Below, piece after piece: positions 1 through 64,000 of a stretch of DNA of 64,000 bases. This DNA comes from Bacillota bacterium. GTDB lineage: Bacteria > Bacillota > Clostridia > Oscillospirales > Ruminococcaceae. The notes under the pieces were generated by a model. That model was not told the origin of the DNA. It searched no databases and was given only the letters and a program-made list of their open reading frames with translations. Position 1 is the first letter of the stretch. Each line of letters begins with the position of its first letter. Made by a program: the position numbers and the translations under genes. The DNA is taken from NCBI GenBank assembly GCA_023421245.1, contig JAEZTV010000015.1, positions 24,360 through 88,359 on the forward strand. Direction: 5' to 3'.

Positions 1-879
1 CTGTTCGATGATAAAGTGATAATCCCCCTCGCGTACAAAGGTCTGCACGTCGTCACCGGCCTTGGCCATAATGCGCTCGAAGTTGACATACGGCACCTGA
101 GAGTCTTCAGTCGAATGCATCAGCAGTGCGGGGCGGCCATCTAGCTTTTGTATCTCGTTTAGCGGATGAATCTGTATCATATCACTGCCGTAGGTGAACA
201 GGCAGTTAAGCCATACAAACGGTTTTTGCACGGCAATATATGCAGAGGGCAGACCCATAAGGCTCATCATATCACAGAACATATCGGGCAGCGTGGAAAA
301 TGCAGAACAGCTGATTAAGCCGTCCAGCTCGGGGATCCGGCCAATCGCATTGATGGCGGTGGTGCCGCCCATTGAGGTGCCCCACACAACTACCGGTAAT
401 TCATCATACTTACCATCCAAGTAGGCGACGCCCGCCTTAACGTCGAGATACTCGTTCATGCCAAAAGCGATGGTATCTCCTTCACTTTCACCGTGTGCGC
501 GCATCTCAATGAGCAATGCGCCGTAGCCGTTGTCGCGCAGCATCTTTGCGTAGCCGAAGAAGCCCGTAACCGAGGGGTTTTGGATGCCCGAAAGCAGAAT
601 GACCGTCGCTTTGGGCGATTCGGGCATAACCTCCCACGCGGCAATGCTAAGCCCATCTTCGGTTTGCAGGGTAATGCGTGTGGCATCAACGCCAAACTCC
701 GCGGCCTCGTAGAAGCTCATGGAGGCAGGACGTCCGGTCAGGTCGCCCATTACCAGCACGGGAATCACGCAGAGAAAACCGATTGCAACAGCTAAAATCA
801 CGGCAGATAATATGATAAGGATACGCATAAGCAGCTTGCGCTTTTTTGCGCGCGGGGGCTTGGTTGTTGCAGTAGCCAT
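1..879 (-). CDS. membrane-anchored alpha/beta hydrolase (C-terminus lies beyond window start)
   Basis: Absent from the ORF track because there is no in-window stop. My reverse-strand translation from ATG 879 reads MATATTKPPRAKKRKLLMRILIILSAVILAVAIGF... (N-terminal TM helix). It contains a GTSMGG nucleophile elbow (G-x-S-x-G) and a later acidic/His region. GAAGG RBS upstream. Confidence 0.75.
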   Translation of the reverse strand, partial: MATATTKPPRAKKRKLLMRILIILSAVILAVAIGFLCVIPVLVMGDLTGRPASMSFYEAAEFGVDATRITLQTEDGLSIAAWEVMPESPKATVILLSGIQNPSVTGFFGYAKMLRDNGYGALLIEMRAHGESEGDTIAFGMNEYLDVKAGVAYLDGKYDELPVVVWGTSMGGTTAINAIGRIPELDGLISCSAFSTLPDMFCDMMSLMGLPSAYIAVQKPFVWLNCLFTYGSDMIQIHPLNEIQKLDGRPALLMHSTEDSQVPYVNFERIMAKAGDDVQTFVREGDYHFIIEQ

Positions 880-904
880 AAGGTACCTTCTTTCGATTGA
901 ATAA

Positions 905-2932
905 TTATTCACAGGTGCTCTGCACCAGATTGCGTTCGGCGGGTGAAAGCTCAAACAAATCCATAATCACATCGTCAATGTGCTTGGTCAGTGTGCTGCG
1001 CAGTGCCTGGCATTTCGCACCGAGTACCTCATCCACCAACGCGCATACATGGGCGCCGGACTGCGGATCGGGCAGCGGAATTGGAACCATCTCGATGTGG
1101 CTGCGCAGAACCTTGACCGATTGGAACTTATTTGTAAAATAGAAATGCGCTACCGAGCTGTTGAGCACGGCGAGAATATATTTAATGGGGATATCCGCAA
1201 AACGGGGGATGAGGATATTGCAGCTGTTAAGCGATAGGGTCTGCTTATCGTCATAGGCAAAGCAGAGTGAGGAGGAAACAAACTTGTACAGCAACTTTTC
1301 GGGCGCGCGGTAAAACCGTTCGGGCGCTACCTGTTGAAATCGTTCAGGCGCGAACCTTAAAAATGTTTCGGGTGCGCGGTAGGTATAGGTAAGCAGGTCG
1401 GTGCCGCGCAGCACCGGTTCCATTTCGCGGTAGCGGCGGTTTTTGACATAGGTTTTGTTGTCACCCGTGACAATACCCAGCGCAAAATCGGCATTGCCGG
1501 CAAGCGTGGTCGCATTTTTCAGGGTATCGAGTTTGATTACAAGATTGTTTTTCTCATCACTCACAGTAAAATTGAACACGTTTGACCCGCTCAGCCTTGC
1601 GGGGGAGATGGAATAGATATCTCCGCCGTTTTCCACCTCAATCGGCGGGCGGTGGCAGCGACCGGATGCCTGCCGTTTGCGCAGGGTTATTGTAATGGTG
1701 GGGGCATATACCTTATCAAAGATATTGCGCCAGTACTTAACGCGCAGAATATCACAGTGGTGTGTTACAAAGCCGCGCAGGTGGTCGTGCGCCATCACGT
1801 TTAAAAACGATTGCGGCAGCACATAGCATACCGTGCCACCCGGCTTACAAGTGTGAATTGCCTTGAGCAGAAATACTGCGAACGACTCAACGTGTACCGA
1901 TTCGGTGCGTGCAAACCGGTTGCGCAGCTGCTCTTTATATGTGTCGTCGTACGCGCTGCCCCAAGGCGGGTTTGAGATAATAAGGTCAAATGTTTCGTCC
2001 TCAAAATCAAACAGGCTGTCGGTTACCTTTAGGTTGCGGTAGAGCACAGCGGTATCGGAAAGCCGTGCGGCGAGGGTAAGGTTAACACGCGCAAGGCAGA
2101 TGCTTACAGGGTCGATATCTGCCGCGAACAGGTTCTCTGCAATCAGCGCCTGCGCATCAATTCCGCGGTTACGCGAAGCAAGGATATGAAAGATATTCAT
2201 TAAAAAGTTGCCCGTGCCGCAGCAAGGGTCGAGAATACGCCTGCCTGCAAGGCTGCCGTTGTCATCCAGGTAAACGGCACAGTCCTCTGCAATGCGTTTG
2301 GGGGTGTAATATACCCCTTCGGTCTTGCGTTTTGCAATACTGCTGATCGACATGTACAAAAGACCCAAGAAATCCTCGTTGTCTATGTATCGAATCTCCT
2401 CGCATAGCGCGGCGTGTGCGCGTGTAATATCCTGTTCGGTAATCGGTCTGCCCAGCATATCGTCAATCAGCTTACGGTAGGTAGCGACAAGTGCCCCGTT
2501 TTGCAGGTAGTCAAGCAGTATTACACTGCCCGTACTGGGGATAAGCCCGCGGCTTGCAAGCAGTTTCATCGAGTATTCGGCAAGGATAAGCCGCATCAGC
2601 TCGTCACCGCCGCCAAGGGTGTCAAAACACGCGATGATGCGTTTTGCGGCATCGGTATACTCCTTGTTGGCAACATAGCCCGCCGGTACGACGTTTCCGG
2701 TATGCTTGGTTTTGTTGCGCCGTCTGGTTAAGCGGTCGCTTTCGCCGCTTTGAATGCTGCGCACGAGTGCCTGCACATCATTTTTTGCAAAGCAAAGCTT
2801 GCGCTGCCCTGTTTTTACGGGCTTGAGCTTGCCGTTTTTTACCCAGTTGCGCGCCGTTGCCTGCGAGATCATCAGCACCGAGCAAAGCTCTTCTATCGTG
2901 AGGATATCATCGTGCGCCGTATTTATACTCAA
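905..2932 (-). CDS. N6-adenine DNA methyltransferase (gamma-class, Eco57I/TaqI-like target-recognition region) with N-terminal MerR/excisionase-type HTH
   Basis: ORF 905..3025. Motif I DPCCGTGNF, motif IV NPPWG, N-terminal HTH (LTIEELCSVLMISQATARNWV). Start placed at in-frame TTG 2932 with GGGGGAAAA RBS 6-7 nt upstream. The longest-ORF start 3025 would overlap the HD gene by 62 nt. Confidence 0.85.
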   Translation of the reverse strand: MSINTAHDDILTIEELCSVLMISQATARNWVKNGKLKPVKTGQRKLCFAKNDVQALVRSIQSGESDRLTRRRNKTKHTGNVVPAGYVANKEYTDAAKRIIACFDTLGGGDELMRLILAEYSMKLLASRGLIPSTGSVILLDYLQNGALVATYRKLIDDMLGRPITEQDITRAHAALCEEIRYIDNEDFLGLLYMSISSIAKRKTEGVYYTPKRIAEDCAVYLDDNGSLAGRRILDPCCGTGNFLMNIFHILASRNRGIDAQALIAENLFAADIDPVSICLARVNLTLAARLSDTAVLYRNLKVTDSLFDFEDETFDLIISNPPWGSAYDDTYKEQLRNRFARTESVHVESFAVFLLKAIHTCKPGGTVCYVLPQSFLNVMAHDHLRGFVTHHCDILRVKYWRNIFDKVYAPTITITLRKRQASGRCHRPPIEVENGGDIYSISPARLSGSNVFNFTVSDEKNNLVIKLDTLKNATTLAGNADFALGIVTGDNKTYVKNRRYREMEPVLRGTDLLTYTYRAPETFLRFAPERFQQVAPERFYRAPEKLLYKFVSSSLCFAYDDKQTLSLNSCNILIPRFADIPIKYILAVLNSSVAHFYFTNKFQSVKVLRSHIEMVPIPLPDPQSGAHVCALVDEVLGAKCQALRSTLTKHIDDVIMDLFELSPAERNLVQSTCE
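1290..1380 (-). repeat. imperfect 21-24-nt tandem repeat (4 units) inside the methyltransferase gene, encoding APETF/APERF/APERF/APEKL
   Basis: ttcgggcgc / ttcgggcgc / ttcaggcgc / ttcgggtgc recur at 1298, 1319, 1343 and 1367. The protein reads YRAPETFLRFAPERFQQVAPERFYRAPEKLLYKF. Confidence 0.7.
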
Positions 2933-2963
2933 ACGGTTTTCCCCCTTTGCCTCGGGATGGCAT

Positions 2964-3548
2964 TTATTTTGCGCGCACCGCCGAGGTGCCTTGTTCGCGC
3001 AGATAGGTGGACTCAAGGTCGGCAAGATGCAGCTTGACGGCGAGTGGGTACTTCTCGTACGCGTTACTTACCCCAAAGCCGCCGCCGCGTACCGATTCAT
3101 CAAAGCCGCCCATATGCCAGCGAATGGCGATGGCCTCCACGGGTTTTAGGCGTAAAAACCGCTCAACCAAAAACACTGATTTTTCGCCATGCCCGAACGG
3201 AAAGGCATCCTCGATGGAGTAGTAGGGAACCTGCTCCCACTGCCCCAGCTCGTTTTTTACATTGCGGGTGGAGGTTTTATAAAACTGCGCCTTGCACAGA
3301 TCATGCAAAAGTCCGCAGATGGCAAAGCTTTCGGGGGAATCGGTCGCGCTCTCGAAGTGTTTTTCCATCAACAGCTCATATACCTTAACGCTATGCTGCA
3401 CCAGTCCGCCTTCACAGGCACAGTGGTACTTGGTGCTGGCCGGTGCGGTGAAAAAATCGGTAGTCTCCATCCATTTTAAAAGATCCTGCGCACCCTCGCG
3501 GTGAATGTTGGCCGTATAATGTTCGATGAATTTCTGCTTGTAAGACAT
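2964..3548 (-). CDS. HD-domain metal-dependent phosphohydrolase
   Basis: 194 aa. Has H...HD (VQHSVKV ... LLHDLCK) and downstream H/D residues (GHGEKS, RWHMGG). AAGGAGAT RBS before the ATG. Directly upstream of, and co-oriented with, the methyltransferase. Confidence 0.8.
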   Translation of the reverse strand: MSYKQKFIEHYTANIHREGAQDLLKWMETTDFFTAPASTKYHCACEGGLVQHSVKVYELLMEKHFESATDSPESFAICGLLHDLCKAQFYKTSTRNVKNELGQWEQVPYYSIEDAFPFGHGEKSVFLVERFLRLKPVEAIAIRWHMGGFDESVRGGGFGVSNAYEKYPLAVKLHLADLESTYLREQGTSAVRAK

Positions 3549-3756
3549 ATCGTAATCTCCTTTGTGTGGTTGATGGCGAATTTTATGGTGCGTGCCGGGC
3601 GCATATCATTCTCCCGCTCAAGCGCGGCTGCCGGTTTATTCCCAACGAACAGAACGGCACCCGAATATCGTACGATTGATAACCGCCGTAAGCGGTGAGC
3701 CGCTGCGCATAAAGAGTATAATATCCCTTTGCCACAGGCGGGGCATAGAAATAGAC

Positions 3757-3785
3757 GTATAATATCCGTCTTGCGGATATTATAC
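3757..3785. repeat. 12-bp perfect hairpin GTATAATATCCG/CGGATATTATAC; a third GTATAATATCC copy lies at 3716..3726
   Basis: Read directly. It creates TATAAT hexamers on both strands. On the minus strand the context is TGGTATAAT (extended -10). Confidence 0.7.
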
Positions 3786-3812
3786 CATAAAGAAGTGTTA
3801 ATGCGCTACCAG

Positions 3813-3840
3813 AACGCCCCAAATGTATGGGCGTTTTTTT
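3813..3840 (+). terminator. rho-independent terminator with no annotated plus-strand gene upstream
   Basis: AACGCCC-CAAATGTAT-GGGCGTT followed by TTTTTTT. Confidence 0.7.
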
Positions 3841-3846
3841 ATATGT

Positions 3847-3875
3847 TTGACAGAACATGGGCTAAAGGATATAAT
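3847..3875 (+). promoter_or_regulatory. sigma-A-type promoter of the TetR operon
   Basis: TTGACA (3847-3852), 17-nt spacer, TATAAT (3870-3875). Confidence 0.75.
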
Positions 3876-3918
3876 AAAACTAAACTGATAGTCCAGTAAA
3901 TAGAACGGGGGTATAGCA

Positions 3919-4566
3919 ATGGGCAAAAAGGAAGCGCTAAAAGAGTTTCACAAGGAAAATATTCTATGCGCCGCGGAACGGTTGTTTGAAGAACGTGGGT
4001 TTCGTGAAACCACAATGGATGAGATTGCGCTCGCGGCAGATTACAGCAAGGCAACGATTTACGTTTATTTTAAAAGTAAGGATGAAATCTTTAACTGTCT
4101 TGTCTATCAGGCAATGCGCATGCTGCTTGAAAAGATTGAATCGGCAAAAAACAGCAGTGATAATGCCGTTGCCCAGTACAAGGCGATCTGCACACAGCTA
4201 TCCTCATTTAATGAGCGGCACCCTTTTTATTATCAAAGCCTGATGCAGACCATTCAAACGGACAGTGAGAGCCGTACCAAGTTTACGGTTCTCGGCGATA
4301 TTTATCAGGCTGGGGAACAAATAAATAAGGTAATAGAAGATGTAATACGCAACGGTATCCGTCAGGGTTTTTTTCAAGAGGATGTACAATGCCTGCCTAC
4401 CGGATTTTTGTATTGGGGCGCACTTTCCGGCATAATACAGCTTGCGGATTGCAAGGCCGAATACATAGGCCAAAATATGGGGATGGATAAAAACACCTTT
4501 TACGAGTTCTGTTTTTCCATGCTGCTGAAGATGGTTTTAAAAGAAGGGGTAAGCTATGATGGATAA
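3919..4566 (+). CDS. TetR/AcrR family transcriptional regulator
   Basis: N-terminal TetR HTH (ILCAAERLFEERGFRETTMDEIALAADYSKATIYVYFKSKDEIF). 215 aa. Confidence 0.9.
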   Translation: MGKKEALKEFHKENILCAAERLFEERGFRETTMDEIALAADYSKATIYVYFKSKDEIFNCLVYQAMRMLLEKIESAKNSSDNAVAQYKAICTQLSSFNERHPFYYQSLMQTIQTDSESRTKFTVLGDIYQAGEQINKVIEDVIRNGIRQGFFQEDVQCLPTGFLYWGALSGIIQLADCKAEYIGQNMGMDKNTFYEFCFSMLLKMVLKEGVSYDG

Positions 4567-5116
4567 TAAGGCGTTACTAATTATCGGAAGTCCCAACCGG
4601 CAAGGCGTTACCGCGCTGATGTCAGCGTATTTCAAGGAGTGTCTGATCCAAAAGGGATGGGAGTGCCGCTCGGTATATCTGTATGATATGAGGATAGAAC
4701 CGTGCAGGGGATGCATGATGTGCCGCAAAACAGGGGTTTGCACCATACGCGATGATGCGGACCTGTTAAGGGAAAGTATGCTTGCAAGCGGCATGGTTAT
4801 GCTCGCGGCCCCGACATACTTTGCCAATGTACCGGGGCCTGTCAAGACGATGTTTGACCGTTTATCCGGAGCGGTGCTCGACGGCATAAAACCAAGGCTT
4901 GGCAGACAGCATAAATATGCCCTTCTTACCGCCTGTACCACACCCGCGCCGCTGGACTGGGTTGCGGGACAAAGCAGCGGAGCAATACGGGCGATGAAGA
5001 CGTTCTTTGGTATGGCGGGGATGTCCTATTGCGGGAAGGTTGTATATGCGGGGGCCGGCGGCGGAAAACCTTTGACGGAGAAACTCAAATCAAAAATCAG
5101 GAGGCTTGCTGTATGA
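4556..5116 (+). CDS. flavodoxin-like fold NAD(P)H-dependent FMN reductase family protein
   Basis: LLIIGSPNRQGVT ... CRGCMMC ... AAPTYFANVPGPVKTMFDRL, typical of the iron-sulfur flavoprotein / FMN reductase family. Overlaps the tetR stop. Confidence 0.75.
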   Translation: MMDNKALLIIGSPNRQGVTALMSAYFKECLIQKGWECRSVYLYDMRIEPCRGCMMCRKTGVCTIRDDADLLRESMLASGMVMLAAPTYFANVPGPVKTMFDRLSGAVLDGIKPRLGRQHKYALLTACTTPAPLDWVAGQSSGAIRAMKTFFGMAGMSYCGKVVYAGAGGGKPLTEKLKSKIRRLAV

Positions 5117-5517
5117 AGCGGATAAAATGGATTCTTGCCATCACCCTTATTCTCTTCTTCGTTGCCGCGGTTATATTGCTGGCGGGTTATCTTTTATCCG
5201 TCAAACGCTATCAGGCCGCGGTTGGGGATATAAGCTATCATCACGTCGACGCCTCGGGTATACCGGATGGAACCTACACCGGCGAATGCGATGTAACGTT
5301 CATCTATGCAAAGGTAAACATAACGGTAAAAGACGGAGTGATAACGAAGATTGATCTGCTGGAGCACCAAAATGAGCGGGGCAAAGCCGCCGAGGGGATT
5401 GGGCAAGAGATTGTAGCTCTGCAAAGGATTGATGTAGACGCGGTGGCAGGGGCGACCAATTCAAGCACGGTAATTAAAAAGGCAGTGGACAACGCATTGT
5501 CCGCCGCCATTTCATAA
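5113..5517 (+). CDS. FMN-binding domain protein, membrane anchored
   Basis: AGGAGG RBS 8 nt before ATG 5113 (ORF-track start 5029 is over-extended). N-terminal TM helix. C-terminal VDAVAGATNSSTVIKKAV FMN_bind motif. Confidence 0.8.
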   Translation: MKRIKWILAITLILFFVAAVILLAGYLLSVKRYQAAVGDISYHHVDASGIPDGTYTGECDVTFIYAKVNITVKDGVITKIDLLEHQNERGKAAEGIGQEIVALQRIDVDAVAGATNSSTVIKKAVDNALSAAIS

Positions 5518-5521
5518 AAGG

Positions 5522-5565
5522 CAACCGGCTGCTTTCATTTGGCAAAGCAACCGGTTGATTTTTTA
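5522..5565. terminator. bidirectional intrinsic terminator between the FMN-binding gene (+) and mscL (-)
   Basis: 14-bp stem CAACCGGCTGCTTT/AAAGCAACCGGTTG, with T-runs on both strands. Confidence 0.75.
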
Positions 5566-5678
5566 AATGATAAAGCGGTACGCGATGTCGTACTGCGCCG
5601 CAGCCGCTGCCCGCTTCATCTATGTTTGGGACGACCTTGAACCATTCTTTGTAGACAAGAGCGGAAGGAACCCCCACG

Positions 5679-6143
5679 CTATTTGTTTTTAAGCAGATCA
5701 CGAATCTCTGTTAGCAGTGCTGCTTCGTCCGAAACCGTTGGCGCGGGCGGGGGTGCGGGCTGTTCCTCCTTTTTGCGGCGCAGGCGGTTGATGAGCTTTA
5801 TCATCAGGAACACCACCAGAGAAATGAGCAGAAAATCGATGATAGTCTGTGCGAATGCACCATATCGAATACTGACCTCTGCCTCGGTTCCCGCTGTGTC
5901 CGGGAAGGTGTACAGAATCTCTGTAAAATCAATGCCCTTGATTAAGTAACCAATGATTGGCGTTACGACATCCTGCACAAGTGAGTTGACAATCTTGGTA
6001 AATGCGCTGCCGACAATAATACCAACCGCCATATCCACTACGTTGCCGCGTGCGATAAACTCTTTAAACTCGCCGGCAATCTTACCTTGTTTTTTGATGC
6101 TATCCTTTACCTTGTCGATATCGAGCTTTGGTTGAAAATCCAT
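5679..6143 (-). CDS. mscL: large-conductance mechanosensitive channel
   Basis: FKEFIARGNVVDMAVGIIVGSAFTKIVNSLVQDVVTPIIG is the canonical MscL N-terminus. 154 aa. GAAAGGA RBS. Confidence 0.95.
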   Translation of the reverse strand: MDFQPKLDIDKVKDSIKKQGKIAGEFKEFIARGNVVDMAVGIIVGSAFTKIVNSLVQDVVTPIIGYLIKGIDFTEILYTFPDTAGTEAEVSIRYGAFAQTIIDFLLISLVVFLMIKLINRLRRKKEEQPAPPPAPTVSDEAALLTEIRDLLKNK

Positions 6144-6181
6144 ACGGGTGCATCCTTTCTTGTCTGAGTATTTTGTGCCGT

Positions 6182-6931
6182 CTAGTGAATCTGCTTGTTT
6201 ATTTCACGCAGCATCTGCATGGTACCGGGCGCCGGACGTGAGCGTACAATATCAATGCGCATTCCCGTGGCCTCCATTTGATCGGCATGGTAGACATTCC
6301 AAACGAGCGGGTGGTGCCCTTCTTCGGGCATGAAGGCAAGCAACGGTGCAAGCAGGTCGCCGAGTTCCATCCAGTCATCCTGTGCCGTAAGAAATACGCA
6401 GACGAGTGTAGGCCACTTGTGCCGGTCAAGCTCCAAAGTATTTACATCACGGGCAAACGCCTGCGGATCGATATCCTCATACCATAGGGTGTGGTGTGCC
6501 ACTGTACGGGCAGGATCAAACAGTGCACGCAGCTCGGCGGTATCCAGGTCGAGCAGGTGGGGGCAGGTGCATATGCGCGCTATCAGATTCATCAGGGGGA
6601 CTGTCGCTTCGGCGGCATCCTCCTTGTCGATGGTAAGGATACAGCTGCATTTGTGCTTGAGTGCTTTTATCAGCTCCGGCGGCGCTGGGTTTGCGATAAT
6701 TACGAACACCTCCTGCGCCTTGCAACGGTCGAGCACGCGGTCAAGCAGTGCGATATCCGGCAGGCTTTCGCCGTCTGCAACAAGGCAGACACAGGCCGAT
6801 TGCTCACAGCCATCAATGTCCTCTTCGCTGTGGATCATCTCATACCCATCACCAAGAAAGGCGACCGCATATTCCCCCACCCCAAAAAACATCATGTCCT
6901 CAGGGCGGCAGATGCCAGATAGAAACTCCAT
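6182..6931 (-). CDS. hypothetical protein, collinear with the FtsZ/tubulin fold but lacking the GGGTGTG signature
   Basis: Start moved to ATG 6931 (GTGAGGT RBS; the track start GTG 6943 lies inside the RBS). See the finding for segment-by-segment similarity to FtsZ. Confidence 0.6.
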   Translation of the reverse strand: MEFLSGICRPEDMMFFGVGEYAVAFLGDGYEMIHSEEDIDGCEQSACVCLVADGESLPDIALLDRVLDRCKAQEVFVIIANPAPPELIKALKHKCSCILTIDKEDAAEATVPLMNLIARICTCPHLLDLDTAELRALFDPARTVAHHTLWYEDIDPQAFARDVNTLELDRHKWPTLVCVFLTAQDDWMELGDLLAPLLAFMPEEGHHPLVWNVYHADQMEATGMRIDIVRSRPAPGTMQMLREINKQIH

Positions 6932-7093
6932 AATAAACCTCACTTTGCCGGTGCTTGGCCAGCATCTTTTTAGTATAGATTATAGCACAAACGCATATAA
7001 AAAGCTTGCCCATTTCTCTTGCGAGAAAGACACATTGATTGACGGCGCAACACATTTATTAATAATATGTGCCTATATTACCCCGCGGGCAAT

Positions 7094-7138
7094 TGCTATA
7101 ATAATGTTTGCTAAACAAACCGATTTTCGGTTTGTTTA
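7094..7138 (+). promoter_or_regulatory. extended -10 promoter (TGCTATAAT) followed by an 11-bp 5' stem-loop upstream of the ABC genes
   Basis: TGcTATAAT at 7094-7102. Hairpin TAAACAAACCG-ATTTT-CGGTTTGTTTA at 7112-7138. Confidence 0.5.
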
Positions 7139-7208
7139 CGCGACTTGAAAACTTTATGTCTTCGATTTGTTCAGTGAACATTAAAATAGTAATAAGGATG
7201 GGAACCGG

Positions 7209-7913
7209 TTGACAAACATTGTAGTCTTTGAAGAGGTGCGCAAAAGCTACCGCATGGGTGAGGTGACGATCCATGCCGCGGACGGCATCAACCTCACGAT
7301 TGAGCGCGGTGAATTTGCGGTAATTGTAGGGCCAAGCGGTGCGGGCAAAACCACCGTGCTTAATATGCTTGGCGGCATGGACACCTGCGACTCGGGCAGG
7401 ATTCTTGTGGAAGGCGAGGACATTGCCGCCTACAGCCCCAAACGACTCATTGCCTATCGCCGCTATGATATCGGCTTTGTGTTTCAGTTTTACAATCTTG
7501 TGCAGAATCTCACAGCGCTTGAAAACGTTGAGCTTGCCGCGCAGATCTGCACCAATCCAATACCGGCAGCAGAGGTGCTGCGGGAGGTGGGGCTTTCGGA
7601 GCGTCTGAACAACTTCCCCGCACAGCTATCGGGCGGTGAACAGCAGCGTGTTGCGATTGCGCGCGCACTTGCAAAGCGCCCTAAGCTGCTGTTGTGTGAC
7701 GAGCCCACCGGTGCGCTTGATTACAATACCGGTAAGACCATCCTGAAGCTGCTGCAGGACACCTGCAAAAACCTCGGCATTACGGTGATTGTTATCACGC
7801 ACAATCAGGCAATTACCCCCATGGCCGACCGCATTATTAAGATGAAGAACAGCCGCGTGCAGGAGATGGTGTGCAACAGCAATCCGGTTGACGTGGAGAA
7901 GATTGAATGGTAG
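7209..7913 (+). CDS. ABC transporter ATP-binding protein (MacB/LolD/FtsE-like)
   Basis: Walker [10 protein letters not shown], signature LSGGEQQRV, Walker [12 protein letters not shown] start with AAGGATGGG RBS. Confidence 0.9.
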
Positions 7914-10900
7914 CCATGAAACGTGCACTTATCACCTCCACGTTCCGCGAGATTCGTCACACCCTCAGCCGTTTTTTGTCCATCTTTGCTATTGTTGCGC
8001 TCGGCACCGGATTTCTTGCGGGCATAAAGGCAACCGCCCCCGATATGATTCTTTCCATCGACAGCTATTTTGACCAAACGCGTCTGGCTGATCTGCGTCT
8101 GGTATCCACAATGGGGTTTGATGACGATGATGTTGCGGCAATTCGGGATGCGCAAGGGGTAAACGGCGTTATGCCCTCTTACACCGCCGATGTGTTTGCG
8201 CATCAGGACGATAAACAGCTTTTACTGCGCCTGCATTCCATGCCGCTTGGTGCCGCCGAGGATGAGAATCTGCTCAACCGCCCCGTTCTTCTGGAGGGAA
8301 GAATGCCGCTTCGCTCCGGCGAATGTCTTGCGGAAGCATCAGGCAACATGACATCAGGGCATCGGGTAGGGGATGTTATTACGGTAGAAGCGGGCGGCGG
8401 TGACCCTATTGAGGATATGCTTGCCGTCACACAGTTTACGGTAGTGGGTACCGTGAGGTCTCCGTATTATATCTCGTTTGACAGGGGAACCAGTTCCGTC
8501 GGCACCGGCACAGTCGACCGGTTCCTATACGTACCCGAGCAGGACTTCACCTATTCGGTGTATACCGATGTGTTTGTTACGCTGGACGGCGCGCTGCAGC
8601 AGCAAAGCTATGCGCAGGGCTATACCGATATGGTGGATATGCAGGTGGAGCTGCTCGAACCGGTTGCCGATAACCGTGAGCGGGACCGTTACGATAAAAT
8701 TATTGCCGAAGCGACGGAAGAGTTGGATGAGGCAAGGCGGGAGCTTGCCAACGCAGAAGAGGAAGCTCTGCGCGAACTTGATGATGCACAAAAAGAGATT
8801 GACGATGCACGCGGGGAGCTTGAGGACGGCGAACGGGAGTACCGTGATGCGAAAAACACCTTCGATACCGAAATCGCCGACGCACAGCGGCAGCTGGACG
8901 ACGGATATAAGGAGCTTCGCGAGGGCCGGCAGGCGTACCGCGACGGTCTTGCGCAATATAATAGTAAAAGCAAAGCTGCTTACGAAGAGCTTGATGCCGC
9001 AAAGGCGCAGATTGCTGCGGGGCTTGCACAGTACGAGCAAGGGCTTGCCACCTACCAAAATGGCGCAGCGGCGCATACCGCGCTGACCGACGCGTTTGGC
9101 ATTATGCAAAGTCCTGATGCAACGCCCGAACAGCAGATGATGGCACTCGGCACCATCGCAGCTATTGCCGCGGAGTTTAGCGGGAATGAGGAGACAGCCC
9201 AGCTTGCCCAGGTTCTTACACTGTTTGCCGCCGAGCCGGAAAACCCCGAAAATACTTATATGATGCAGATGAGCCTCGATGGCTTCGGCCAAACGCTTGC
9301 CGGCACCAAGCTTATGCTGGATGAAGCAAAGGCAGAGCTTGACGCAGGACAGAGACAGGTTTCGGCAGGCTATGCGGCGCTTGCGCGGGCAAGCATCCAG
9401 CTTGAAAGCGCCAGACAGCAGCTGGAGGAAGCGCAAAAAACGCTGGATGAAAATCAAGCGGAGTTTGAAGAAGCAAAGGCGGAAGGCGAGCGGGAGCTTG
9501 CCGATGCCCGGCGCGAAATTGACGACGGATGGAAAAAGCTTGCCGAGGGTAAAGAAGAATACGCAAACGCCAAGGCGGATGCCCTGCGCGAGCTTGCTGA
9601 CGCACAGGTTAAGATTGATGATGCGCAGGCAGAGATTGACGATCTCACGCCGCCGGAATGGTATATCCTCACGCGAGAAAGCATCCCCGGAAACTCCGGC
9701 TATTACGAGGACTCAAAGCGCGTGGATGCTGTGGCGAAGGTATTTCCGGTGTTCTTCTTTCTTGTTGCGGCGCTGGTGTGTTTAACAACGATGACCCGCA
9801 TGGTGGAGGAAAAACGCACCGAGCTTGGTACCATCAAGGCATTAGGTTACGGCAAAGGTGCGGCGGTATTCAAATTTTTGTGCTATGCGGGCATTGCAAG
9901 CCTGCTTGGCAGTGCGGCCGGTTTAGCAATTGGGTTTAAGGTGTTTCCATCCGTCATTGCTGCGGCGTATGGAATGCTGTACCAAACCCCCGCCGTACAG
10001 ACCCCGTTTCATCTGAGCTATGCGGTTCCTATTACACTGATTGCGGTACTGGTTACGATGATGTCGGCGTTTCTTGCTTGCTACAAGGAGCTTGCCGAAC
10101 AGCCCGCGGCACTTATGCGCCCTAAAGCGCCAAAGCCCGGCAAACGTGTCTTGCTGGAGCGAATTCCGTTTTTGTGGAAGCGGCTCGGGTTTATTCAAAA
10201 GGTCACGGTACGCAACCTTTTGCGCTACAAGCGGCGTATGCTGATGACGGTGATTGGTATTGCCGGCTGTACCGCGTTGATGCTTGCGGGCTTTGGCTTG
10301 CGAAATTCAATCTCTTCCATTACCACAAAGCAGTACGGCGCGATATTCCTTTACCATGGCATGCTTCTGCTTGACCAGGAGGCTGCGGCAGAGGATAAAG
10401 CACAACTTTCAGCCACCGTTTTGCAGCAGGATAATATTACCGGTTCGCTGCAAGCGCGACAGGATTCGATTACCGCGCTCGATGCCGATGGCAACGTAGA
10501 GGTAGAAGCGGCGTTGTTTGTACCGGAGAACAACCAAAATATCGGCGATTATGCCGTGCTTCGTACCCGCGACGGTCATGAGGGGATTACCCTTGACGGG
10601 GATGGAGCGGTTGTGACTGAAAAGCTTGCAAAGCTGTTGGAGATTAAAATAGGGGACACTCTTATATTGAGAGATTCCGATAATAGGCCGCACGAAGTAA
10701 TGGTTGCCGCCATCACCGAGAACTATGTATACCATTACATCTACCTGTCCCGCACACAATACGAGCAGGTGTTTGACAAGGCGTTTGAACCTAACACTCT
10801 GTTTATGCGGCTTGCCGACGCTTCGGATAACGCGCAGGATACACTCTCCAAAACGCTGATTTCAAATGACTATGTGGTGTCGGTCAGCTACAACTCCGCG

Positions 10901-11335
10901 GCGGAAAAAGGCTTTCAAGATGCGCTGGAAAGCCTGGATTATGTCGTGCTGGTGCTTATTATCTCGGCAGGCCTGCTTGCCTTTGTGGTTCTGTACAATC
11001 TTACCAACATCAACGTTACCGAGCGCATTCGCGAGATTGCCACGATAAAGGTGCTCGGGTTTTATAATCGGGAGGTATCCGCCTATATCTACCGCGAAAA
11101 TATCTTCCATACCCTCATGGGTATTGTGTTTGGCCTGTTTGCCGGCATCTTTTTACACCGTTTTGTGATGCAGGCGGCCGAGGTGGATGTTGTGATGTTC
11201 GGACGCGAGATCGGCTGGTTTGCCTACCTTATGAGTGCGGTGCTCACCATGGTGTTTGCCTTGCTGGTTAATATAACGCTGCATTTCCGTTTAAAGAAGG
11301 TCAGCATGGTGGAGTCGCTCAAATCCGTGGAGTAA
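7907..11335 (+). CDS. FtsX/MacB-type ABC permease with duplicated FtsX modules and a ~340-aa coiled-coil ectodomain
   Basis: 1142 aa. N-terminal TM, long E/A/K/D/L heptad-rich region (aa ~255-600), then two 3-4-TM FtsX-like blocks. Start overlaps the ATPase stop. Confidence 0.85.
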   Translation: MVAMKRALITSTFREIRHTLSRFLSIFAIVALGTGFLAGIKATAPDMILSIDSYFDQTRLADLRLVSTMGFDDDDVAAIRDAQGVNGVMPSYTADVFAHQDDKQLLLRLHSMPLGAAEDENLLNRPVLLEGRMPLRSGECLAEASGNMTSGHRVGDVITVEAGGGDPIEDMLAVTQFTVVGTVRSPYYISFDRGTSSVGTGTVDRFLYVPEQDFTYSVYTDVFVTLDGALQQQSYAQGYTDMVDMQVELLEPVADNRERDRYDKIIAEATEELDEARRELANAEEEALRELDDAQKEIDDARGELEDGEREYRDAKNTFDTEIADAQRQLDDGYKELREGRQAYRDGLAQYNSKSKAAYEELDAAKAQIAAGLAQYEQGLATYQNGAAAHTALTDAFGIMQSPDATPEQQMMALGTIAAIAAEFSGNEETAQLAQVLTLFAAEPENPENTYMMQMSLDGFGQTLAGTKLMLDEAKAELDAGQRQVSAGYAALARASIQLESARQQLEEAQKTLDENQAEFEEAKAEGERELADARREIDDGWKKLAEGKEEYANAKADALRELADAQVKIDDAQAEIDDLTPPEWYILTRESIPGNSGYYEDSKRVDAVAKVFPVFFFLVAALVCLTTMTRMVEEKRTELGTIKALGYGKGAAVFKFLCYAGIASLLGSAAGLAIGFKVFPSVIAAAYGMLYQTPAVQTPFHLSYAVPITLIAVLVTMMSAFLACYKELAEQPAALMRPKAPKPGKRVLLERIPFLWKRLGFIQKVTVRNLLRYKRRMLMTVIGIAGCTALMLAGFGLRNSISSITTKQYGAIFLYHGMLLLDQEAAAEDKAQLSATVLQQDNITGSLQARQDSITALDADGNVEVEAALFVPENNQNIGDYAVLRTRDGHEGITLDGDGAVVTEKLAKLLEIKIGDTLILRDSDNRPHEVMVAAITENYVYHYIYLSRTQYEQVFDKAFEPNTLFMRLADASDNAQDTLSKTLISNDYVVSVSYNSAAEKGFQDALESLDYVVLVLIISAGLLAFVVLYNLTNINVTERIREIATIKVLGFYNREVSAYIYRENIFHTLMGIVFGLFAGIFLHRFVMQAAEVDVVMFGREIGWFAYLMSAVLTMVFALLVNITLHFRLKKVSMVESLKSVE

Positions 11336-11372
11336 CGGTGCGTACAACACAAAGAGAGAATATTATAAAGCC

Positions 11373-11427
11373 ACCCGCAGACATTGGTGCCACATGGATA
11401 TGGCACCAATGTCTGCGGGTTTGTTCT
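11373..11427. terminator. intrinsic terminator after the ABC permease (20-bp stem)
   Basis: ACCCGCAGACATTGGTGCCA ... TGGCACCAATGTCTGCGGGT followed by TTGTTCT. Confidence 0.8.
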
Positions 11428-11551
11428 ATGCTCTGTAAACTTCAAAATGAAAACAATTCTGGATCGCACGGATTTCGATTTGATACCCGCACCACGGCAA
11501 GGCCTTGACTGCGCTCTGAAAACAAGGGTTTGTTTTCGAGCTGGATTGGTT

Positions 11552-12250
11552 TCATCTCATAACGCCTGCATATTCTTTTAGCTGCAGGCGTACAGCCTTG
11601 TGGTCGGGCAGCACGGTATCAAGCAGGCTGTAGAAGGCAGTGGAGTGGTTTGGGTGAACAAGGTGGGCAAATTCGTGCGCCAAAACGTAGTGAATACAGG
11701 GAGGCGGTGTACATACCAGCCGGTGACTTAATAATATTAGCCCCTTTTGCACATGACAGCTACCCCAGCGCGCCTTCATCCGCCGGGGCCGCAGGACAGG
11801 CTTTGCAACACCCATTTGCGCAAACGGTGCAAATGCGGCATCCTGCATGCGGGCGAAGATCTGGCCGCTGTACGAGGACAGCCAGCCGTCCAGCATCTGT
11901 ATGCAGGCTGTGTGGTCATCGGGGACGGGCAGCGCCAGCGTAACCAACCCGTCTTGGTATGCCGCCCTGCTCTTGTTTGCCCGCTGTATAGTCACCGGCA
12001 CCCGTTCCCCCAGCAGCAGTACGGTGCTGCCGTCAAAAAAGGTGTGGTTTGCCTGTTGCGCCATATGGTTTTGTGTACGCATAATCCAGTCGCTTTTGCT
12101 ATGCACAAACTTATCAATCATCGCGTGCGAAGCGGTATGCGGCGCAGATACCCAAACCTCGCCGTTGTTCGCAACATGAAGATTGATGTTTTTTACACGC
12201 CGATACACAACCCGATAGGCAGAAGGCACGGTTTGATTCGGTGCTTTCAT
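11552..12250 (-). CDS. YgjP-like (DUF45 / M48-type) zinc metallohydrolase
   Basis: C-terminal WGSC ... HYVLAHEFAHLVHPNHSTAFYSLL (HExxH...NHS) is typical of the YgjP family. Confidence 0.8.
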   Translation of the reverse strand: MKAPNQTVPSAYRVVYRRVKNINLHVANNGEVWVSAPHTASHAMIDKFVHSKSDWIMRTQNHMAQQANHTFFDGSTVLLLGERVPVTIQRANKSRAAYQDGLVTLALPVPDDHTACIQMLDGWLSSYSGQIFARMQDAAFAPFAQMGVAKPVLRPRRMKARWGSCHVQKGLILLSHRLVCTPPPCIHYVLAHEFAHLVHPNHSTAFYSLLDTVLPDHKAVRLQLKEYAGVMR

Positions 12251-12282
12251 GATATAGCCCCTTTGTGTTATTTGCTGCTTTC

Positions 12283-12311
12283 ATCATACATGCGCTTTTG
12301 GGGACAGTCAA
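12283..12311 (-). promoter_or_regulatory. promoter of the ygjP-like gene
   Basis: On the minus strand: TTGACT, 17 nt, TATGAT. Confidence 0.55.
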
Positions 12312-12375
12312 TATAAGTGATATAACTAAAAACAAATCACCAAATGTTGTGTCATTTGACGGAAGAGCCGGTAGA

Positions 12376-12417
12376 TTGGCGCCGATATTCGAAATCGTTT
12401 TCGAATATCGGCGCCAA
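12376..12417. repeat. perfect 19-bp inverted repeat (4-nt loop) with a LacI/CcpA-type core
   Basis: TTGGCGCCGATATTCGAAA-TCGT-TTTCGAATATCGGCGCCAA. Core cGaAAtCGtTTtCg matches TGnAAnCGnTTnCA at 12/14. No U-tail on either strand. Confidence 0.75.
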
Positions 12418-12758
12418 TTATTGGATGAAAGAGAGGCGATATGCTATAATAAGGAACAGGATGAAACTTACCTGATGATCTTTGTTTTGTAACAATTATG
12501 TAACCATTATGCGCAATTACTGCGTTTAATTATATATAAAATAACTAAAAAGTTAACCCGGACGTGAGGAAGGGCGGGACATAATCGAAGCAAAAAAGGG
12601 TGTTCTTTGAAATCCTTTTAATCACATATTTACGAAACCGCATTCGAAATTACAAAAGATAAGAGAGTTTCAATTTCTGACGAATGGCATAATTTCAACA
12701 GTGTAATCGATTTCGCGAAAATATATGTGTAATATTTATAGTTTTTTAAAAAATAGAC

Positions 12759-12808
12759 TTGCTTTTGTTCATGTATTGATATATAATGTGCTTACGAAAA
12801 CGTTTTAA
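12759..12808 (+). promoter_or_regulatory. lacI-family gene promoter with overlapping LacI/cre-type operator
   Basis: TTGCTT (12759-64), 17 nt, TATAAT (12782-87). Operator-like ACGAAAACGTTTTAA at 12794-12808. Confidence 0.6.
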
Positions 12809-12868
12809 GTTTTGTTTTACTCTTAGCTTTTATGTTTTCCAGTAAACTGTATAGGGGCACACACGAGA

Positions 12869-13885
12869 ATGGTTACAATCAGAGATATTTCCGCTGCATG
12901 CGGTGTTTCAGTTGCTACGGTGAGCAAAGCGCTCAACGGCTACAGCGATGTAAGCAAGGCAACCAAAGAGCTTGTGTGCAAAACAGCGGAGCAGATGGGT
13001 TACTTTCCCAACTCGCAGGCGCGTGCCCTAAAAACGAACCGTACATATAATCTGGGCGTTCTTTTCGTTGATGATGCCCAAAGCGGTCTGACCCACGATT
13101 ACTTTGCGCAGGTGCTCGACAGCTTTAAGGTAGAGGCGGAAAGCCGCGGCTATGATATCACGTTTATCAGCCACAACATCGGTAATAAAAACATGACGTT
13201 TTTAGAGCACTGCCTTTATCGAAAGGTAGATGGTGTGGTAGCCGCCTGTGTAGATTTTTCGCACCCTGCGGTAATCGAGCTTATCAACAGCGATATTCCG
13301 CTCGTTACCATTGACCATGTGTTTAACAACCGAACTTCAATTGTTTCGGCAAACCGAAACGGAATGCGCGAACTGATTGAATATGCTTATGAAAAAGGCC
13401 ACCGTAAAATTGCATATGTTCACGGCAAGAAAAGCTCGGTGACCGAAAGCCGCCTTGGCAGCTTTTACAAAACTATGGCGGACCTAAACCTGAGGGTACC
13501 GTTTGAGTACCTGCAGGAGGGCGCATACCATGAACCCGAAATCACGGCGGAGGCAACCAAACGTATCTTGGCCTTGCCCGACCGGCCGACCTGCATCCTG
13601 TTTCCCGACGATTTTGCCGCCATTGGCGGACTGAATGTCATTGAAGAAGCGGGGCTGCGGGTACCGGACGATATCTCCGTGATGGGGTACGACGGGTTGT
13701 ATCTGTCACAGGTGCTAAAGCCTGTCCTTACCACCTTTAAGCAGGACACCAAGCGCTTGGGCAAAGAGGCTGCCGTGCAGCTGGTACAGCTTATTGAGCA
13801 TCCGGTAACTACCCTTACCGAGAGGGTTGTTATATATGGCAAATTTCTTGAAGGCGCCTCGGTAAAGAGTTTGCTCACAGAGTAA
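12869..13885 (+). CDS. LacI family transcriptional regulator
   Basis: N-terminal HTH VTIRDISAACGVSVATVSKALNG, followed by a periplasmic-binding-fold effector domain. Confidence 0.92.
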   Translation: MVTIRDISAACGVSVATVSKALNGYSDVSKATKELVCKTAEQMGYFPNSQARALKTNRTYNLGVLFVDDAQSGLTHDYFAQVLDSFKVEAESRGYDITFISHNIGNKNMTFLEHCLYRKVDGVVAACVDFSHPAVIELINSDIPLVTIDHVFNNRTSIVSANRNGMRELIEYAYEKGHRKIAYVHGKKSSVTESRLGSFYKTMADLNLRVPFEYLQEGAYHEPEITAEATKRILALPDRPTCILFPDDFAAIGGLNVIEEAGLRVPDDISVMGYDGLYLSQVLKPVLTTFKQDTKRLGKEAAVQLVQLIEHPVTTLTERVVIYGKFLEGASVKSLLTE

Positions 13886-13955
13886 ATCTTGGCGCTTTTG
13901 GGAAGGTTCTATCGTTCGGAATCAGAACCCGATTATCGAAGGAGGAAAAACACCA

Positions 13956-15377
13956 ATGAAAAATGTAACCCGTATCGTATCATTACTGTTAGCTCTTGCT
14001 ATGGTAATGGCTCTGGGCCTTGTAGGCTGCACAAACGCGCCTGCTGCTCCGAGCGAGCCCGCACCCGCACCCGCTCCCGGCGAGGAGACTCCCGTAGCGG
14101 AAGGCGTAACTGATGACGCCAGCGTAAAACAGCTCAATCTGTGGAGTTTCACCGATGAGATTCCCAAAATGATGCCCAAGTTCCAAGAGCTGAACCCTGA
14201 TTTCTCACTTGAAATCAAGGAAACCATCGTTGCTACTACAGACGGCGCGTATCAGCCCGCTCTGGACGCTGCTCTTGCAGCCGGCGGCGCAGAGGCTCCT
14301 GACATCTATGCGGCTGAGGCGGCATTCATCCTCAAGTACGCACAGGGCGATGCTTCCCAGTATGCAGCTGCCTACAAGGATCTTGGCATCGATGTTGATG
14401 CGAAGCTTAAAGAAGCTGCTATTGCTCAGTACACAGTGGATATCGGCACAAGACCTTCCGACGGTGCGCTTGTAGGCCTTGGCTATCAGGCTACCGGTGG
14501 TGCGTTCATCTATCGCCGCTCCATCGCAAAAGACGTTTGGGGTACCGATGATCCCGCAACCATCACAGGCAAGGTTGGCCCCGGCTGGGAGAAGTTCTTC
14601 ACAGCTGCTGAAGAGCTCAAGGCAAAGGGCTACGGTATCATCTCCGGCGACGGCGACCTTTGGCACGCTGTTGAGAACAGCTCTGAAAAGGGCTGGGTTG
14701 TTGATGGAAAGCTTTACATTGACCCGCTGCGCGAAGCATTCTTGGATCAGTCCAAGCTTCTCAAAGAAAGCGGCTACCATAACGACACGCAGGACTGGCA
14801 GGATGCATGGTTTGCTGACATGAAGGATGCCAACCCCAAGAAGGTACTTGGCTTCTTTGGTCCCGCATGGCTGATTAACTACGTAATGGCCGGCAACTCC
14901 GGCGGCGAGAAGATCGGCGAAGGCACCTATGGTGACTGGGCAGTATGCGAGCCTCCTGTTGGCTTCTTCTGGGGCGGCACATGGGTTCTTGCAAACAAGG
15001 ACACCAAGATTCCCGCTTCTGTTGGCAAGGTAATTGAGTGGATCACCCTCGACAGCTCCGAAACTGGTCTCCAGTACTTCTGGGCTAATGGCACGCTCTT
15101 CGGCGAAGGCGGCACCAAGGACACCGTCGCTTCCGGTACCGTTATGAGCAAGTCTGACGGCTCGATCGATTTCCTTAACGGACAGAACATGTTCGATGCA
15201 TTCGTTCCCGCTGGCGAGTTTGCTTCCGGAAAGAATCTCACCCAGTACGATGAGTCAATCAACATCATCTGGCGTGACCAGGTTCGTCAGTATTCTGCCG
15301 GCGCAAAATCCAAAGAGCAGGCTATTGCGGACTTCAAATCGCAGGTTGCTGACAGCCTTGCACTCCCTGTAGAATAA
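13956..15377 (+). CDS. sugar ABC transporter substrate-binding lipoprotein
   Basis: Lipobox LGLVGC, Pro/Ala linker, ~470-aa family-1 SBP length. GGAGGA RBS. Followed by two permease genes. Confidence 0.85.
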   Translation: MKNVTRIVSLLLALAMVMALGLVGCTNAPAAPSEPAPAPAPGEETPVAEGVTDDASVKQLNLWSFTDEIPKMMPKFQELNPDFSLEIKETIVATTDGAYQPALDAALAAGGAEAPDIYAAEAAFILKYAQGDASQYAAAYKDLGIDVDAKLKEAAIAQYTVDIGTRPSDGALVGLGYQATGGAFIYRRSIAKDVWGTDDPATITGKVGPGWEKFFTAAEELKAKGYGIISGDGDLWHAVENSSEKGWVVDGKLYIDPLREAFLDQSKLLKESGYHNDTQDWQDAWFADMKDANPKKVLGFFGPAWLINYVMAGNSGGEKIGEGTYGDWAVCEPPVGFFWGGTWVLANKDTKIPASVGKVIEWITLDSSETGLQYFWANGTLFGEGGTKDTVASGTVMSKSDGSIDFLNGQNMFDAFVPAGEFASGKNLTQYDESINIIWRDQVRQYSAGAKSKEQAIADFKSQVADSLALPVE

Positions 15378-15472
15378 TCCAAACCCGTTTATGGGGCGGA
15401 CGCCTTTCCGTCCGCCCCATTTTTTTAACTATCGAATAAAAGCATTACGCACTTTACCGGAGGTGAACGCTT

Positions 15473-16453
15473 ATGCGCCGCAAGAGCGTTAGTTACGCAA
15501 AATACGGTTACATATTTTCTGCGCCGTTCGTGCTTGCGTTCCTTGTATTTACGTTGTATCCCATCATCTATACAGTTGTAATCGGGTTTACGGATCTTAA
15601 AGGGTTGGGCAAAACGGAAATCAACTTTTTAAGCAACCCGTTTGAAAACTTTCAGGCGGTTCTCTCGGCGCCATCCTTTCAGGTATCCTTGTCAAACACA
15701 GTGTTGATGTGGATTGTTAACTTCGTTCCGCAAATTCTGCTTGCGCTTTTGCTTGCTGCCTGGTTTACTAATAATCGCCTGAAGATAAAAGGTCAGGGAT
15801 TATTCAAGGTTCTTATTTATCTGCCTAATATTATTACGGCTGCTACAATTGCTATCCTGTTTAACTCACTGTTTGCATACCCCAAAGGCCCGGTAAACGA
15901 CCTGTTAATGATGTTTGGCTTCCTTGAAGAGCCGGTGCACTTTTTAATCCAGCGCTGGACGGCTAGGAATATCGTATCCTTCCTTCAGTTTTGGATGTGG
16001 TATGGAAATACTATGATCGTGTTGATTGCGGGTATACTGGGAATCAACCCTACCCTTTATGAAGCGGCGGAGATTGACGGTGCGTCAAGCACACAACGCT
16101 TCTTCCGCATTACGCTTCCGAATTTAAGGACGATTCTTCTTTTTACGCTGGTTACCAGTATGATCGGCGGCTTGCAGATGTTTGATATCCCAAAACTGTT
16201 TATTATAGGCGGCAACGGCGGCCCTGATAATGCAACGCTTACGGCCAGTGTGTTTATCTATAATCAGGCATTTGGCCCAAGCCGTTTGTACAACCGCGCA
16301 TCAGCCGCGAGTTTAATCTTATTTATTATTATTATGATACTTTCAGCAATTCTTTTCTTTGTCATGCGTGATAAGGATGCGATTAAGCATGAGAAAGAAT
16401 TAAAGGCCCTTAGAAAATCTGAGAAGAGCATGATGAGGAGGGGACAGCTATGA
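15473..16453 (+). CDS. carbohydrate ABC transporter permease (MalF-like)
   Basis: 6-TM BPD_transp_1 layout with the EAA-like loop YEAAEIDGASSTQRFFRITLP. Confidence 0.9.
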   Translation: MRRKSVSYAKYGYIFSAPFVLAFLVFTLYPIIYTVVIGFTDLKGLGKTEINFLSNPFENFQAVLSAPSFQVSLSNTVLMWIVNFVPQILLALLLAAWFTNNRLKIKGQGLFKVLIYLPNIITAATIAILFNSLFAYPKGPVNDLLMMFGFLEEPVHFLIQRWTARNIVSFLQFWMWYGNTMIVLIAGILGINPTLYEAAEIDGASSTQRFFRITLPNLRTILLFTLVTSMIGGLQMFDIPKLFIIGGNGGPDNATLTASVFIYNQAFGPSRLYNRASAASLILFIIIMILSAILFFVMRDKDAIKHEKELKALRKSEKSMMRRGQL

Positions 16454-17298
16454 ACCATAAATCAAGCATGTCCCAGGGCGCTAAGAAGACCGTAATCTAT
16501 GCTGTCTGCATTTTTCTGTCGATTTTAAGTATATTCCCGTTTTGGATTATGCTTATGAATGCGACGCGCTCAACCTTTGAGATTCAGCAGACCGCCATTT
16601 CTCTTCTTCCGTCAAAGTTCTTATTGAGCAACTTTAAGGTGCTTATCAGTAAGAGCTTTAATCCGCTTGTCGGTCTTATGAACTCGATAATTATCTCCGT
16701 CAGTGCAACAGTGTGCACGGTGTACTTCTCGTCGCTTACCGCATATGCGCTGACAGCTTATGACTGGAGACTGCGCCAGCCATTCTTTACCTTCATTATG
16801 TGCGTGCTGATGATACCCGCGCAGATGTCGAGTATTGGTTTTTACCAGTTTATGTACAGTGTGGGCTGGACGAACAATTTACTGCCGCTGATACTGCCTG
16901 CCATCGCGGCACCCGCTACAGTGTTCTTTATGAGACAGTATCTGATTGCCACCCTGTCGCTTGATATTGTAAATTCGTCGCGTATAGACGGCGCTGGTGA
17001 GTTTTTTACATTTAACAGAATCATTCTGCCAATTATGAAACCCGCCATCGCTACACAAGCAATCTTTTCGTTTGTTACCAGCTGGAACAACCTATTCATG
17101 CCTATGGTATTGCTGACGGACAAATCGAAATTTACGATGCCGATTATGGTAAGCTTGCTCAAGGGTGATATCTACAAAACCGAGTTTGGTTCAATCTATT
17201 TAGGGTTATCGCTCACAGTACTGCCGCTGTTTGTTATCTACTTCCTATTGTCGAAGTACATTATCGCGGGTGTTGCACTGGGCGGTATCAAGGAATAA
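16450..17298 (+). CDS. carbohydrate ABC transporter permease (MalG-like)
   Basis: EAA-like loop SSRIDGAGEFFTFNRIILPIMKP. 4-nt overlap with the preceding permease gene. Confidence 0.9.
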   Translation: MNHKSSMSQGAKKTVIYAVCIFLSILSIFPFWIMLMNATRSTFEIQQTAISLLPSKFLLSNFKVLISKSFNPLVGLMNSIIISVSATVCTVYFSSLTAYALTAYDWRLRQPFFTFIMCVLMIPAQMSSIGFYQFMYSVGWTNNLLPLILPAIAAPATVFFMRQYLIATLSLDIVNSSRIDGAGEFFTFNRIILPIMKPAIATQAIFSFVTSWNNLFMPMVLLTDKSKFTMPIMVSLLKGDIYKTEFGSIYLGLSLTVLPLFVIYFLLSKYIIAGVALGGIKE

Positions 17299-17677
17299 AT
17301 CACAGGCGGGATACCCTGTTGTTATGCAAAAGCAAATCGCCGCACTACTGGCGATCTGTATTCTTTAAACAACTTGTTTTACTAATTCATTCATATTTCT
17401 CTTTAGAATGAGTGCCTTTTCTATGAATTAAGCAGTAGTAGAAACGGCATTTATTCTTGTAAAAAGCAGGTATCCACAAATGCCCTTTTACGGTATATTT
17501 ATGTTATCTTAATCACTAGAAGGTATATATTTTAATACTGCTGTTTTGTAGCAGGCGGCGGCAAAGCCGCCGAAGAATTTACACAAAGGAATCTCTGCCT
17601 GCGACGACAGCCGCAAGCGACAGGTATTGCTTGTCGATTAAAAGCAGGTCTATGCCTTTAATGCAGAACCGTATAAT

Positions 17678-17823
17678 AATGTTAACTGAATAATTAAAAA
17701 ATGCAGTCGCTGTGCGGCTGTAAAAGTATTTTTGAATTATTCATAGACATCAAGGAATGCCTGAATTGATAAAATGGCTTGAACAAGCCGTTTTTATCAA
17801 TCGTGTGCTTCGGCACAGGCATT
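17678..17823 (+). repeat. copy A of a ~145-nt structured intergenic repeat (copy B at 43126..43306)
   Basis: My by-eye alignment to copy B gives roughly 80-85% identity. Contains ATTGATAAAA...TTTTTATCAAT and TGTGC-TTCG-GCACA hairpins. Confidence 0.8.
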
Positions 17824-17867
17824 ATAATACACCACGCGCGATTTTACGGCAAGGAGGATGCTTATAT

Positions 17868-20087
17868 ATGACACGAATTCTCGCATTGCTTATCGCTGTT
17901 AGCCTGCTTTTGTGCTGTTGTGCACCGTCAGAGCCGGTTGCCGATGTACACGAGCCTGCTCCGCAGTCTTCTGAACCCGTGCTGGAGGTATCGGCCCCGG
18001 TACAGCAAGGTACAGATGGCGAGAAGATTGTAAACGGTGGATTTGACAACGACATGAGTGACTGGTTCGCTTATTACGAGGGCGGCGCCAGCAACAATAC
18101 CGTAGAGGACGGTATGTTAAAGGTAGATTATGAGAAAATAGGGCTTAAAGGGCACAGTGTTCAAATCTATCAGGATATTTTGAACGTGGAAGAGGGATGC
18201 CGTTACCGCGTAAGCTTTGACATGTACGCAACGGTACCGCGTACTGTCTGTGTTCGGGTACAGAAAAACGGCGGAGACTATTATGGATATCTTGAGGAGT
18301 TTGTTCAAATAACCACCGAAAAGACGCATTATGAGCTTGAATTTCAAATGGAGCTTGCAACCGACCCGGCGCCTCGTGTTGCCTTTAATATCGGTAAATA
18401 TGAAGAGGACGGCGAGATAGGGTTGCATCAGCTATATCTCGACAACGTCAGCATGATTATGTATGATGATTCGGAAAAAATCGTTGCAGAGGATAGCGGT
18501 ACTGTCACCTTGCCCATTAACATCAACCAACTTGGTTATCGTCCGAACGATTCCAAAGTAGCCGTATTCAGCGGCCAAGATACACAGTTTGATGTCGTGG
18601 ATGCACAGACGGGCAGTGTTGTTTTTTCGGGTATCATTACCGGAAGCGTGCAGGATGCCGCATCCGGCCAAACGGTTCGTTATGGCGATTTCTCAGCCCT
18701 TACAAACACCGGTGAATACAAGATAAAAACTGAAAAATTGGGAGAATCGTTTCCGTTTACCATCTCGGACAGCGTGTACGACAGTGCGTTTGCGGATGTC
18801 ATCAACCTGTTTTATCTTCAGCGGTGCGGTATGGAACTGCCGGCGGATACCGCGGATACATGGGCACATAAGGCTTGTCATACCGGGCACGCTACAGTCT
18901 ACGGAAGCGGGACCAAGCTTGAGGTATCGGGCGGCTGGCACGATGCGGGTGACTATGGACGCTATGTCGTTCCGGCCGCAAAGGCAGCGGCCGACCTGAT
19001 GCTTGCATATCAGTTCAATCCGCAAGCGTTTGCCAATCCGCTTTCATCGTCAGTGCCCTCTATCATTGAGGAAGTACGCTACGAGCTGGAATGGCTGCTC
19101 AAGATGCAGGACAGCGGTTCGGGCGGGGTATACCATAAGGTCACTACCATGAACTTTGAAGGCGAGGTCATGCCGGATGAGGTGACAGACGAGCTGTTCC
19201 TCGCGCCGATCTCCACAACCGCTACCGCTACGTTTGCCGCAGTGATGGCAATGGCTTCAGAAGTTTACAAGCCGTTTGACGCTGCCTTCGCTCAAAAATG
19301 TCTGGCTGCGGCTGAAAAGGCCTGGAGCTTTACATTAGAAAACTCGTACAAGACTTTTAAAAATCCTGTTGATATTGTTACGGGGGAATACGGCGATAAC
19401 TTCACTGAGGATGAACGCTTCTGGGCAGCAAGCGAGCTGCTGAAGGCTACCGGAAAGAAGGAGTATAACGATGCGGTCGTAAAGCTATATGAAGGCAGGA
19501 TTCTCGCAGGGCTTGGCTGGGCAGATGTCGGTAGCTATGGCTCTTATGCTTACCTAACCACATCACAGGATAAGATAGATGGTGCGACGGCTGCAAAGAT
19601 AAAGGAAGCCCTGCTTGCCGATGCAGATAAGTTGCTGAAAGCCTCGGAAGCTGATGGGTATCTAATCTCGCTTGGAACAAGCTACGGGTGGGGCAGCAAC
19701 ATGACAGTAGCCAACAACGCTATGCTGTTGTTGCTTGCAGATAAAATTGCGCCAAATACGGCATATAAAAAGACGGCTGCCAATCACCTGAACTATCTGT
19801 TTGGTAGTAACTGTCTGTCGTATAGCTATGTAACCGGATTCGGATCACAGTCACCCGACAACACCCATCACAGGCCATCGATGGCGGTGGGCAAAACACT
19901 GCCCGGCATGCTGGTGGGGGGGCCGAACCGAAACCTTGAGGATCCTTATGCGCGTGCGGTACTTAAGGATCTACCGCCCGCACAGTGTTATGCGGACAAC
20001 AGTCAAAGCTTTTCAACGAATGAGATTACAATCTATTGGAACTCCCCGTTGGTTTTCTTAATGTCTTTCTTTGCAAAGGTGTATTAA
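17868..20087 (+). CDS. glycoside hydrolase family 9 endoglucanase lipoprotein (CBM4/9-like + Ig-like + GH9 catalytic domain)
   Basis: GGWHDAGDYGRY and a C-terminal NEITIYWNSPL-type GH9 end. N-terminus MTRILALLIAVSLLLCCCA (lipobox). AAGGAGGA RBS before ATG 17868; the track start 17757 lies inside the repeat element. Confidence 0.9.
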   Translation: MTRILALLIAVSLLLCCCAPSEPVADVHEPAPQSSEPVLEVSAPVQQGTDGEKIVNGGFDNDMSDWFAYYEGGASNNTVEDGMLKVDYEKIGLKGHSVQIYQDILNVEEGCRYRVSFDMYATVPRTVCVRVQKNGGDYYGYLEEFVQITTEKTHYELEFQMELATDPAPRVAFNIGKYEEDGEIGLHQLYLDNVSMIMYDDSEKIVAEDSGTVTLPININQLGYRPNDSKVAVFSGQDTQFDVVDAQTGSVVFSGIITGSVQDAASGQTVRYGDFSALTNTGEYKIKTEKLGESFPFTISDSVYDSAFADVINLFYLQRCGMELPADTADTWAHKACHTGHATVYGSGTKLEVSGGWHDAGDYGRYVVPAAKAAADLMLAYQFNPQAFANPLSSSVPSIIEEVRYELEWLLKMQDSGSGGVYHKVTTMNFEGEVMPDEVTDELFLAPISTTATATFAAVMAMASEVYKPFDAAFAQKCLAAAEKAWSFTLENSYKTFKNPVDIVTGEYGDNFTEDERFWAASELLKATGKKEYNDAVVKLYEGRILAGLGWADVGSYGSYAYLTTSQDKIDGATAAKIKEALLADADKLLKASEADGYLISLGTSYGWGSNMTVANNAMLLLLADKIAPNTAYKKTAANHLNYLFGSNCLSYSYVTGFGSQSPDNTHHRPSMAVGKTLPGMLVGGPNRNLEDPYARAVLKDLPPAQCYADNSQSFSTNEITIYWNSPLVFLMSFFAKVY

Positions 20088-20116
20088 CATACCATTAAGA
20101 GTATCTTTGCCATTTC

Positions 20117-20154
20117 AACGAGCGCTCCATGAGGCTTCATGGAGCGCTCGTTTT
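20117..20154 (+). terminator. intrinsic terminator of the GH9 gene
   Basis: AACGAGCGCTCCATGA-GGC-TTCATGGAGCGCTCGTT followed by TTGG. Confidence 0.8.
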
Positions 20155-20160
20155 GGCATT

Positions 20161-20202
20161 ACAAAACCAAAGAGGATTCGGTTTTCCGAATCCTCTTTGG
20201 TT
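20161..20202 (-). terminator. intrinsic terminator for the minus-strand islet genes
   Basis: AACCAAAGAGGATTCGG-AAAA-CCGAATCCTCTTTGGTT followed by TTGT on the minus strand. Confidence 0.7.
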
Positions 20203-20286
20203 GGGGTGCCGTCGGGGTGTATGGTGTTATTAGAGGGGGAAGCCTTTGCGCCGGATTGCCGGACAAACCAGGCACTGAAACACACA

Positions 20287-20634
20287 CTATAGGGTTTTTA
20301 GTTCTTGTTCAAGCAGGGCAAGCATCAGGGAGTCGGCCTGAGCCTCTATCGTAAAGGCGCTCTGCATCCTGCCCATTGGTATGCTGTTTTGAGTATATTC
20401 ATGCTCTTTTAGGTGCTGTACCATCTTAATCTTCCATGTTTCGTATCTTGCATCCAGACAGAGTAAAAACTTGTTAAGATATCCGCTGGACTGCCACTGT
20501 CGATATAAATCAGGACGATGCTGCTGCAGATGTCTGCATACCGCAAGCCCGTATTTACCTAGGCTGCCTGCGAGGTCATCGGTGGAAGAGGTTGGATAGT
20601 ACACATTGCCGCAGCAAATCGACAATCTGTTCAT
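20287..20634 (-). CDS. TnpV-like transposon-associated protein (divergent, possibly a remnant)
   Basis: YYP...GKYG...HL..H.PDLYRQ...SG.L..FL motif order resembles TnpV of Tn4451-type elements (from memory). GAAAGGAAC RBS before ATG 20634. Confidence 0.45.
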   Translation of the reverse strand: MNRLSICCGNVYYPTSSTDDLAGSLGKYGLAVCRHLQQHRPDLYRQWQSSGYLNKFLLCLDARYETWKIKMVQHLKEHEYTQNSIPMGRMQSAFTIEAQADSLMLALLEQELKTL

Positions 20635-20892
20635 ATTAGTACCGTTCCTTTCTCGATGCCGCAAAGACAAAAAAACACATCCGCGAGACAAGTGCCTTTG
20701 TATCTTTGATATATTTATCATAGCACAGTCTGCGGACGAGATTTAAAATATTTCGTAAAGCTTCTATTGATATATTACGAAGAAATTATAAATAAACTAC
20801 GCGCATGGTAGACTAGGACGGTTGACATAACTCGTCAGTGCCACACTGCTTCACAGAATTCGTTAGGTTCGGGAATGAACATAAAATAAAGG

Positions 20893-21414
20893 TTATTGCG
20901 CTGTTTCACCTATAAAACCTGTATTCCATAGTTTTGGTCTCATGCTGCCATTACTATACTTCTTAAAGAATAAGACAAATTCATCTTCGTCAAACTCTCC
21001 GTTCTTTATTAAAATCTCCTGTTTTTTATTTGCCAGCTCAACTAAGTATCCGGTCTCGTTATAACCGTTGTCAATATAGAACTTTTTGCGTCTTAGCCTT
21101 TGTTCAGTGTCTTTTGCATCCACATCACATCTTTCAATAGAAAGGATAATTTTATTGTTGGGATATAATAATTGAACTTTGGCTAGAATATGACTTCCAT
21201 ATCCTTTTGACCGATTGTTTTCGTCAACTGCCAAAAACATAATCAATGTCAGGTTTTCAATTGTAGCCATATAAACAAAGCCATACAGGGTATCCTTATC
21301 ATGAAAAGATAAGAAATCGGTGTTTGCTGGCTTTGCCATTAGAAGCATCAACCAAAAAGGCATATGATCCTCTTTTGGAAAAGAAGATGTATAGATTTCT
21401 TTTATTTTTCGCAA
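20893..21414 (-). CDS. GNAT family N-acetyltransferase (N-terminally shortened)
   Basis: IYTSSFPKEDHMPF ... LAVDENNRSKGYGSHIL (acetyl-CoA Q/RxxGxG-like motif). AT-rich gene. Confidence 0.75.
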   Translation of the reverse strand: MRKIKEIYTSSFPKEDHMPFWLMLLMAKPANTDFLSFHDKDTLYGFVYMATIENLTLIMFLAVDENNRSKGYGSHILAKVQLLYPNNKIILSIERCDVDAKDTEQRLRRKKFYIDNGYNETGYLVELANKKQEILIKNGEFDEDEFVLFFKKYSNGSMRPKLWNTGFIGETAQ

Positions 21415-21580
21415 TTACACCGATGAGCGAACCTCTGTCGCTTATGATATAGGCGCGCCTATCCCGAATCTTTCGTAAAAACTCGTTTTCGCTTATATGG
21501 GTATCAAGTGCAAACCAAAACGCTTTGTCAGCTTCAGTTGCGTATCGTACTTCAAACATTTTACTCCTCTGCTGTAGCAA
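21299..21580 (-). pseudogene. 5' fragment of a second GNAT gene, out of frame with the downstream GNAT ORF
   Basis: MFEVRYATEADKAFWFALDTHISENEFLRKIRDRRAYIISDRGSLIGVI is a typical GNAT N-terminus. The frame then decays into non-homologous sequence overlapping ORF 20893..21414. Confidence 0.55.
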
Positions 21581-21592
21581 GAATCAATATAG

Positions 21593-22036
21593 TTACAGCT
21601 CTTTTTTTAAGTAAATCATGTCTACAAGCTGCACGCCGTCTTCAAACATGGGGTGGTCGTAGTTATCCGTAAAAAAGTTATGAATTCTGTGGTAAAGTGA
21701 AAAGCCGTTTTTTTCATAAAAGCGCTTGCTTGAAGGAACATCGCCCGTTCCGACAATCATGGTTTTATAGCTGTCTTTGTAAAACTCCCCAATATATTCA
21801 ATGAGCTTACTGCCATATCCCGCACCGTGCCATTTTTCATATGTCGCTATGTTTTTAAGCTCACATGTATCGGGGCTTTCTCTTGTAACAACACATATGC
21901 TTTTCAACCCATTATCATACAAGGCAAACAGTTCTCCGCGTTCAAGATATCGGTCTATCATAGCTTCTGACTCATCGGCAAGTAAAAGCAGATCGATAAA
22001 TTGCTTTTTGTTTTCATTTACAATTAAAATCTCCAT
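21593..22036 (-). CDS. GNAT family N-acetyltransferase
   Basis: AGGGGG RBS before ATG 22036 (track start 22120 over-extended). [21 protein letters not shown] acetyl-CoA motif. 147 aa. Confidence 0.8.
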
Positions 22037-22138
22037 AAAAGCCCCCTGTAAATTCTCTGCAGCGCTAGTAACCAATGGGATATTAGTATCTTCAACGGGG
22101 TAGAATACCACTTGTGCCATGAGCGATTACAGATATAA

Positions 22139-22200
22139 CACATAAGCCGAACCTCTCGCTGACAGGAACATCCTGTTTGGCGAGAGGTTCGGCTTATGTG
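22139..22200 (-). terminator. 21-bp perfect stem with nested inner hairpin just 3' of tRNA-Arg
   Basis: CACATAAGCCGAACCTCTCGC ... GCGAGAGGTTCGGCTTATGTG, with inner ACAGGA-ACA-TCCTGT. Followed by a TTATAT tail on the minus strand. Confidence 0.65.
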
Positions 22201-22204
22201 CGTT

Positions 22205-22281
22205 TGGCGCGCCCGAAGGGACTCGAACCCCTGACCTACTGGTTCGTAGCCAGTCACTCTATCCAGCTGAGCTACGAGCGC
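22205..22281 (-). tRNA. tRNA-Arg(ACG): tRNA-Arg (anticodon ACG), CCA encoded
   Basis: Reverse complement is GCGCTCGTAGCTCAGCTGGATAGAGTGACTGGCTACGAACCAGTAGGTCAGGGGTTCGAGTCCCTTCGGGCGCGCCA. 7-bp acceptor stem, anticodon loop CTACGAA, T-loop GGTTCGAGTCC. Confidence 0.95.
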
Positions 22282-22307
22282 AACTTTATGCTGTAATCAG
22301 CCTTACT

Positions 22308-22336
22308 ATAATATCATGGCCGAGCAGGCTTGTCAA
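22308..22336 (-). promoter_or_regulatory. consensus promoter of tRNA-Arg
   Basis: On the minus strand: TTGACA, 17 nt, TATTAT, with TGa just upstream (extended -10). Confidence 0.75.
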
Positions 22337-22467
22337 CTATTATGATGAGCATTTTTTGCAAAAGGAAATCACCCTTCTATGTGTTTGGAACAGTTTAACT
22401 GTCCGTTTTTTGGGACGCGTGATGGAATATAATAAGGATAACAACCAACAAGAAAGCGGTGTATGGG

Positions 22468-22593
22468 ATGGATTACAAAATCAAACAGGTAAGTGGTCAC
22501 GTTGAGGTATACGACGGGGACGGAAACTTTTTGTTTTCCGCCGACACTCAGGCCGAAGCATTAAATGAAATTCGTGAACTTTATGCAGCATAA
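22468..22593 (+). CDS. small hypothetical protein (41 aa)
   Basis: Below the ORF-track size cutoff. MDYKIKQVSGHVEVYDGDGNFLFSADTQAEALNEIRELYAA. Weak GGTG RBS. Followed by a second small ORF with a good RBS. Confidence 0.35.
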   Translation: MDYKIKQVSGHVEVYDGDGNFLFSADTQAEALNEIRELYAA

Positions 22594-22617
22594 TACATGA
22601 CGAAAGGAAGCATAGCA

Positions 22618-22776
22618 ATGACAGCATATCATCTGTATACCCGAATAAAGCATGTGAAATGGTACGATCCATTTCGACTTGAGGAGCAAACCGTAAACGG
22701 GGAGAGCACCTCTGCACAGGCAAACGACAATACGCTCACATACCCGACGCCAATGGTACAGGCGGCATCGGCTTAA
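22618..22776 (+). CDS. small hypothetical protein (52 aa)
   Basis: GAAAGGAAG RBS 7 nt before the ATG. MTAYHLYTRIKHVKWYDPFRLEEQTVNGESTSAQANDNTLTYPTPMVQAASA. Followed by hairpin AATACCCCG...CGGGGTATT (22778-22821). Confidence 0.35.
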   Translation: MTAYHLYTRIKHVKWYDPFRLEEQTVNGESTSAQANDNTLTYPTPMVQAASA

Positions 22777-22833
22777 CAATACCCCGTCGTGTTTCGGTTT
22801 TTAAAAACGGCGGGGTATTGTATCGCTGTGTTG

Positions 22834-23457
22834 CTACAGCTCTTTTTTGGAAAAAATGCCAACCGAGATACGGTACGATATCACCATCCATACCACAAGG
22901 ATAAAGGGTGAGAGCGTAGCGAGCGTGCGCAGCGCTGCATCACTGGGAGCGGGGATATTGATCCTTGATAAAACAAGTACGCCCACCGATGGAATAATAA
23001 CGAGAAGAAAGATCATAAGCCTTGCCTTTTCCACCCCAAAGCGATAGATAAGTGGAATAAAAATGCTGATGATAAGCAGCGCAGCGCCCAGCATTGCAAG
23101 GTGTGTCACAACATATTCACTGTTCAGCCGCTCTCCCTGGTACAGCGAGTACGCGAAGGAAAGCAGAAAAGAGAGAACAGAGCCTGATGCCGCAAGAACA
23201 AACCCGAGCAGATATTTTGCCAGCACCGTTTCGGAGCGGGTGACCGGCATGGTCATACCGTAGGCATCCCATTTTGCCTGCGCATCATAAGCAAACCCCG
23301 TCAGCACCATCATCGAAAAGTAGATTGTTATAATCGGCAGGATAAAAGAGGGATCACGCGTTAGCATACCCAGCACCGCAAAAACCGCGACGAGAATTAA
23401 TATCTGGCGAAGGTTTTTCTTGCATACTAAAATGTCCTTTAGAACAAGCCCAAGCAT
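22834..23457 (-). CDS. ABC-2 type transporter permease
   Basis: 207 aa, about 6 TM helices. TAATG overlap with the upstream ATPase gene. Confidence 0.8.
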   Translation of the reverse strand: MLGLVLKDILVCKKNLRQILILVAVFAVLGMLTRDPSFILPIITIYFSMMVLTGFAYDAQAKWDAYGMTMPVTRSETVLAKYLLGFVLAASGSVLSFLLSFAYSLYQGERLNSEYVVTHLAMLGAALLIISIFIPLIYRFGVEKARLMIFLLVIIPSVGVLVLSRINIPAPSDAALRTLATLSPFILVVWMVISYRISVGIFSKKEL

Positions 23458-24323
23458 TACCGTTCCCCCTTTGCATAAAAAAGCATGATATCATCAAGCG
23501 ATGCAGCATCTACGGTTATTTCAGGGTATCGTCGCTTAAACTCCCTGTGGTTCTTTGTGAGCAGGTGACAGCCAAAGCTGTTTTTACAAGTTCCCACAAT
23601 ACCGGATTTGTCAAAGCGTTCATAATCCCGTATACCGCATTTAATGACAGCGTAGTTTTCCATAATGGCATCCTTGGTATCGGTTAAGGCTATTTTGCCA
23701 TCATGAATAAACGTAATATAGTCTGCAACCTTTTCAAGATCGGTTGTGATATGTGATGACATCAATATAGAACGTGATTCATCCTGTATAAAATCAAAGA
23801 ATACATCAAGTATCTCGCTGCGTACCACGGGGTCAAGGCCGCTGGTCGCCTCGTCGAGAATCAGCAGCCGCGGTTGATGAGAAAGTGCCGCGGCGATGGA
23901 AAGCTTCATCTTCATACCACGTGAATACTCTTTGACGGTCTTTGCCACTGGCAGACGGAACCGGTCAAGATAGCGCCCAAATAGTGTATCGTCCCAGCGG
24001 CCTTTGTAAATTCGCCGGAGAATGGCCGCAATTTCGCGGGCGCTTAGCGTTTCGTGAAAGCAGCTTTCGTCCAGCACCACGCCAAGCTGCGACTTAATGT
24101 CTTTCTCATTTTTCAGGTTATCCTGACCAAAGACGAGAATATTACCAGCATCCCGTCGAATCAGGTTAAGGATCAGCTTGATAATGGTCGTTTTGCCCGC
24201 ACCGTTTTCACCGATCAGCCCCATAATAGACCCGGGCAAAACGGTTAGCGATACATCCTCCAGCATAAAGTCTGCATAGCTTTTGCACAGCCCCTTAATT
24301 TCCAAAATGTTGTCGTATTCCAT
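23457..24323 (-). CDS. ABC transporter ATP-binding protein
   Basis: Walker A GENGAGKTT, signature YSRGMKMKL, Walker B LLILDEATSGLD. Confidence 0.92.
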   Translation of the reverse strand: MEYDNILEIKGLCKSYADFMLEDVSLTVLPGSIMGLIGENGAGKTTIIKLILNLIRRDAGNILVFGQDNLKNEKDIKSQLGVVLDESCFHETLSAREIAAILRRIYKGRWDDTLFGRYLDRFRLPVAKTVKEYSRGMKMKLSIAAALSHQPRLLILDEATSGLDPVVRSEILDVFFDFIQDESRSILMSSHITTDLEKVADYITFIHDGKIALTDTKDAIMENYAVIKCGIRDYERFDKSGIVGTCKNSFGCHLLTKNHREFKRRYPEITVDAASLDDIMLFYAKGER

Positions 24324-24329
24324 CCTGTA

Positions 24330-24704
24330 CTAATCCTCCCCGTAAAGGCAAAGGAGCATCTCGCATAGCTCCTGCCCGTTTATTCCGGCAACTTTTGCCG
24401 CCCCAATTGCACCGGTTAGATATTCTTCAATTGCCTTAAGCTGCTCCTCGCGGTAAAGCTCGGTGTTACGGCATGCGACAAAGCTGCCCTTGCCGGTCAT
24501 AGAAGTAATAAATCCCTCGCGTTCCAGCTCCTCATACGCGCGCTTGGTGGTAATTACGCTGATGCGCAGTTCCTTGGCAAGAAGCCGCATAGAAGGGAGC
24601 ATATCACCCTCATTCAGCACTGCGCTCATTATCATGCCTTTCACCTGCTGGACAATCTGCTCGTAGATGGGTGTATCACCGCTGTTGCTGATGATGATAT
24701 CCAC
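24330..24704 (-). CDS. GntR family (YtrA subfamily) transcriptional regulator
   Basis: PIYEQIVQQVKGMIMSAVLNEGDMLPSMRLLAKELRISVITTKRAYEELEREGFI winged-HTH with a short C-terminus. Start at GTG 24704 (AAGGGG RBS). Confidence 0.85.
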   Translation of the reverse strand: MDIIISNSGDTPIYEQIVQQVKGMIMSAVLNEGDMLPSMRLLAKELRISVITTKRAYEELEREGFITSMTGKGSFVACRNTELYREEQLKAIEEYLTGAIGAAKVAGINGQELCEMLLCLYGED

Positions 24705-24721
24705 ACGGTCACCCCTTAGAA

Positions 24722-24775
24722 GATATTGTGTATATATTATATATACAATATAACCGCTATACACATGCTTGTCAA
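24722..24775 (-). promoter_or_regulatory. promoter plus AT-rich near-palindromic operator of the YtrA-like operon
   Basis: Minus strand: TTGACA (24770-75), 17 nt, TATATT (24747-52). Overlapping palindrome ATATTGTGTATATA/TATATACAATAT. Confidence 0.65.
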
Positions 24776-24820
24776 CAAAAAAATAAACCGTACGCAGAAA
24801 TTTTCTTCCGTACGGTTTTT
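24776..24820 (-). terminator. intrinsic terminator of thpR
   Basis: AAACCGTACG ... CGTACGGTTT followed by ATTTTTTTG on the minus strand. Confidence 0.75.
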
Positions 24821-24826
24821 TGGTTT

Positions 24827-25366
24827 TTATGAATGCAGCAGTTTTGTATGGATACGCGTATAGGTCAATACCCCGTCAATGCGCTCGCTTTTCATTAAGT
24901 CGATACTTTGCACAGGAATACGGATAGCGCCTGCCTGTTTTGCAAGCTCGCCACGGTCAAAGCCTGTGGGAAGCTGCAGCTCTCTGGCAAGGGTAAGGTG
25001 CGGCTTATACTCACGGGTTTCTACCCAGCAGCCTGCCTGAATCAAACGATTGTTCAGCTGGTCGTGGATAGAAAGCAGCGGCTGACATTTATGTGCGCCA
25101 ACCCAGAATATCTCGCCGCTTTCACGTAAAAAGCGGCCTACACCCGTCAGCTGCAGCGTAAACGGTTTTTCTTCCACGCGGTCGATCGCGTGCTTGATGT
25201 TGTGAGCGCGTTCGGACTCAACCTCTCCCAGAAACACAAGAGTAAGGTGAAGGTTTTCACGCCGGGTATAACGGCCTTTCACAGCCGAGCCTTTGAGCAG
25301 ATCAATTACCTCGCAAAGTTGGTCCTTTGCTGTGTCATCAAAGTTAATTGCAGTAAATAAACGCAA
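24827..25366 (-). CDS. thpR: RNA 2',3'-cyclic phosphodiesterase (2H phosphoesterase, LigT/ThpR)
   Basis: Two H-x-T-x motifs (HLTLVFLGE, HLTLAREL). Start at TTG 25366 (MRLFTAINF) after a GGAAAGGG RBS. Confidence 0.85.
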   Translation of the reverse strand: MRLFTAINFDDTAKDQLCEVIDLLKGSAVKGRYTRRENLHLTLVFLGEVESERAHNIKHAIDRVEEKPFTLQLTGVGRFLRESGEIFWVGAHKCQPLLSIHDQLNNRLIQAGCWVETREYKPHLTLARELQLPTGFDRGELAKQAGAIRIPVQSIDLMKSERIDGVLTYTRIHTKLLHS

Positions 25367-25480
25367 AATCCGCACCCTTTCCGCTTGGAATAAGACTATG
25401 GAGCCGCACTGCATAAAAAATATCCATCAATATTATATCAATTACCTTGCATTTGCGCAAACAATACTATTCCATTACAC

Positions 25481-25516
25481 AAGAAAACAGGGAGCAGACG
25501 CTCCCTGTTTTTTTGC
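25481..25516. terminator. bidirectional intrinsic terminator downstream of the 53-aa gene
   Basis: ACAGGGAGC-AGAC-GCTCCCTGT, with T-runs on both strands. Confidence 0.75.
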
Positions 25517-25579
25517 CGGAACGGGTACTTCGGGGTGTCGCCGCACGAGCAAACCAAAAATCGATTTATTCAGCAGACA

Positions 25580-25741
25580 TTACTTGTCGCCGCGCGTATA
25601 GTTTTCGGCATAGGCGTAAACATCGTCGGCGGACATCATGTTATTACCGCGCTCGCGAATAGTCTCCTGCACATACTCAGGCAAAGAATAAAAGAAACGC
25701 TCAAGTGCCTTATCCTGCTTTAGCAATTGGTCGAGTGCCAT
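25580..25741 (-). CDS. small hypothetical protein (53 aa)
   Basis: Below the track cutoff. GAAAGGAGAT RBS 7 nt before the ATG. MALDQLLKQDKALERFFYSLPEYVQETIRERGNNMMSADDVYAYAENYTRGDK. Has its own terminator. Confidence 0.55.
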   Translation of the reverse strand: MALDQLLKQDKALERFFYSLPEYVQETIRERGNNMMSADDVYAYAENYTRGDK

Positions 25742-25812
25742 GGTTTTTATCTCCTTTCAAAGCAGATGCCATTTTGGCAGGCTGCGCACCTGCGTATCAA
25801 TAGCTTTTGCTC

Positions 25813-25826
25813 TTTACATATGTAAA
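25813..25826. promoter_or_regulatory. perfect 14-bp palindrome TTTACATATGTAAA upstream of the 53-aa gene
   Basis: Read directly. Lies just upstream of a TTGATA-18-CAAAAT promoter-like pair on the minus strand. Confidence 0.4.
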
Positions 25827-26077
25827 ATACACGCAAAGAAACCCAAGAACGCACCTGAAAAGAATTATTAAATAATAGAAAAGGTTGATTATACTCAGGA
25901 AAAATATTCAATAATAAGCGTATAAAAGGCGGACTTGCTTCATATATTTAGCTGTTACCTAACCACATTGTACTAAACCAACATTATTCAGAATATCTGA
26001 AAACGGGTATGTAGCTAGGTAATTAAAGCGGCTTATTTTGTGAAGGCCGGTAATGCAAAAAAGAGAGGTGCCTTGTG

Positions 26078-27895
26078 ATGGTTCACATTCTAAAGCATTC
26101 CATCACCAAAAAGTTGTGTTCCTTCTCCTTAGCGGCGGTAATGGTTGTTTGCGCAGGTTTTTCGGGCTATACCGCAGACGACCCACAGCAGCAAGGGGAG
26201 CCCCCGCACCAACTGTCTATCCGTGCGGTTGAGGTATTAGAAACCATTGCGCGCGGCGCGCTATCCGAGGAAGAAACGGTGCTCTACACCGTAGATATTC
26301 CGCGTGTGACTGCCCCGGAAGAGAGGGAGAAGACACAGCCGGAAGACACATCCTCACAAACAACGCAGCAGCCCGCGCCCGAGGTCTATGAAGACACCTC
26401 CGCGCAACCCACGCAGGATACATCGTCGCAGCACAGTGGCGGACAGGATGCATCCTTGCGGGAGGAGAGTGGCACGCAAGTATCAAGCGATGAACAGCCT
26501 GCGGATTCGTCCGAGCACACAAGCAGTGAGACATCAAAGCAGGAAGATACCGCGTATACTGCCCGCAGCTATAAACTTGACCGTGCGCTTGCAGAGGTTC
26601 TTGAATCGGTTAATTTGCCGTTTAACAGCAAGCTCATGAAAGCACAGCTTGCGCAATCGCTTACAGACAAGCGTCTGGTGCGCTTTTATGCTGCGTCAGA
26701 CACAGGTTGTGAACACTGTCAGGTTATTGTGACGGTTAACCCTGCTACAAGCGAAGTCAGCATATTTGCCGTTAATTCGGATGAAAGCAAGCGCCATACC
26801 TTTACACTGAGTATTATAGACGAAGCCGGCATGCCGATGTCCGTAGATGGCGCAGAGCAAAAAGGCATGACGGCGGATAAGCGCGTGCTGGACGGCACGC
26901 TTGCGGATGCAGACCTGCCCGATGGCGCACTGGTAGAGGTGCTGGAGATCAGCTTGACGCACAAACAAGATAACAGCGCAAGCAGCGCAGCAAGCAGCTC
27001 GCCGCAGAGCAGCGAGCCGGATAGCGATACTTCTTCGCAGCAAAGCGAGGCACCAAACGAGGAGCCTCCGGCAGAAGAGGCCGCGACAATTGCTGCGGGC
27101 GGGGAAGAAAACCAAGGCCGAATAGCGGCTTTTGCACAGGATGAGCCCGCGAGCCAGCAGCAAACCGCACTGCCGGAGGAGGAGTCTTCACAGGGCACAT
27201 CATCGGAAGGGGCATCCTCTCGAGAACCCGCCTCGCAGGAGGACGAAAACAGCTCGCAGCCCGATGACAGCAGCGCAAGCGAACAGCCTGACAACTCGCA
27301 GCCGTCCGAATCTGCGCCGAGCGAATCTCAGCCGTCTGAGCAGGAGCCATCGGATGATACCGAGCAAACCGAGGTGCAAACCACCATCCTACTGTTAACC
27401 GAAAGCAGCCGGACGCTTGCACTCGATGCGTTTGCGGCGGTTGGGCTTGAGGTCGGTGCGGGCTTTTCAGCGGCAACCGCCGGCGTGCCGACTGCAAATG
27501 GTAAGATTACCATTACAAAAAAAATAGACGCAAACTGGGCGGCGCACGGAGACCCCATCTTTGTATACACGCTTGAAAAAAAGCAAGGAAATCAATTCCG
27601 CGAGATTGCAAGCGACTATATTCGGTTCACGGGCGGCGATACCCGACAAAAGAGCATTAACTTTAATGGGCTTGCCGCAGGAACCTATCGTATTACCGAG
27701 CTTGACACCCTGCGGTACAGTTCTCCAAAGGTTACCGAGGTAAAAAACGGCAAGGCGAGTGGCGCAAGCGTAGAGTTTGAAGTCACAAAAAGGAGTTCTA
27801 CGGCAACAGTGACGTATCAAAGCAGCAAGAAAAACAACGATTATTTTTCACACACCGATGCAGCGAAGAACTCCTTCTCGGCTAAAAAGAAGTGA
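26078..27895 (+). CDS. secreted acidic Ser/Glu/Pro/Gln-rich surface protein with C-terminal prealbumin/Cna-B-like domain
   Basis: N-terminal signal/TM (LCSFSLAAVMVVCAGFSGYTA). Two long low-complexity acidic tracts. C-terminal GKITITKK...GTYRITELD beta-sandwich-like motif. No LPXTG. Stop overlaps the sipW start. Confidence 0.7.
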   Translation: MVHILKHSITKKLCSFSLAAVMVVCAGFSGYTADDPQQQGEPPHQLSIRAVEVLETIARGALSEEETVLYTVDIPRVTAPEEREKTQPEDTSSQTTQQPAPEVYEDTSAQPTQDTSSQHSGGQDASLREESGTQVSSDEQPADSSEHTSSETSKQEDTAYTARSYKLDRALAEVLESVNLPFNSKLMKAQLAQSLTDKRLVRFYAASDTGCEHCQVIVTVNPATSEVSIFAVNSDESKRHTFTLSIIDEAGMPMSVDGAEQKGMTADKRVLDGTLADADLPDGALVEVLEISLTHKQDNSASSAASSSPQSSEPDSDTSSQQSEAPNEEPPAEEAATIAAGGEENQGRIAAFAQDEPASQQQTALPEEESSQGTSSEGASSREPASQEDENSSQPDDSSASEQPDNSQPSESAPSESQPSEQEPSDDTEQTEVQTTILLLTESSRTLALDAFAAVGLEVGAGFSAATAGVPTANGKITITKKIDANWAAHGDPIFVYTLEKKQGNQFREIASDYIRFTGGDTRQKSINFNGLAAGTYRITELDTLRYSSPKVTEVKNGKASGASVEFEVTKRSSTATVTYQSSKKNNDYFSHTDAAKNSFSAKKK

Positions 27896-28410
27896 TGAAA
27901 ACGATGCTGATACGAATTGTGCGCCTGATTCCAAACGCCTTAATGCTGTTTGCCGTGCTGATTGCGGCGGTACTCACGGTACCCCGATTGCTGGGATACA
28001 CCCCCTTTACCGTTCTGTCGGGCAGTATGGAGCCGGCTTACCCCGTGGGCAGCATTGTGTATGTGCGCGACGAGCTGCCTGAGAGCATTCGCGCAAGCGA
28101 CGTAGTGATGTTTGAGCTGCCAAACGGCATGCCGGTTACCCATCGGGTGGTTTCAGCCGATAGCGTGCTGCGAACTTTTGTGACCAAGGGGGACGCAAAC
28201 CCCAGCGAAGATCCGGTGCCGGTACCGTTTGAGCAGGTAACCGGCAAGGCGGGTGTGTGCCTGCCGTTGCTAGGCTATGTGGCGCTGTTTATGCAAACAC
28301 CCTCAGGGCTTATCTGCGTCGCGTTTGTTATGCTGATTCTTCTGCTTGCCCCAAAGGCCATTGCAATGGCGATGCAAGCGGAAGGCGGTAGGACCCCCAA
28401 AGCCGATTGA
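27892..28410 (+). CDS. sipW: signal peptidase I, SipW (ER/archaeal) type
   Basis: SGSMEP Ser box, PVTHRVV His box, VTKGDANPSEDP box. N- and C-terminal TM helices. Confidence 0.88.
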   Translation: MMKTMLIRIVRLIPNALMLFAVLIAAVLTVPRLLGYTPFTVLSGSMEPAYPVGSIVYVRDELPESIRASDVVMFELPNGMPVTHRVVSADSVLRTFVTKGDANPSEDPVPVPFEQVTGKAGVCLPLLGYVALFMQTPSGLICVAFVMLILLLAPKAIAMAMQAEGGRTPKAD

Positions 28411-28501
28411 GAAATTAAAAAGCAATTGCTTGCGTGGCTTTCCATAAAAGGAATAACCGAGCAGCGAAGGCACGCAGCAATAAAATACTGGAGGTAATGA
28501 G

Positions 28502-29125
28502 TTGAAAAAAAGAACAATCCTGCTTTCTTCTCTGGCGCTGCTGCTCGCTGCGGCACTTTCTATTGGCGGCACCGCCGCGTATTTCACAAGCAAGACACAG
28601 CCTGTCACCAACAAGTTTACGGTAGGTGGTGTTACCATTGAGCTTGTGGAGGAAAAGTGGAACAGCGGTAAAGGCAGCGTCAAGCCGGGCAAAGAGGTCG
28701 CCCAAAATATGGTGCCCGGGCAAACCGCCAACAAAGACCCGGTGGTAAAGAATATCGGCGTAAGCCCTTGCTACGTTCGTCTAAAGGTAACGGGTGTTAC
28801 CTATAAAAACAATAAGATCAGTGCAACAAACGATTCCTATACCATTCACGGTGCAAACCTTGGCAACAGCCAGAATAAATGGACTTATAGCCACGGCTAC
28901 TTCTATTACAACCGCACCCTTGCGGGAAAGTCAGGCGCCGTTATTGATAAAACCGAGCCGCTGTTTACCTCGGTAAGCCTTGACCAAAACGCCACTGAGG
29001 GCAAAGCGGCCGACCTTGAGATGGTGATTACAGCCGAGGCGGTACAGTGCGAGGGCGGCCTTGAGCCGGACCATAACTTTAACTTTATTGAATCGGCGAA
29101 AGAAGCATTTCGAAAAATAAGCTAG
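28502..29125 (+). CDS. BsaA/TasA (camelysin)-like fibre subunit with SipW-cognate signal peptide
   Basis: Signal peptide ends in GGTAAYFTS. NKFTVGGVTIEL, PGQTANKDPVVKNIG, CYVRLKV, ITAEAVQ blocks. TTG start with GGAGGT RBS. Confidence 0.8.
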   Translation: MKKRTILLSSLALLLAAALSIGGTAAYFTSKTQPVTNKFTVGGVTIELVEEKWNSGKGSVKPGKEVAQNMVPGQTANKDPVVKNIGVSPCYVRLKVTGVTYKNNKISATNDSYTIHGANLGNSQNKWTYSHGYFYYNRTLAGKSGAVIDKTEPLFTSVSLDQNATEGKAADLEMVITAEAVQCEGGLEPDHNFNFIESAKEAFRKIS

Positions 29126-29183
29126 TGCCCCCTATACTTTGAGGTTCATTCAAATTATATAAATGAAACTGGAGGAAAATTTT

Positions 29184-29858
29184 ATGGCAGGCAAAAAAAC
29201 AATCATTGTTGCGGTATCGCTGCTGATGGCGGCGCTGCTGGCAGTGGGCGGAACCCTTGCGTACTTTACCGCAAAAGCAGAGGTCACCAATGTGGTGACG
29301 ATGGGCAATGTCAAGATTAGCCTGACAGAACCGAATTTTGCTGGGGAAATTGGTCCGATTGTGCCCGGCGCTAAGATCGTTAAGGACCCAACCATCACCA
29401 ACATTGGCAAAAACGACTGCTATGTTCGTGCCAAGATTGAAGTCGATTTTTCCGGCTCCTGCAAGGAATCAAAAAGTGAGGCAGAGCTTGCGGAAGAGGC
29501 ATTGCTGGCACAAGAGTTAGTTGACACACTTCTCGGCGAAGACGCGGAATTGAACCATAAGCCCGATCCTAAACCCAAAGAGATTGAATTTGATATTGAC
29601 ACACAAAAATGGGTACTGAAAGATGGCTACTACTATTATCAAAGCATTCTCAAAGCAGGTAAAAACAATAACGGCGATACAGTGGTGCTGTTTAACAAAG
29701 TAACAATTCCAAAAACCTGGGGCAACGATTACGCCGACAAGACGATAGACATTAAAATTATCGCACAAGCCGTGCAGTCCGATAACATTGAAGAAGAAAA
29801 TGATTTAATCAAGGATAGAAACAAGAAAATTGTCGGCTGGAAAAATGTGACGTTTTAA
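29184..29858 (+). CDS. BsaA/TasA (camelysin)-like fibre subunit with SipW-cognate signal peptide (paralog)
   Basis: GGTLAYFTA signal end. NVVTMGNVKISL, PGAKIVKDPTITNIG, CYVRAKI, IIAQAVQ blocks. GGAGGA RBS before ATG 29184. Confidence 0.8.
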   Translation: MAGKKTIIVAVSLLMAALLAVGGTLAYFTAKAEVTNVVTMGNVKISLTEPNFAGEIGPIVPGAKIVKDPTITNIGKNDCYVRAKIEVDFSGSCKESKSEAELAEEALLAQELVDTLLGEDAELNHKPDPKPKEIEFDIDTQKWVLKDGYYYYQSILKAGKNNNGDTVVLFNKVTIPKTWGNDYADKTIDIKIIAQAVQSDNIEEENDLIKDRNKKIVGWKNVTF

Positions 29859-29918
29859 CACCCAGTACGCTAATACCATCCAGCTTTGCAGCCGCTGCAG
29901 GCGGAAAGGATATGCAAG

Positions 29919-30608
29919 ATGAAACATCCTCTATTAAAAACGCTGGTCTGCCTTACGGCAGTTACTCTGCTTGCCTTTGGGTTTGCGGCAAACGTGTCGG
30001 CGCTGGAAAGCAAGGTGGTGCTTGAAGGCACCGGCGATCTGGTAAGCATACCGGGTAATGACCTGTTTACCGAACTTAAGGATATGATGCCCGGCGACGT
30101 GGGCACGCAGGAGATTCTCCTTCACAACGAGTACAACAAAAGGGTAAGGCTGTACCTCAAAACCGAGGCGGCAAACTTTTTGTCGCAGGAAAAACGGGAG
30201 ATCTCCGAACGTCTGCTGGATGCGATGACCCTTAAGCTGGTGCTGAAGGCCCCGGGCGGGCAGGAGTCCGTGCTGTATGAGGGCAAAGCCTCGGGGCCCG
30301 AGGCAGGTAAGGAGATTTCGCTTGGCACCTACTCAAAGGGTGCAAAGGGTACCATTACGGCGACACTTACCATACCCGCAACGCTCGGCAACGAGTTTCA
30401 GGATGCGCAGGGCAAGGTGAAATGGATCTTTTATTGCAAAGAGGTAACATCAACCTCCTCGCGCCCCGACGACGATAGCGAGCCGGACATCTCCGTCATC
30501 CAGACGGTACGCATGCCCGAAACGGGCGGATTTCCGGTAGAAGCCCTGCTGCCGATAGGTGCGGTGCTACTGGTTGGCGGTCTGGTGCTTGGCAGAAAAA
30601 AACGGTAG
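29919..30608 (+). CDS. cell-wall-anchored TasA/camelysin-fold-like protein with MPETGG sorting signal
   Basis: Sec signal (AANVSA|LE). MMPGDVGTQEILLHN...VRLYLK and GNEFQDAQGKVKWIF blocks. C-terminal MPETGG + hydrophobic helix + GRKKR. Confidence 0.75.
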   Translation: MKHPLLKTLVCLTAVTLLAFGFAANVSALESKVVLEGTGDLVSIPGNDLFTELKDMMPGDVGTQEILLHNEYNKRVRLYLKTEAANFLSQEKREISERLLDAMTLKLVLKAPGGQESVLYEGKASGPEAGKEISLGTYSKGAKGTITATLTIPATLGNEFQDAQGKVKWIFYCKEVTSTSSRPDDDSEPDISVIQTVRMPETGGFPVEALLPIGAVLLVGGLVLGRKKR

Positions 30609-30685
30609 CATAGATTTTACAAGAACAGGGGCTGTCAAGCAAAGCGCTTGGCAGCCCCTGTATTGATAACGAAAGGACACGCACC

Positions 30686-31354
30686 ATGACAACGAAACGC
30701 AAACGAGGGATTGTATCCGGTTTTTTGACGGTCATTGGTATCGTAATGCTTGCGCTCTCTATCGCCTATCAGGCGTACTACTATCCGTGGGGTGCGTTGT
30801 TATCCTCTCTGGGGCTTTCGGACGCACAGGAGCTTAGCGACCCTGCACCCATCCCTGTTTCGGTGCAGAGCATAGAAAGCAGCTTTACCGTGCAGCAGGG
30901 CGTACCCGAGCCGTCCGCACTCGGCAGTTTTTTTGCCGCGCGTCCGGCACTGGATATCACTGCCATAGGCAGTATTAAACTGCCCGCCATCGGGATATCG
31001 GAAAACCTTGTAGAGGGCGGCGGGGACGAGCTGTTTTACGGGGTTGGGCATATCCCGGGCTCGGCGCTGCCGGGCGATGCGGGCAACTGTGTGCTGGCAG
31101 GGCACCGTAACTACTACATCATGCACCCGTTTCGTCATCTGGATAAGCTGGAGACGGGTGATAAGGTTATTGTAAGCTATAACAACACAGAGTACCGCTA
31201 CGTTGTGTACGACTCGTTTGTCGTAGAGCCGCAGGACACGGACGTTCTTGCGCCGCAGGAGGGAGAGGAGCAGATGCTGACCCTCGTTACCTGCACGCCG
31301 GTGCTCAATCCTACCAAACGCCTGATTGTATGGTGCCGACCCGCGGGGATATAA
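30686..31354 (+). CDS. sortase (class undetermined)
   Basis: N-terminal TM. LAGHRN His motif, TLVTCTP Cys motif, RLIVWCR Arg. Confidence 0.88.
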   Translation: MTTKRKRGIVSGFLTVIGIVMLALSIAYQAYYYPWGALLSSLGLSDAQELSDPAPIPVSVQSIESSFTVQQGVPEPSALGSFFAARPALDITAIGSIKLPAIGISENLVEGGGDELFYGVGHIPGSALPGDAGNCVLAGHRNYYIMHPFRHLDKLETGDKVIVSYNNTEYRYVVYDSFVVEPQDTDVLAPQEGEEQMLTLVTCTPVLNPTKRLIVWCRPAGI

Positions 31355-31366
31355 TGGCTATGGGCG

Positions 31367-32218
31367 CTATGCTGTTTTTACGGCCGTGCGCTTGCGCCGT
31401 GTATAGCCTATTGTGTACAGCACAATGCCTGCGGCAGCGCAGCTAATCAGCGTAACAAGATTGAAAGGGTCACCAAGCGAAGCGCTTACCCCGCCGTCGA
31501 TGATTGCGGTAATGGAGTAATCGAGTACGGGGGCTAAAAGTAGCGTGATAGCCGCAACATACCACCGGTTAATGCGCGTAAACGACCAAAGGATAAGAAC
31601 AATCCATAGGTAGGCAAGGCCGCTTAGTGCACAGAAAACACCCACGGGATAGAGCCAGCTTGCGGCCGATTGGTATTGTATGAGCAGCAGAAACGGTACG
31701 ATGAGTATTGTCAAAGCAGACAAGGCATAAACCCCAGCTCGCTTTTTTGATAAAAGAAATGGCGCGGTGACACACCACGCTAAAACAGCCGACCCCAGCG
31801 GGTAGAGCGACCAGCTTATGCTGCGTGTAGTGGCAACGTCGCAGATTAAGCAGACAAGCACGCCAACCAGCAGTGCAGCGGTTACCAGTAACAGGGTAAG
31901 AGTTTTTACGTTCTTGTTATGGCGCATATCAGGAAGTTGCACGTTGTCAGTCTCCGCGTAGACGGGCTCGGACGGTGAAGCTGCACAATCGGTTTGTACG
32001 TCAGACGTAAGACGCTTACCATCCAGCAGCTCATTGATGCTAACGCCCAGCAGCTCGCACAGATGCGGCAGCAGCGTAATATCGGGCAGGCTCTGCCCAC
32101 GCTCCCATTTCGACACCGCCTTATCGGTGATGTTGAGCTGGGCGGCAAGCTCTTTTTGCGTCATGTTTTTGGATTTTCTTAGCTCTGTAATAAACGCTGC
32201 AATTTTGTCATTGTTCAT
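31367..32218 (-). CDS. XRE-family HTH regulator fused to a ~6-TM membrane domain
   Basis: MTQKELAAQLNITDKAVSKWERGQSLPDITLL HTH_3, followed by a multi-TM C-terminus. GGAAAGGCGGG RBS before ATG 32218. Confidence 0.8.
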   Translation of the reverse strand: MNNDKIAAFITELRKSKNMTQKELAAQLNITDKAVSKWERGQSLPDITLLPHLCELLGVSINELLDGKRLTSDVQTDCAASPSEPVYAETDNVQLPDMRHNKNVKTLTLLLVTAALLVGVLVCLICDVATTRSISWSLYPLGSAVLAWCVTAPFLLSKKRAGVYALSALTILIVPFLLLIQYQSAASWLYPVGVFCALSGLAYLWIVLILWSFTRINRWYVAAITLLLAPVLDYSITAIIDGGVSASLGDPFNLVTLISCAAAGIVLYTIGYTRRKRTAVKTA

Positions 32219-32242
32219 GATAAATCCCGCCTTTCCGCCCCA

Positions 32243-32271
32243 ATTGTACCACTTTTTGTTTTGGGGTACAA
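32243..32271 (-). promoter_or_regulatory. promoter of the XRE-membrane regulator with flanking 7-bp inverted repeat
   Basis: Minus strand: TTGTAC, 17 nt, TACAAT preceded by TGg. TTGTACC...GGTACAA arms coincide with the -35 and -10. Confidence 0.6.
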
Positions 32272-32310
32272 CCAACGCGCAGGAGAGTGCCCAAGTAAAC
32301 CGCCGGTAGA

Positions 32311-32349
32311 ATTAAAACAAGCGAGCTCCATTTTGATTGGAGCCCGCTT
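32311..32349 (-). terminator. intrinsic terminator of the PNPOx-like gene
   Basis: AAGCGGGCTCCA-loop-TGGAGCTCGCTT followed by GTTTTAAT on the minus strand. Confidence 0.7.
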
Positions 32350-32358
32350 TTATGCCTG

Positions 32359-32820
32359 TTATTGTACCTTTTTGCGTTTGCCGCTGATCTCGTCTATGCT
32401 CATGCGCACGATACATACCCGCGCCATGCAGTTCATGCTTTCAACCTTATCTGCCATCTGGGGTGAGAGCTGTTTGCACAAAAGAATAAGCGCGTGCAGT
32501 ATTTCGTCATCGTCCTGCACTACCGCCGCACGGCCGGTGATAAATACGCTCTCGTAGCTGGTATCAAGCTTTTTTGGCACAAGCTCTTGGCTTGCTACCG
32601 CCACAAACGCTGCCTTTTCGTTTTGCGCAAGCAGGTTCAGCTTTTCACCGTCCTTGGCGCAGTGGAAGTAGATACAGCCTTTCTCGCTGTCATAGCAGTA
32701 GTTTAAGGGCACGCCATAGGGCTGCCCGTCGGCGGAAGCGATGCATAGTACACCGTATTCCCCCTTTGACAAAATATCCAAGGCCTCCTCGTGTGAGGTC
32801 AAGTATTGCGGCATTGTCAT
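32359..32820 (-). CDS. pyridoxamine 5'-phosphate oxidase-like FMN-binding split-barrel protein
   Basis: GVLCIASADGQPYGVPLNYCYDSEKGCIYFHCAKDGEKLNLL pattern is typical of the PNPOx/Nim-like family. Confidence 0.7.
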   Translation of the reverse strand: MTMPQYLTSHEEALDILSKGEYGVLCIASADGQPYGVPLNYCYDSEKGCIYFHCAKDGEKLNLLAQNEKAAFVAVASQELVPKKLDTSYESVFITGRAAVVQDDDEILHALILLCKQLSPQMADKVESMNCMARVCIVRMSIDEISGKRKKVQ

Positions 32821-33053
32821 TGTCGTTACCCCTTCTTTTGTTAACTTATTCTATTGTTATACTTAATAGCTATATTCTAAAACGAAAACATTCTCAGTCG
32901 CACGTATTTCCGTGCAGCGCCCGCGGTGTGAGCCTTTGGTTGTTGCCGTTTATAGCTGGTCACCACACCGCCGGCCGTGCGGCAGGGGTCGCCTTTCGCC
33001 CTAAAAACAAGGATGTGCTTTAAGTTGACTATATAGTACAAAAACGGAAGCTA

Positions 33054-33713
33054 TCAATAGACCGCCGCCGCAAGCACCATATGTACGAGCAGCCCGGGAA
33101 CACAGTTTTTTGACAGCAGCCGAGCGGTTCCGGTTACAAGGCCGAGCACAAGCCCCGATACCGTGACGGTGAGAAGCGCCGTAAAAAAATCCACAGCGGA
33201 AAACCCGCCCCCAAACGTCCAGAGATCTCCATAGCCTACCTTCCACGCCGCAAACAGCAGCGAGGTTACCATGCATACCGTAATCTCGGGTGAAAAGCTT
33301 TTGCGCAAACGCGCCCATAGATACCCTCGAAACACAAGCTCCTCAAATGCCGGCAGGATGACAGCCGAGTAGAGCAGTGATGTCGTCACCGAAAGCGAGA
33401 AGCCGCCCGCCCGAATGGGTGCCGTCACCAACACAAATACGGTTACGCAGGTGGCGGCGATATAGAGCATACGGTCCTTCGTGCTCGTAAACGCGGGAAG
33501 AAGATACAGCCGTAGCCGCCAAAAGCGCGAAAGCGCTAAGATGAATGCGGAGAGGGTAAGCAGCACCATAATTGAAGCGGTAAGCCCCAACTGCGCATTG
33601 CCATGCACATCGGCGCCAATCCGCCGCACCAAAAACCATCGAATAGCCTGCATCAACATAAGCAGCAGAATAGAATTTATCAGTGTGAGCGTGCGGGACT
33701 TGGTATTTGCCAT
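33054..33713 (-). CDS. CPBP family intramembrane glutamic endopeptidase
   Basis: PAFEELVFRGYL (EExxxR) motif plus a later H-containing helix. AAGGGAGGGAAG RBS before ATG 33713. Confidence 0.8.
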   Translation of the reverse strand: MANTKSRTLTLINSILLLMLMQAIRWFLVRRIGADVHGNAQLGLTASIMVLLTLSAFILALSRFWRLRLYLLPAFTSTKDRMLYIAATCVTVFVLVTAPIRAGGFSLSVTTSLLYSAVILPAFEELVFRGYLWARLRKSFSPEITVCMVTSLLFAAWKVGYGDLWTFGGGFSAVDFFTALLTVTVSGLVLGLVTGTARLLSKNCVPGLLVHMVLAAAVY

Positions 33714-34020
33714 GCAAAGCTTCCCTCCCTTAAAAAACGCATCGAACCGCTGCGTTGCAGTATGCGCATAAATTACATACGTCAAAAATATGTTGCAGCA
33801 AAGAGCTAAGCCCAGGCTGTACGGTGTCTGGTATCATTATATCAAAACTTCGGGCAAGATACCAGAAAGGACTAAAAAATCGGGGACAAAAATAGCAGCG
33901 GATGATACAGCACCATCGCATACCGACGATAAAGACTGCTATGCCGTGCATTATTATGCCATGTTTGTAACAAATAGTTTATGTAAATACCACAAAATTT
34001 TTAAAATACCCTGTAACGGC

Positions 34021-34049
34021 TTGCCAAAAGGGAAAGGGGTTTATATAAT
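34021..34049 (+). promoter_or_regulatory. putP promoter
   Basis: TTGCCA, 17 nt, TATAAT. Confidence 0.7.
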
Positions 34050-34085
34050 TTAAAGATAAGTTCGTTTAAATGAGGAGGAACCATA

Positions 34086-35648
34086 ATGAATGCAAACTCC
34101 GCACAGATCCTATTTTCAATGGGAATGTATCTTGTGCTGATTATCACAGTAGGGCTTGTAGTCTCTAAAAAATCCAACCAGAGCACCGAGAACTTCTTCT
34201 TGGGGGGAAGAAGCCTTGGTCCATGGGTAACGGCGATGAGCGCCGAAGCCTCCGACATGAGCGGCTGGCTCTTGATGGGTCTGCCCGGCGTCGCATACTG
34301 GTGCGGGTTGAGTGATGCGGTCTGGACCGCGATCGGCCTTGGAATCGGCACCTACATAAACTGGCTGATTACCGCAAAGCGCCTTCGCCACTATTCCGTG
34401 GTTGCCAACGACTCCATTACCCTGCCCGACTTTTTCAGCAACCGCTTTAAAGAGAAAAAGAAGGTTATTATGCTCATTGCCGCGCTGTTTATTCTGGTGT
34501 TCTTCACCGTATATGCTGCAAGCTGCTTTGTTACCTTCGGCAAGCTGTTCTCGACACTGTTTAACCTTAATTACACCCTGATGATGATTTTGGGCGCGAT
34601 TTTCGTAATTCTATATACCTTCCTCGGCGGCTTTCTTGCTGAGAGCGTGTGCGACTTTGTGCAGGGCATTATTATGATTATCGCTCTGGTTGCAGTGCTT
34701 ACGGCAGGAACACTCGCGGCAGGCGGCCCTGCGGGCGTACTCGCCAATATTAACGAAATTCCGGGTTTTCTTAATTTTTTTGGTATTGCAACGCCCGAGG
34801 TTACCGATGGCGTGCAGAACCTTTCGGCCACAGGTGCACCGCTGTTTGGCTCTGCGGCACCGTACGGCTTTTTAACGATTCTTTCGACGATGTCGTGGGG
34901 ACTTGGCTACTTCGGTATGCCGCAGGTACTCCTGCGTTTTATGGCAATCCGCAAGCCGTCCGAGGTAAGAAAGTCAAGGATTATTGCGACGGTATGGTGC
35001 GTTATTTCGCTGATTGCCGCGGTTTGCATCGGTTTAATCGGCCGTTCGCTTTATCCTTCGGATCTTTTGACCGCATCCGGTGCTGAAAGTGTGTTTGTTC
35101 TGATGAGTACTCGTTTGATGCCGCCACTGGTTGCGGGTGTTATGATGGCGGGTATTCTTGCCGCTACCATGAGCTCGTCCGATTCGTACCTGCTTATCGC
35201 ATCCAGTGCCGTAAGTAAGAACGTCTACCAAGGCATTTTTAAGAAGGATGCAACCGACAAACAGGTGATGACGCTTTCGCGCATTACGCTGGTTATTATT
35301 ACGGTAATCGGCATCCTCATCGCGCTTGACGAAACCAGCATCATCTTCCAGGTGGTGTCGTTTGCATGGGCAGGGTTTGGCGCGACGTTCGGCCCGCTGA
35401 TGCTCTTTTCGCTGTTTTGGAAGCGCACCAACCGTGCAGGTGCAATTGCCGGTATGGTTACGGGCGCCGGCATGGTGTTTTTGTGGAAGCTTGTCATCCG
35501 TCCCATAGGCGGGGTGTTTGGAATTTACGAGCTTCTGCCCGCATTCCTGTTCTCCTGCATCGCAATTGTGGTGGTTTCGCTTGCTACAAAGCGGCCCTCT
35601 GCCGAAATCGAGCAGGAATTTGAGCTTGCTAGAACGATGCAGGACTAA
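34086..35648 (+). CDS. putP: sodium:proline symporter (SSS family)
   Basis: FFLGGRSLGPWVTAMSAEASDMSGWLLMGLPG and about 13 TM helices. GAGGAGGAA RBS. Confidence 0.88.
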   Translation: MNANSAQILFSMGMYLVLIITVGLVVSKKSNQSTENFFLGGRSLGPWVTAMSAEASDMSGWLLMGLPGVAYWCGLSDAVWTAIGLGIGTYINWLITAKRLRHYSVVANDSITLPDFFSNRFKEKKKVIMLIAALFILVFFTVYAASCFVTFGKLFSTLFNLNYTLMMILGAIFVILYTFLGGFLAESVCDFVQGIIMIIALVAVLTAGTLAAGGPAGVLANINEIPGFLNFFGIATPEVTDGVQNLSATGAPLFGSAAPYGFLTILSTMSWGLGYFGMPQVLLRFMAIRKPSEVRKSRIIATVWCVISLIAAVCIGLIGRSLYPSDLLTASGAESVFVLMSTRLMPPLVAGVMMAGILAATMSSSDSYLLIASSAVSKNVYQGIFKKDATDKQVMTLSRITLVIITVIGILIALDETSIIFQVVSFAWAGFGATFGPLMLFSLFWKRTNRAGAIAGMVTGAGMVFLWKLVIRPIGGVFGIYELLPAFLFSCIAIVVVSLATKRPSAEIEQEFELARTMQD

Positions 35649-35677
35649 AATATAAAGACGGTAAACAGATTACACAT

Positions 35678-35728
35678 AAAGGCGGCATCAAGATCCATGT
35701 TTGGACTTTGATGCCGCCTTTAATTTTT
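35678..35728 (+). terminator. intrinsic terminator of putP
   Basis: AAAGGCGGCATCAA...TTGATGCCGCCTTT followed by AATTTTT. Confidence 0.8.
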
Positions 35729-35860
35729 GGCAAATACAGGCGGTTGTGATTGTATGTTTTTTTAAGGCATGGTACAATAATAATTACCATATAACAGGCA
35801 CAAAGGCTTACCTGTGCGATGCGTGGCATTACCGTAACGATTGTCTGGAGGAATGCAAAA

Positions 35861-37216
35861 ATGGCAAAGCAGGTCTTTGAAACCACACGCTTTGAGCGCC
35901 TCTCCTACGGCGGATTCTTTCTCGGGCAGAACATCATCTATGCACTGCAGTTCCAGTTTCTTACCTACTTTTATACCGAAAGCGTGGGGCTTACGCTTTC
36001 CTCTACCGCGGCAATGCTGCTGATTTCGCGCCTTTGGGATATCTTTGACGATCCGCTGGTTGGCGCGATTGTGGACAGGGTTAACCTCAAGAGCGGAAAA
36101 TACCTGCCGTGGCTGCGGCTTGTCACCTATACCGTTCCGCTTTCACTGGTGTTTGTGTTTGTGAACATCGGCAGCATTGTTGCGGCAACCGGTACCGCAA
36201 AGCTTGCGTTTGCCTATGTTACATATATCGTATGGAGCGTGCTGTATACGTTTTCCGATTCTCCTATTTTCTCGCTAGCCACCGTTATGACCTCGCAGAT
36301 GCACGAGCGCGACCGCCTGATCTCCTACGGGCGTTTTGCGGCGGCGCTTGCCGCTATCCTGACGGCGGTATTTATGACACTCAAGGCAGGGGCCGGATGG
36401 ACGGGAGCCATCGCCATCTACATGGCGTTTTCGTTCCTTGTGATGTTCCCGCTGCAGTTTACCGCAAAGGAGCGGGTGCAGCATAAACGCAGTGAGGATA
36501 TTTCAATCCTTAAAATATTTAAATGCCTGTTTCAGAACAAATATCTGCTTATCTACTATGTCGGCTTTTTTGCCATTAGTGCGGTAAACACGCTGCAGCC
36601 CATTGCACCATATTTCTGCAACTCAAACCTTGGCGACGAGGAGATGCTCACCATCGTGCTGGGCCTAAGCGTACTGCCAATCCTTATTGCAGCGCCAATG
36701 CTGCCATTTTTTATCAGCCGCTTCGGCAAAAAAAGGCTTACCATCTATACCTCGCTTGCGGCGATTGTGCTAAGCGTAATCCAGTATTTTATGGGGTACG
36801 CAAACTTTCCGCTCTTTTTGGCATTTACGGCGCTGCGTGTATTATGCATGCAGTTCCCGCTGCTCATTTATGGCATGTTCACCGCCGATTGCATTGAATA
36901 CGGTGCATACATCACGGGTGAACGTACCGAAGCAATCGCATTTTCGGTGCAGACGCTTATCACAAAGCTGGGCGGTACGGTGTGCAACACCATCTGCCTG
37001 CAGCTTCTTATTTTGTTTGGGTATGCCCAGCAGAGTGCTACGCAGACCAGAGCCGCGCTCGACGGAATTTGGAAGATACTTACCCTTGTGCCCGTCGCGG
37101 GCTTTGCTGTTATGATTATCATTATGCTGTTCTTCTATAAGCTTCGTGAGGAAGATGTACAGAAGATTATGCGTATCAACCGCGGCGAAGAGGTAAAGGA
37201 GGTGCTGACTCTATGA
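35861..37216 (+). CDS. glycoside-pentoside-hexuronide (GPH):cation symporter / MFS transporter
   Basis: LSYGGFFLGQNIIYALQFQFLTYFYTE ... ISRLWDIFDDPLVGAIVDR is typical of MelB/GPH. GGAGGAA RBS before ATG 35861. Confidence 0.85.
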   Translation: MAKQVFETTRFERLSYGGFFLGQNIIYALQFQFLTYFYTESVGLTLSSTAAMLLISRLWDIFDDPLVGAIVDRVNLKSGKYLPWLRLVTYTVPLSLVFVFVNIGSIVAATGTAKLAFAYVTYIVWSVLYTFSDSPIFSLATVMTSQMHERDRLISYGRFAAALAAILTAVFMTLKAGAGWTGAIAIYMAFSFLVMFPLQFTAKERVQHKRSEDISILKIFKCLFQNKYLLIYYVGFFAISAVNTLQPIAPYFCNSNLGDEEMLTIVLGLSVLPILIAAPMLPFFISRFGKKRLTIYTSLAAIVLSVIQYFMGYANFPLFLAFTALRVLCMQFPLLIYGMFTADCIEYGAYITGERTEAIAFSVQTLITKLGGTVCNTICLQLLILFGYAQQSATQTRAALDGIWKILTLVPVAGFAVMIIIMLFFYKLREEDVQKIMRINRGEEVKEVLTL

Positions 37217-39108
37217 GTAAGATTACGCCAAACAGCACGGTTGCCGAGGTGCTGCAAAACCCTGTGGGGCATGATGTAATAAAGCTTGCGCTTACCCAAA
37301 TGGGCAAAAGCATGCGCCTTGTGCAAAACCCGCTGGTGGGCTCGATGCGCATCAAATCGCTTCCCGTGTTGTCGCGTGGTGCGGTGGACGACGCGTTTGT
37401 AAGCACGCTAGTTAATCTGTTAAACACTGCGCCGCCGCCTGAGCCGCCCTACTCTGACCCGCCCGCGCGCGCATGGTGGAAGGAAGCGGTGGTATATCAA
37501 ATCTACCCGCGCAGCTTTCAGGACTCAAGCGGCGACGGCATCGGTGATCTTGCGGGCATCCTTGCAAGGCTCGATTACCTCAAGGAGCTTGGGGTGGACG
37601 TCATCTGGTTATCGCCCATCTACGATTCGCCCAACGACGACAACGGCTACGATATCCGCGACTATAAAAAGATTATGCAAGAGTTTGGTACGATGCAGGA
37701 CTTTGACCGCCTGCTTACCGAAGTGCATAACCGCGGCATGCGTCTGATTATGGACCTGGTAATCAACCACACCTCGGATGAACATACTTGGTTTGCCGAT
37801 GCGTGCCAAAACCCTAAGTCGCCCTACCGCGATTATTATATTTGGCGCACTACACCCGATGAGCATACCCCGCCCAACAACTGGACATCGTTATTTCGCG
37901 GCAGCGCATGGAACTACTATCCCAAGGCAGGCGCCTGGGCGTTACACCTTTTCTCTAAAAAGCAGATGGATTTAAACTGGGATAACCCCGCGCTGCGCGA
38001 AGAGCTGTACGACATGATAAACTGGTGGCTTCAGAAGGGCATTGACGGATTCCGGCTGGATGTCATCAATTTTATCTCCAAAACCCCATCCCTACCCGAT
38101 GGCAGCCCCGTATTGGGCGAGCTTTCCGGCTTTTGCGGGGTAGAGCACTACTTCCATGGCCCGCACCTGCACGATTATCTCAAAGAGCTGCGCTGGAATA
38201 CCTTTGCGAATTTTGATGCAATGACGGTGGGTGAGACCCCGATCATGGGCATGGAGATGGCGCGCTTGCTTACCGATGAGCGGCGTGCCGAGCTTGATGC
38301 GGTGTTCAATTTTGAACATCTCGAAACACCCGGCAAACGCCGGTTTGATGATTACCGCTACGATCTTACCTTTCTCAAACAGCACTGGAGCGAGTGGCAG
38401 CGAAGTCTTGGCAACGCCTGCTGGCAGACGCTGTTTTACGATAACCACGACAACCCCCGCATGGTAAGCAAGGTAAACCCCGACGAGCAGTATCGCGAGG
38501 CGGTGGCAAAATGCCTTGCCGTCCTTCAATTTACCTTGCGCGGCACGCCGTTTCTCTATCAGGGGCAGGAACTCGGCATGACAAACGCCCGGTTTGCTTC
38601 GATAGATGAAATACGGGATGTCGAAAGCCGTAACCTCTATGCAGAGCTGATTGAACAAGGCAAAACACAGGAGGAAGCCATGGCGGTCATCCGTGCCGGT
38701 ACGCGTGACCATGCCCGCACCCCCATGCAATGGGATGATTCCGAGCATGCTGGCTTTACGATCGCAACCCCTTGGCTGAAGGTAAACGAAAACTACCGGG
38801 TTATCAACGCAGCGGCACAGCAGCAAGACGAAGATTCGGTGCTTAGCTTTTACAAAAAGGCAATCGCCCTGCGCAGAGAATGTGCATCGCTAATCTATGG
38901 CGAGTTTGTTCCCGTTAAGACGGCAAAGAGCTTGTTTTGCTATTATCGTGTGCTCGACAGCAAGCGATATTACATCGAACTTAACCTTACCGAACGCGTC
39001 CAAAGGCGGCCGGTGAACACCGCCTTGTATACCCTAATGCTTGCAAACTATGGTACACCGACAAAGGAACTGCGCCCATACGAGGCTATAGTATACCGCT
39101 GCGAATAA
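37213..39108 (+). CDS. GH13 alpha-glucosidase / oligo-1,6-glucosidase with ~85-aa N-terminal extra domain
   Basis: WWKEAVVYQIYPRSFQDSSGDGIGDLAGI, GFRLDVINF, GETP, FYDNHDNPR catalytic blocks. AAGGAGGTG RBS. ATGA overlap with the symporter gene. Confidence 0.9.
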   Translation: MSKITPNSTVAEVLQNPVGHDVIKLALTQMGKSMRLVQNPLVGSMRIKSLPVLSRGAVDDAFVSTLVNLLNTAPPPEPPYSDPPARAWWKEAVVYQIYPRSFQDSSGDGIGDLAGILARLDYLKELGVDVIWLSPIYDSPNDDNGYDIRDYKKIMQEFGTMQDFDRLLTEVHNRGMRLIMDLVINHTSDEHTWFADACQNPKSPYRDYYIWRTTPDEHTPPNNWTSLFRGSAWNYYPKAGAWALHLFSKKQMDLNWDNPALREELYDMINWWLQKGIDGFRLDVINFISKTPSLPDGSPVLGELSGFCGVEHYFHGPHLHDYLKELRWNTFANFDAMTVGETPIMGMEMARLLTDERRAELDAVFNFEHLETPGKRRFDDYRYDLTFLKQHWSEWQRSLGNACWQTLFYDNHDNPRMVSKVNPDEQYREAVAKCLAVLQFTLRGTPFLYQGQELGMTNARFASIDEIRDVESRNLYAELIEQGKTQEEAMAVIRAGTRDHARTPMQWDDSEHAGFTIATPWLKVNENYRVINAAAQQQDEDSVLSFYKKAIALRRECASLIYGEFVPVKTAKSLFCYYRVLDSKRYYIELNLTERVQRRPVNTALYTLMLANYGTPTKELRPYEAIVYRCE

Positions 39109-39175
39109 GCTTTCGCTGCGAATATGGTCTGATAACGGCGAACCGATGGAGATTGCAGTGCCGCCCTTATCCTGC

Positions 39176-39205
39176 GGGAAAGCTTTTGCTTTTTTTACCG
39201 AAACC
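39176..39205 (+). promoter_or_regulatory. metG promoter (extended -10)
   Basis: TTGCTT, 18 nt, TGgTATAAT. Leaves a ~230-nt leader. Confidence 0.6.
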
Positions 39206-39442
39206 GTGGTATAATATCTCCACAAGCACATTTTAAGCTTTGCTTTGAATCAACTTGCCAAAGCAGGGATGGTATATTAAACCCATAATGACTGTTTTAC
39301 AGTCATTACCCGTATGAATCGCCTTTGGCAGCAAAGAACGCACGGGCGTATAAAAATGTAAGCTTATTAAAAGGCGGCCGTCCTTGGATGGGCCGCCATG
39401 CTAGCACCCCAATAGTTTTATCTGGGCGAAAGGATGTTATTG

Positions 39443-41395
39443 ATGGCAAAGAAATTTTATCTTACCACAGCAATTACCTACACCTCGCGCAAGCCACATA
39501 TCGGCAACACTTACGAGATTGTACTCTCGGATGCGATTGTGCGCTTTAAGCGAATGCTGGGGTACGATACCTATTTTCTTACCGGTACCGATGAGCATGG
39601 GCAAAAGATTGAGGAAAACGCCATACAAAACAATATGTCGCCCAAACAATATGTGGACAAGATCGCAGGTGAGGTTAAGGATATCTGGGATTTGATGAAC
39701 TCTTCTTACGACCAGTTTATCCGAACCACCGACGAGAAGCATATCAAGGGCGTACAGAAGATATTCAAAAAGCTATATGATCAGGGCGATATCTATAAAA
39801 GCTCCTACGAGGGCAACTACTGTGTGGCGTGCGAGTCGTTTTTTACTGATACACAGCTTGCGGAGGGTGTGTGCCCCGACTGCGGCGGCCCGGTAAAGCT
39901 GACCAAAGAGGAGGCCTACTTCTTTCAGATAAGCAAATATCAGGACAGGCTGATGAAGCATATCGAAGAAAACCCCGACTTCATCTGTCCCGAGTCTCGC
40001 AAGCGCGAGATGGTTAATAACTTTCTAAAGCCGGGCTTGCAGGATCTGTGCGTATCGCGCACCTCGTTTCAGTGGGGTGTGCCGGTAACGTTTGACGAGC
40101 GCCATGTTGTGTATGTATGGATTGATGCGCTCTCAAACTATATCACAGCGCTTGATTATGATGCCGACGGCCCCGGCGAGCTTTACGAAAAGTATTGGCC
40201 CGCGGATGTTCATGTCATTGGCAAGGATATTCTGCGCTTTCATACAATCTATTGGCCTATCCTTCTTATGGCGCTCGGCGAGCCGTTGCCAAAGCAGGTG
40301 TTCGGGCATCCGTGGCTGCTTTCGGGGGTTGATAAGATGAGCAAGTCGAAGGGCAACGTCATGTATGCCGATGACCTTGTGCGTCATTTTGGCGTGGACG
40401 GCGTGCGCTACTATCTGCTTAGTGAAATGCCCTATGCAAACGACGGAACCATCACCTACCAAAACATTATTGCGCGGTATAACTCGGACCTTGCAAACAC
40501 GCTTGGCAATCTGGTGAACCGTACCGTCGCGATGCTTCACAAATACTTTGACGGCACCGTTGCAAAGCCTGCCTTGCAGCCCGAGCCGCTGGATGCCGAG
40601 CTTGCGGACTCTGCGCGGCAAGCGGTACAGCGTTTTGTCGAGCGGATGAACGCTTACAAAACTGCCGATGCGCTGGATGCCGTGATGGATGTTGCGCACC
40701 GCAGCAACAAGTATATTGACGAAACCATGCCGTGGGCGCTTGCCAAGGACGAGGATAAGCGGCAGCGGTTGGCCGCTGTTTTATATAACCTTGCGGAGAG
40801 CATTCGCTTTATCGCGGTAATGATAGCCCCGCTGCTGCCCGAAACGGGTGCGGCAATCCTTGCGCAGCTTGGCGGCCCTGCGGGTGACTATGCATCGCTT
40901 GCGTCGTTTGGCGCGATGGATTTGTATACGGTAGGCGCGGCAGTGCCGCTGTTTGCCCGCATTGATGAGCCAAAGAAGCTTGCTGAGCTTGATGCGGAAC
41001 TTGCCGCAGGGGCTCCTGCCGGGCAATCCGACAAGCAACCGGAGCAGAAAAAAGCGGCAGAAGAAATCCCAGGGGTAATCACCATCGATGATTTTGCAAA
41101 GGTTGCTTTGTGCACCGCGCAAATTAAGGCGTGCGAGCCGGTGGAAAAGAGCGATAAGCTCTTAAAGCTGACGCTGGATGACGGCACAGCGATGCGTCAG
41201 GTGGTTTCAGGCATTGCACAATGGTACAAACCGGACGACCTGATTGGCAAGAAGGTAATTGTGGTTGCGAACCTAAAGCCCGCCAAACTGCGCGGTGTGG
41301 AGTCTAACGGTATGATTCTTGCCGCCGACGTTGCGGGACGCGCCGCCGTTGTGTTTGTGGATGCATCGGTGCCAAACGGCTCGACGGTTCGGTAG
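39443..41395 (+). CDS. metG: methionine--tRNA ligase with C-terminal EMAP/Trbp111-type tRNA-binding domain
   Basis: HIGN (KPHIGNTYE), KMSKS (DKMSKSKGN), CxxC...CPDCG zinc knuckle. C-terminal ...VVANLKPAKLRGVESNGMILAA. Confidence 0.97.
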   Translation: MAKKFYLTTAITYTSRKPHIGNTYEIVLSDAIVRFKRMLGYDTYFLTGTDEHGQKIEENAIQNNMSPKQYVDKIAGEVKDIWDLMNSSYDQFIRTTDEKHIKGVQKIFKKLYDQGDIYKSSYEGNYCVACESFFTDTQLAEGVCPDCGGPVKLTKEEAYFFQISKYQDRLMKHIEENPDFICPESRKREMVNNFLKPGLQDLCVSRTSFQWGVPVTFDERHVVYVWIDALSNYITALDYDADGPGELYEKYWPADVHVIGKDILRFHTIYWPILLMALGEPLPKQVFGHPWLLSGVDKMSKSKGNVMYADDLVRHFGVDGVRYYLLSEMPYANDGTITYQNIIARYNSDLANTLGNLVNRTVAMLHKYFDGTVAKPALQPEPLDAELADSARQAVQRFVERMNAYKTADALDAVMDVAHRSNKYIDETMPWALAKDEDKRQRLAAVLYNLAESIRFIAVMIAPLLPETGAAILAQLGGPAGDYASLASFGAMDLYTVGAAVPLFARIDEPKKLAELDAELAAGAPAGQSDKQPEQKKAAEEIPGVITIDDFAKVALCTAQIKACEPVEKSDKLLKLTLDDGTAMRQVVSGIAQWYKPDDLIGKKVIVVANLKPAKLRGVESNGMILAADVAGRAAVVFVDASVPNGSTVR

Positions 41396-41572
41396 CAGCG
41401 AAGTGGATTACCATGACATTTGATACGAAAAGATGCAAAGAGTCAAGGCTTGCTGTGCAGCGAAAAACTTCGCCTTAGCATACCAAGCTTTGGCTCGCAA
41501 CATGTTTCACGGCAAAATCAAAAACATCTTTTTTGATGGGTGCAGTGAACATTATCTAAGAAAGGAACATGA

Positions 41573-42361
41573 ATGAACAATATCTTTGATTCGCACGCGC
41601 ATTATGATGATGAACGCTTTGATGAGGATAGAGATGAGCTGCTCGCCCGGGCGCTGAAGGCTGGCGGCGTGCGCGCTGTCATCAATGCGGGGGTGGATAT
41701 GCGCACAAGCCAAATTGCTTTGCAGTACGCGGGACAGTACGAAAATATCTATTGTGCAGTGGGAATCCATCCGCAGGCGGCAGAGGAATATACTCCGCAA
41801 AACCTTAGCATACTCGAAGAGCTGTGTAACGAGCCTAAGGTGGTTGCCATTGGAGAGATCGGTCTGGACTACTACTATGAGCAGCCCGACCGCGACACGC
41901 AAAAGGCAGCGTTTGCCGCGCAGCTTTCGCTTGCAAGGCAGCTTTCAAAGCCCGTTATCATCCATAACCGCGACGCGACTGCCGATATGATACTGCACCT
42001 GAAGAAGTTTCGGCCTTGCGGTGTAATGCACTGTTTTTCGGGCAGCGCCGAAATCGCCAAAGAGCTGCTTGCCATGGGGTTGTATCTTGGCTACACCGGG
42101 ATCGTTACCTTTTCAAACGCGAAACGTGTACTGGAAGCGGTGGCTGCAACACCGCTTGACCGCCTTTTGCTTGAAACCGACTGTCCATACATGGCGCCCG
42201 TCCCCCATAGGGGTACACGCAGTGACAGCCGTATGATTAAGCATACCGCGGAAAGAATCGCCGAAATCAAGGGTATCCCTACGCAGGAGCTTATCGATAT
42301 CGCCACCGAGAATACCTGCCGCCTGTTCGGCGTAGACCTCGGCGGGCATACCGATACCTGA
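41573..42361 (+). CDS. TatD family metal-dependent hydrolase/DNase
   Basis: FDSHAHYDD ... GEIGLDYY ... IHNRDA ... HCFSGS ... ETDCPY motif series. Confidence 0.92.
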   Translation: MNNIFDSHAHYDDERFDEDRDELLARALKAGGVRAVINAGVDMRTSQIALQYAGQYENIYCAVGIHPQAAEEYTPQNLSILEELCNEPKVVAIGEIGLDYYYEQPDRDTQKAAFAAQLSLARQLSKPVIIHNRDATADMILHLKKFRPCGVMHCFSGSAEIAKELLAMGLYLGYTGIVTFSNAKRVLEAVAATPLDRLLLETDCPYMAPVPHRGTRSDSRMIKHTAERIAEIKGIPTQELIDIATENTCRLFGVDLGGHTDT

Positions 42362-42780
42362 TGGTGTGCGGGATGAAATGGCTGACAAAACCTCGTGCCG
42401 CTGTGGGTGTTGCGGCAATCAATGCATTTATCATCGTCATCAGGTTGCTTGTTATTGTACGGGTGCTGCCCTATAATCTGATGGGCGGCGGGCGTTTAAT
42501 GAGCTACGAGGCAGCGGCAACCATGTCGGTGATTACCATCATGGTACTGTTGTTTGTCACGCTGCTTGCTCTGGCGGCAGGCGGGATTATCCGCTTAAAT
42601 GGGTACCGCAACGCGCTGCGGGTATTTTTGCTTGCGTTTTTTGTGTTCTTTTGCTTTCATGTGCTGCTTGGTTTCGTGAGTACGATGTGGCTTGAACGCT
42701 ACATCATCAGTACGGCAAACCTTGTAGTTGCACTGCTGGTTTTGCGTTTGGCGCATCGCGATAGAGAGGATGAACTATGA
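42361..42780 (+). CDS. hypothetical 4-TM membrane protein
   Basis: Hydrophobic helices throughout. The start is either ATG 42361 (TGATG overlap with the tatD-like gene) or ATG 42373. Confidence 0.55.
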   Translation: MVCGMKWLTKPRAAVGVAAINAFIIVIRLLVIVRVLPYNLMGGGRLMSYEAAATMSVITIMVLLFVTLLALAAGGIIRLNGYRNALRVFLLAFFVFFCFHVLLGFVSTMWLERYIISTANLVVALLVLRLAHRDREDEL

Positions 42781-42980
42781 TGCTTTTGCTTTCGCTGTTT
42801 GTGTTGTGTGCAGGGCTGTTTCAACTGCTCGCACCGCAGGTATGGTATGAGATAACCCAAGGATGGAAGTCCTATAGCGCTGCCGACCCATCCGACCTGT
42901 TCATCAAGGTAACGCGCATCACCGGCGCGGTATTTGTCTTCGTTGGTCTGGGCGGCGCAGTGTTAAGTTTTGTCCTGTAA
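42777..42980 (+). CDS. small 2-TM membrane protein (67 aa)
   Basis: AGAGAGGATGA RBS. ATGA overlap with the previous gene. Two hydrophobic helices flank a WYEITQGWKSYSAADPSD loop. Confidence 0.55.
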   Translation: MMLLLSLFVLCAGLFQLLAPQVWYEITQGWKSYSAADPSDLFIKVTRITGAVFVFVGLGGAVLSFVL

Positions 42981-43044
42981 CAGCGAATCTGTGTAAAATA
43001 AAGACCCGGCCTGCGGAGGCCCAAACCCTTGTCTCTCACGCAAT

Positions 43045-43090
43045 AAAAAAGTCCGTACCGGTAACCATCGGTACGGACTTTGCTGTTTAT
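43045..43090 (+). terminator. intrinsic terminator after the metG-tatD-membrane gene block
   Basis: AAAGTCCGTACCG-GTAACCAT-CGGTACGGACTTT followed by GCTGTTTAT. Confidence 0.75.
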
Positions 43091-43125
43091 GAGGTAATAA
43101 AGCTTGTTGCTTGAAGATGTTACTT

Positions 43126-43306
43126 AATGTCTGCTGAATAATTCAGAACTGCAGCCGCTGTGCGGCGTGAAAAGTATTTTTGAATTAAGGAAGTGCAAGG
43201 TTTTTAAAAAAAAATCCAGATTCATAGACATCAAGGAATTCCTGTATTGATAAAAAGGGCTTGTCCCAACCGTTTTTATCAATTGTGTGCTTTGGCATAG
43301 GCGTTA
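43126..43306 (+). repeat. copy B of the ~145-nt structured intergenic repeat, carrying a 36-nt insertion
   Basis: Aligns to 17678..17823. Extra aaggaagtgcaaggtttttaaaaaaaaatccaga at ~43188-43221. Its 3' end abuts the stop codon of the CAP-domain gene. Confidence 0.8.
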
Positions 43307-44215
43307 CTTAAATGTACCGAATTCCTGTACGGCGTAGGCGACCTGACCTTTGCCCTGCACATAGCCGTAGTATACGCCAATACCTACATGGGTATAGACC
43401 TCCCGCACCATGTTCTCGTAATGGCCGGGGCTGTTGGTCCACAAATCCATAAAGTATGTGGAGCTGGGTGCCATGCCGGTGGTCTTGGCAAGGTTTTCGC
43501 CCAGATACGAGTATCCGCTGAGCGGAACCTCTACCTTAAACACGCTGTCCCATGCGCCGCCGTCGGGTCGGGAGTGCGCAAAGTAGTTGTAATCGTACAT
43601 CTCTTTTGCGCGGATGCGCGCACCCGCCGAAAGCGAGGAGCTCTTTTTCAGTTCACTGAGTCCCTGCGATACCCGCAGCTCGTTGAGCTGATTAAAGATT
43701 TCATCCTCGACGCTGGAATAAAAACTGGTGTTAGAAGACTTGGAAGTGTCATCGCTCAGGCGCGGGCCGTAATCCACCTCGGTGCCGGAGGCAGGCTTGG
43801 ACGAAGCTGCGGCAGAGCTTGCTGCCTTAGAGCTGCTGGCTTTGGAAGAGGTGCTTGGCGCTGCTGCCTTAGAACTCGCAGCCTTAGAGGAGCTTGCAGC
43901 CTTGGAGGAACTGATAGCCTTCGAAGAGCTTGCCGCCTTAGACGACGGGCTTTCCGGCTTTGCCTCCTTGATGGATGAGGTTTTGTCAGACGCTGTGCTC
44001 TGCTGCGCTTTGGATGCATCATCCTCCAGGATAGAGGAAGGGATGCCCGATGTCGTACCGCCCACTGCCGGTTCTTCCATAACGATGTTTTCGGATGAGG
44101 GGTCAGACAATGATGAATCAACAACCGTGCCATCATCGGCACAGGAAAACAGCAAGAGAGAAAGAGCCATCAGCAGGCAGGGAACGACAACAAGGCGTTT
44201 TGTGGTTCTTCGCAT
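43304..44215 (-). CDS. CAP/SCP (PR-1-like, YkwD-type) domain lipoprotein with Ser/Ala/Lys-rich linker
   Basis: Lipobox LLLFSCADD. C-terminal NQLNELRVSQGLSELK...YFAHSRPDG...GENLA...SPGHYENM CAP motifs. Start at ATG 44215 (GGAAAGGA RBS); the track start is over-extended. Confidence 0.85.
   Translation of the reverse strand: MRRTTKRLVVVPCLLMALSLLLFSCADDGTVVDSSLSDPSSENIVMEEPAVGGTTSGIPSSILEDDASKAQQSTASDKTSSIKEAKPESPSSKAASSSKAISSSKAASSSKAASSKAAAPSTSSKASSSKAASSAAASSKPASGTEVDYGPRLSDDTSKSSNTSFYSSVEDEIFNQLNELRVSQGLSELKKSSSLSAGARIRAKEMYDYNYFAHSRPDGGAWDSVFKVEVPLSGYSYLGENLAKTTGMAPSSTYFMDLWTNSPGHYENMVREVYTHVGIGVYYGYVQGKGQVAYAVQEFGTFK
43800..43960 (-). repeat. imperfect in-frame tandem repeats encoding (S-S-K-A-A/I-S)n linker
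   Basis: gccttagag / gccttggag / gccttcgaag / gccttagac units recur. The protein reads SSKAASSSKAISSSKAASSSKAASSKAAAPSTSSKASSSKAASS. Confidence 0.7.
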
Positions 44216-44562
44216 TGATATCATCCTTTCCCAGTGATTATAGTATGTTTCGGCTAATAATAAGAATAGTTTAGCCAAAACAGAATGTTGCGGCTCATTG
44301 TACACGTAACACCGTATCTGTAAGCAGAGTATCGGTGCAAGCGGGGGTAGGGGATGCTGCCGCAACAAGTTAGTTTACATTTTAGCACAGTTTACATAAA
44401 AGCTCAAAATAAAATATTACCATTCCTTTGCTTCTTGCGTGTTCCCGCTGATATAGAGCAAAAACCTTGCAGATATGGTGGATTTACAAATAGATTGTTT
44501 TTTTTGTTCTGGTTTTTTGTTATAATATGAACAAATTTAAAAATAGCGAGGGAGGACATGCT

Positions 44563-45138
44563 GTGTTTAACGAATTGGTGCTGCATAACCGAAGCTACCG
44601 CAGTTTTGCCGAGGATCATCCGGTCGGACGGGATGACCTGTTTTGGCTTGTGTCGCTTGCGCGCCTTTCCCCCTCGGCAGGCAACATTCAGCCGCTCAAG
44701 TATTTTTTAAGCAGCGAGCAGCAGACAAACGAGCTGATCTACCCGCTGCTCAGGTGGATGGACGGCAATCGCGGCAAGGATGGCTGCGAGCACGGAAAGC
44801 CCGCGGCATACATCTGTATGTTTGTGGATATGAACCTTGTACCGGTACAATCCTCCGCCTATGTAGATGCCGGCATTGCGGCACAGACCATTCTGCTTGG
44901 TGCGTGCGAAAAAGGTCTGGGCGGATGTATTGTTACTGGCTTTGACCGAACCCGCCTCAAGCAAGCGCTGATGGTAACAATCGGCGCGTATGAACCATTG
45001 CTTATCATCGCGCTGGGCAAGCCGTATGAGGATATTACGCTAGAGGAATCGGGCTATGATACCGGGTGTTACCGAAACGAGCAAGGCGTGCGCCATGTGC
45101 CGAAACGTCAGCTGGCCGATATCGTCATCGGTATATAA
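44563..45138 (+). CDS. nitroreductase family protein
   Basis: GTG 44563 after a GAGGGAGGA RBS. The track ATG 44527 sits directly after a TATAAT box. VLHNRSYRSF ... SAGNIQP ... nitroreductase motifs. Confidence 0.8.
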   Translation: MFNELVLHNRSYRSFAEDHPVGRDDLFWLVSLARLSPSAGNIQPLKYFLSSEQQTNELIYPLLRWMDGNRGKDGCEHGKPAAYICMFVDMNLVPVQSSAYVDAGIAAQTILLGACEKGLGGCIVTGFDRTRLKQALMVTIGAYEPLLIIALGKPYEDITLEESGYDTGCYRNEQGVRHVPKRQLADIVIGI

Positions 45139-45179
45139 GAAACGACAAAGCAATACGATAAAATGAAAGGGTTGAAACT

Positions 45180-45854
45180 ATGTCGAAATTTATTCCGGAG
45201 ATACAGGGAACCCTGCGCAAGTTTATGCTAAATGTTCCTGAAGAGATACGAGAAGCAAGCGGTATTCGCATCTTTGGCAAACGAATCCGCTCCATCGTCT
45301 TTACCACCGATATCTGCATCATCCGCAACATCAATGCCGATGCGGTCATTGCGGTATACCCGTTTACCCCGCAGCCCGTTATTACGCAGGCGGTAATGCT
45401 GGCGGCGGATATCCCCGTGTTCTGCGGCGTAGGCGGCGGCCTTACACAGGGTACACGTGTGATTAACCTTGCTCTGCACGCAGAGTTTCAGGGCGCCATT
45501 GGCGTGGTGCTTAATGCGCCCACCTCCAACCGTTCACTCAAACGGGTAAAAGAGCGTATTGACATCCCCATCGTGATTACCGTTGTAAACGAGCAGGACG
45601 ATATCGGCGCACGTCTGGAAGCGGGGGCGGATATCCTAAACGTATCGGCCGCCTCTAAAACACCCGGCATTGTGGCAAAGATACGAGAGGAGTTCCCTCT
45701 TGTGCCTATAATTGCAACCGGCGGCCCCACAGTCGAGAGCATTAAACGCACCATCGCGGCAGGCGCAAATGCCATTACCTGGACTCCGCCCACAAGCGGT
45801 GAAATCTTTACCCAAGTAATGGACGAGTACCGCGCGGGCAAGCCTCACCCCTAA
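45180..45854 (+). CDS. hypothetical TIM-barrel-like protein
   Basis: Alternating beta/alpha pattern ending in IIATGGPTVESIKRTIAAGANAITWTPP (phosphate-binding-like GG loop). No confident family assignment. Confidence 0.5.
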   Translation: MSKFIPEIQGTLRKFMLNVPEEIREASGIRIFGKRIRSIVFTTDICIIRNINADAVIAVYPFTPQPVITQAVMLAADIPVFCGVGGGLTQGTRVINLALHAEFQGAIGVVLNAPTSNRSLKRVKERIDIPIVITVVNEQDDIGARLEAGADILNVSAASKTPGIVAKIREEFPLVPIIATGGPTVESIKRTIAAGANAITWTPPTSGEIFTQVMDEYRAGKPHP

Positions 45855-45956
45855 GGCCGGGAGATTGATGCCGCCCCAGTGAATTATACAATCTACACAG
45901 TCGCCGTAAAAAAGCGGGCGAGAAGTTGTGCTAAGCTACAATGTTGCAGCAGTCAT

Positions 45957-46013
45957 GTATTTTTATGCACATAACTCTTGTAAATTGCAGTTTTTAATGT
46001 ATAATTATTAACA
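45957..46013 (+). promoter_or_regulatory. argG promoter flanked/overlapped by two ARG-box-like sites
   Basis: TGTATTTTTATGCA (45957-69) fits TGnATwwwwATnCA. TTGTAA, 16 nt, TATAAT (45978-46005). Second half-degenerate box TGTATAATTATTAACA (45998-46013). Confidence 0.5.
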
Positions 46014-46103
46014 TCATAGATTGTTTACACATTTTAATACAACTACGCAGGACGCAGATGAACCGGTCTGCAACTTTACATTATTGAAGTGAGGTTTTTA
46101 TGT

Positions 46104-47312
46104 ATGCAGAAGTTTAACAAGGTAGTGCTCGCGTACTCCGGCGGGCTGGATACGTCGATTATTATTCCGTGGCTCAAGGAAAACTACGGCTGCGAGGTAA
46201 TCGCCGTTGCGGCGGATGTCGGGCAGGGCAAGGAACTGACGGGCCTTAACGAAAGGGCGATTAACACCGGCGCATCCAAGCTGTATATCGAGGATTTAAC
46301 CGACGAGTTTGTCAATGACTATATCTTTGAGACGCTCAAAGCAGGTGCCGTATACGAAAACAAATATCTGCTCGGAACCTCGTTTGCGCGCCCCATCATC
46401 GCAAAGCGCATTGTTGAGATCGCCCTTGCGGAAGGCGCGGATGCAATCGCGCACGGCTGCACCGGTAAGGGCAACGATCAGGTGCGGTTTGAGCTTGCCA
46501 TCAAGGCGTTTGCCCCGAATATGCCGATTGTTGCACCCTGGAGAACCTGGGAGCTTAAAAGCCGCGAGGATGAGATTGCGTATGCCGAGGAACGCAATGT
46601 GCCCATTACCATTACCAGAGAGACCAACTACTCCAAGGATATGAACATCTGGCATCTTTCGCATGAGGGGCTTGATTTGGAAGACCCCGCAAACGAGCCG
46701 GATTATGATAAGATTTTGGAGCTTGGCGTTTCGCCGGAAAAGGCACCCGACAAGCCAACCTATGTCAGCATCGGGTTTGAAAAAGGCGTGCCGGTCAGCG
46801 TGGACGGCGAGAAGCTGCCGGGAACCGACATCATCAAAAAGCTCAACAAGCTGGGCGGTGCAAACGGTATCGGTATTGTGGATATGGTGGAAAACCGTCT
46901 GGTTGGCATGAAGAGCCGCGGCGTGTACGAAACCCCCGGCGGCACCATTCTTTATCACGCGCACGAGGTGCTCGAGAGCATCTGCCTTGACCGCGATACC
47001 CAGCACTATAAGCAGCAGGTTGCGATTAAGTTTGCCGAACTTGTATATAACGGCCAGTGGTACACACCGCTGCGCGAGGCGCTGAGCGCGTTTGTAGACA
47101 CCACACAGGCTACCGTTACGGGTGAAGTAAAGGTAAAGCTTTACAAGGGCAATATTATTAACGCGGGCGTAACAAGCCCCTATACGCTGTACAGCGAGGA
47201 TATCGCCACCTTTGGTGAGGATGAGGTTTATAACCAGAACGACTCCGCAGGCTTCATTAACCTGTTTGGCCTGCCCATTAAGGTAAAGGCGTTGGCGGAA
47301 GGTAAACAGTAG
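46104..47312 (+). CDS. argG: argininosuccinate synthase
   Basis: [12 protein letters not shown] ... [13 protein letters not shown] ... canonical ArgG blocks. Confidence 0.97.
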
Positions 47313-47479
47313 GGCTTGTTTTTCTCACATATTCCTTAACAGAACAAAATGCACAATGCACAATGCACGGGGCGACCATTGGTCGCCCGCAGTGTTTCAC
47401 GGGCAAAAGGCTGATAGCCCACCCCTTACGGGCTGAAATAATTCAAACCAAGCAAACACAGAATAAGGAGAACTTAACG

Positions 47480-48862
47480 ATGAAGCTGTGGCAGGGACGT
47501 TTTTCCAAGGAGGTCGATTCCGCGGTCAATGACTTTAACTCCTCCATTTCGTTCGATGCGCGCATGGTGCGGCAGGATATTATGGGCAGCATCGCCCATG
47601 CTGCCATGCTTGGCGAAACCGGTGTTATTGATAAAAACGAGGTGGAGCAGCTTTGTGACGGTTTAGCGCAGCTGCTGGACGATCTTGAGCGCGGCACGCT
47701 TATAATTGATCCTGCCTCGGAGGATATCCACACCTTTATCGAAGGGGAGTTGACCGCGCGGCTTGGGGATGCGGGCAAGCGTCTGCACACCGCACGCAGC
47801 CGAAACGATCAGGTGGCACTTGATTTACGGATGTATCTCAAGGACGAGATTGCGGGACTTAAGGCGCTTGTAGTGGGGCTGGTTGATGCGGTGCTTGCGC
47901 AGGCCGTGCAGCACACCCAAACGGTACTGTGCGGGTATACCCATCTGCAGCGCGCGCAGCCTATTACCTTTGCGCACCATTTGATGGCGTATGTGCAGAT
48001 GCTGCTGCGCGACCTTGACCGTCTTGGCCACGCCTATGCGCAGTGTGATGTTATGCCGCTTGGCAGTGGTGCACTGGCGGGAACCACCTATCCCATCGAC
48101 CGTCTGCTTACCGCACAAAAACTTGGGTTTTCGCAGGTGTCCCGCAACTCGCTCGACGGCGTATCCGACCGCGATTTTGTCATAGAGCTTGCGGGCGCGC
48201 TGTCAATTTTGATGATGCACCTGTCGCGGTTTAGTGAGGAGATTATTCTGTGGTGCTCGTGGGAGTTTAAGTATATCGAGCTTGATGATGCTTACGCCAC
48301 CGGCTCAAGCATCATGCCGCAGAAAAAGAACCCCGATATTGCCGAGCTTGTGCGCGGGAAAACGGGGCGGGTATACGGCGATTTGGTTACCCTGCTTTCG
48401 ATGATGAAATCGCTGCCCCTTGCCTATAACAAGGATATGCAGGAGGATAAGGAAGCGATCTTTGACGCGGTGGATACCGCAAAGCTCTGCCTTGAAACCT
48501 TTGCCCCCATGATTGCAACGATGCGCGTGCTGCCCGAGAATATGCGTGCGGCCGCGGCGAAGGGCTTTATTAATGCCACAGACTGTGCGGACTATCTGAC
48601 CAAAAAAGGGATGCCGTTTCGCGACGCGTATAAGGCGGTAGGCAGCCTTGTGGCATATTGCATCCAAAAAGGCCATACACTGGAGAGCCTTTCGCTGGAC
48701 GAATATAAGGCGATATGCGCACTGTTTGATGAGGATATCTATGGTGCCGTAGACCTTCTTACCTGTGTGCGGGGCAGAAACATCATCGGTGGCCCTGCGC
48801 CGGAACAGGTGAGCGCGGAGATTGCACGTGCAAACGAGACATTGAATACGTACCGTTCATAG
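47480..48862 (+). CDS. argH: argininosuccinate lyase
   Basis: MKLWQGRFSK start after an AAGGAGAA RBS. GSSIMPQKKNPD signature. Confidence 0.97.
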   Translation: MKLWQGRFSKEVDSAVNDFNSSISFDARMVRQDIMGSIAHAAMLGETGVIDKNEVEQLCDGLAQLLDDLERGTLIIDPASEDIHTFIEGELTARLGDAGKRLHTARSRNDQVALDLRMYLKDEIAGLKALVVGLVDAVLAQAVQHTQTVLCGYTHLQRAQPITFAHHLMAYVQMLLRDLDRLGHAYAQCDVMPLGSGALAGTTYPIDRLLTAQKLGFSQVSRNSLDGVSDRDFVIELAGALSILMMHLSRFSEEIILWCSWEFKYIELDDAYATGSSIMPQKKNPDIAELVRGKTGRVYGDLVTLLSMMKSLPLAYNKDMQEDKEAIFDAVDTAKLCLETFAPMIATMRVLPENMRAAAAKGFINATDCADYLTKKGMPFRDAYKAVGSLVAYCIQKGHTLESLSLDEYKAICALFDEDIYGAVDLLTCVRGRNIIGGPAPEQVSAEIARANETLNTYRS

Positions 48863-48877
48863 AGAAGGGGACAGACG

Positions 48878-49846
48878 ATGAGCAGACAGAAGAATAAGGG
48901 CTATTTTGAGGAGATCATCGAACTCAACGGAATCCGGCAGTACCTGCTGCATGTACCGTCGCAGCAAAAGGCGGTTATCCTCCACCTGCATGGCGGGCCG
49001 GGGCAGTCGCAGGCGCACTATGCTTTTTGCACGAGGGCGCAGCGTGACTACGCCACGTATGTTTATTACGATCAGCGCGGCGCTGGTAAAACGCAGCAGC
49101 TAAGCAAAACACCGACTGCAGACATAACGCTTGAGCACCTTATTGAGGATTTACGGCTCACTATTCAGCATGTAAAGGAACGGTATGCTACCGAGAATGT
49201 GGTGCTGCTGGGTCATTCGTGGGGCTCGGTGCTCGGAACAAGTTACATCCTGCACTACCCGGGCGATGTAAAGGGCTTCATCGGTGTGGGGCAGGTGGTA
49301 GATTTATTAAGGGGCGAGCAGATTGGTGTTGAAAAGCTCAAAGAGATAATAGAGCGCAAAGGAAGCAAACATGACCTTAAGGCTCTTGCCCGTCTTGCAA
49401 ACTACCCCTGCGGCGATTCGACGAATGAGTTTATCAAGCAGCTTGGGCGTGTTCGCTCGTTACAAAGCAGGTACGGCCTTGCGGTTCATGTTCCGCGTGT
49501 GCTGAAGGCGGCAATCAAAAGCCCGATTTTTCGCCCTGCGGATCTCGTTACCCTTGCGTCCTCGTTTAAGCCAAACTTAAAGCTAATTGAATCACTGCTG
49601 CACTACAGCATTCTGTCGATTTCGGATTATCAAACGCCCGTCTGCTTTGTGCTGGGCGAAAACGACTGGCAGGTACCAAGCGTACTTGCGGCAGAGTATT
49701 TTGAGGGCATCAACGCCCCGTTTAAGGAACTGCATTGGGTAAAGAACGCGGGGCATATGACCGATTTTGACAACCCGTACGGCTTTCACGAAGCGGTTGA
49801 GGCATGCTTGCGAGGGATATTTGCAGCAACAATAAACAACGATTAG
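48878..49846 (+). CDS. alpha/beta hydrolase (proline iminopeptidase-like)
   Basis: HGGPG oxyanion region, GHSWGS nucleophile elbow, C-terminal NAGHM His. Confidence 0.8.
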   Translation: MSRQKNKGYFEEIIELNGIRQYLLHVPSQQKAVILHLHGGPGQSQAHYAFCTRAQRDYATYVYYDQRGAGKTQQLSKTPTADITLEHLIEDLRLTIQHVKERYATENVVLLGHSWGSVLGTSYILHYPGDVKGFIGVGQVVDLLRGEQIGVEKLKEIIERKGSKHDLKALARLANYPCGDSTNEFIKQLGRVRSLQSRYGLAVHVPRVLKAAIKSPIFRPADLVTLASSFKPNLKLIESLLHYSILSISDYQTPVCFVLGENDWQVPSVLAAEYFEGINAPFKELHWVKNAGHMTDFDNPYGFHEAVEACLRGIFAATINND

Positions 49847-49858
49847 GCGGCATAAATC

Positions 49859-50797
49859 ATGAAGAAAAAGGTTTTTATCGACGGGCGGGAGGGAACGACC
49901 GGCTTGCAGATTGTACAGCGGCTGGAGCACCGGCCGGAGCTTGAACTGCTTGCTATCGACAATGCAAAACGCAAGGATGTTTCGGAGCGCAAGCGCCTTA
50001 TTAACGAAGCAGATGTGGTATTTCTGTGTCTGCCCGACGATGCGGCAAGAGAATCAGTGTTGCTGGTGGAAAATGACAGCACCATTATTATCGATGCCTC
50101 TACCGCACACCGTACGCAGGCAGAGTGGGCATACGGCTTGCCGGAGCTTGACAGTGCGTTTCGCGGTGCCATAAAAGCAGGCAAGCGCATTGCGGTACCC
50201 GGCTGCTACGCTACGGGCTTTGTGTCAATTGTCTACCCGCTTGTGCAGCTTGGCATTCTGCCAAAGGACTATCCTGTCAGCGCATACGGTATATCGGGCT
50301 ACAGCGGCGGCGGTAACAAGATGATTGCCGCGTATGAGGATGCAAACCGTGACAGGCAGTGCGACAGCCCGCGGCACTATGCGCTTTCGCTTACGCATAA
50401 GCATGTACCCGAGATGCACCGATATTCGGGGCTTGGGCATGCGCCGCTGTTTAGTCCCATTGTATGTGACTACTACAGCGGGATGACGGTAAGCGTGCCG
50501 CTTTATGCCGCTATGCTGCATGCCCGCCTTACCCCTGCCGGCCTTGCGGCGCAGTATGCCGCTTATTACGAGGGACAGCCGTTTGTAAGCGTGTTTGCGC
50601 ATGATACGCTGGCGGACGGGGCAATCTATACTAATACCCTTTCGGGCACCAATCGGCTGGAGATTATTGTTTGCGGCAACGACGAGAACCTTACCGTTGT
50701 GTCTCGGTTTGATAATCTCGGCAAAGGAGCGTCGGGTGCTGCGGTACAGTGTATGAACATCGCACTCGGCCTGTGTGAGACAACAGGGCTTACATAG
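49859..50797 (+). CDS. argC: N-acetyl-gamma-glutamyl-phosphate reductase (short type)
   Basis: DGREGTTGLQI N-terminus. Catalytic PGCYATG. Confidence 0.93.
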   Translation: MKKKVFIDGREGTTGLQIVQRLEHRPELELLAIDNAKRKDVSERKRLINEADVVFLCLPDDAARESVLLVENDSTIIIDASTAHRTQAEWAYGLPELDSAFRGAIKAGKRIAVPGCYATGFVSIVYPLVQLGILPKDYPVSAYGISGYSGGGNKMIAAYEDANRDRQCDSPRHYALSLTHKHVPEMHRYSGLGHAPLFSPIVCDYYSGMTVSVPLYAAMLHARLTPAGLAAQYAAYYEGQPFVSVFAHDTLADGAIYTNTLSGTNRLEIIVCGNDENLTVVSRFDNLGKGASGAAVQCMNIALGLCETTGLT

Positions 50798-50927
50798 GGA
50801 TTACGGACAGAGGGCTTTGAAAAAGCCGTTGCTCAGTGAACCATACATAGGCGTTTGCCCTGCAAAATAAGGGAATGGGGCAATGCAAAACGCGGGGAAT
50901 TTTCCGCTTGGAAAGGACAGAGCAGGG

Positions 50928-52226
50928 ATGGAGAGCAGGAACTTTATACCGGTGGACGGCGGGGTTACCGCCGCGAAGGAATTTTATGCAAACGGAATCA
51001 GCTGCGGCATCAAGCAGGCAATGAAATCGGCGGAGGTTGTTACCCATGCGGCTGTTGCGGCGAATGAACCGTCGCAAGAGCAGGATAAACCGATGAAACG
51101 TGATGTCGCTGCAATATTCAGCACGCGGCCTTGTGCCGCGGCTGCAGTCTACACCACCAACAAGGTAAAGGCGGCGCCGATACTGGTTACAAAGCAGCAC
51201 CTTGCGCAGGGCAGCGCGCGTGCGGTAATTGTCAACAGCGGCAACGCAAACGCATGCAACGCTGACGGTATGGCGGTTGCAAACGAGATGTGCTCGCTGC
51301 TTGCGCATGCACTTTCCATCCGGTCGGATGAGGTGATTGTCGCCTCTACCGGCGTCATCGGCGTTCCGCTGCCGGTGGAGGTAATTGCGGCGGGTGTCGG
51401 CCACCTGTGCGCAGGGCTTTCTGCCGAGGGGGGCAGCCTTGCCGCGGAAGCGATTATGACCACCGATACCTTCTCAAAACAGGCGGCGATATCGTTTGAG
51501 CTTGACGGCGTTACCTGTACCATCGGGGCAATGGCCAAGGGCTCGGGCATGATTCACCCCAACATGGCGACGATGCTGGGCTTTCTCACCACCGATTGTG
51601 ACATCACCCCCGAACTGCTGCAAGAGGCGCTTGCCGACTGTACGGCAGATACCTTTAATATGGTGAGTGTAGACGGCGACACCTCCACCAACGATATGGC
51701 GTGTATCCTTGCAAACGGCGCAGCGGGCAACGAGCGGATTTCTAAAAAAGGCTCTTCTTACGACACCTTCTATGCCGCGCTACTAAGTGTGACCACCGCA
51801 CTTGCCAAGATGCTTGCGAGGGATGGTGAGGGTGCAACAAAGCTTATTGAATGCACGGTCAGCGGCGCACCCGATGCAGATGCCGCAAAGAAGGCGGCAA
51901 AAAGCGTAATCGGTTCAAGTCTTTTTAAGGCTGCAATGTTTGGCGGCGATGCAAACTGGGGGCGCATTTTATGCGCGCTTGGCTATGCGGACGCGGCATT
52001 TGCCATCGACAAAACCGAGATTACCATCGAAAGCGCTGCGGGCAGCGTTACGGTGTGCAGGCAGGGCGCGGGGGTAGCATTCTCCGAGGAGGAGGCGCTT
52101 GCGGTGCTTGGCGAGAACGAGATAAAAATCCTTATCAATCTGCATGACGGCGGGGCGTCCTCCACCGCTTGGGGCTGCGATTTGACCTATGATTATGTGA
52201 AGATTAATGGCGATTACCGTACCTGA
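50928..52226 (+). CDS. argJ: bifunctional ornithine acetyltransferase / N-acetylglutamate synthase
   Basis: KGSGMIHPNMATMLGF autoproteolysis site. C-terminal CDLTYDYVKINGDYRT. Start at ATG 50928. Confidence 0.95.
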   Translation: MESRNFIPVDGGVTAAKEFYANGISCGIKQAMKSAEVVTHAAVAANEPSQEQDKPMKRDVAAIFSTRPCAAAAVYTTNKVKAAPILVTKQHLAQGSARAVIVNSGNANACNADGMAVANEMCSLLAHALSIRSDEVIVASTGVIGVPLPVEVIAAGVGHLCAGLSAEGGSLAAEAIMTTDTFSKQAAISFELDGVTCTIGAMAKGSGMIHPNMATMLGFLTTDCDITPELLQEALADCTADTFNMVSVDGDTSTNDMACILANGAAGNERISKKGSSYDTFYAALLSVTTALAKMLARDGEGATKLIECTVSGAPDADAAKKAAKSVIGSSLFKAAMFGGDANWGRILCALGYADAAFAIDKTEITIESAAGSVTVCRQGAGVAFSEEEALAVLGENEIKILINLHDGGASSTAWGCDLTYDYVKINGDYRT

Positions 52227-52251
52227 CGGCAGAAAGGGAAGGAGAAAAAAC

Positions 52252-53109
52252 ATGAAGATAACAAACAACGATAAAGCGCACGTACTGATTGAAGCCTTGC
52301 CCTACCTGCAAAAGTATTACAATAAGGTGATTGTCATTAAATACGGCGGCAACGCCATGCAAAGCGATGAGCTCAAACAAGCGGTCATGAGCGATATTGT
52401 ATTGCTTTCGCTTGTGGGAGTAAAGATTGTGCTGGTGCACGGCGGCGGGCCCGAGATTACCGAGATGCTGGGCAAAATCGGCAAAGAGTCCCGCTTTGTG
52501 GGCGGGCTGCGCTATACCGACGAGGAAACTGCGGACATCGTGCAGATGGTGCTGGCAGGGCGCATCAACAAGGACCTTGTCAGCCTTCTAACAAGCCACA
52601 AGGGCAAGGCGATGGGACTGTGCGGTATTGACGGAAACATGATTACGGCTAAAAAGCTGGTTGCAGAGGAGGATCTCGGCTTTGTGGGCGAGATTGAACA
52701 TGTGGATGTTAAGCCCATTCTCGACACCCTTGCAAACGGCTACATACCCGTTATTGCTACCGTAGCGTGTGACAGCTACGGCCAGGTTTACAACATCAAC
52801 GCCGATACGGCGGCAGCGCGCATTGCGGCGGCGCTGGGTGCCGAGAACCTTATTTTGATGACCGATATCCGCGGTCTTCTGCGCGACAAGGACGATGAAA
52901 GCTCGCTGATACCCGTTGTCAACGTAAGCGAGGTACCGCATTTGGTGCGTCAGGGCATCATCTCGGGCGGTATGATTCCGAAGGTGGAATGCTGTGTGGA
53001 GGCGGTGCGGCGCGGTGTGCGCAAGACGTTTATCATCGACGGGAGAATCCCGCATTCCATCCTCATAGAAATGTTTTCAAACGAAGGCATCGGCACCATG
53101 TTTATTTAG
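52252..53109 (+). CDS. argB: acetylglutamate kinase
   Basis: VIKYGGNAM, VHGGGP, NINADTAA motifs. GGAAGGAGAA RBS. Confidence 0.96.
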   Translation: MKITNNDKAHVLIEALPYLQKYYNKVIVIKYGGNAMQSDELKQAVMSDIVLLSLVGVKIVLVHGGGPEITEMLGKIGKESRFVGGLRYTDEETADIVQMVLAGRINKDLVSLLTSHKGKAMGLCGIDGNMITAKKLVAEEDLGFVGEIEHVDVKPILDTLANGYIPVIATVACDSYGQVYNINADTAAARIAAALGAENLILMTDIRGLLRDKDDESSLIPVVNVSEVPHLVRQGIISGGMIPKVECCVEAVRRGVRKTFIIDGRIPHSILIEMFSNEGIGTMFI

Positions 53110-53131
53110 ATAAAGTAAGGAGTGCATCAGT

Positions 53132-54331
53132 ATGCAAACTGCCACGAGTAAAACACAGGCAATCATCGGCGATTGTAATGATTATGTTTTAAATACCTAC
53201 AACCGCTGCCCCGTAGCGTTGGTTAAGGGTGAACATGCCCGATGCACCGGAGCGGACGGCGAAGGGTACATAGACTTTACCAGCGGTATCGGCGTAAACG
53301 CACTGGGCTTTTGCGATGCCGAGTGGGCGCAGGCGGTAGCAAAGCAGGCGGCGACGCTAAACCATACCTCTAACCTGTTTTACTCCGAGCCGTGTATAAG
53401 GCTTGCAAAACGCCTTGCCGAGCTTACGGGCCTGAGCAAGACCTTCTTTGCAAACTCAGGAGCCGAGGCAAACGAGGGGCTCATTAAGCTTGCGCGCAAA
53501 AAAAGCTTTGACAAATACGGCGAAGGCAGAAGCCGTATTATTACGCTAAAGAACTCTTTCCACGGCAGAACGATCTCCACTCTGTCCGCCACGGGGCAGG
53601 ATGTGTTTCGCAACTATTTTTCTCCGTTTACCGAGGGTTTTTCCTATGCTGACGCAAACGATCTGGAAAGCGTTAAGGCGCAGTGGGGCGACGATGTTTG
53701 CGGTGTGCTGCTTGAGGTTGTGCAGGGGGAAGGCGGCATTATACCGCTTGATCCTGCCTTTGTAAAGGCAATCGAAGCCCTGTGCCGCGAGAGGGATGCC
53801 GCCCTGCTTATTGACGAGGTACAGACCGGCATTGGACGCACCGGTACATTCTTTGCCTACGAGCAGTACGGCATATCGCCCGATGCGGTATCGTTTGCCA
53901 AGGGCATCGGCGGCGGCTTGCCCCTCGGCGGATTTATGGTAAACGAGCAGTACGCCGCTGTGCTGACACCCGGCACGCATGCCACGACCTTCGGAGGCAA
54001 CCCCATTGCGTGTGCGGGCGCTTTGACGGTGCTTGACCGTGTATCCGACCCGGCATTCCTGTCGGAGGTCATAAAAAAGTCGGATTACATCAAAGAGCAC
54101 CTGATTGCTATGCCGCATGTGACTGAACTTTCAGGACTTGGCCTGATGATTGGCATCTCGCTTTCGTGCAAAGCATCCGCCGCACAGCTTGCGGGGGCGT
54201 GCGCGGATAGCGGGCTGCTCATCCTTACTGCAAAGGCAAAGCTTCGTATGCTGCCGCCGCTTACAATCTCGTACGAGGAGATTGACGCAGGGCTTGCAAT
54301 CCTTAAACAGGTTCTGCAAAGCGCGATGTAA
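53132..54331 (+). CDS. argD: acetylornithine aminotransferase
   Basis: Class-III aminotransferase blocks. DEVQTGIGRTG, and the PLP Lys in SFAKGIGGG. Confidence 0.94.
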   Translation: MQTATSKTQAIIGDCNDYVLNTYNRCPVALVKGEHARCTGADGEGYIDFTSGIGVNALGFCDAEWAQAVAKQAATLNHTSNLFYSEPCIRLAKRLAELTGLSKTFFANSGAEANEGLIKLARKKSFDKYGEGRSRIITLKNSFHGRTISTLSATGQDVFRNYFSPFTEGFSYADANDLESVKAQWGDDVCGVLLEVVQGEGGIIPLDPAFVKAIEALCRERDAALLIDEVQTGIGRTGTFFAYEQYGISPDAVSFAKGIGGGLPLGGFMVNEQYAAVLTPGTHATTFGGNPIACAGALTVLDRVSDPAFLSEVIKKSDYIKEHLIAMPHVTELSGLGLMIGISLSCKASAAQLAGACADSGLLILTAKAKLRMLPPLTISYEEIDAGLAILKQVLQSAM

Positions 54332-54411
54332 CGGGCATATACAACATCAGTACTATCTTAAAAGAGGTTTTTGCCAATGTGCAGAAACCCCGGAAGGGCA
54401 GTGATAACCCA

Positions 54412-55317
54412 ATGAAGCATTTATTAAAGATGGCCGACCTTACCGGCGAGGAGATTACCGAGCTGCTAAACCTTGCCGACCAGCTAAAATATGAGCAAAA
54501 GCACGGCATTACCCACCACCATCTTGCGGGCAAGACGCTTGGCATGATCTTTCAAAAGGCGTCCACCCGTACGCGTGTATCGTTTGAGGTGGGCATGTAC
54601 CAGCTTGGCGGGCAGGCGTTATTCTTAAACGCAAACGACATGCAGATAGGGCGCGGAGAGCCGGTGGAGGACACCGCACGCGTGCTTTCGCGCTACCTTG
54701 ACGGCATAATGATTCGAACCTACAAGCAGCAGGAGGCCGAAGCGCTTGCGGAGTATGGCAGCATTCCCGTTATCAACGGGCTGACCGATTATGCTCACCC
54801 CTGTCAGGTGCTTGCCGACCTTATGACCATCCGCGAGTATAAGGGCGTGCTTAAAGGCCTGAAGCTGTGTTATGTCGGCGACGGCAACAACATGGCAAAC
54901 TCGCTGATTGTGGGTGCGCTTAAATGCGGCATGACCGTTTCAGCGGCCACCCCAAAGGGCTACGAGCCCGCCGTGACGGTGCTTGACTATGCAGACACCA
55001 CCGGCGCGTTTGCCCTGACAAACGACCCCAAAGAGGCTGCGAAGGATGCGGATGTCGTCATCACCGATGTGTGGGCGTCGATGGGGCAGGAGCAGGACGC
55101 GGTGCGCCGCCGTCAGGAATTCAAGGGCTTTATGGTGGATACACTTTTGATGCAGCACGCAAGGCCGGACGCTATCGTACAGCACTGTCTGCCCGCGCAT
55201 AAGGGCGAAGAGATTGCCGCCGACGTGTTTGAAGCCCACGCCGCCGAAATCTTTGAGGAGGCCGAAAACCGCCTGCACGCGCAGAAGGCTGTACTCGTCA
55301 AGCTGATGGGCAGATAA
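54412..55317 (+). CDS. argF: ornithine carbamoyltransferase
   Basis: STRTRVSFE, HPCQ, HCLP motifs. Start at ATG 54412. Confidence 0.96.
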   Translation: MKHLLKMADLTGEEITELLNLADQLKYEQKHGITHHHLAGKTLGMIFQKASTRTRVSFEVGMYQLGGQALFLNANDMQIGRGEPVEDTARVLSRYLDGIMIRTYKQQEAEALAEYGSIPVINGLTDYAHPCQVLADLMTIREYKGVLKGLKLCYVGDGNNMANSLIVGALKCGMTVSAATPKGYEPAVTVLDYADTTGAFALTNDPKEAAKDADVVITDVWASMGQEQDAVRRRQEFKGFMVDTLLMQHARPDAIVQHCLPAHKGEEIAADVFEAHAAEIFEEAENRLHAQKAVLVKLMGR

Positions 55318-55334
55318 ATTGTTTGGCATACAGC

Positions 55335-55379
55335 AAAAGGCCGCATGGGGAAATTCCTCGTGCGGCCTTTTATTGTTTT
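55335..55379 (+). terminator. intrinsic terminator ending the arg cluster
   Basis: AAAAGGCCGCA-loop-TGCGGCCTTTT followed by ATTGTTTT. Confidence 0.8.
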
Positions 55380-55678
55380 GCTCATTGGCAGGCTTTTATA
55401 CTTTACACATTAAAAAGTGCATGAATTTCCGTGCACGCGCGCAAAGCTGGGTTTTTGCCGGCGTTTACAGTAGGTCAATACACCTCCGGGCGTGTGGCAG
55501 GGTTTGCCTTGCGCACTTGTTTTCAGGTGGATTACTATATAATATACTAGTTTTGTGGTATACTAAACCTAATATGCGGTTGCCGGTTTACGGCAGGGTT
55601 TTTACCGAATTTGTCGACCGAACAACTGTAAACAATAAGCGGGCTTCCCCGTACGGAAGCGGAAAGGCGAGGGATAGT

Positions 55679-56530
55679 ATGAACAGTTTACAAGACACCT
55701 ACACACTGCACAACGGAGTGAAAATCCCCTGCGTTGGCTTTGGCACTTGGCAGATTCCCGACGGAGATGCTGCCTATACCGCGGTAACACAGGCAATCGA
55801 GTGCGGCTACCGCCACATCGATACCGCGGCTGCCTACGAGAATGAGGAGAGTGTGGGGCGCGCTGTGCGTGAATGCGGGGTAGACCGCAGCGAATTGTTT
55901 GTGACCACCAAGCTGTGGAACAGCGACCACGGGTACGACAACACCATGCGTGCCTTTGAGGCGAGCATGCGGCGTCTGGGGCTTGAGTATCTTGACCTGT
56001 ATCTGATTCACTGGCCGGTTCCCGTCGGCCATAAGCACGATTATAAAGAACTCAACCGCGATTCATGGAGGGCGTTTGAGGAGCTTTACCATGCGGGACG
56101 CATCAAGGCAATTGGGGTAAGCAACTTTTTGGTGCATCATCTCAAGGACTTGTTTGAAACCTGCGAGATTAAGCCAATGGTAAACCAGATTGAGCTTCAT
56201 CCCGAATACACGCAGGAGGAGCTTGCGCTGTTTTGCAAAAACAACAATATCGTTGTCGAGGCATGGAGCCCGCTGATGCAGGGGCGTATCTTCAAGCTGC
56301 CGCTGCTGCGTGAGCTTAGCGAAAAATACGGCAAATCGGTGTCACAGGTTGCGCTGCGCTGGTATGTACAAAAGGGAATTATTCCGCTGCCAAAGGCATC
56401 CAGCCGCGATCATGTTCTGCAAAATGGCGATATATTCGGTTTTGCTCTATCTGATGAGGATGTTGCAAAGATCGACGGTCTGGGCACCACAGGCAGAATC
56501 GGCTCCGACCCTGATAATATCAATTTCTAG
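55679..56530 (+). CDS. aldo/keto reductase
   Basis: LHNGVKIPCVGFGTWQ ... GYRHIDTAAAYENE ... LYLIHWP. Start at ATG 55679 (GGAAAGGCGAGGG RBS); the track start is far over-extended. Confidence 0.92.
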   Translation: MNSLQDTYTLHNGVKIPCVGFGTWQIPDGDAAYTAVTQAIECGYRHIDTAAAYENEESVGRAVRECGVDRSELFVTTKLWNSDHGYDNTMRAFEASMRRLGLEYLDLYLIHWPVPVGHKHDYKELNRDSWRAFEELYHAGRIKAIGVSNFLVHHLKDLFETCEIKPMVNQIELHPEYTQEELALFCKNNNIVVEAWSPLMQGRIFKLPLLRELSEKYGKSVSQVALRWYVQKGIIPLPKASSRDHVLQNGDIFGFALSDEDVAKIDGLGTTGRIGSDPDNINF

Positions 56531-56564
56531 CCAAAAAAAGTTAATCTTTCTGCAATATTCTTAA

Positions 56565-56622
56565 TTGACGAAAGCTTCCAGATGCGTTATACTCTTTATT
56601 GAACAATTGTTCAATAAAGAGT
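56565..56622 (+). promoter_or_regulatory. promoter overlapped by a perfect 32-bp palindromic operator
   Basis: TTGACG, 17 nt, TATACT (56588-93). ACTCTTTATTGAACAA|TTGTTCAATAAAGAGT at 56591-56622. Confidence 0.75.
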
Positions 56623-56634
56623 GGAGGCATGGTT

Positions 56635-58107
56635 ATGACAAAACGTACGGCGATCATCGGCGCGGGGCTTGCCGGTCTTAGCGCGGGCATTTACCTGCAG
56701 AAAAACGGCGTGCAAACCGAAATTTTTGAGATTTCCGGCCAAACGGGCGGTATGTGTACCGCGTGGCAGCGCGATGGCTATTGGTTTGACGGCTGCATTG
56801 ACTGGATGGTAGGCACCAAACAGGGTGATGGATTTCACAAGCTTTACCTGGAAACAGGCGCGCTCACACCCGATACCGAGATCTATAACGCACCCAGCGT
56901 CTTAGCCGAGATTGGCGGCAGAATGTATGACATTCCGATGGATTTGGGTAGGTTTGAGTCCTTTCTGACAGCACTATCGCCGCAGGATGAAAAACCGATT
57001 AAAGGCCTCTGCAAAAAAATAAAAAAGATGGCCGAAACGCCGATGCCTACGGGTATTGTGGGTAGCTTTGGCGAAATGGTTGACATGCTTATATCCAGCA
57101 GCGGTTTTTTTAGCCTGGCGATAAGCGGCTCGGGCATAACGGTGGCCGACTATGCAAAGCGCTTTGCGAGCGATGAAATACGTGCCATACTTTACAATCT
57201 GATGCCGGCCGAGTTTTCTGTGTTGGCGCTTGTTTTGATGCTCGGCACACGCATGGGCGGCAATGCAGGCTACCCCATGGGCGGCGCGCGAGACGTAGCG
57301 CGGGGTATGACCGAACACTATCTCTCATTGGGCGGCACACTGCACCTCTCCACTAAGGTTGATAAAATTGAGGTAACAGACGGCAAAGCGACCGCAGTCG
57401 AGGCAAAAGGGGTACGCTACGAGGCGGATTCGGTCATTGCGGCCTGTGATATGTACGATACCATCTACCGCATGCTGGATGGAAAATACCGCCACACTAA
57501 GCTTGAGCAGATGCTGCGCGAGGCGCCGCTGTTTCCGCCGCTGTGTGTCGTATCGTTTGGCCTTTCTAAAAAGCTTGGTCTGCCCTATGCCGTAACATAT
57601 GAATGCAAGGGCGAGATTGCGTGTGCGGGCGAGCCGGGAACGCCGGATTATATGGATGTGGACACACTTAGCATAAAGGCATTTGAGTTTGACCCATCCG
57701 CAGCACCCGAGGGACATACCAGTGCGGTGGCTATGTTTAGCGCGCCGCTGGATTACTGGAAGAACCTGCGTAACAGCGACATGGACGCTTACCGCAGACG
57801 CAAGGATGAGCTTGCCGCACAGGCCATACAGGCAATTGAAAAGCGTCTGCCGGGCTTCGCACAAGCCATTGTGGTGACCGATGTAGCAACCCCTGCCACC
57901 TATGTGCGCTATGCAAACCTTTACAAAGGCTCGTGGGAGGGCTTTGCGCCGACAGCTAAAACGGTTGGAAAACAGCTAAAACCTACGATTGACGGCGTAA
58001 AGGGGTTGTATCTTGCCGGCCAGTGGGTTACAGTAGGCGGCGGACTGTGTACGGCGGTGGGGTCAGGACGCAGCGCGGCCCTACAGACACTGAAATACCT
58101 GCGCTGA
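56635..58107 (+). CDS. NAD(P)/FAD-dependent oxidoreductase, phytoene desaturase (CrtI)-like
   Basis: AIIGAGLAGLSAG dinucleotide fold. ~490 aa. C-terminal GLYLAGQWVTVGGGL. GGAGG RBS before ATG 56635. Confidence 0.8.
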   Translation: MTKRTAIIGAGLAGLSAGIYLQKNGVQTEIFEISGQTGGMCTAWQRDGYWFDGCIDWMVGTKQGDGFHKLYLETGALTPDTEIYNAPSVLAEIGGRMYDIPMDLGRFESFLTALSPQDEKPIKGLCKKIKKMAETPMPTGIVGSFGEMVDMLISSSGFFSLAISGSGITVADYAKRFASDEIRAILYNLMPAEFSVLALVLMLGTRMGGNAGYPMGGARDVARGMTEHYLSLGGTLHLSTKVDKIEVTDGKATAVEAKGVRYEADSVIAACDMYDTIYRMLDGKYRHTKLEQMLREAPLFPPLCVVSFGLSKKLGLPYAVTYECKGEIACAGEPGTPDYMDVDTLSIKAFEFDPSAAPEGHTSAVAMFSAPLDYWKNLRNSDMDAYRRRKDELAAQAIQAIEKRLPGFAQAIVVTDVATPATYVRYANLYKGSWEGFAPTAKTVGKQLKPTIDGVKGLYLAGQWVTVGGGLCTAVGSGRSAALQTLKYLR

Positions 58108-58116
58108 AAGAAGGAA

Positions 58117-58707
58117 ATGGGGATGGGCATGAACAAACGCGAGCAGCAAAGACAGCGCCGCAGAGAAGAAATATTGCTGTGCGCCGCCGACCTGTTCATC
58201 ACCAAAGGGTACGAGGCAACCGGTATCCGCGACATTGCCGCGCGTTTGAACATCAGCACCGGCCTGTTTTTTAACTATTTCGAGAGTAAGGAAAAGGCAT
58301 ATTTTGAGCTGATTCAGATTGGCGTGCAAACGCCCCGGGTGCTTGTTGAGCAATGCATGAAGGAGCCCTCGCCCATCCAGGTATTTCGTGTAATTGCAAA
58401 AGAGATATTCGGCGCGCTCCGCGAAAGCTCGTTTACGGCAAAGATGTTTTTGCTGATGATGCAGGCTACCAATTCCGAAAGTTTGCCGGCATCGGTTAAA
58501 GAGCTGCTAAACGATTTTGACATGGTAACGCCGATGATTTCATTAGTCCGGCAGGGGCAGGCATTAGGTGAAATCCGTGCGGGAGACCCCTATGCGATTG
58601 CCATCGCCTACTGGGGTGCGATACAGGGAATTGCGGAGTACGCGGCGGTTAATCCGATGATTCCATTACCCGAGCCGGAATGGATTGTGCAGATGATTAA
58701 AAAATAA
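58117..58707 (+). CDS. TetR/AcrR family transcriptional regulator
   Basis: RREEILLCAADLFITKGYEATGIRDIAARLNISTGLFFNYFESKEKAY HTH. Confidence 0.9.
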   Translation: MGMGMNKREQQRQRRREEILLCAADLFITKGYEATGIRDIAARLNISTGLFFNYFESKEKAYFELIQIGVQTPRVLVEQCMKEPSPIQVFRVIAKEIFGALRESSFTAKMFLLMMQATNSESLPASVKELLNDFDMVTPMISLVRQGQALGEIRAGDPYAIAIAYWGAIQGIAEYAAVNPMIPLPEPEWIVQMIKK

Positions 58708-58744
58708 AAGGACACCACGATACAAATGAGAGGAACCACATAGT

Positions 58745-59518
58745 ATGAAGGCTTTGATTACAGGTGCGAGCTCGGGCATTGGGCGCGATATGGCGCGCGT
58801 GCTTGCCGGCATGGGGCATGATCTTATTCTGACCGCGCGCAGAACCGACCGATTGCAGGAGCTTAAGAATGAGCTTGGGAGCAACGTGACCATACTGCCG
58901 TTTGACCTTGCAAACACACAGGACTGCTATGCGCTGTATGAACAGGTGAAGGGCGAGAACATCGACATCCTCATCAACAACGCGGGCTTTGGGGTGTTTG
59001 GCGCGTTTGACGAAACTGACCTTGCACGTGAGCTTGGGATGATAAACGTCAACATCTGCGCGCTGCATATCCTTACCAAGCTGTTTTTACGTGATTTTAT
59101 TAAGGCCAACCGTGGCTATATCCTCAATGTATCGTCCTCGGCCGCGTTTTTGCCGGGGCCGCTGTTATCGGGGTATTATGCTTCCAAGGCGTATGTGATG
59201 CGCCTGACCACCGCGGTACATGAGGAATTGCGGCGCAGGGGGAGCAAGGTTTCGGTCAGCGTGCTCTGTCCGGGACCGGTGCATACTGAGTTTGACCGTA
59301 CTGCAGGCGTAGAATTCAGCCTGAAATCACTTTCCAGTGAGTATGTTGCGGGGTACGCCATCAAGCAGATGCTGCGCCGCAAGCTAATTATTGTACCGGG
59401 TACACAGATGAAGGCTGCCTATGTGTTTGGACGATTGTTGTCTGAACCGCTTCTTGCGCGCATAGCGTATAACCAACAGCATCGTAAGCAGGATGGGGGG
59501 ACCAAGCCAAAAGGCTAG
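58745..59518 (+). CDS. SDR family short-chain dehydrogenase/reductase
   Basis: TGASSGIG cofactor motif, NNAG, catalytic YYASKAY. Confidence 0.92.
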   Translation: MKALITGASSGIGRDMARVLAGMGHDLILTARRTDRLQELKNELGSNVTILPFDLANTQDCYALYEQVKGENIDILINNAGFGVFGAFDETDLARELGMINVNICALHILTKLFLRDFIKANRGYILNVSSSAAFLPGPLLSGYYASKAYVMRLTTAVHEELRRRGSKVSVSVLCPGPVHTEFDRTAGVEFSLKSLSSEYVAGYAIKQMLRRKLIIVPGTQMKAAYVFGRLLSEPLLARIAYNQQHRKQDGGTKPKG

Positions 59519-59544
59519 GCTTGCCTTTACCGATTAACACAGCC

Positions 59545-59585
59545 AAAAACGGCATGAACGCAGAGTCGCGTTCATGCCGTTTTTA
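59545..59585 (+). terminator. intrinsic terminator of the oxidoreductase/TetR/SDR operon
   Basis: ACGGCATGAACGC-AGAGTC-GCGTTCATGCCGT followed by TTTT. Confidence 0.85.
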
Positions 59586-59700
59586 TGATTTATCAGACTT
59601 TATATAATCAAGCACGTGACCTAAAACAGCTTTTCATTTATAGGTTTTCCGGCATAAAACGGTGCGGATAAAAATTAGTTAAAATATTCTATAAAAGGGG

Positions 59701-59760
59701 TTGACAGAATAACTGTACTATTGTATTATTGTATTAACGACCTAGTACAGTAATACAAAA
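59701..59760 (+). promoter_or_regulatory. promoter plus repeated operator half-sites of the second YtrA-like operon
   Basis: TTGACA, 17 nt, TATTAT. ACTGTACTA...TAGTACAGT inverted repeat. TTGTATTA occurs twice direct and once inverted. Confidence 0.65.
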
Positions 59761-59773
59761 AGGAGATGAGAGA

Positions 59774-60145
59774 GTGACGTGGGAACTAAAATCCGACCGG
59801 CCAATCTACCGGCAGTTGGTGGAGCATATTCAGCTTAAGATTATATCGGGCGGTTACCAGCCGGGTGAACGGCTGCCATCTGTGCGCGATCTGGCGGCGG
59901 AAGCTGCGGTAAACCCCAACACCATGCAAAAGGCACTTGCAGAGCTTGAGCAGAGCGGGCTTGTGTTTGCACAGCGCACAAGCGGACGCTACATTACGGA
60001 GGATGCGGACATGATATCTAAACTCAAAGACGAACTTGCCAGACAGCAGATTACAGAATTCCTGGATCGGATGGCGCAGTTAGGCCTCGGCCGCGAGGAA
60101 ATTATACGGCTCATGACAGAGATTAGGGAGGGGAGCGAACAATGA
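59774..60145 (+). CDS. GntR family (YtrA subfamily) transcriptional regulator
   Basis: PIYRQLVEHIQLKIISGGYQPGERLPSVRDLAAEAAVNPNTMQKALAELEQSG winged-HTH. GTG start after an AGGAGATGAG RBS. Confidence 0.85.
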   Translation: MTWELKSDRPIYRQLVEHIQLKIISGGYQPGERLPSVRDLAAEAAVNPNTMQKALAELEQSGLVFAQRTSGRYITEDADMISKLKDELARQQITEFLDRMAQLGLGREEIIRLMTEIREGSEQ

Positions 60146-60843
60146 GCACACCGATTTTTGAATGCAGAAACCTCAGCAAGTCGTTCAGCGGCAAAGCGGC
60201 GCTTTCGGGTGTGAATATCACGGTGGAGCGCGGACGGATTGTTGGCCTGCTGGGCCCAAATGGCAGCGGGAAAACCACGCTCATCAAGCTTGCAAACGGA
60301 TTGCTGACGCCTGCGGCGGGTGAGGTGGTTATTGCAGGGGCAGCACCGGGCATCGAGAGTAAGCGCATGGTATCTTACCTGCCTGAGCGCACCTATCTCG
60401 CCGACTGGATGCGCGTTTGTGACATCATCGCGTTCTTTGCGGATTTTTACGATAACTTTGATAGTGCAAAAGCATACGATATGCTTAAAAGTCTGGGTAT
60501 TGCCGCCCAGGATAGGCTCAAGACGATGTCAAAAGGCACACGCGAGAAGGTGCAGCTTATCCTTGTTATGAGCCGTAACGCGGATCTTTATCTGCTCGAT
60601 GAGCCGATTGGCGGGGTCGACCCGGCAGCGCGTGATTATATCCTTCATACCATTCTTACCAACTACAGTGAGAATGCGGCGGTAATTATCTCCACGCACC
60701 TTATCTCGGATATTGAACAGGTGCTAGATGATGTGGTGTTTTTGTCAAACGGTACGGTTGCCCTGACGGGCAGTGTAGATGAGATTCGCGACCGCCATGG
60801 AAAATCGGTGGACGCACTGTTTCGGGAGGTGTTCAAATGTTAG
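60142..60843 (+). CDS. ABC transporter ATP-binding protein
   Basis: Walker A GPNGSGKTT, signature MSKGTREKV, Walker B LYLLDEP. Confidence 0.9.
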   Translation: MSTPIFECRNLSKSFSGKAALSGVNITVERGRIVGLLGPNGSGKTTLIKLANGLLTPAAGEVVIAGAAPGIESKRMVSYLPERTYLADWMRVCDIIAFFADFYDNFDSAKAYDMLKSLGIAAQDRLKTMSKGTREKVQLILVMSRNADLYLLDEPIGGVDPAARDYILHTILTNYSENAAVIISTHLISDIEQVLDDVVFLSNGTVALTGSVDEIRDRHGKSVDALFREVFKC

Positions 60844-61628
60844 GAAAACTCATGAAATACGAGTGGAAGGCCACTGCCCGCGTGTTTGTGCCATTTTATA
60901 TAGCGGTGATGCTATTTGCACTAATTAATCGTGTATTTATCAGCTTAAACGTTACCGAGGGTTGGCTGGTGCTTCCTGCGGGGCTTTCGGCGGCAGGGTA
61001 TGTACTCGCCATCCTTGCGACCTTTGCACTTACCGTAATTATCATGATCCAGCGGTTTTACAAGAACTTGCTGGGTGACGAAGGCTACCTGATGTTTACG
61101 CTGCCGGTAAAAACATGGCAGAATATTTTTGCTAAAATGATCATTTCGGCGGTATGGATAATTGTCAGCGTTGTTGTTGTTTTTGGTTCCATCCTCCTTA
61201 TGGTAGCGCGCAAAGGCTTTTGGAGCGAAGTTAAAGCGGCTTTTGCACCGGTACAGGAGCTGATTTCGACACTTAACTGGGGTTCGTACATCGTTTGGAT
61301 TGTGCTCGGTGTGATTATAGCATTATTTTCGAGTATTGTGATGGTGTATGCCTCAATTGCAATCGGACAGTTGTTTAGCCGCCATAAGCTGATTGCATCT
61401 TTCGGCGCGTTTTTGGCAATCAATACGGTTTCGCAGTTTATTGAAAGCGGGCTGCTTGCAGTGTTATACGCGGTGGATCCCGAGATGTTTAACTCTGTCG
61501 CTGCGGTTCCGAGCGATGCGTTTTTCAAGACGCTAATCATTGGCATAGTCATATTAAATGCATTGTTTGGCGCGGGGTGCTATTTTGTTAGTCAGCACAT
61601 TCTTAAAAAGCGCTTAAACCTTGAATAA
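60837..61628 (+). CDS. ABC-2-like membrane permease component
   Basis: 263 aa, about 6 TM helices. Overlaps the ATPase stop. Confidence 0.7.
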   Translation: MLGKLMKYEWKATARVFVPFYIAVMLFALINRVFISLNVTEGWLVLPAGLSAAGYVLAILATFALTVIIMIQRFYKNLLGDEGYLMFTLPVKTWQNIFAKMIISAVWIIVSVVVVFGSILLMVARKGFWSEVKAAFAPVQELISTLNWGSYIVWIVLGVIIALFSSIVMVYASIAIGQLFSRHKLIASFGAFLAINTVSQFIESGLLAVLYAVDPEMFNSVAAVPSDAFFKTLIIGIVILNALFGAGCYFVSQHILKKRLNLE

Positions 61629-61653
61629 ATCTGAGTAACAGGGGAGAGTAATC

Positions 61654-61698
61654 AAAAGAACCGTTTACGGCCCGCCGGCTGTAAACGGTTCTTACTTT
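61654..61698. terminator. bidirectional intrinsic terminator between convergent genes
   Basis: AAGAACCGTTTAC ... GTAAACGGTTCTT (13 bp). T-rich tails on both strands. Confidence 0.75.
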
Positions 61699-61706
61699 AG
61701 TTTGTG

Positions 61707-62582
61707 TTACTGGGCTGCGATATCACCGTTTGGGGCGGCTGGCGGCAGCGTATCGGCATGTTCGCCGGTATCGGGCTTTTCAAACGCCGTAAAGTATGCG
61801 GTACACAGCATCAGTGGTGCGAGGGAAAGCGTTGCAATGCGCTCAATATACCACAGCGGATCAAGGGTATAGAATGCGTGCGCCGACGCCGCAATCAGCA
61901 TGCCGAGTGTGGCGGGAATAAGAATGACAGCCCCTACAACAGCGCTGAGGAACATCCAGCGTGCACCTGTTTTCGCAAACAAACCGGCAACCGCAAACGC
62001 AAAATACAAGAAATAAATGCTCAGTGCAACCAGCGACAACAGGGTAAGCAGGTTTTCACTGATGGTAAGCACGGTGCTTGTGCGCCGGAACGTATTAAGC
62101 AGGCGGACAACGACCCATGCCAACGGAACAAGAGGCAGGAATTTGTGGCTGATGCCGCGGCGGGCAATGGTAAGCACGCCAAAATATAAAAGCACCAGCG
62201 ATGCGGCAAAGCCCAGCATAGTCTCAGAGACCTGCATCAGCTTTATTGGAAAGCCGCCGATCATTTCCGCCAGTGTATAGGTGCTGGCAAACAGGTTGAC
62301 CCCGCCGGCGAGCAGCAGTGCCGCACCGGTTAATCTGCTATGCAGAAAAGAGGTTCGTGCTTGTGCAATGGTTTTGTCGGTAAAGCTTGTTAATGCGGCC
62401 AGCACAAAGAACAATGCAAGCCCGCCGTACAAAAGGTACACGGTGCTGTCGGTGGTGGTGAAAAATCCGGTTGAGATGTTAATGATCCAAAGGTACTGCC
62501 AAACTCGTATTGCTGTAAATACAGCTGCAGCAACAACGGCCAAAGAGCAGATTGTTTTACGCCTCAATAAAAACAACTCCAT
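61707..62582 (-). CDS. hypothetical polytopic (~8 TM) membrane protein
   Basis: 291 aa, hydrophobic throughout, with a Pro/Ala-rich soluble tail. No obvious RBS before ATG 62582. Confidence 0.6.
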   Translation of the reverse strand: MELFLLRRKTICSLAVVAAAVFTAIRVWQYLWIINISTGFFTTTDSTVYLLYGGLALFFVLAALTSFTDKTIAQARTSFLHSRLTGAALLLAGGVNLFASTYTLAEMIGGFPIKLMQVSETMLGFAASLVLLYFGVLTIARRGISHKFLPLVPLAWVVVRLLNTFRRTSTVLTISENLLTLLSLVALSIYFLYFAFAVAGLFAKTGARWMFLSAVVGAVILIPATLGMLIAASAHAFYTLDPLWYIERIATLSLAPLMLCTAYFTAFEKPDTGEHADTLPPAAPNGDIAAQ

Positions 62583-62853
62583 AAAAAGTATTGGGTGATA
62601 CTTAACAAACTTCAGAATGAAAACAAGTCCTCATTTGCAAGGTGATTGACGATACAAGAAAAGAGCGGTCGTGATAGGATAGAATTTATTATACCATAAA
62701 CAGACTGCAAAACGAATAATATCGTTTTGCTCAGGACACAGTCCTTGCAGATGCTGATTTCATCAGCTTTTGCAGTTTATGGTGTAGCATAGCCGCGTTC
62801 GTATCTTGCTATGCAAAACACTTATACTCGGCTTTGAATGTGCTCGCGGACAT

Positions 62854-62882
62854 ATTATAGCACACCATTGTGGTAAATTCAA
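62854..62882 (-). promoter_or_regulatory. near-consensus promoter with no ORF directly downstream
   Basis: Minus strand: TTGAAT, 17 nt, TGcTATAAT. Followed by a ~150-nt hairpin-rich stretch and a second TGGTATAAT box (62688-62696). Confidence 0.6.
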
Positions 62883-62916
62883 ACAAAAGAACCGCCCAGA
62901 CAAAGGGCGGTTCTTG
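62881..62916 (-). terminator. intrinsic terminator of the citrate synthase gene
   Basis: AAGAACCGCCC-TTTGTCT-GGGCGGTTCTT followed by TTGTTTG on the minus strand. Confidence 0.85.
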
Positions 62917-62943
62917 CTGCAATATCGGATATAGTGTAACAGT

Positions 62944-64000
62944 TTATCGTTCGGATAACGGAAGATACTTGTGGCCGCTTTCGATTGTTTTATAAGCGGG
63001 GCGAATAATACGGGCACAGGTGGTCAGCTCCTCAATGCGGTGCGCACACCAGCCGCCCATGCGTGCCACAGCAAACATGGGGGTAAAGAGCTCCGGCGGA
63101 ATACCAAGCATCTTATAAACTAGTCCTGAATAGAAATCAACATTTGCGCCCAACACCTTAGAGCCTCCCTTGAATTCGTAAAACACTTCGGGGGCAAGCT
63201 TTTCAACGAGTTCAAGCAGCTTAAACTCCGCTTCATATTCTCCGCCGTGTGCAAGCTCAAACGCTTTTTCTTTTAGGATGACAGCGCGCGGGTCGCTTTT
63301 GGTGTAGATTGCGTGGCCGATACCGTAGATAAGCCCAGAGCCGTCACATGCCTGCTTATTGATAATCTTACGAAGGAAATCGGCAACCTCCCCCTCGTTT
63401 TCCCAGTTGCTTACTCCTGTTTTAATGCATTCGAGCATATTCATGACCTTTGCGTTTGCACCGCCATGCTTGGGGCCTTTCAGAGACCCAATTGCTCCGG
63501 AGATTGCGGAGTATGTATCGGTGCCCGACGAGGTTAGGGTACGGCACACAAACGTAGAATTATTACCGCCGCCGTGCTCGGCGTGCAGAATAAGCATCAG
63601 GTCAAGCAGCCGAGCTTCATCTTCCGTAAAGGAGCGGTCGGCACGGATAGTGGAAAGGATGTTTTCCGCACAGCTGTGCTCGGTGATGCAGGGGTGCAGC
63701 ACCATGCTGTCGCTGTCAAAGGCGCGGCGCTTTGCCTGATAAGCGTTGACCATAATCGAAGGAAGAATTGCAATGAGCTCAATGCACTGGCGCATCACAT
63801 TTTCAAGAGAGGTGTCGTCTGCGTGCTCATCATAGGAGTACAGTGCAAGAACGGCGCGCGAGAGCATATTCATAATATCGTTAGAAGGCACGTTGATGAT
63901 TACTTCGTTGGTAAAGCGCGGCGGAAGCTCGCGAAAGAGGCAGAGTGTCTGCTTAAAATAATCCAGCTGCTCCTTCGTGGGCAGGCTGCCGAATAAAAGC
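62944..64000 (-). CDS. citrate synthase family protein (N-terminus beyond window end)
   Basis: ILHAEHGGGNNSTF, GPKHGGANAKV, GIGHAIYTKSDPRA motifs. The frame stays open from 63891 to 64000 (…LLFGSLPTKEQLDYFKQTL…), so the track ATG 63891 is internal. Confidence 0.88.
   Translation of the reverse strand, partial: LLFGSLPTKEQLDYFKQTLCLFRELPPRFTNEVIINVPSNDIMNMLSRAVLALYSYDEHADDTSLENVMRQCIELIAILPSIMVNAYQAKRRAFDSDSMVLHPCITEHSCAENILSTIRADRSFTEDEARLLDLMLILHAEHGGGNNSTFVCRTLTSSGTDTYSAISGAIGSLKGPKHGGANAKVMNMLECIKTGVSNWENEGEVADFLRKIINKQACDGSGLIYGIGHAIYTKSDPRAVILKEKAFELAHGGEYEAEFKLLELVEKLAPEVFYEFKGGSKVLGANVDFYSGLVYKMLGIPPELFTPMFAVARMGGWCAHRIEELTTCARIIRPAYKTIESGHKYLPLSER

Follow-up and report, generated by a model that had tools for sequence, protein, structure and literature searches.

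Among the closest described relatives of the locus analysed here is the bsa operon of Clostridium perfringens. It combines a SipW-type signal peptidase with BsaA-family subunits that carry SipW-cognate signal peptides and an Asn/Glu/Lys set (Obana et al. 2020, PMC7395162; PMC11580942), and mutagenesis has shown that BsaA oligomers need this triad (PMC11580942). The operon also encodes a large accessory protein, BsaC, which has a VWA domain. In most C. perfringens strains, a sortase gene lies by sipW–bsaA and a bsaB-like gene bearing an LPXTG motif, and wall anchoring has been speculated (Kivimaki et al., PMC11580942). In strain 13, which has lost the LPXTG gene, BsaA oligomers are attached to the membrane, not the wall, and deletion of srtB left pellicle formation and polymers unchanged (PMC7395162; PMC11580942).

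The B. subtilis tapA–sipW–tasA and B. cereus CapP/CalY/TasA systems also use a dedicated SipW, and in them an accessory protein attaches the fibre to the surface of the cell. TapA reportedly functions through strand complementation and is not known to carry a sorting signal. CapP of B. cereus is reported to be held at the wall by a disordered C-domain. The subunits are TasA-fold donor-strand proteins (8AUR), and Bacillus matrix-fibre systems have been described as sortase-independent (PMC13082335). In SpaA/RrgB-type pili, a dedicated sortase in the locus polymerises pilins that each have an LPXTG signal; these pili consist of a tip adhesin (often with VWA), a shaft and a wall-anchored base, with isopeptide bonds for mechanical strength. 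A preprint on AbpX found that bacterial loci of the TasA superfamily encode LPXTG anchors together with sortases, and predicted with AlphaFold3 that the anchor takes part in donor-strand oligomers (10.64898/2026.01.04.697558).

The design, with LPXTG anchors in TasA-superfamily loci and a sipW–bsaA–bsaB(LPXTG)–bsaC/srtB arrangement, is already described in 2024–2026 preprints. The preliminary description of the present locus, which was not aware of any characterised wall-anchored TasA-type fibre, was in this respect preceded by two of them (PMC11580942; 10.64898/2026.01.04.697558), which weakens its claim to novelty; both noted the design from genome comparisons, not experiment.

Layout of the six-gene cassette

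We put the probability at roughly 70% that six genes in the window (the whole 64-kb stretch of DNA that was analysed, which comes from an uncultured member of the Clostridia of gut type) form one operon for a SipW-dependent TasA/BsaA-type surface fibre that a sortase fixes to the cell wall. The predicted features are as follows.

P1, 26078 to 27895, + strand: 605 aa, proposed BsaC-like acidic secreted accessory protein (open reading frame and composition)
P1 extreme C-terminal tail DYFSHTDAAKNSFSAKKK, 27839 to 27892, + strand: donor-strand-like, with a hypothetical role
SipW, 27892 to 28410, + strand: SipW-type (archaeal/ER-type) signal peptidase I (TIGR02228, PF10502, three boxes)
P3, 28502 to 29125, + strand: 207 aa, BsaA/TasA-family subunit (TIGR04088), proposed shaft subunit
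P4, 29184 to 29858, + strand: 224 aa, BsaA/TasA-family subunit (TIGR04090, TIGR04088, PF12389), proposed adaptor next to the anchor
P5, 29919 to 30608, + strand: 229 aa, divergent TasA-fold protein (TIGR01167, AlphaFold2, Foldseek, hhalign), proposed wall-anchored base subunit
Sortase, 30686 to 31354, + strand: 222 aa (PF04203, TIGR01076; catalytic residues read from the sequence)

The compact, co-directional layout claimed in the preliminary description was confirmed, with all six open reading frames found at the coordinates that it gave (26078–31354), and every motif that it quoted for SipW, P3, P4, P5 and the sortase was located. The genes are separated by gaps of 58–91 bp, except for P1 and SipW, where the GTG start of SipW overlaps the stop of P1 (GTGATG). 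When the upstream sequences of all six genes were inspected, a purine-rich ribosome-binding-like sequence was seen 5′ of P1, P3, P4, P5 and the sortase and not at the SipW start. Because SipW lacks such a sequence and overlaps the P1 stop, its translation is likely to be coupled to that of P1. A scan of the whole window found one sortase gene and one protein with a sorting signal, P5, which is the sole candidate sortase substrate nearby.

A SipW-type peptidase and BsaA/TasA-family subunits

Family assignments were made with Pfam and NCBIfam models, and bit scores were judged against the curated cut-offs. These models, together with the three boxes (SGSMEP at 28018–28035, THRV at 28138–28149 and KGDAN at 28186–28200), show the predicted signal peptidase to be of the SipW type: it scored 91 bits against TIGR02228 (cut-off 51.85) and 25.9 bits against PF10502.

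P3 and P4 were likewise shown by profile matches to be predicted BsaA/TasA-family subunits with cognate GGTxAYFT signal peptides. Both exceeded the cut-off of 19 for the SipW-cognate signal model TIGR04088 (25 bits for P3, 34.3 bits for P4). P4 also passed the BsaA model TIGR04090 (61.5 bits, cut-off 60) and PF12389 (28.6 bits, cut-off 22.5), for which P3 fell below the cut-offs at 47.2 and 15.9 bits. The two proteins are 31% identical (E 5e-20), and P3 matched a custom P4-family HMM at E 1e-53. Neither contains a sorting signal. In P3, the signal GGTAA/YFT is followed by the donor strand VTNKFTVG, with Asn37, Glu50 and Lys78; in P4, GGTLA/YFT is followed by VTNVVTMG, with Asn36, Glu49 and Lys67. 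P4 is also extended at its C-terminus, where it ends in IVGWKNVTF. The Asn, Glu and Lys columns are common to both proteins and are nearly invariant in 113 aligned P4-family members (Asn36 in 113, Glu49 in 108 and Lys67 in 110). This set, which matches in residue type the triad needed by BsaA, fits the isopeptide 'lock' of C. perfringens BsaA (PMC11580942); it was placed on BsaA numbering by spacing and conservation, without a direct alignment to BsaA.

The large acidic protein P1

P1 is, as had been claimed, an acidic protein of 605 aa whose stop overlaps the next start (97 Asp+Glu versus 49 Lys+Arg). An N-terminal signal/anchor segment is followed by a long stretch rich in Ser, Asp and Glu and then by a beta-rich domain at the C-terminus (approximately residues 475–590). 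Pfam and NCBIfam searches with P1 gave no match. Its C-terminal domain gave only a sub-threshold SpaA-like match and a poor AlphaFold2 model (pLDDT 54). Most P1 relatives carry a VWA adhesion domain, including orthologues of 984–1271 aa at the equivalent operon position (PF00092, E 1e-8 to 1e-16), but the P1 copy of the window does not. The extreme C-terminal tail is the sole part of the P1 C-terminal profile that aligned to the P4-family profile, and this weak match (E 0.023) pairs it with the mature N-terminus/donor strand AYFTAKAEVTNVVTM, with an aromatic-to-Asn spacing of +9 in both. The tail motif is kept at the C-terminal end of all P1 orthologues. We propose that P1 may be a BsaC-like accessory protein.

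A TasA-fold protein with a sorting signal

P5 begins with an ordinary signal peptide (VSA/LES), not a SipW-type one, followed by a core (residues 29–178) and a Ser/Thr/Asp linker. The cell-wall sorting signal after the linker is made up of MPETGG (30513–30530), a hydrophobic segment and GRKKR; P5 scored 17.4 bits against the LPXTG anchor model TIGR01167 (cut-off 15.9). The core was modelled by AlphaFold2 with pLDDT of approximately 80–94. In a Foldseek comparison with the PDB, this core matched the TasA fibre 8AUR (E 2.3e-4, probability 1.00) and an archaeal bundling pilus, 7UEG, best of all, with the TasA monomer 5OF2 as the sixth match; the Foldseek TM-scores were modest (0.44). The P5-family and P4-family profiles aligned over 141 columns in hhalign (probability 97.3%, E 2.5e-11). 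P5 is thus a remote TasA/BsaA homologue with the same fold, as judged from this profile–profile alignment and the structural model.

In the same alignment, P5 has Lys32, Ile44 and Gln64 at the Asn/Glu/Lys columns. P5 could therefore not join a BsaA-type lock, and would have to touch the fibre non-covalently. The P5 family comprises 1595 clusters and is covered by no curated model. Among 156 representatives examined, 126 have a sorting signal and 146 a hydrophobic segment with a basic tail; the predicted sorting signal is a hallmark of the family.

The sortase is anchored in the membrane by a single N-terminal segment. It carries the catalytic residues His (in GHRN), Cys (in TLVTC) and Arg (in KRLIVWCR), and scored 104 bits against PF04203 and 92 bits against TIGR01076. 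The class E and class C models gave nearly equal scores (96.7 and 90.5 bits), and the models for classes C, D and E were all missed at their cut-offs. Among solved structures, C. perfringens SrtD (4D70) and 8T28, a class C sortase, come closest, at approximately 70 bits each. Reading the sequence revealed no obvious DP(F/W/Y) lid motif.

Conservation of the gene neighbourhood

All six genes occur together again in seven other species-level genomes and in a metagenome contig (L002, L004–L010), and the flanks around them differ or are rearranged in L002, L008 and L009. Of 39 genome loci sampled, 38 have TasA/BsaA genes next to the P5-family gene, and 31 have a SipW gene within 8 kb of it. In 28 of 30 clostridial loci, the end of a TasA-like gene lies no more than 150 bp upstream of the anchor gene; related loci have a P4-type gene directly upstream of it. 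In several proteins, P4-like and P5-like domains and an anchor are naturally fused into one chain. A dedicated sortase gene is adjacent only in the clade of the window (seven loci) and is found nearby in two genomes of Bacillaceae, a total of 9 of 39.

These results bear out the main suggestions of the preliminary description. The proteins with AYFT signals belong to the expected SipW-cognate, BsaA and camelysin families, P5 is TasA-like by both Foldseek and profile alignment, and the genes travel together and are in part fused, which supports the combination of a SipW fibre with sortase anchoring.

Comparison with known fibre systems

Given the fit of the triad and the VWA domain in the longer P1 orthologues, the predicted components are those of the C. 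perfringens sipW–bsaA–bsaB(LPXTG)–bsaC/srtB system, including a second TasA-like protein with a sorting motif, a large accessory protein and an adjoining sortase gene. The two loci are too distant for BLAST-level orthology, and the likeness is one of components. Gene order is not the same: in the window, the gene for the large protein opens the cassette and that for the sortase closes it in the same direction, whereas srtB of C. perfringens is transcribed divergently. The sorting signal of the window reads MPETGG, its P1 lacks VWA, and no two-component regulator genes lie beside the cassette.

The dedicated SipW, the TasA-fold subunits and an accessory protein linking fibre and surface are shared with the Bacillus systems. 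Unlike TasA, P3 and P4 have the Asn/Glu/Lys triad, and the proposed anchor is itself a TasA-fold protein with an LPXTG-type signal. The locus resembles SpaA/RrgB-type pili in its proposed tip–shaft–base layout, predicted isopeptide chemistry and dedicated sortase, but its shaft subunits lack sorting signals and should polymerise by strand insertion and a spontaneous isopeptide bond, with the base protein as the only sortase substrate. TasA-superfamily loci with LPXTG or SLH anchors, including AbpX-like ones, share the frequent link to LPXTG-anchor proteins and sortases; the AbpX clade has a dedicated signal peptidase with ten membrane helices, whereas the window encodes a small SipW-type enzyme and BsaA-clade subunits (10.64898/2026.01.04.697558).

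Alternative explanations

P5 might be a free-standing TasA-fold surface protein, fixed to the wall by the sortase and co-regulated with the fibre, rather than a subunit; it could then dock the fibres of neighbouring cells sideways or cap fibres to limit their length. Its lack of the Asn/Glu/Lys set and of a SipW-type signal peptide favours this explanation, as does the absence of BsaB, the nearest characterised analogue, from BsaA oligomers of strain 13 (PMC11580942). We consider it unlikely, because the P4-like/P5-like fusions and the near-universal position after a TasA-like gene point to physical coupling, and AlphaFold3 gave donor-strand oligomers of an LPXTG anchor and a fibre subunit from C. 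amylolyticum (10.64898/2026.01.04.697558). It is improbable that the sortase is instead a class C-like pilin polymerase that transfers Thr202 of P5, the MPET threonine, to a lysine of P3, P4 or P1 and not to peptidoglycan, with any final wall attachment made elsewhere. In favour of this role, pilus loci typically encode a sortase of their own alongside the substrate, class C scored close to class E, and one of the two best PDB matches is a class C enzyme. However, no class model reached its cut-off, and the single N-terminal membrane segment and the lack of an obvious lid motif argue against this role. Furthermore, P3 and P4 lack sorting signals, which would allow one transfer per fibre at most, and the majority of P5-family loci have no dedicated sortase.

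The camelysin family was originally annotated as a peptidase (hence the name of PF12389), and P3 and P4 could be soluble secreted members of the camelysin/TasA family in a locus that makes no polymer. That annotation is a likely misidentification (PMC11580942), solved family members form donor-strand fibres (8AUR, 7UEG), and the near-invariant N-terminal strand and Asn/Glu/Lys set would be hard to explain without strand insertion between subunits, making this possibility very improbable. The rarity of an adjacent sortase in related loci would favour two unrelated neighbours, one a sipW/TasA-like cluster and the other made up of the sortase and substrate genes. We give this hardly any credence, since the substrate is itself a TasA/BsaA homologue whose family adjoins TasA-like genes in all but one of the sampled loci and in several proteins forms a fusion with one, and the six genes stay together across differing flanks.

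Proposed assembly

In the fibre that we favour, SipW would cleave the P3 and P4 signal peptides and free the N-terminal strand YFT..VTNxxT.G, which would enter the groove of a neighbouring subunit by donor-strand exchange. The invariant Asn of the strand would then be locked to the groove Lys with assistance from Glu, as has been demonstrated for C. perfringens BsaA. P3 would form the shaft. P4 may be the adaptor that contacts P5, because the P4-type gene adjoins that of the anchor and in some cases forms a fusion with it. P5 may nucleate, terminate or simply hold the fibre, either giving or accepting a strand. P1 could be a BsaC-like accessory or tip protein, and may join the free-groove end of the fibre through its donor-strand-like C-terminal tail. 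The sortase would cut P5 at MPET/GG and link it to peptidoglycan, so that the fibre would be held at its base.

A six-gene cassette with a single candidate sortase substrate

As the preliminary description reported, six co-directional genes occupy positions 26078-31354 of the window, and all of the motifs quoted there were found at the expected positions. The genes are as follows:

26078-27895 (+), P1, open reading frame of 605 aa for an acidic secreted protein
27892-28410 (+), SipW-type signal peptidase, open reading frame with a GTG start overlapping the P1 stop (GTGATG)
28502-29125 (+), P3, open reading frame of 207 aa
29184-29858 (+), P4, open reading frame of 224 aa
29919-30608 (+), P5, open reading frame of 229 aa
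30686-31354 (+), sortase, open reading frame of 222 aa

Because the genes flanking the cassette on either side are on the opposite strand, the six genes, with intergenic gaps of 58-91 bp, look like one transcription unit. A purine-rich, ribosome-binding-like sequence lies 5' of P1, P3, P4, P5 and the sortase gene; the SipW gene has none and its start overlaps the P1 stop, which makes translational coupling of SipW to P1 likely. The P4 and P5 open reading frames share a reading frame. Simple promoter and terminator scans were uninformative, with counts equal to chance expectation, and an Rfam search of the whole 64-kb window found no c-di-GMP or other riboswitch upstream of the operon; its sole match was a single tRNA gene at 22208-22281 (-). 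Directly after the sortase lies a convergent gene (31367-32275, -) that encodes an XRE-type HTH domain followed by several membrane segments. This gene, which could be a local regulator, is retained in a related contig (L001) and, at 49% identity, in the related locus L007.

With 91 bits, the signal peptidase is well above the cut-off of TIGR02228 (51.85), a model for SPase I of the archaeal/ER type, and it contains the SGSMEP, THRV and KGDAN boxes, including the Ser and His boxes of predicted catalysis. Its score against the Bacillus SipW equivalog NF046067 is far under the cut-off (83.8 against 190 bits). It is thus an enzyme of the same type without being a Bacillus-level orthologue, SipW-type but not orthologous to B. 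subtilis SipW. The sortase matches PF04203 at 104 bits, with GHRN, TLVTC and KRLIVWCR supplying His, Cys and Arg. All NCBIfam sortase class models remained under their cut-offs of 160-165 bits (class E, 96.7; class C, 90.5; class D, 78.8), and among solved structures C. perfringens SrtD (4D70) and a class C sortase (8T28) come closest. No second sortase is encoded anywhere in the window, where P5 alone bears a sorting signal.

P5 is a TasA-like protein with a sorting signal

The predicted sortase substrate, P5, had been taken to be TasA-like itself, and two independent lines of evidence, Foldseek on an AlphaFold2 model and profile-profile alignment, bear this out. P5 itself had no match in Pfam. 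Its AlphaFold2 model, built from an eight-sequence alignment, has a confident core at residues 29-178 (block means mostly 80-94). The best match in a Foldseek search of 350,542 PDB chains was 8AUR, the TasA fibre (E 2.3e-4, probability 1.00), followed by an archaeal bundling pilus, 7UEG; the monomeric TasA structure 5OF2 came sixth (probability 1.00). The modest TM-scores (0.44) are explained in part by the inclusion of the signal peptide, linker and anchor, about 80 residues in all. Consistent with the structural match, hhalign of the P5-family profile (about 137 sequences) against the P4-family profile (113 sequences) gave a probability of 97.3% and E 2.5e-11 over 141 columns, with P5 31-175 aligned on P4 35-198. 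The blocks common to both, which are the ones typical of the family, comprise the N-terminal strand, xxMPGD, the next strand, which has N at its end, and LGNEFQ, which precedes the final strand. Sequence searches of the PDB with P4 and P5 gave chance-level matches only.

The C terminus of P5 consists of the motif MPETGG, the hydrophobic segment FPVEALLPIGAVLLVGGLVL and the basic tail GRKKR, and it scores above the cut-off of the LPXTG-anchor model TIGR01167 (17.4 against 15.9 bits). RMPETGGFP is invariant among the closest P5 relatives. A tblastn search of a plasmid collection with P5 found no match.

The P5 family across databases

The P5 family became visible only by exhaustive profile search, which recovered 1595 representative clusters (50% identity) at E <= 1e-3; a word-indexed search gave only 7 close relatives. 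Among 156 representatives examined, a hydrophobic segment and a basic tail form the C terminus of 146, and in 126 an xPxTG, xxTG[D/G/E] or xPxT[A/S] motif lies upstream; several members without the full signal are cut by contig ends just after the motif. The motif is MPETGG or MPNTGG in the window's clade, PxTGD in Oscillospiraceae and other Clostridia, VVTGD in the Clostridium collagenovorans group, and LPDTA, LPNTA or LPETGT in Bacillaceae. The core domain has no model in Pfam or NCBIfam. Anchor-domain models alone were touched, plus, weakly and by 24 of 60 members, NF053819, a short model of the Enterococcus faecalis sortase-dependent proteins EF2685/EF0750; only 3 of the 60 weakly touched PF12389. 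Family members are currently annotated only as "LPXTG anchor" or "hypothetical".

Eight representatives of about 370-440 aa (P0038, P0048, P0080, P0084, P0093, P0102, P0103 and P0126) are natural fusions in which a SipW-type signal and a P4-like domain are followed by a linker of 15-30 residues, a P5-like domain and the anchor. Fusions being classic evidence of this kind, they argue that the two parts work together physically. Their layout is like that of engineered self-complemented pilins.

P3 and P4 as BsaA-type subunits

Profile searches placed the two AYFT-type proteins, P3 and P4, in the SipW-cognate, BsaA and camelysin families anticipated for them, P3 with sub-threshold scores for the latter two. 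P4 is above the cut-offs of the BsaA model TIGR04090 (61.5 against 60) and the camelysin/TasA model PF12389 Peptidase_M73 (28.6 against 22.5), and P3 is under both (47.2 and 15.9). The two proteins share 31% identity (E 5e-20), and P3 matches the P4-family HMM at E 1e-53. Both exceed the cut-off of 19 bits for the SipW-cognate signal-peptide model TIGR04088 (P3, 25; P4, 34.3), which P5 does not match.

Mutagenesis has shown that BsaA oligomers depend on donor-strand residue Asn35 and on Glu56 and Lys74 of the receiving subunit, an isopeptide-forming triad for which an "exchange and lock" mechanism has been proposed (Kivimaki et al., PMC11580942). Across 113 aligned P4 relatives, the putatively corresponding columns hold Asn36 in 113, Glu49 in 108 and Lys67 in 110; P3 has Asn37, Glu50 and Lys78 in these columns. 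The Glu-to-Lys spacing of P4 is 18, as in BsaA E56-K74, and the Asn lies about nine residues into the mature protein, a position that fits the BsaA triad. We infer from position, spacing and conservation, rather than from a direct alignment with BsaA, that these residues map to the triad. P5 has Lys32, Ile44 and Gln64 at the same columns and, without the Asn, Glu and Lys, cannot join a BsaA-type lock.

Conservation of the gene neighbourhood

A scan of one genome per species yielded 39 P5-family loci, which we analysed by calling open reading frames and searching them with HMMs of the P5 and P4 families and with the SipW, sortase and P1 sequences of the window. The loci were found with a narrower P5 alignment, and the sample is biased towards relatives with two shared motifs; the broad P5-family alignments were insufficiently conserved. 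The same locus is present in a 98%-identical contig (L001), and in L002, with a P5 of 58% identity, all six genes recur in unchanged order between unrelated flanks. The full cassette, with P1 (where on the contig), SipW, one or two TasA-like genes, P5 and sortase, is found in L004-L010. Synteny with the window holds for L004-L007 and L010, whereas L008 shows rearrangement and the cassette of L009 lies in another context. TasA/BsaA-family genes adjoin the P5-family gene in 38 of 39 loci, the exception being a 4.7-kb contig fragment, and a SipW gene lies within 8 kb in 31 of 39. The anchor gene is preceded at a distance of <=150 bp by the end of a TasA-like gene in 28 of the 30 clostridial loci; among closer relatives, this neighbour is a P4-type gene whose product has a C-terminal extension with GW or WG.

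The preliminary description would have been refuted had sipW and the sortase never been co-conserved; they are, in a cassette that recurs between differing or rearranged flanks (L002, L008 and L009). An adjacent sortase is confined to the clade of the window (7 loci) and to two Bacillaceae, in the latter on the opposite strand. This limited distribution could be read as two unrelated loci that happen to adjoin. We rejected that reading, because P5 is itself a TasA/BsaA homologue, stands beside TasA/BsaA genes in nearly every locus and is fused to such a domain in several proteins.

Between the window and the syntenic loci L004-L007, P5 is 66-70% and P4 about 48-52% identical. For the flanking proteins, identity is 79-87% for an SSF transporter, an MFS transporter and an alpha-amylase-family protein and only 50-83% for others. 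The cassette divergence, which is above that of some flanks, would fit the fast evolution of a surface structure.

In the Bacillaceae loci L034-L041 (Sediminibacillus, Virgibacillus, Ornithinibacillus, Peribacillus, Neobacillus and Bacillus sp.), sipW lies directly upstream of the P5-family gene, with one TasA-like gene between them in L035, L039 and L040. The encoded P5-family proteins end in LPDTA, LPNTA or LPETGT and a membrane segment. In two of these loci, a sortase is encoded on the opposite strand at a distance of about 2 kb. The P5-family protein would be a sortase-anchored counterpart of TapA within Bacillaceae.

P1 and its C-terminal tail

The P1 protein of the window had no domain match and has no VWA domain. 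Its orthologues at the same operon position in five related loci have 984-1271 aa and do carry a VWA domain:

L005, 2266-5973, VWA-bearing P1 orthologue
L007, 2087-5902, VWA-bearing P1 orthologue
L008, 1255-5046, VWA-bearing P1 orthologue
L011, 2442-5396, VWA-bearing P1 orthologue
L012, 2997-5963, VWA-bearing P1 orthologue

Short forms without VWA occur in the window (605 aa) and in L004 (620 aa), although L005 and L007 are syntenic with the window, which suggests recent loss or exchange of a predicted VWA adhesion domain. C. perfringens BsaC is likewise a large secreted protein of the bsa operon with a VWA domain; the window P1 differs from this accessory protein in lacking VWA, whereas its longer orthologues have it.

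All orthologues have a common C-terminal domain. A homologue search with this domain found one protein, its AlphaFold2 model from two sequences was poor (pLDDT 54), and SpaA-like Pfam hints were sub-threshold. When P1 was compared with the P4-family profile by hhalign, no TasA-like domain was found except in a 15-residue tail: DYFSHTDAAKNSFSA aligns, weakly (E 0.023), to the mature P4-family N terminus AYFTAKAEVTNVVTM with the same aromatic-to-Asn spacing. This tail, with the further proteins compared, is as follows:

27839-27892 (+), last 15-18 residues of P1, DYFSHTDAAKNSFSAKKK, resembling a mature BsaA-type donor strand including the conserved Asn
P1 tails also compared: L002, L004, L005, L007, L008, L010, L011, L012 and the database protein P0268

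The motif [YW][FYL][ST]HTD..[KR]N[ST][FI] forms the very C terminus in 9 of 10 P1 orthologues and in the only database homologue found; the L010 tail is a divergent form, WFSGSDVVVNNI. It is possible that the tail is a donor strand for the free groove at one fibre end, and that P1 joins the fibre by this route. In L033, which has no P1 orthologue, a 519-aa protein encoded between the TasA-like and anchor genes (5870-7429) ends in KWLSGAASLIRNWFGF, a similar aromatic...N.[F] tail.

A possible fibre architecture

The analysis establishes what the parts are, that P5 is homologous to the subunits and that the genes are linked. In the mechanism that we propose, SipW would free the N-terminal strands of P3 and P4, which would insert into neighbouring subunits and be locked by Asn-Lys bonds. 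P4 would act as the adaptor to P5, the sortase would cleave between MPET and GG and so fix P5 to peptidoglycan, and P1 would be an accessory or tip protein. The locus does not fit sortase-polymerised pili of the SpaA type, in which a class C sortase joins shaft subunits with LPXTG signals: P3 and P4 have no sorting signal and P5 alone in the window has one.

At its most specific, to which we give a probability of roughly one in four, this mechanism would yield a three-part pilus. A sortase-free P3 shaft would be held together by donor-strand insertion and Asn-Lys isopeptide bonds, P4 would seat the shaft on P5, the sole sortase substrate, and the P1 tail (YFSHTD..KNSF, with the reactive Asn) would occupy the acceptor groove left free at one fibre end, perhaps with a covalent lock. 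P1 attachment would here depend on a tail that copies the mature BsaA-type donor strand, on a protein that is a VWA adhesin in most relatives. To our knowledge, such a three-part pilus has never been demonstrated.

The fibre may have either polarity. If the P1 tail fills a groove at the tip, P5 would be expected to accept the final strand at the base. The layout of the natural fusions (acceptor domain, linker, P5-like N-terminal strand) equally fits P5 giving its strand to P4, and TapA is reported to give its strand to TasA.

Relation to known systems

The B. subtilis TasA system is generally regarded as sortase-independent. The experimentally characterised B. cereus TasA/CalY system is explicitly called sortase-independent (PMC13082335), whereas the window locus has a dedicated sortase. 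The window locus and the C. perfringens bsa system are made up of the same parts. There, a sortase gene lies beside sipW, and its deletion had no effect on the pellicle or BsaA polymers of strain 13 (Obana et al., PMC7395162); this strain has lost an LPXTG-bearing BsaB-like gene kept by most strains, whose product was speculated to anchor the fibre to peptidoglycan together with SrtB (Kivimaki et al., PMC11580942). [quoted passage not shown]

The preliminary description knew of no characterised wall-anchored TasA-type fibre. This stands as far as experiments are concerned, but the design is already known from genome comparison and hypothesis in these two preprints. Its interpretation is otherwise supported. 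The cassette belongs to a known but uncharacterised kind, of which it is a rather clean example, having a sortase that is both dedicated and co-directional. Four computational leads appear to go beyond the two preprints: how large and uniform the anchor family is, the constant pairing of adaptor with anchor and their occasional fusion, an anchor that lacks the lock residues, and a large accessory protein whose tail resembles a donor strand.

In Bacillus biofilms, TasA-type fibres form the main protein scaffold, and their attachment to the cell is still debated; the characterised cases that we know of are described as sortase-independent. The anchoring hypothesis was raised for C. perfringens, in which strain 13 is unsuitable because the LPXTG gene is lost, and a compact cassette with its own sortase would be a convenient system for studying this hypothesis, the polarity of fibre growth and the attachment of tip proteins. 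Loci of this type suggest that a protein of the TasA fold, fixed to the wall by a sortase, is the solution to anchoring in many Clostridia, gut Oscillospiraceae among them, and in some Bacillaceae.
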